Source of the DNA: Bryobacter sp.
GTDB lineage: Bacteria; Acidobacteriota; Terriglobia; Bryobacterales; Bryobacteraceae
Reading direction: 5' to 3'
Assembly: GCA_033765085.1 (NCBI GenBank)
Contig: JANRIK010000021.1
Coordinates: 22,435 to 46,434, forward strand
Length of the DNA: 24,000 nucleotides
In this document: one piece after another, positions 1 to 24,000 of the stretch
How positions within the stretch are numbered: position 1 is the stretch's first letter
Layout of the letters: every line of letters starts with the position of its first letter
Made by a program: the position numbers and the translations under genes
Notes under the pieces: model-generated
What the model was told of the DNA's origin: nothing
What the model saw: the letters and a program-made list of their open reading frames with translations, nothing else
Database searches by the model: none

Positions 1-1723
1 GGTTCCAACGAGGGTTGGCACCAGCGAGTTCGTTGGCGAACTGGCCGTTGAAACGATGCTTCCAAGGTGTTTGGCCATCGGTCCAGAAGGCGCCGAAGCT
101 GTTGCCGACATTGGAGCTTTCAATGTAATTCAGGTTGCCTGCCTTGGCGCGGTTCCACACGTGGGAGTGGCCGGTGTGGACCAGTTGCACACCGTAGCGC
201 TGCAAGAGGGGCTCGATGTCGTTCTTCCAAACATCTTTGTCGAGCGGGTATTCGTAACGGATTTCGCGAATGCGGCGTTCGTTGAGGAGAGGCTGGATGT
301 CGCGTTCCCACTCGGCCAAGCCAATCGGCCAGGTTTTCTTCAGGGATTGAAGCTGGCCATCGGAGCCTTCAAAGAAGATGGTGGCTTCGGGATTAGCCAT
401 CACGGGGACGGCGTTGTCGCCCAGGCCGAACATGGTCTGGTGGCCCATCACGGTCTTGTAGGTCGCGCTGGCGCAGGTGGGATTATTTAGCACGCCTTCG
501 AGCCAGTTGTATTGCTCCGAGCCCTTGTCGTAGTTTTCAAACCACATGTCGCCAAAGCCCCATTCGTCGGGGTTGTTCAGTTCGGCGTTGAACTCGGTGA
601 ACTTGCCGCGCTGGTTGTTGATGTTCCAAGTGCGCCAAACGCGGGAAACGTTCATGGAAATAAGGCACATGTTGCCGACGCGCTTCCACCAATAGCTTTC
701 GCCGCGCGGGCCGTCCTCGGGGTGGTTCCACATTTCAAAGTATTGGGTGTGTTCGAAGGTGTTGTTGCGAATCCAATCGGCTTTGAAAACGGGGTCGTCG
801 TTGGGGTTGAAGCCAGGGAATTGGCGCTTCAGTTGGGCGTAGCGGATTTCGGCATACCAACGAGGTTGGGGGTCGCCATCCATGTGGTCGATATTGGCGG
901 TGACGTCGCGATTATTGAAGCGTAGCGTCTCCGCCGGACGCCAGCGGCCGGGGGTTTCGTGGTTGCCAATGGTGCCATAGATGGGGGCGAATTGGGTTAG
1001 GCGGCCGCCGTTATAGGGGAATTCGGGAAAGATTTCGTTATAGCGGCCCTGGATGGAAGGGAAGAAGGCGGGGCGGGTAGCGGGGAAACGGGGTTGGTTC
1101 GCGTTGCCAGGGTTATTGCGCCAAGCTGGGTCGAAACGATCGAACCATTCGGAGGCGCGGTGGGGATTGTCGACAAAATCGCCCGCGACAAGAATGCCAT
1201 CGAGGGGGCCGAACATTTCTTCTACCTTCTGGTAGTTGGCGGGGGACATCAAGCGGTTCTGCTGGTCGGAGGTAAGCAAGAAACGTCCGCCCCGGTTTTC
1301 ACTGGGAAGAGGTTGGAAGGAGAACGTCGCGCTGCGGATTTCTTCGCCCATGTCGTTGACGCTGGAGACTGCATAGGGCGTACGGACGTCTTTGGGCAGG
1401 CGGGTGATGACGGCCTCGTGGCGGAAGATGGGGCGGAGGGTCAAGGCGGTGGGGTTGGGGCGTTCGAGGATGCGAGAGCCGGGGTCCTCAAACATGCGGG
1501 TCATCTTGTAGGTGGCGGCGCGGGCGCGGTTTTCGAGGTTCGCGCCATACAGGACGAAGTTTTCGCCGTAGCCCCACCATTCGGTGTACCAGACGACCTT
1601 GACAGAGTCGTGAGTGGGGTCTTGGAGGATGGGGTCGGTTAGCAGGATTTTACTGGTGTCGCGTGCCGTGGCAGCCTCGGCTAGGAACAGGACAGAAAGG
1701 GCAATGGAGAGTATGGATCGCAT
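1..1723 (-). CDS. Secreted metallophosphoesterase (calcineurin-like / purple-acid-phosphatase-like); C-terminal end runs off the left edge
   Basis: Absent from the ORF track because no stop lies in the window. My own translation of the reverse strand from ATG (complement of 1721-1723) stays open to position 2. It gives MRSILSIALSVLFLAEAATA (signal peptide), ILQDPTHDSVKVVWYTE (PAP N-terminal-like strand), LVAGDFVDN, GTIGNHE and VHTGHSHVWNR, which are metallophosphoesterase metal-ligand motifs. Plus-strand ORFs 56-490, 512-925 and 1094-1642 are antisense shadows of it. Confidence 0.8.
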   Translation of the reverse strand, partial: MRSILSIALSVLFLAEAATARDTSKILLTDPILQDPTHDSVKVVWYTEWWGYGENFVLYGANLENRARAATYKMTRMFEDPGSRILERPNPTALTLRPIFRHEAVITRLPKDVRTPYAVSSVNDMGEEIRSATFSFQPLPSENRGGRFLLTSDQQNRLMSPANYQKVEEMFGPLDGILVAGDFVDNPHRASEWFDRFDPAWRNNPGNANQPRFPATRPAFFPSIQGRYNEIFPEFPYNGGRLTQFAPIYGTIGNHETPGRWRPAETLRFNNRDVTANIDHMDGDPQPRWYAEIRYAQLKRQFPGFNPNDDPVFKADWIRNNTFEHTQYFEMWNHPEDGPRGESYWWKRVGNMCLISMNVSRVWRTWNINNQRGKFTEFNAELNNPDEWGFGDMWFENYDKGSEQYNWLEGVLNNPTCASATYKTVMGHQTMFGLGDNAVPVMANPEATIFFEGSDGQLQSLKKTWPIGLAEWERDIQPLLNERRIREIRYEYPLDKDVWKNDIEPLLQRYGVQLVHTGHSHVWNRAKAGNLNYIESSNVGNSFGAFWTDGQTPWKHRFNGQFANELAGANPRWN

Positions 1724-1796
1724 ACTTCGAGAGAGATGATGGACGAAAAGCTAAAGATTGTTAATGATGCGTGAAAATATCAATACATCTCGATAT

Positions 1797-1826
1797 TTGA
1801 ATACGATGAATTGCTCTGGATAGAGT
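1797..1826 (+). promoter_or_regulatory. Candidate sigma70-type promoter for the DAAO-like gene (TTGAAT, 18 nt, TAGAGT)
   Basis: Lies in the AT-rich divergent intergenic region 1724-1910. TTGAAT is at 1797-1802 and TAGAGT at 1821-1826. A GAGGAG Shine-Dalgarno sits about 8 nt before ATG 1911. Pattern match only. Confidence 0.25.
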
Positions 1827-1910
1827 CCCTTGATCTGCTAGGGTTGAAAGATTCCCATGGATTCCAAACCCTGTCGTGCGGACAAGATTGTGGATTGAGG
1901 AGAAGCGCAA

Positions 1911-3053
1911 ATGAGAAGAAGGGAAGCCCTTGCGGGAATTTCATCGTTGGCCCTGGGCGGTTGTGCCGTTAGACAGAAGGCAAGCGGGGGATACCCGGGA
2001 GCTCCGCCTCGTTTGGCGCGAGTTGAGGCATCGATGGATAGGGTATTCCGGATAACGGTTTGCTCCCGTCCATTCCGAGCTGCGGGGCCGCGGTTGGATA
2101 CCGAAAAGGTGGGCGACAAGCTGGTCGTTCACAACTATGGTCACGGTGGAAGCGGGTGGTCCTTATCTTGGGGATCGAGCGAACTCGCGGCCGAAAAGGC
2201 GGTATCTACGGGAGAACGAGAAATCGCCGTTCTGGGCTGCGGGGCGCTGGGCATCACTTCGGCGATTTTGTTGCAAAGGATGGGCGCAAGGGTAACGATT
2301 TACGCCAAGGAACGGCCGCCAGAGGTGCGCTCGGCACGCGCGACGGGGTCGTGGACGCCCTCGTCGCGGATCGCATTGGCCAGCAAGGTAAGCCCGGGTT
2401 TTGCTTCACTTTGGGAGCGGATGGCGAGGTCTTCGTTCGCAATGTACCAGAGCTATTTGGGCTTGGCGGGTAATCCGGTCGAATGGACCGACCGCTACTT
2501 CATTTCCGGTCCGCAACGAAGCAGGGAAGTCAGGAAAGAAGCCGGCGAGGAATTGGACTTTGTGCGCTATATGGATCGCATCGCGGACACGAATCCGCGG
2601 GGCGTGGCGCTGGCCCCTGGCCAGCATCCCTTTCCCGCGGAACGGGTGAGCAAGACTGTGAGCCTGACGTTCAACGTGGCCAGCTACTCGCGCCAACTGG
2701 TGAACGACTTCTTGATCGAGGGGGGAACGATCGAGCGGCGGGAATTCCGCACGCCGGGGGAACTGGCGAGCCTGCCCGAAAAGACCATCGTCAATGCGAC
2801 TGGATATGGAGCTCGATCGCTCTTCGGCGATGAAAGCCTCGTGCCGGTTCGTGGGCAAATCACTTGGCTTATCCCGCAGCCGGAGATTAACTACGGCGTC
2901 ATTTACAAGGGCGTATTGATGTTGGGGCGGCGGGACGGAATCGTGGTGCAGTCGATCGGTTCCGGAGAGATGGAAGGGTACAACGACCCGAGCGAGACGC
3001 CGGACCGTGCTGAGGCTGAGAGTGCGGTCAAGACCGTGGCGGAGTTGTTTTAG
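1911..3053 (+). CDS. Exported FAD-dependent oxidoreductase, D-amino-acid oxidase (DAO) family, with apparently permuted segment order
   Basis: 380-aa ORF. The N-terminus MRRREALAGISSLALGGCAV has an RRR n-region, a hydrophobic core and LGGC (Tat-like / lipobox-like). VVHNYGHGGSGWSLSWG is at aa 72-88 (HNYGHGG core at nt 2130-2150). The dinucleotide-binding IAVLGCGALGITSA...VTIYAKE follows at aa 104-133. NATGYGA and PVRGQI (about nt 2844-2858) lie near the C-terminus. Confidence 0.85.
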   Translation: MRRREALAGISSLALGGCAVRQKASGGYPGAPPRLARVEASMDRVFRITVCSRPFRAAGPRLDTEKVGDKLVVHNYGHGGSGWSLSWGSSELAAEKAVSTGEREIAVLGCGALGITSAILLQRMGARVTIYAKERPPEVRSARATGSWTPSSRIALASKVSPGFASLWERMARSSFAMYQSYLGLAGNPVEWTDRYFISGPQRSREVRKEAGEELDFVRYMDRIADTNPRGVALAPGQHPFPAERVSKTVSLTFNVASYSRQLVNDFLIEGGTIERREFRTPGELASLPEKTIVNATGYGARSLFGDESLVPVRGQITWLIPQPEINYGVIYKGVLMLGRRDGIVVQSIGSGEMEGYNDPSETPDRAEAESAVKTVAELF

Positions 3054-3619
3054 AGCGGAAATTCCAGCGTAGCGGTACCGGCAGGGCCTTCGTAGATCAA
3101 TTCCACGCTCTGGATGCCTTCGCCCTTGCCGCGGTACGGGAAGAAGATTAGGCCCGCGACCGGCAGGGTGCGCTCGCCTTCGGGCAACACACGCTTTTGT
3201 ACCTTCAGCTCCATTTCCCGGCGCAAGGGGAAAGGCATCTTGGGTTCCTGTGGCGGAGGGTCGCCCGGTTGCCGCTTGTTTTTATCGTCTTCTACCTTGG
3301 GCGGGATCCATTCGGGGTCGCTCAAGCCTCGGAGGGCCGCGCCGTAGGGCTGCGCGAGGATCGGCATCTTCTTACCGTTGATGCGCACCGAAAATTGGCC
3401 AAAGGCGATGTTGGTCTTCTGCCCGTAGATTGCAAGTTCCACCACCACATGGCTGTCGCTCTTAAAAGTCCCATCGAGGGTGGGCACGGAATGGAAAAGG
3501 AAATCTGCCGCCAAGGTGATGTCGCCCGCCTTGGCCTTGACCATATAGTCATCTGGCGAACTGCGGGGGTCGGTTTGCGCCATCAGGGCGCTCGCAAGCA
3601 AGAGCGTGGTCCACTTCAT
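3050..3619 (-). CDS. Hypothetical secreted protein (signal peptide, Pro-rich linker)
   Basis: 189-aa ORF. It starts MKWTTLLLASALMAQT (signal peptide) and has a central KRQPGDPPPQEPKMPFP linker. It lies 33 nt downstream of the HtrA-like gene on the same strand. I recognise no family. Confidence 0.65.
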   Translation of the reverse strand: MKWTTLLLASALMAQTDPRSSPDDYMVKAKAGDITLAADFLFHSVPTLDGTFKSDSHVVVELAIYGQKTNIAFGQFSVRINGKKMPILAQPYGAALRGLSDPEWIPPKVEDDKNKRQPGDPPPQEPKMPFPLRREMELKVQKRVLPEGERTLPVAGLIFFPYRGKGEGIQSVELIYEGPAGTATLEFPL

Positions 3620-3652
3620 CTCACGCCCAACGTAGCACAGCGGGGGTTGGGC

Positions 3653-4822
3653 TTAGAGGCGGTCTTCCGTCGCGGCCTGCAGGCGCGCCGTGACTTTGAG
3701 CTTTTGCTTCCCGCGCAGCACTTCGATGGCGACGGGGTCGCCGCCGCGCTTGCCGCGAAGGGCACGGGGGATGGAGTTGCCATCTTCGGCGCGGAGGCCG
3801 TTGATGGTGGTGATTAAGTCGCCGCCAATGGGCACTTCGTAGCCGCCAATGATGACGACGCGGTTCCCGCCCCGGATGCCGGCTTCGGCGGCGGCGGAAC
3901 CACGGTTCACCCGCAGCACCAGCAAGCCGCCCTCAGCGGGATAACCAAGCTCTTCGGCCAGGTCCCCGGCAATGGGCAGAACGCTTACGCCGAGGATGGG
4001 CGGGGCGTACTTGCGGCCGCTGGAAAAGGCGTCGACCAGTTCGCGGGCGCGGTTGATGGGCATAGCGAAGCCGATGCCGATGGAGCCTTGGGCGCCGAAG
4101 ATGGCCGTGTTGATGCCGATAACGTTGCCCTGAGAATCCAGCAGCGGGCCGCCGGAATTGCCGGGGTTGATGGAGGCGTCGGTTTGGATCATGCCTTCCA
4201 ACTCGCGGCCGCGTTCGTCGCTGATGGTGCGGGACAGGGAGCTAATGATGCCGGTGGTGAGCGTGCCTTCCAGGCCAAAGGGGTTGCCAATGGCGAGGAC
4301 TTTTTGGCCGATTTGGACCTTGTCGGAATCCCCGAGGCGGAGGAAGGGAATCTTCATGTCGGGCTTCGAGTCGATCTGGATGAGGGCGAGGTCGTTGGAG
4401 GGGTCTTTGTCGAGCAGGCGGGCCTTGAAGTTCTTCTTGTCGGCAGTCGTGATGGTGATTTGCTCGCTGCCGCTGACGACGTGAAAGTTGGTAAGGATTT
4501 GTCCCTGTTGGTTGATGAAAAAGCCGGAGCCCGTGCTTTGGGCCGGGTAAAGCTGCATGAACCAGTTTTGGCGGAGCGTGGTGGAGGTGATGAAGACCGT
4601 GGCGGGATGGGCGTTTTTGTAAACCTCGACGTTGTTGTTTTCGTCGGAGGAAAGGCCGGCGCCTTGGGTAGTGGAAGGGCCGGACCACAGCGGGCCGGCG
4701 GGAGTGGAAGCAGAATCCGCGCGGCGGAAAAGGCCCGCGAGGTCCCACTTGGCAATGGAGGTGGCGTAAACAAAACCTGCCGCAAGCAGGGCGGCGAGGG
4801 AAAGAGTGCGAAGGAATTTCAT
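3653..4822 (-). CDS. S1C (HtrA/DegP-type) trypsin-like serine protease with C-terminal PDZ domain
   Basis: 389 aa with an N-terminal signal/anchor MKFLRTLSLAALLAAGFVYA. The catalytic triad contexts are TNFHVV (His), NDLALIQI (Asp) and GNSGGPLLD (Ser). The C-terminal PDZ-like segment is GGLLVLRVNRGSAAAEAGIRGG...GDLITTING. Its ATG overlaps the coaE TGA (ATGA, 4819-4822). Confidence 0.9.
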   Translation of the reverse strand: MKFLRTLSLAALLAAGFVYATSIAKWDLAGLFRRADSASTPAGPLWSGPSTTQGAGLSSDENNNVEVYKNAHPATVFITSTTLRQNWFMQLYPAQSTGSGFFINQQGQILTNFHVVSGSEQITITTADKKNFKARLLDKDPSNDLALIQIDSKPDMKIPFLRLGDSDKVQIGQKVLAIGNPFGLEGTLTTGIISSLSRTISDERGRELEGMIQTDASINPGNSGGPLLDSQGNVIGINTAIFGAQGSIGIGFAMPINRARELVDAFSSGRKYAPPILGVSVLPIAGDLAEELGYPAEGGLLVLRVNRGSAAAEAGIRGGNRVVIIGGYEVPIGGDLITTINGLRAEDGNSIPRALRGKRGGDPVAIEVLRGKQKLKVTARLQAATEDRL

Positions 4823-5439
4823 GAGGGGCGGCGCTCCTTTTCTAAGCTAAGCAGATTTTCGTGGACGGCGTGGGCTTGGGAGATAGTGTCGGCGAGAGAG
4901 CCCGAAGTATCTATGACGAAGCGGGCGTAATTTCGTTTTTCCGAAGCGGACATTTGGCGGGCGAGACGGCGCTGGACGTCGGCGAGGGTTGCGTTGCCGC
5001 GAGCGAGGGCACGCTGGATTTGGAGCGGCTCCGGGCACCAGGTGACAACCAGCGTGTCAAAGCTGCGGTAGTTGCCGGTCTCAATCAAAATAGCGGCTTC
5101 CACCACGGCGACGGCGTGGGGTTGGGTTTGGGCGATGGTGGTGAACCAATCCTGTTCGTATTGGAAGACGAGAGGATGGATGATTTCGTTCAAAGCACTT
5201 AGCTCGGCGGGTTGGGAAAAGACCAGAGCACCCAGAGCGCGGCGATCAATTTCGCCGTCGGGCGCGAGAATGCCTTCGCCGAAACGGGCAAGGACCGGGG
5301 CGAAGGCAGGTTGGCCCCGGCGAAGGAGTTGGTGGCCGAGTTCATCGGCTTTGAGCAAGGGAGAGCCAAGCGAAGCGAAGACTTCGGCCACCACACTTTT
5401 GCCGGTGGCGAGGCCGCCCGTAAGGCCAACGCGGAGCAT
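4819..5439 (-). CDS. coaE: Dephospho-CoA kinase
   Basis: 206 aa. It has the P-loop MLRVGLTGGLATGKS, then IIHPLV, AILIETG, and a typical CoaE length and layout. Confidence 0.9.
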   Translation of the reverse strand: MLRVGLTGGLATGKSVVAEVFASLGSPLLKADELGHQLLRRGQPAFAPVLARFGEGILAPDGEIDRRALGALVFSQPAELSALNEIIHPLVFQYEQDWFTTIAQTQPHAVAVVEAAILIETGNYRSFDTLVVTWCPEPLQIQRALARGNATLADVQRRLARQMSASEKRNYARFVIDTSGSLADTISQAHAVHENLLSLEKERRPS

Positions 5440-5445
5440 GGACGG

Positions 5446-6294
5446 TTAAGCTTTCGTCAGCCGTTCGGCCGCAAGAACAGTGTTCGACATCAGCATGGCG
5501 ATGGTCAGCGGGCCAACGCCGCCGGGGACCGGAGTGTAGGCTTCGGCCAGGCGATCCATGGCGGCGGGGTCAACGTCGCCGGTAAGCTTGCCGTCCAAGC
5601 GGTTCATGCCCACGTCGATGACGATGGCGCCGGGGCGGATATGAGCATCGCCCAGCATCTGGGCGCGGCCAATGGCGGCGACAAGAATGTCCGCGCGGCG
5701 GCAATGTTCGGGGAGGTCAACGGTTTTGCTGTGGCAGATGGTGACCGTGGCGTGGGCATGGAGCAGAAGCAGCGCCATCGGCTTGCCAACTATACTGCTG
5801 CGGCCCACGATAACGGCATGGCGCCCGGCCAAGGGGACATCGTAGCGGCGCAGGAGTTCCATCACGCCAGAGGGAGTGCAGGGCCGCATCCCGTGGGCGT
5901 TCTCCAGCAGCAGGCCACCGTTGATGGGGTGGAAGCCGTCCACGTCCTTATTCGGGTTGATAGCGTTCAGCACGCGCGCGGCGTCGATTTGGGGCGGCAG
6001 GGGAAGTTGGACGAGGATACCGTGAACGGCGGGGTCAGCGTTGAGGCTTTCGACGAGGGCAAGCAGATCTGCGGTGCTGAGGTCGGCGGGAGGGCTAAGC
6101 TTGCGGCTGTGGATGCCAAGCTTTTCGCAGGCTTGGATCTTGTTTTTGACATACACGTGGGAGGCGGGGTTGTCGCCAATCAACACGACAGCAAGCGTGG
6201 GCGGGTGCCCGGTGGAGAGGAGGGCGTCAACGCGAGGTTGGAGTTCCGACAGGATTTGATCGCGGATTAGTTTGCCGTCGAGGATGCGTCCCAA
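5446..6294 (-). CDS. folD: Bifunctional 5,10-methylene-tetrahydrofolate dehydrogenase / methenyl-THF cyclohydrolase
   Basis: The C-terminal 282 aa of track ORF 5446-6984 read GRILDGKLIRDQI...LAVVLIGDNPASHVYVKNK...GILVQLPLP...DVDGFHP...VIVGRSSIVGKPMALLL...PVPGGVGPLTIAML, which is canonical FolD. The upstream 229 aa of that ORF are Arg/Pro-rich and overlap the permease in another frame. I place the start at in-frame TTG (complement of 6292-6294), giving MGRILDGK. The start codon is uncertain. Confidence 0.88.
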   Translation of the reverse strand: MGRILDGKLIRDQILSELQPRVDALLSTGHPPTLAVVLIGDNPASHVYVKNKIQACEKLGIHSRKLSPPADLSTADLLALVESLNADPAVHGILVQLPLPPQIDAARVLNAINPNKDVDGFHPINGGLLLENAHGMRPCTPSGVMELLRRYDVPLAGRHAVIVGRSSIVGKPMALLLLHAHATVTICHSKTVDLPEHCRRADILVAAIGRAQMLGDAHIRPGAIVIDVGMNRLDGKLTGDVDPAAMDRLAEAYTPVPGGVGPLTIAMLMSNTVLAAERLTKA

Positions 6295-7673
6295 GGAGTT
6301 TCTGCCTTTCTGGATTGGAGTTGGTGGCGGTAATAGAGTGCGCCGGCGGCGATAAGGGCCGTGGCGGTGAAAGAAATGCGCGGTTCGAGGGTAAAGCCGA
6401 AGAGGGTCATCCAAGCGCCGGTAAGGATAAAGATACCCGGAAGAAGGGGCCAAGTTTTGGTGAGCAAGGGAAGCTTGCGCCAACCCGGACGGCGGCGGAA
6501 GCGGAAGAGGGCGACCACGCTCAGCATAGAGAAGAAATTGAGCGTAAAACCGATGAAGAAAAAGAGGCTGGGAAGGCTGGTGAAAGTAAGGGCCATGCTC
6601 ACCAGGGCGAGCAACAGAAGGGCAGGGACGGGCGCGCGCCACTGGGGATCCACTTGGGCGGCGGCGGGAAAGAAGGCGCCGTTGCGGGCCATCGCGTAAA
6701 CCACGCGGGGGCCGACGGTGATCATGGCATTCAGCGTGCCGAGCAGGATCATCGCCATGAGGATACTGAAAGCGCTGGCCATTTGGGGGCCAAAAAGGCG
6801 CGCGCTGGCCAGGGCGCCAACGGCGGTAAAGCCTTTCATCACGCCCAGAGGGACGGCGTAGAGGAAGACCGCGTTGAGGGAAAGATAGAGGGCGGTGACG
6901 ATGGCGGTGCCGGCCAGCAGTGCCTTGGGAACGTTGCGCGCGGGGTCGGCAATTTCTTCGGCAATGTAGGTGGCCGCGTTCCAACCCGAATAGCTGACGT
7001 AGACGAAATAAAGGCTAACGGCGAATTGGGCAGGCAAGGGGGTGGTGCCTTCGCGAAAGGTAGAGAGGGAAAAATTGGCAAGGTTGCCATTACCAGCGAC
7101 AATGGCGAAAAACAGGAAGAGCAGCAGCACGCCGAGCTTGAGCCCAGTGAGGATTTGTTGCAAGCGCGTGGCGCGCTGCACGCCATAAAGGTTGGCCACC
7201 GTAAGCGCCCCGATGATGCCGCAGGCCAGGATTTGCGCGCCGCCCAAATGGAGCGAGAAAAGGCCGGTGCCGCTATTCCAAAGCGCGCTTTCCGGGCGAA
7301 AGGCCGGGAAAAAAGTGCCAAGGTATTCGGCGAAGGCCAGAGCGGCCGCGGCGACCGGAGCCGCAAAGCCGGCCAGGAAGGAAGTCCATCCCGTCATAAA
7401 GCCCCAAACGGGCCCGTAGGCGTGATGGAGGTAAACATATTCACCACCGGAGGCGGGAAAGTTCATGCCCAGTTCGCTATAGCAAAGAGCACCGATCAAG
7501 GCCAACAATCCGCCCACCACCCAAATGGCAAGAAAAAGGATGGGTTCGCCGAGGTCCCGTGCGAGGTAGCCGGAACTGGTCAGGATGCCGACGCCGACGC
7601 TATTGGAGATGACCAGCGAGATGGCTCCGCCGAGATGGATGCGGCGGAGCAGGGCGGGCCCGGTTGCGGTCAC
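6267..7673 (-). CDS. APC-superfamily amino-acid permease
   Basis: 468 aa with about 12 hydrophobic segments. The N-terminal LRRIHLGGAISLVISNSVGVGILTSSGY is typical of amino-acid/polyamine permeases. It has a GTG start, and its 3' end overlaps the proposed folD start by 28 nt. Confidence 0.85.
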   Translation of the reverse strand: MTATGPALLRRIHLGGAISLVISNSVGVGILTSSGYLARDLGEPILFLAIWVVGGLLALIGALCYSELGMNFPASGGEYVYLHHAYGPVWGFMTGWTSFLAGFAAPVAAAALAFAEYLGTFFPAFRPESALWNSGTGLFSLHLGGAQILACGIIGALTVANLYGVQRATRLQQILTGLKLGVLLLFLFFAIVAGNGNLANFSLSTFREGTTPLPAQFAVSLYFVYVSYSGWNAATYIAEEIADPARNVPKALLAGTAIVTALYLSLNAVFLYAVPLGVMKGFTAVGALASARLFGPQMASAFSILMAMILLGTLNAMITVGPRVVYAMARNGAFFPAAAQVDPQWRAPVPALLLLALVSMALTFTSLPSLFFFIGFTLNFFSMLSVVALFRFRRRPGWRKLPLLTKTWPLLPGIFILTGAWMTLFGFTLEPRISFTATALIAAGALYYRHQLQSRKAETPWDASSTAN

Positions 7674-7711
7674 TCTCTCAGGATAGGGGATTTAGCGAAG
7701 GCGAAGAGTCC

Positions 7712-7753
7712 AAACAAAAAAAGAGGCCGGCGGAAACGGTTCGTCCACCGGCC
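7712..7753 (-). terminator. Rho-independent terminator (minus strand)
   Basis: Read on the minus strand: GGCCGGTGG (7753-7745), an 11-nt loop, CCGCCGGCC (7733-7725), then CTCTTTTTTTGTTT (plus-strand A-run at 7716-7722). The stem is 9 bp, 8 Watson-Crick pairs plus one G-U pair, followed by a T-tract. Confidence 0.7.
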
Positions 7754-7815
7754 TATCTGCTTCTGACCTGGGGAAAGATCAGAGGAACTCACAAAATAGG
7801 AAACCAGTGCATAAA

Positions 7816-7844
7816 ACACTAGTGCGAAATGCAATGTTATGCAA
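7816..7844 (-). promoter_or_regulatory. Candidate sigma70-type promoter on the minus strand (TTGCAT, 17 nt, TAGTGT)
   Basis: The minus-strand sequence is TTGCAT (7844-7839), a 17-nt spacer, then TAGTGT (7821-7816). It lies inside the AT-rich spacer, about 95 nt upstream of the terminator at 7712-7753. Pattern match only. Confidence 0.3.
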
Positions 7845-15854: not shown

Positions 15855-16963
15855 TGAGCTTTAGCGTAACGGCGATGGCCACTTTGGCCACCTACATTGC
15901 CCGCAACAAGATGAGTCCGAAGCCAGAATGGCAGAGAACGGTGAAGGGCGAGGACGACGCGGCGAATCCGTTTCGGATTATTCACACTCGTTTCGGTCCT
16001 TCGGATAAAAAGCCGCATCCGCTCATCAACAAGCGCTTCCCGCTGGTGCTGCAACTCGAGCCTTTGCACGCCTGCAACCTGACGTGCACGGGTTGTGGCC
16101 GGATTCGCGAGTACGAATCGACGATTACCCAGCAATTGAGCCTGGAAGAATGTTTGCGGGCGAGCGATGAGTGTGGCGCGCCGGTGGTGGCTATTTGCGG
16201 GGGCGAGCCGATGTTGTACGGTCCGCTGCCGCAGATGGTGGAAGGATTGCTCGAGCGCGGGCGGATTGTGATTTTGTGCACGAACGGGATGTTCATGGCC
16301 AAGAAGCTGGGCCAATACAAGCCGCACGAGAATTTCTTTTTTAACGTTCACTTGGACGGCATGGAAAAGACCCACGATATTTGCGTAGAGCGCGAGGGCG
16401 TGTTCAAGCTGGCCGTGGAAGGCATTCAAGCGGCGAAGGCGGCGGGCTTCAAGGTCTGCACGAACACGACCGTGTACCAGGAAACGTCGATGGACGAGCT
16501 GGATGAGATGTTCACGTTCCTGAGCAAGTTTAAGCTCGACGGGCACATGATCTCGCCGGCCTACGGCTATTCGGCGGTGAATGACCGGGAAATCTTCATG
16601 ACGCGCGAAGACATTGTGGAGAAGTTCAAAGGTTTCCGCAAACGCTTTGAAAAGGTGAAGTTCAACCAGAGCCCGGTGTACCTAGAGTTTTTGGAAGGCG
16701 AGCGCGACCTGCCCTGCACGGCCTGGGGCAACCCGACCTACAACGTGAAGGGATGGAAGGGCCCCTGCTATCTGATTACCGACGCCCACTATCCCACCTT
16801 TGAAGAGCTGATGACCAAGACGCAATGGGAGAACTACGGCCACGGGGCAGACCCGCGCTGCGACCATTGCATGGTGCACTGCGGCTATGAGCCTTCAGCG
16901 GCAATGGGCATCAATGCGAAGTGGCAGGATGCCTTTACCTACATGAGCTGGATGATCAAGTAA
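15854..16963 (+). CDS. hpnH: Adenosylhopane synthase (radical SAM, hopanoid side-chain extension)
   Basis: The in-frame ATG at 15854 overlaps the shc TAA by 1 nt (TAATG). The protein starts MSFSVTAMATLATYIARNK and has the radical-SAM CxxxCxxC motif LEPLHACNLTCTGCGRIREY. The C-terminal Cys-rich tail is PCTAWGNPTYNVKGWKGPCYL...CDHCMVHCGYE. The track extension 15629-15853 lies inside shc. Confidence 0.93.
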   Translation: MSFSVTAMATLATYIARNKMSPKPEWQRTVKGEDDAANPFRIIHTRFGPSDKKPHPLINKRFPLVLQLEPLHACNLTCTGCGRIREYESTITQQLSLEECLRASDECGAPVVAICGGEPMLYGPLPQMVEGLLERGRIVILCTNGMFMAKKLGQYKPHENFFFNVHLDGMEKTHDICVEREGVFKLAVEGIQAAKAAGFKVCTNTTVYQETSMDELDEMFTFLSKFKLDGHMISPAYGYSAVNDREIFMTREDIVEKFKGFRKRFEKVKFNQSPVYLEFLEGERDLPCTAWGNPTYNVKGWKGPCYLITDAHYPTFEELMTKTQWENYGHGADPRCDHCMVHCGYEPSAAMGINAKWQDAFTYMSWMIK

Positions 16964-16981
16964 GGGGACGGGCAACAAAAG

Positions 16982-17944
16982 GTGCCGCGGGCATTGGTGA
17001 CGGGCGCGACGGGCTTCGTCGGCTGGCATGTGGCCCGGCAGTTGTTGGAGCGCGGCTGGGAAGTGAGAGCCTTGGCAAGACGGGGTAAAGTGCCGGAACT
17101 GGAAATAGAAACCATCCATGGCGACCTGCGGGACCGTTCGAGTGTAGAACGGGCTGCCGAGGGTTGCGATGCGTTGTTTCACGTGGCGGCGGATTACCGC
17201 CTGTGGACGGCGAAGCCGGAGGAGATGTATGCCTCGAACGTGGAGGGCACGCGCAACGTCCTGCGCGCTTGCCGGAAGATGCGAGCGGTGTATTGTTCCA
17301 CAGTGGGAGCCATTGGGATGCGGCCCGGCCTGCTGGCCGATGAAGATTCCCCGGTAAGCCTCGCGGATATGAAAGGCCACTACAAGCGCTCGAAGTTCCA
17401 GGCCGAAGCCGTAGCGCGGGAAGCGGCGGCGGAAGGTATGGACGTGGTGATCGTGAATCCGACCACGCCGCTGGGCGAAGCAGACCGCAAGCCAACGCCG
17501 ACGGGAAAAGTGGTGGTGGACTTTTTGGCGGGCAAGATCCCGGCCTATATCGATACGGGCCTGAACTATGTGGATGTTCGCGATGTGGCCGACGGGCACT
17601 GGCTGGCTTATGAGCGCGGCAAGCGGGGCGAGCGGTATATTTTGGGGTCAGAAAATCTGACCTTGATCGGCATGCTCCAACGGTTGGCTAAAGTCTCCGG
17701 CAAGGCGGCGCCGACGGTGGAATTGCCGTATTTTGTGGCCTACACGGCCGCGGCGGTATCAACGGCGTGGGCGGGGTTGACGGGTAAGGCGCCAGGGATT
17801 CCGCTGGATGGCGTGCGTTATGCACATACCAAGATGTGGGTGAATTGCGAAAAAGCGAAGCGGGATTTGGGCTATGCGCCGCAAACCGTGGACGGAGCTC
17901 TTGGCCGCGCTGTTGCTTGGTTTCGGGAGCATGGCTATGTCTGA
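16982..17944 (+). CDS. hpnA: Hopanoid-associated NAD(P)-dependent sugar epimerase/dehydratase-family protein
   Basis: 320 aa with a GTG start. It has the Rossmann motif LVTGATGFVGWHV, the HpnA-typical FHVAADYRLW, and YKRSKFQAE (YxxxK). It sits between hpnH and hpnG. Confidence 0.85.
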   Translation: MPRALVTGATGFVGWHVARQLLERGWEVRALARRGKVPELEIETIHGDLRDRSSVERAAEGCDALFHVAADYRLWTAKPEEMYASNVEGTRNVLRACRKMRAVYCSTVGAIGMRPGLLADEDSPVSLADMKGHYKRSKFQAEAVAREAAAEGMDVVIVNPTTPLGEADRKPTPTGKVVVDFLAGKIPAYIDTGLNYVDVRDVADGHWLAYERGKRGERYILGSENLTLIGMLQRLAKVSGKAAPTVELPYFVAYTAAAVSTAWAGLTGKAPGIPLDGVRYAHTKMWVNCEKAKRDLGYAPQTVDGALGRAVAWFREHGYV

Positions 17945-17963
17945 GCTGGCTATGTCTGAATTG
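17934..17963. repeat. 15-bp tandem duplication (GCTATGTCTGAGCTG / GCTATGTCTGAATTG) at the hpnA-hpnG junction
   Basis: The two adjacent copies differ at 2 positions. They are followed by a degenerate third start (GCCATGCTG). The first copy contains the hpnA stop codon (17942-17944). In the hpnG frame they encode AMSEL-AMSEL-AM. Confidence 0.9.
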
Positions 17964-18539
17964 GCCATGCTGTGCGCAATGGAAGTGGAGCGTGCGGCGG
18001 CGCCGACAGGAGTGCCGCTGGTGGTGAGCGGGCCAGGCTTCGGGCGGGCCCGGCGGGCAGCGGAAGACTTGGCGGCGCAATCGCCGGGCATGATCTTGAA
18101 CTTTGGCACCTGCGGGGCGCTGCGACCGGAGTACGCCTTGGGCCAAGTGTTCAGCGCGCAATTGGCCAGCTTGCCTTGCCTGGCTTGGCCGGGTTTGCCG
18201 CAGGCTCGATTGATCAGCCAGGACCGCGTAGCGGTGACGAAGGAAGAAAAGGCCGCACTGGCGCGGGCAGGTGGCGATCTGGTGGACATGGAAGCGCAAG
18301 CCGTGGCGGAGGTCTGCGCGGCGCGCGGCATTCGCTTTGCGGCCGTGAAGGCTGTGTCGGACTTGGCGGACGAAGACTTGCCGCTGGACTTCAACCGCTT
18401 TCGCCGGGCCGACGGTGGCTTTGAGAATTGGCGCATAGCGTTGGCGGGACTTGGAAGGATGGGAGATTTGTTGCGCTTGAAGCGGCAGACGGAACTGGCC
18501 GTGGCGCGCTTGGGGGAGGTTTTGCGAAATGCCAACTAA
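17937..18539 (+). CDS. hpnG: Hopanoid-associated phosphorylase/nucleosidase (PNP/MTAN family; releases adenine from adenosylhopane)
   Basis: It has the PNP_UDP-type C-terminal motif DMEAQAVAEVCAARGIRFAAVKAVSDLADED and an N-terminal LAMLCAMEVE...GPG segment. Five in-frame ATGs lie between 17931 and 17979. I chose 17937 because GGGAG sits 7 nt upstream. The track start 17874 lies deep inside hpnA. The start is uncertain. Confidence 0.82.
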   Translation: MSELAMSELAMLCAMEVERAAAPTGVPLVVSGPGFGRARRAAEDLAAQSPGMILNFGTCGALRPEYALGQVFSAQLASLPCLAWPGLPQARLISQDRVAVTKEEKAALARAGGDLVDMEAQAVAEVCAARGIRFAAVKAVSDLADEDLPLDFNRFRRADGGFENWRIALAGLGRMGDLLRLKRQTELAVARLGEVLRNAN

Positions 18540-19605
18540 GGGCTTGATGCGAGCCGCGGTTTACCGGGGAAAGAACGATGTCCGGATTGAACGGGTGCCG
18601 GTGCCGGAAATTGGTCCCGGAGAACTTTTGGTGCGGGTGGCGGCCTGTGGGGTTTGCCATACAGACCTCAAAAAGATTGAGTACGGGCTGCTCGAGCCGC
18701 CGCGGATTTTTGGGCACGAAACTGCCGGGACGGTGGCCGTGGTGGGCGAAGGAGTGGCGAAATTTGGCGTGGGCGACCGCGTGGTGGCGTTTCACCACAT
18801 TCCCTGCGGCAATTGTTTTTACTGCGAACGTAAGCTTTATGCCCAGTGCCCCGTGTACAAGAAGGTGGGAATTACGGCGGGTTTTGAGGCAGCGGGCGGC
18901 GGCTATGCGGAATTTATCCGCGTGATGCCGTGGATTGTGGAACGCGGGGTGGAACGGATCCCCGAGGGGGTGAGCTTTGAGGCCGCCAGCTTTGTGGAGC
19001 CCGTGAATACTTGTCTGAAGGCCGTGGCGCAAAGCGGAGCCCGGGCGGGGGATGTGGCGCTGGTCTTGGGCCAAGGGCCCATCGGGCTGCTATTCACAAT
19101 GATTTTGCGGGAGCGCGGCGTGACGACGCTGGTGACCGATTTGAGCGAGGCGCGGCGGGCGCGGGGGCGGCGCTACGGCGCGGCGGAGGCCTTGGACCCG
19201 CGGACGGAAGACCTGGCCGCGGCGACCCGGAATTACACGGAAGGCCGTGGCGCGGACTTGGCCTTTGTGGCCGTTTCGGCGCCAGGGGTGGTGGAGCAGG
19301 CGGTTTCGGCGACACGGCCGGGAGCCCGAATTACGCTCTTTGCGCAGACCAGCGATAAGGAACGCATCGAACTATCGGGGGCGAGCATCTGCAAGGATGA
19401 GAGAGTATTGGCCGGTGCGTATTCGGCAGACGTGGACCTACAGGCCGAGAGCGCGCGAATGGTTTTTGACGGGACGCTGCCGGTGGGAGAATTGGTAACG
19501 AACGTGTATCCGCTTGAAGAGATTGAAGAAGGCATAAAATTGGCCACCCATCCGACCGCAGAATCATTGAAAATAGTAATTCGGCCACAAGCGGTAGAAG
19601 GCTAA
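18529..19605 (+). CDS. Zn-dependent alcohol/polyol dehydrogenase, MDR superfamily (NAD-type cofactor site)
   Basis: 358 aa. Catalytic Zn ligand contexts are CGVCHTD, GHETAG and EPVNTC, and the structural Zn site is CGNCFYCERKLYAQC. The Rossmann motif GQGPIG is followed 18 residues later by Asp (LVTDLS). An alternative start at ATG 18547 (MRAAVYRGK) aligns with the paralog's N-terminus. Confidence 0.9.
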   Translation: MPTKGLMRAAVYRGKNDVRIERVPVPEIGPGELLVRVAACGVCHTDLKKIEYGLLEPPRIFGHETAGTVAVVGEGVAKFGVGDRVVAFHHIPCGNCFYCERKLYAQCPVYKKVGITAGFEAAGGGYAEFIRVMPWIVERGVERIPEGVSFEAASFVEPVNTCLKAVAQSGARAGDVALVLGQGPIGLLFTMILRERGVTTLVTDLSEARRARGRRYGAAEALDPRTEDLAAATRNYTEGRGADLAFVAVSAPGVVEQAVSATRPGARITLFAQTSDKERIELSGASICKDERVLAGAYSADVDLQAESARMVFDGTLPVGELVTNVYPLEEIEEGIKLATHPTAESLKIVIRPQAVEG

Positions 19606-19632
19606 AGGCGAAAGAAGCGCTTGAAACACGAA

Positions 19633-20661
19633 ATGCTGGCCGCCGTTCTGTACGGCAAAGAGCAAATAGAAATCAAACGGGTTCCTGTTCCGGAACTTGA
19701 CGCGGGTGATTTGTTGGTGCGGGTGCGCGCGGCGCTTACCTGTGGCACTGACGTTAAGGTATTTCGCCGGGGCTATCACGCGCGGATGATTGTGCCGCCA
19801 GCTCTGTTTGGGCATGAACTGGCCGGAGACGTGGTGGCAGTGGGCGCGGGCGTAAAGGATTTTCATTTGGGCCAGCGGGTGGTGGCGGCCAACAGCGCGC
19901 CGTGTGGCGAGTGTTTTTATTGCCGCAAGGATAATGAGAACCTTTGCGAGAACCTGCTGTTCAACAACGGCGCCTACGCGGAGTTCATTCGCATTCCTTC
20001 GCGCATCGTCGAGAAGAATACCTACGAGATCCCAGACCACGTGGACTATCAGGATGCCGCGCTGGTGGAGCCGCTGGCTTGTGTGATTCGCGGTATCGAT
20101 GAGAGCCGCGTCAAGAGCGGTGACACGGTGGCGGTGATTGGCGTAGGGCCCATCGGCCTGATGTTTGTCCGCCTGCTGAGCCTGCGTGGTTGCCGGGTGA
20201 TCGCCATTGGGCGGCGGCGGCCGCAGTTGGAGCGGGCGCGGGCGCTGGGCGCGGCCGAGACGCTTTCGATTCAAGAAGAGAAGAGTATATTGGGCGCAGT
20301 TCGGCACCACACGCAGGGCTATGGCGCGGACGTAGTGATTGAAGCGGTGGGCAGCCCGGAGACCTGGCATCAAGCTGTGGAACTGGTGCGCCGCGGGGGC
20401 ACGGTGAATTTCTTTGGCGGATGCCCGGCGGACACCAAGGTGACTCTGGACACGCAATTGATGCACTATTCCGAAATCACCTGCACGGCGAGTTTCCACC
20501 ATTCGCCGGGGCATGTCCGCAAAGCGCTGGAAGCCGTTGTTGCTGGTTACATTACGGCGCACGACTTTGTGACCGGCAGCCAGCCGCTGTCGAATTTGAA
20601 CGAAGTGCTGCGGCACCAGTTGCGCAAGAATGGCGCCATCAAGACAGCTATTATCCCCTAA
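19633..20661 (+). CDS. Zn-dependent alcohol/polyol dehydrogenase, MDR superfamily (NADP-type cofactor site), paralog of the preceding gene
   Basis: Catalytic Zn ligand contexts are TCGTD, GHELAG and EPLACV, and the structural Zn site is CGECFYCRKDNENLC. The Rossmann motif GVGPIG is followed by IAIGRRRP, with Gly at the position of the NAD-type Asp and then an Arg cluster. The start is set at ATG 19633 (MLAAVLYGKEQIEIKRVPVPE), which aligns with MRAAVYRGKNDVRIERVPVPE. The track start is TTG 19621. Confidence 0.9.
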   Translation: MLAAVLYGKEQIEIKRVPVPELDAGDLLVRVRAALTCGTDVKVFRRGYHARMIVPPALFGHELAGDVVAVGAGVKDFHLGQRVVAANSAPCGECFYCRKDNENLCENLLFNNGAYAEFIRIPSRIVEKNTYEIPDHVDYQDAALVEPLACVIRGIDESRVKSGDTVAVIGVGPIGLMFVRLLSLRGCRVIAIGRRRPQLERARALGAAETLSIQEEKSILGAVRHHTQGYGADVVIEAVGSPETWHQAVELVRRGGTVNFFGGCPADTKVTLDTQLMHYSEITCTASFHHSPGHVRKALEAVVAGYITAHDFVTGSQPLSNLNEVLRHQLRKNGAIKTAIIP

Positions 20662-20686
20662 GGATTTTGTCCGCGACGCGGAAGCC

Positions 20687-21595
20687 ATGGGCCGGGCGTG
20701 GAGCCTGGACGAGAGCCTCGCTTACACGAAATGGATTGCTACCGGGCACTACGAGAACTTCCACGTAGTGAGCTTCTTGCTGCCCAAAGAACTGCACCAG
20801 GATTTTTACAACGTGTATGCATATTGCCGCTGGGCCGATGACCTAGGCGACGAAATTGGGGATACGGCGGAATCGTTACGTTTGTTGGGTTGGTGGCGGG
20901 AGCAATTGTGGGATGAGGGACAAGCGCGGCATCCAGTCTTCGTTGCGTTGCGGCCAACGATGGAACGGCGGGGATTGTCGCGCATCCATTTTGAGAACTT
21001 AATTCGCGCCTTTGAGCAAGACCAAACGAAGACGCGTTACCGGGATTGGGCAGAACTCGAGGATTATTGTGTGTACTCGGCCAACCCGGTGGGGCGTTTG
21101 GTGCTAGAGCTTTGCGGGTACCGGGATGAGGCGCGGGCGAAGTTGAGCGACGCGACTTGCACGGGGCTGCAGTTGGCCAATTTCTGGCAGGACGTTAGCG
21201 TGGACCTGGAAAAAGGGCGCATCTACTTGCCGCTGGAGGTTTTGGCGCGACACGGCGTGAGCGAGGCGGAAGTTCAGGGCCGGCGTCACAGCGATCGCTT
21301 CGCGGCGGCTATGCGGGAGGCGGTGGAGAAGGCGCGGGAGTATTTCCGCGTGGGGAAACGCTTGGTGCCGACCTTGGATCCGCAACTGGCTTTGGACATT
21401 GCGCTGTTTAACGCCGGGGGCGAGAAGATTCTCGATAAGGTGGAGCAGCAGGGCTATGCGGTGTTGGACAAGCGGCCCAAGATTGGCAAGGGAGAAAGAG
21501 TGAGTTTGCTTTTGGGAGTCCTGGCCGGGTGGGCCAAGAAACGGATAGCGGGGGGCTTCCGGCAGCCGCTACCCTCAGAGCATGAAAGAGCGTGA
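20687..21595 (+). CDS. hpnC: Hydroxysqualene synthase (squalene/phytoene synthase family, HpnC type)
   Basis: It has GHYENFHVVSFLLPKELHQDFYNVYAYCRWADDLGDE (HpnC-like YENFxVxS plus the first Asp-rich motif) and QLANFWQDVSVDLEKGRIYLP (second motif). The start is set at ATG 20687. The track start 20630 overlaps adh2 by 32 nt. Confidence 0.82.
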   Translation: MGRAWSLDESLAYTKWIATGHYENFHVVSFLLPKELHQDFYNVYAYCRWADDLGDEIGDTAESLRLLGWWREQLWDEGQARHPVFVALRPTMERRGLSRIHFENLIRAFEQDQTKTRYRDWAELEDYCVYSANPVGRLVLELCGYRDEARAKLSDATCTGLQLANFWQDVSVDLEKGRIYLPLEVLARHGVSEAEVQGRRHSDRFAAAMREAVEKAREYFRVGKRLVPTLDPQLALDIALFNAGGEKILDKVEQQGYAVLDKRPKIGKGERVSLLLGVLAGWAKKRIAGGFRQPLPSEHERA

Positions 21596-22424
21596 TGTTG
21601 TAAAGGAACTGGCCGAATACCTACGGGGTCGTGCGGCGGAGGCGGTGACGCTGGAGGAAATGAGCCGGCGGACTGGCTATAGCGCGTTCTACTTGCAGAA
21701 GCGCTTCAAGGCAGAGATGGGTGTGACGCCGAAGCAGTTCCACGCGCAATGCCGAAGGGAGGTTTTGAAGCGGGAATTGCGCGAGGGGAGTAGTGTGACC
21801 GGTGCGCTTTTTGAGGCGGGCTACGGGAGCACGAGCCGCGTGTATGAGAACGCGCGCGAGGCGCTGGGGATGACTCCGGGCGAATATGGCAAAGCGGGGG
21901 CGGGGGTGGAAATTAGCTTTGTGGTGCGGCCGACGCGTTTGGGGCAACTGCTGCTGGCGGCGACCGAGCGCGGGCTATGTGCCGTAAGGCTGGGAGAGCA
22001 GGCAAGGGCATTGTGCCGAGAATTGCAGGAAGAGTTTCCAGGCGCGAAACTGACAGAGGCGGGCCCGCCGTACAGTGCGGCGCTGGAGCAGTGGTGGGCG
22101 GCCATTGAGGAATACTTGGCGGGAAAGAAGATGCCGCGCGATTTGCCCTTGGATGTGCAAGCGACCGCCTTCCAAGCCAGCGTCTGGCAGTTTCTGCAGA
22201 GCATCCCCGCGGGCGAAACGCGGACCTATGCGGAGGTGGCGGAGGGCATTGGCCGGCCTAGCGCGATTCGTGCGGTGGCGCGGGCCTGCGCGGCAAACCC
22301 CTTGGCGCTGGTGGTGCCGTGCCACCGTGTAATCCGTGCGGATGGCAAACTAGGGGGCTACCGTTGGGGCATGGGGCGGAAGCGGCAGCTTCTGGAGGCC
22401 GAGCGCGAAGCTGCGGGATACTAG
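21582..22424 (+). CDS. AraC-type HTH domain fused to O6-methylguanine-DNA methyltransferase (Ada-like, lacking the N-terminal Zn/Cys4 methylphosphotriester domain)
   Basis: 280 aa. The N-terminal half is an AraC-type double HTH (LEEMSRRTGYSAFYLQKRFKAEMGVTPKQF...ALFEAGYGSTSRVYENAREALGMTPGEY). The C-terminal half is MGMT with TAFQASVWQFLQSIPAGETRTYAEVA and the active site VVPCHRVIRADGKLGGYRWG. Its start overlaps the hpnC end by 14 nt. Confidence 0.9.
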   Translation: MKERDVVKELAEYLRGRAAEAVTLEEMSRRTGYSAFYLQKRFKAEMGVTPKQFHAQCRREVLKRELREGSSVTGALFEAGYGSTSRVYENAREALGMTPGEYGKAGAGVEISFVVRPTRLGQLLLAATERGLCAVRLGEQARALCRELQEEFPGAKLTEAGPPYSAALEQWWAAIEEYLAGKKMPRDLPLDVQATAFQASVWQFLQSIPAGETRTYAEVAEGIGRPSAIRAVARACAANPLALVVPCHRVIRADGKLGGYRWGMGRKRQLLEAEREAAGY

Positions 22425-22430
22425 ATAGGA

Positions 22431-23282
22431 TTGGCCTTAAGCATCGAGCAATCTTACGAATACTGCGAGCGCGTGGCACGGGAGAAGGCGAAGAATTTCT
22501 ATTATTCCTTTCTGGTGCTGCCGAAGGCGAAGCGGCGGGCGATGTGCGCCGTGTATGCGTTCTACCGCGAGTGCGACGACTTAAGCGACGAGGGGGGAGC
22601 GCAAGCCGCGGCGCTGGACCATTGGGCGCGGCAATTGCACGGGGCTTTGGAGGGCGAAACAAGTGGGCATGCGGTTTGGCCGGCCTTTGCTGATACCGTG
22701 CACCGCTTCCACATTCCACCGCTTTATTTTCAAGAAATGATCGAAGGCGTTAAGGGCGATCTGCGCTTTGTGGAGCCGGAAGACTTTGCCGCGCTTTACC
22801 AATACTGCTATCGCGTGGCGAGCGTGGTGGGTTTAACGATTGTGCACATCTTCGGGTTTCGCGATGCAAGCGCGCTGGCGCTGGCCGAGAAGTGCGGCGT
22901 AGCGTTTCAATTGACGAACATCCTGAGGGATGTGGCCGAGGATGCGTCGAATGGGCGGGTTTACTTGCCGCGGGATTTGCGCGAACGGCACGGAGTGATG
23001 CCGGAGGATTTAGCTGCGGATTTGGCGGCGGGCAAGACGGGGGAAAAGCTGCGGGAGGTTTTGCGGTGCCTCGGCCGGCAGGCGCGGGAATACTACGAAG
23101 TATCGCGGCCCTTGATTGAGATGGTGGAGCGGGATGCGCAAGGGAGTATGTGGGCGCTGGTGGAAATTTACGACCGGCTGCTACGGCGCATCGAGAAGGC
23201 AGATTTCGCTGTTATGGAGAAGCGCCATCGCTTGCCTACCGCGGAAAAATTGGCGATTCTCGGGCAGGCTTTCTTGCGTTAA
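22431..23282 (+). CDS. hpnD: Presqualene diphosphate synthase (squalene/phytoene synthase family, HpnD type)
   Basis: 283 aa. It has KNFYYSFLVLPKAKRRAMCAVYAFYRECDDLSDE and AFQLTNILRDVAEDASNGRVYLPRD, the two Asp-rich motifs. It has a TTG start 6 nt after the previous stop, and no ATG alternative lies nearby. Confidence 0.85.
   Translation: MALSIEQSYEYCERVAREKAKNFYYSFLVLPKAKRRAMCAVYAFYRECDDLSDEGGAQAAALDHWARQLHGALEGETSGHAVWPAFADTVHRFHIPPLYFQEMIEGVKGDLRFVEPEDFAALYQYCYRVASVVGLTIVHIFGFRDASALALAEKCGVAFQLTNILRDVAEDASNGRVYLPRDLRERHGVMPEDLAADLAAGKTGEKLREVLRCLGRQAREYYEVSRPLIEMVERDAQGSMWALVEIYDRLLRRIEKADFAVMEKRHRLPTAEKLAILGQAFLR

Positions 23283-24000: not shown

What the first reader, a model, noticed from the sequence alone, without database searches (positions are those of the whole stretch)
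18529..20661. Tandem Zn-dehydrogenase paralogs coupled to hpnG: candidate for the unassigned ribosylhopane to bacteriohopanetetrol step
Seen in sequence: two MDR Zn-dehydrogenase paralogs, roughly one third identical by eye, lie between hpnG and hpnC. The first one's ATG overlaps the hpnG stop by 11 nt. Both keep catalytic-Zn contexts (CGVCHTD/GHETAG/EPVNTC and TCGTD/GHELAG/EPLACV) and the structural Cx2Cx2Cx7C site, so both look active. Their cofactor pockets differ. In adh1, GQGPIG is followed 18 residues later by Asp (LVTDLS), the NAD-type pattern. In adh2, the same position is Gly followed by RRR (IAIGRRRP), the NADP-type pattern. Established knowledge: HpnH makes adenosylhopane and HpnG removes adenine to give ribosylhopane. 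Conversion of ribosylhopane, via its open-chain aldehyde, to bacteriohopanetetrol needs a reduction. That reduction has been reported as an NADPH-dependent activity in cell-free extracts, and to my knowledge no gene has been assigned to it. Sugar/polyol MDR dehydrogenases perform exactly this carbonyl-to-polyol chemistry. Inference: one or both genes, with the NADP-type adh2 the best guess, encode the missing reductase. Alternatively, the NAD/NADP pair acts as an oxidise-then-reduce epimerisation module producing a side-chain stereoisomer or a keto intermediate.
Basis: partly seen in the sequence, partly recalled or inferred. Interest (0 to 1): 0.8.

Follow-up and report, generated by a model that had tools for sequence, protein, structure and literature searches.

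The report
Paired zinc dehydrogenases inside hopanoid operon
Two intact, anciently duplicated zinc-dependent dehydrogenase genes are fixed inside the hopanoid-lipid operon of Bryobacter-type soil bacteria, which makes them testable candidates for finishing the hopanoid side chain; the same gene pair also occurs in bacteria that make no hopanoids, so it is not the universal missing enzyme.

Summary
adh1 (18529-19605) and adh2 (19621-20661) are intact MDR zinc dehydrogenases, 35% identical. They lie between an HpnG-like nucleosidase gene and hpnC in a Bryobacter sp. (Acidobacteriota) hopanoid operon. Zinc sites are intact, with an NAD-type Asp in adh1 and an NADP-type Gly-Arg-Arg in adh2.

The arrangement is not chance. 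In 80 of 80 related Bryobacterales/Terriglobia genomes the order hpnA-hpnG-adh1-adh2-hpnC-hpnD is kept, with gaps of about 10-20 nt. Both genes are better conserved than hpnG, hpnC or hpnD.

The association is already published. Sinninghe Damsté et al. 2017 list these genes as ug1 and ug2, function "not established".

New here: the two genes form an ancient, co-inherited A-B module. Orthologous pairs (43-54% identity) occur in Vicinamibacteria, a hopanoid-free acidobacterial class, and in other lineages without nearby hopanoid genes. In one Armatimonadota genome the pair sits directly before hpnC-hpnD-hpnE.

Both proteins belong to the polyol/threonine-dehydrogenase branch, whose members act on secondary alcohols and ketoses.

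Verdict: they are plausible lineage-specific redox enzymes of the ribose-derived hopanoid side chain, and adh2 could be the NADPH-dependent ribosylhopane reductase. They are not the general missing enzyme, and a hopanoid-unrelated sugar function remains a serious rival.

The parts
18529..19605 (+). adh1 (= 'ug1'): 358-aa MDR Zn-dehydrogenase, the 'A' member of the pair. NAD-type (Asp204). Catalytic Cys43/His63/Glu64/Glu157 contexts and a structural Zn site at C93/96/99/107.
   Evidence: (model pLDDT 90.6)
19621..20661 (+). adh2 (= 'ug2'): 346-aa MDR Zn-dehydrogenase, the 'B' member of the pair. NADP-type (Gly197-Arg198-Arg199). Catalytic Cys41/His65/Glu66/Glu150 contexts and a structural Zn site at C95/98/101/109. 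The conserved Met is at 19633.
   Evidence: (model pLDDT 75)
17874..18539 (+). HpnG-like nucleosidase/phosphorylase (PNP_UDP_1). Its stop overlaps the adh1 ATG.
   Evidence: (TIGR03468 93 bits, below cut-off 187)
16982..17944 (+). hpnA, hopanoid-associated SDR 'sugar epimerase'. It is a third NAD(P) oxidoreductase in the same operon.
   Evidence: (TIGR03466 433 bits, above cut-off 368)
15854..16963 (+). hpnH, radical-SAM adenosylhopane synthase. The start is approximate; the listed ORF starts at 15629.
   Evidence: TIGR03470 407 bits
13902..15854 (+). shc, squalene-hopene cyclase
   Evidence: TIGR01507 628 bits
12895..13905 (+). ispH (LytB), first gene of the conserved block
20630..21595 (+). 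hpnC, squalene synthase HpnC. The ORF start overlaps the end of adh2.
   Evidence: (TIGR03464 321 bits)
21582..22424 (+). Ada/Ogt-type regulator-methyltransferase inserted between hpnC and hpnD. Found only in the closest relatives.
22431..23282 (+). hpnD-like presqualene diphosphate synthase
   Evidence: (TIGR03465 244 bits, just below cut-off 279)

Best explanation
adh1 and adh2 are the two members of an ancient, co-inherited 'A-B' pair of zinc-dependent medium-chain dehydrogenases of the polyol/threonine-dehydrogenase branch. A is NAD-type and B is NADP-type.

In Bryobacterales and related Terriglobia the pair has been fixed inside the hopanoid operon, directly after hpnA-hpnG and directly before hpnC-hpnD.

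Shown: gene integrity, catalytic and cofactor motifs, operon fixation, and co-evolution of the two genes.

Inferred: the pair is a two-step redox module working on the ribose-derived, polyhydroxylated end of the C35 hopanoid side chain that HpnG exposes. B would use NADPH to reduce a carbonyl. The simplest candidate is the open-chain aldehyde of ribosylhopane, giving bacteriohopanetetrol. A would use NAD+ to oxidise a secondary hydroxyl, most likely C-34, next to the chain end. The result would be a keto (ketose-type) or, after re-reduction, an epimeric side chain. This has the logic of the aldose-to-polyol-to-ketose 'polyol pathway', applied to a lipid-linked sugar.

It would be a lineage-specific solution, not the universal ribosylhopane reductase.
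For: - Fixed position in 80/80 loci spanning 60-75% (adh1) and mostly 56-88% (adh2) identity. Median gaps: 19 nt (hpnG stop to adh1), 11 nt (adh1 to adh2), -6 nt (adh2 to hpnC).
- Conservation: adh1/adh2 median identity is 64/66%. This compares with hpnG 37%, hpnD 52%, hpnC 61%, hpnA 60% and shc 63%.
- The pair is never missing. hpnH is absent from the cluster in 30 loci.
- A second phylum (Armatimonadota) has the pair immediately upstream of hpnC-hpnD-hpnE.
- Catalytic and structural Zn ligands are invariant. Asp204 (A) and Gly-Arg-Arg (B) are conserved. B aligns with Ala199-Arg200 of the NADP(H) ketose reductase 1e3j.
- The A and B trees are congruent and the A-then-B order is kept in every tandem pair found.
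- The nearest characterised relatives are sorbitol/xylitol/arabinitol/butanediol/threonine dehydrogenases and ketose reductase.
- The enzyme for ribosylhopane to BHT is unassigned.
- Intact BHP structures of subdivision 1/3 Acidobacteria are unknown, because they are poorly extractable and were typed only by Rohmer degradation.
- In Vicinamibacteria the pair lies 3-7 kb from a purine-nucleoside-phosphorylase operon, of the same superfamily as HpnG. This is a weak hint of a ribose-type ancestral substrate.
Against: - Orthologous pairs (A 43-48%, B 37-54% identical) occur with no hopanoid genes within the sequence available. This includes the sister clade in Vicinamibacteria, a class reported to lack shc and hopanoids.
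- C. thermophilum makes BHT derivatives without ug2.
- No published hpn cluster of model BHT producers is reported to contain such genes (my knowledge; not tested here).
- One reduction needs one enzyme, not two.
- The family resemblance is to secondary-alcohol/ketose enzymes, not aldehyde reductases.
- Nothing in the sequences marks a lipid-binding or membrane-associated surface.
- No biochemical or genetic data exist.
Confidence: 0.38

Rival explanations
1. The pair is a general soluble sugar/polyol (or amino-alcohol) redox module with no hopanoid substrate. It would be a pentose/pentitol or other polyol interconversion, and it is merely carried along in the acidobacterial operon.
For: - The same A-B pair occurs in Vicinamibacteria, next to QueF, a WYL regulator and nucleoside-catabolism genes.
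- It also occurs in a marine lineage and two other soil lineages without hopanoid genes.
- Single relatives occur in cyanobacteria and archaea.
- The best family resemblances are threonine, sorbitol, inosose and butanediol dehydrogenases.
- Substrate-region motifs (YSA.V.LQ in A, FHHTP in B) are kept between hopanoid-linked and unlinked clades.
Against: - 80/80 fixation with overlapping or near-overlapping reading frames inside a dedicated lipid operon, over deep divergence.
- The pair is more stable in the operon than hpnH.
- There is an independent adjacency to hpnC-hpnD-hpnE in Armatimonadota.
- In the 10-kb flanks checked by similarity to the window's own operon proteins, no second strong copy of either gene turned up. 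Only two weak adh2-like hits (28% and 31%) did.
Confidence: 0.3
2. One reading: adh2 (and/or adh1) is THE missing ribosylhopane-to-BHT reductase used by hopanoid producers in general.
For: The step is unassigned. The genes lie next to hpnG. adh2 has an NADP-type pocket. The reported cell-free activity is NADPH-dependent (Bodlenner et al. 2015, cited; I could not read the paper itself).
Against: - The best 80 loci are all Terriglobia/Bryobacterales.
- ug2 is absent from the BHT-producing C. thermophilum.
- Orthologues occur in hopanoid-free lineages.
- Mutant screens of hpn clusters in Rhodopseudomonas and Burkholderia found no such gene. Some schemes even treat the step as non-enzymatic.
Confidence: 0.07
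3. The pair serves the squalene/isoprenoid end of the pathway and is coupled to hpnC/hpnD/hpnE. Examples would be redox of an isoprenoid alcohol or aldehyde such as hydroxysqualene or farnesol.
For: adh2 overlaps or abuts hpnC in 71 of 74 loci. In Armatimonadota the pair precedes hpnC-hpnD-hpnE with no shc/hpnH/hpnG within 10 kb. Sinninghe Damsté et al. grouped ug2 with hpnCDE. AibC, an isoprenoid-related MDR, is among the structural neighbours.
Against: - The HpnD/HpnC/HpnE route needs no NAD(P) dehydrogenase (Pan et al. 2015, as summarised).
- ug2 is absent from C. thermophilum, which has hpnCDE.
- The closest relatives act on polar polyols and amino alcohols, not isoprenoids.
- No hpnE lies in the Bryobacterales clusters.
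Confidence: 0.1
4. A and B form one heteromeric enzyme in which only one subunit turns over substrate. The other is structural or regulatory.
For: Strict A-then-B adjacency, frequent 4-nt overlaps and congruent trees.
Against: Both keep every catalytic and cofactor residue under strong conservation. This reading is not exclusive of the others.
Confidence: 0.1

Closest known systems
ug1 and ug2 of acidobacterial hopanoid gene clusters (Sinninghe Damsté et al. 2017, Front Microbiol 8:968, PMC5462960)
   Same: These are the same genes. ug1 is a 'Zn-dependent alcohol dehydrogenase (ca. 370 AA)' after hpnA-hpnG. ug2 is a 'Zn-binding alcohol dehydrogenase (ca. 350 AA)' before hpnC. ug2 is reported present in all subdivision 1 and 3 Acidobacteria, and cluster C (hpnA-hpnG-ug1) is recognised in subdivisions 1 and 3. 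Function is 'not established'.
   Different: That paper treated them as two separate cluster-associated unknowns and proposed hpnA for the ribosylhopane step. It did not note that they are paralogues forming one conserved A-B module. It did not note the NAD/NADP contrast, or their presence outside hopanoid producers.
Polyol-dehydrogenase/threonine-dehydrogenase branch of the MDR superfamily (sorbitol DH 1pl6, NADP(H) ketose reductase 1e3j, L-threonine 3-DH 2dfv/2dq4, (R,R)-butanediol DH 6ie0, L-arabinitol 4-DH 3m6i, xylitol DH 7y9p)
   Same: Same fold (Foldseek TM 0.8-0.86), both Zn sites, a Cys/His/Glu catalytic set and a Rossmann GxGxxG. adh2 shares the Ala/Gly-Arg NADP determinant of 1e3j.
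   Different: Only 22-32% identical. No NCBIfam equivalog cut-off is reached (tdh 145-170 bits against 458; IolM 144-166 against 450). The substrate is unknown.
Two-dehydrogenase sugar conversions with opposite cofactor preference (polyol pathway aldose reductase + sorbitol DH; fungal xylose/arabinose oxidoreductive pathway; B. subtilis IolG/IolW inositol epimerisation; E. coli YcjQ/YcjS). From my knowledge.
   Same: An NADPH-type reductase is combined with an NAD-type dehydrogenase, giving net isomerisation or epimerisation of a sugar or polyol. MDR members such as xylitol and arabinitol DH take part.
   Different: In those systems the partners are usually from different families and are not an obligate tandem paralogue pair. 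None acts on a lipid-linked sugar. The analogy is inference only.
E. coli YdjJ/YdjL (two MDR dehydrogenases in the ydj sugar operon; YdjJ structure 5vm2)
   Same: Two MDR Zn-dehydrogenases are encoded in one carbohydrate-type operon. 5vm2 is among the best structural matches (TM 0.84-0.89).
   Different: 24-27% identity. The genes are not adjacent paralogues in A-B order, and there is no lipid context.
HpnA (hopanoid-associated SDR 'sugar epimerase')
   Same: An NAD(P) oxidoreductase in the same operon. It was previously suggested for the ribosylhopane-to-BHT step.
   Different: It belongs to a different superfamily (SDR). It is reported non-essential for BHT in Burkholderia and absent from Rhodopseudomonas.

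Membership tests
Medium-chain dehydrogenase/reductase (Zn-ADH) superfamily | ADH_N (GroES-like) plus ADH_zinc_N (Rossmann) domains above the Pfam gathering score | tested here: met
   adh1 87/60.9 bits and adh2 87.7/84.4 bits, against cut-offs 23.5/31.8
Medium-chain dehydrogenase/reductase (Zn-ADH) superfamily | Catalytic Zn ligands (Cys, His-Glu, Glu) and a structural Zn Cx2Cx2Cx7C lobe | tested here: met
   Invariant C43/H63/E64/E157 and C93/96/99/107 in adh1. Invariant C41/H65/E66/E150 and C95/98/101/109 in adh2. Metal binding itself is not testable here.
Medium-chain dehydrogenase/reductase (Zn-ADH) superfamily | MDR fold | tested here: met
   AlphaFold models have pLDDT 90.6 (adh1) and 75.4 (adh2). 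Foldseek TM is 0.80-0.86 to many solved MDRs.
L-threonine 3-dehydrogenase (TIGR00692 / NF003808) | Score above the NCBIfam equivalog cut-off | tested here: not met
   144.5 and 169.8 bits against 458; 142 and 162 against 380
scyllo-inosose 3-dehydrogenase IolM (NF041097) | Score above the NCBIfam equivalog cut-off | tested here: not met
   144 and 165.5 bits against 450
ug1/ug2 of acidobacterial hopanoid clusters (Sinninghe Damsté 2017) | A Zn-ADH of about 370 aa directly after hpnA-hpnG, and a Zn-ADH of about 350 aa directly before hpnC, in subdivision 1/3 Acidobacteria | tested here: met
   Gene order in the window and in 80 loci. Definitions. The organism is Bryobacter sp., subdivision 3.
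Ribosylhopane reductase (activity defined biochemically; no sequence family exists) | NADPH dependence | tested here: inconclusive
   The adh2 Gly197-Arg198-Arg199 pattern is conserved and aligns with the NADP determinant of 1e3j. This is a sequence pattern only.
Ribosylhopane reductase (activity defined biochemically; no sequence family exists) | Co-occurrence with hpnH/hpnG across BHT producers and absence from non-producers | tested here: not met
   Met within Bryobacterales (80/80). Fails outside: pairs occur in Vicinamibacteria and other lineages without hpn genes nearby, and ug2 is absent from C. thermophilum. Whole-genome profiling was not possible.
Ribosylhopane reductase (activity defined biochemically; no sequence family exists) | Conversion of ribosylhopane to BHT by the purified protein, or loss of BHT in a knock-out | not testable with these tools
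   Requires biochemistry or genetics
NAD-type versus NADP-type MDR cofactor pockets | An acidic residue at the end of Rossmann beta-2 (NAD) versus a small residue followed by Arg/Lys (NADP) | tested here: met
   adh1 has Asp in all 80 loci and Asp/Glu in all distant A members. adh2 has [GA]RR in nearly all Bryobacterales, also in Vicinamibacteria and Armatimonadota, but variable in more distant B members.

The most novel reading that the evidence does not exclude
The pair runs a 'polyol pathway' on a membrane lipid. adh2 is the long-sought NADPH-dependent ribosylhopane reductase of Terriglobia. adh1 then oxidises BHT at C-34 with NAD+ to a keto (ribulose-type) or epimerised side chain. This would create so far undescribed bacteriohopanepolyols, which could underlie the poorly extractable hopanoids of subdivision 1/3 Acidobacteria. 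The module would have been recruited from an older ribose/pentitol-handling pair that works downstream of PNP-family nucleoside cleavage.
Probability: 0.18. Interest if true: 0.75.

Novelty: new member of a known kind. Interest (0 to 1): 0.5.

Why it matters
Bacteriohopanepolyols are major bacterial membrane lipids and the source of geohopanes, among the most abundant molecular fossils. The enzyme that turns ribosylhopane into bacteriohopanetetrol has been missing for more than a decade. Acidobacteria are among the most abundant soil bacteria, and their intact hopanoid structures are still unknown.

Two strongly conserved, operon-fixed dehydrogenases give a concrete gene pair that can be deleted or expressed to test this step. 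They also allow a test of whether Acidobacteria make keto or epimeric side chains that would change biomarker interpretation.

The finding that the pair is an older, more widespread module sets a limit. At best it is one lineage's solution. It also points to an uncharacterised two-enzyme sugar/polyol pathway present in many soil and marine bacteria.

Tried and rejected
1. Assigning the proteins to a characterised equivalog (tdh, IolM, AdhP, GatD, idonate DH, Ahr, 'HpnZ_proposed' and others). All scores were far below the cut-offs.

2. A literature search for an assigned ribosylhopane reductase. None was found. A 2025 paper says 'not yet established', and a 2026 review figure calls the step 'nonenzymatic'. 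Liu 2014 and Bodlenner 2015 are not held in the library.

3. Idea: the pair replaces HpnE, since no hpnE lies within 10 kb in the window or in 80 loci. Rejected. hpnE is present elsewhere in these genomes, and the Armatimonadota locus has both the pair and hpnE.

4. A metagenome scan with the Armatimonadota A protein, to find more pair+hpnCDE loci. It returned only generic MDRs at 25-37% identity. No information gained.

6. The promoter/terminator scan of 12-24 kb gave counts at chance level, so there is no evidence for or against internal transcription signals.

7. Relatives of adh1 at 37-44% identity turned out to be heterogeneous (a single cyanobacterial gene, archaeal genes, an NTP-transferase fusion). 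I did not treat them as orthologues.

8. L092, an A-like gene at about 50% identity without a B partner, comes from a frameshift-ridden long-read assembly and was left uninterpreted.


Full report
**1. What is in the window**

The window comes from a Bryobacter sp. metagenome-assembled genome (Acidobacteriota, subdivision 3). Both proteins have 100%-identical database entries named 'MAG... [Bryobacter sp.]' on a 111-kb contig.

From 12.9 to 23.3 kb, all on the + strand, lies one gene block:
- ispH (12895-13905)
- shc (13902-15854)
- hpnH (about 15854-16963)
- hpnA (16982-17944)
- an HpnG-like PNP_UDP_1 protein (17874-18539)
- adh1 (18529-19605)
- adh2 (19621-20661)
- hpnC (20630-21595)
- an Ada/Ogt-type gene (21582-22424)
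- hpnD (22431-23282)

shc, hpnH, hpnA and hpnC pass their NCBIfam equivalog cut-offs. The HpnG-like protein reaches only 93 of 187 bits, and hpnD 244 of 279. Terminator-like and promoter-like sites in the block are at chance level.

**2. Check of the observation**

- adh1 (358 aa) and adh2 (346 aa) both carry ADH_N + ADH_zinc_N. They are 35% identical over 339 residues, E 9e-63.
- The adh1 ATG (18529) overlaps the upstream TAA (18537-18539) by 11 nt and has a GGGGAGG 9 nt upstream.
- One caveat: in homologues the conserved first residue is Met7 (ATG 18547). The true start may therefore lie 7 nt after the stop. Either way the genes are coupled.
- The catalytic contexts (CGVCHTD/GHETAG/EPVNTC; TCGTD/GHELAG/EPLACV) and the Cx2Cx2Cx7C sites are invariant or nearly so in 22-member alignments of each family.
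- In adh1, Asp204 lies 18 residues after GQGPIG and is invariant.
- In adh2 the same position is Gly197, followed by Arg198-Arg199. In a HMMER alignment, Gly197-Arg198 fall on Ala199-Arg200 of the NADP(H)-dependent whitefly ketose reductase 1e3j. From my knowledge of that structure, these are its 2'-phosphate determinants.
- In 80 related loci, adh1 always has Asp and adh2 almost always [GA]RR.

**3. The arrangement is conserved, not chance**

A scan of one genome per GTDB species with the adh1 family alignment found at least 592 encoded relatives. The best 80 are all Bryobacterales/Terriglobia MAGs.

tblastn with the window's own proteins shows the order (ispH-shc-[hpnH])-hpnA-hpnG-adh1-adh2-hpnC-hpnD in essentially every locus that is long enough.

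Median distances:
- hpnG stop to the conserved adh1 Met: 19 nt
- adh1 stop to the adh2 Met: 11 nt
- adh2 stop to the hpnC start: -6 nt

Median identity to the window proteins is 64% (adh1) and 66% (adh2). For comparison: hpnG 37%, hpnD 52%, hpnA 60%, hpnC 61%, shc 63%.

hpnH sits between shc and hpnA in 33 loci, but shc abuts hpnA in 30. The dehydrogenase pair is therefore more firmly fixed in this operon than a proven hopanoid gene.

**4. This association is already in the literature**

Sinninghe Damsté et al. 2017 (PMC5462960) described 'cluster C' (hpnA, hpnG, ug1) and 'cluster A' (ug2, hpnC, hpnD, hpnE).
- Their Table S1 lists ug1 as 'Zn-dependent alcohol dehydrogenase (ca. 370 AA)' and ug2 as 'Zn-binding alcohol dehydrogenase (ca. 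350 AA)'. Both are marked 'Not established'.
- They state that ug2 is in all subdivision 1 and 3 Acidobacteria but not in Chloracidobacterium thermophilum, which nevertheless makes BHT derivatives.
- They suggested hpnA, not ug1/ug2, for the ribosylhopane-to-BHT step.
[quoted passage not shown] A 2026 review figure calls the step 'nonenzymatic'.

So the open question is real. The gene observation is known. Nominating ug1/ug2 for that step appears to be new.

**5. What kind of enzymes they are**

No NCBIfam equivalog cut-off is approached. The best matches are threonine 3-dehydrogenase and scyllo-inosose 3-dehydrogenase, at about one third of the required score.

The nearest solved structures, by sequence and by fold, are threonine DH, sorbitol DH, NADP ketose reductase, butanediol DH, arabinitol and xylitol DH, RspB, YdjJ and AibC. 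Identity is 22-32% and TM 0.8-0.86. The models have pLDDT 90.6 for adh1 and 75.4 for adh2.

This is the polyol/threonine-dehydrogenase branch. Its characterised members oxidise a secondary hydroxyl flanked by polar groups, or reduce the corresponding ketone. That does not exclude aldehyde reduction. It does make 'secondary OH/ketone of a polyol' the default chemistry.

**6. New: the two genes are one ancient module, and it is not confined to hopanoid producers**

A search of 1.84 billion cluster representatives gave full-length relatives of adh1 at 42-49% identity, followed by a continuum down to generic MDRs.

Genomic look-ups of these relatives show an adh1-type gene immediately followed by an adh2-type gene in four lineages:
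- Armatimonadota (L081/L082)
- a marine TARA lineage (L083)
- a soil lineage (L086)
- two further lineages (L088/L089 and L090)

Gaps are small or the genes overlap by 4 nt.

BLASTP confirms the orthology. The first gene is 43-48% identical to adh1 but only 28-33% to adh2. The second is 37-54% identical to adh2 but only 30-32% to adh1.

A neighbour-joining tree gives two congruent subtrees. This indicates an old duplication followed by co-inheritance as a pair.

A further search seeded with L086_A shows a large clade that includes proteins named 'Vicinamibacteria bacterium'. In three longer contigs of that clade (L093-L095) the pair lies next to a genuine QueF-II preQ1 synthase and a WYL regulator. 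In two of them it is 3-7 kb from a purine-nucleoside-phosphorylase / thymidine-phosphorylase / cytidine-deaminase / NupC operon. No shc, hpnH, hpnG, hpnC or hpnD is detectable by tblastn.

Vicinamibacteria are subdivision 6. Sinninghe Damsté et al. report that subdivision 6 has neither hopanoids nor the genes for them. In the tree this clade is sister to the hopanoid-linked Bryobacterales clade.

In contrast, the Armatimonadota pair sits immediately upstream of hpnC-hpnD-hpnE, with no shc/hpnH/hpnG within 10 kb. A frameshifted long-read contig (L091) shows a hopanoid cluster with the pair at 54-60% identity.

Relatives at 37-44% identity include a lone cyanobacterial gene, archaeal genes and an NTP-transferase fusion. 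These are not orthologues.

**7. Interpretation**

Shown:
- Two intact paralogues with complete catalytic equipment and contrasting cofactor signatures.
- Operon fixation in Bryobacterales.
- An ancient, co-evolving A-B module.
- Presence of the module without hopanoid genes in other lineages.

Inferred: the tight and very stable embedding between hpnA-hpnG and hpnC-hpnD, plus a second-phylum adjacency to hpnCDE, argues that in these bacteria the pair works in the hopanoid pathway. Given the enzyme class, the most likely substrate is the ribose-derived C5 polyol/aldose end that HpnG exposes.

The simplest scheme has two steps. B (NADPH) reduces a carbonyl, with ribosylhopane aldehyde to BHT as the obvious candidate. 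A (NAD+) oxidises a secondary hydroxyl, probably C-34. The product would be a keto or, with re-reduction, an epimeric side chain. This follows the aldose-to-polyol-to-ketose logic of the polyol pathway.

This is compatible with what is known chemically. Subdivision 1/3 hopanoids were typed only by periodate/borohydride degradation of whole cells, because they extract poorly, so their intact head groups are unknown.

The proximity of the Vicinamibacteria pair to PNP-family nucleoside-cleaving genes would fit an ancestral ribose-type substrate. That link is loose: the genes are on the opposite strand, several genes away.

I put the hopanoid-side-chain reading at about 0.38. I put a hopanoid-unrelated sugar/polyol function carried in the operon at about 0.30. 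A squalene-end function is about 0.10, and the universal 'missing reductase' reading about 0.07.

**8. Verdict**

- The gene association is already published as ug1/ug2.
- What this analysis adds: the genes form one paired, cofactor-differentiated, ancient module; the strength of its fixation in Bryobacterales has been measured; and it also occurs in hopanoid-free lineages.
- Novelty class: new members of a known enzyme kind with unknown substrate.
- Interest is moderate (0.5). It gives a directly testable handle on a long-standing gap in hopanoid biosynthesis. The comparative evidence is divided, and there are no functional data.

Noticed in passing
window 21582-22424: An Ada/Ogt-type gene (AraC HTH + O6-methylguanine methyltransferase domains) is inserted between hpnC and hpnD. 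It is found there only in the closest relatives (4 of the 80 loci: L001, L004-L006). Other Bryobacterales have hpnC directly followed by hpnD.
   Followed up: partly
L001-L080 (shc to hpnA interval); window 15854-16963: hpnH lies between shc and hpnA in 33 loci. In 30 loci shc abuts hpnA (gap 6-270 nt), so hpnH must be elsewhere. There are two operon variants within Bryobacterales.
   Followed up: partly
window 17874-18539: The HpnG-like ORF scores only 93 bits on TIGR03468 (cut-off 187) and is just 29-56% identical among Bryobacterales. Its listed start overlaps hpnA by 71 nt. Its N-terminus contains a MSELA-MSELA repeat, so the true start may be further downstream.
   Followed up: no
window 1-24000 and L001-L080: No hpnE (hydroxysqualene dehydroxylase) lies within 10 kb of the cluster in the window or in any of the 80 related loci, although hpnC and hpnD are there.
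   Followed up: partly
L086 1130-1504; L093 6203-6571; L094 8451-8828; L095 9372-9767; L088 6015-6650: Distant A-B pairs lie beside queuosine-precursor genes in two separate clades. One clade has a genuine QueF-II preQ1 synthase (Vicinamibacteria clade). The other has a QueE-like radical-SAM gene (L088/L089). This is unexplained and may be coincidence.
   Followed up: partly
L085 841-2649: A 602-aa fusion of an NTP_transferase domain with an MDR domain (about 36-37% identical to adh1) sits next to a CDP-alcohol phosphatidyltransferase. This suggests a polyol-phosphate lipid head-group pathway.
   Followed up: no
L095 11870-12730 (-) and 13243-20821 (-): Directly downstream of the Vicinamibacteria pair lies a short HpnE/phytoene-desaturase-like amine oxidase (286 aa, TIGR03467 66 bits against cut-off 283). 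It is followed by a very large PUFA-synthase-type polyketide synthase.
   Followed up: partly
L081 8946-9977: In Armatimonadota a GntG-family / low-specificity threonine-aldolase-type PLP enzyme (NF041359 394 bits) lies directly upstream of the A-B pair. An FA_hydroxylase-family gene lies about 2 kb upstream.
   Followed up: no
window 1-24000: GC skew is positive in every 1-kb bin of the window (0.06-0.29). The whole hopanoid block is on the + strand.
   Followed up: no
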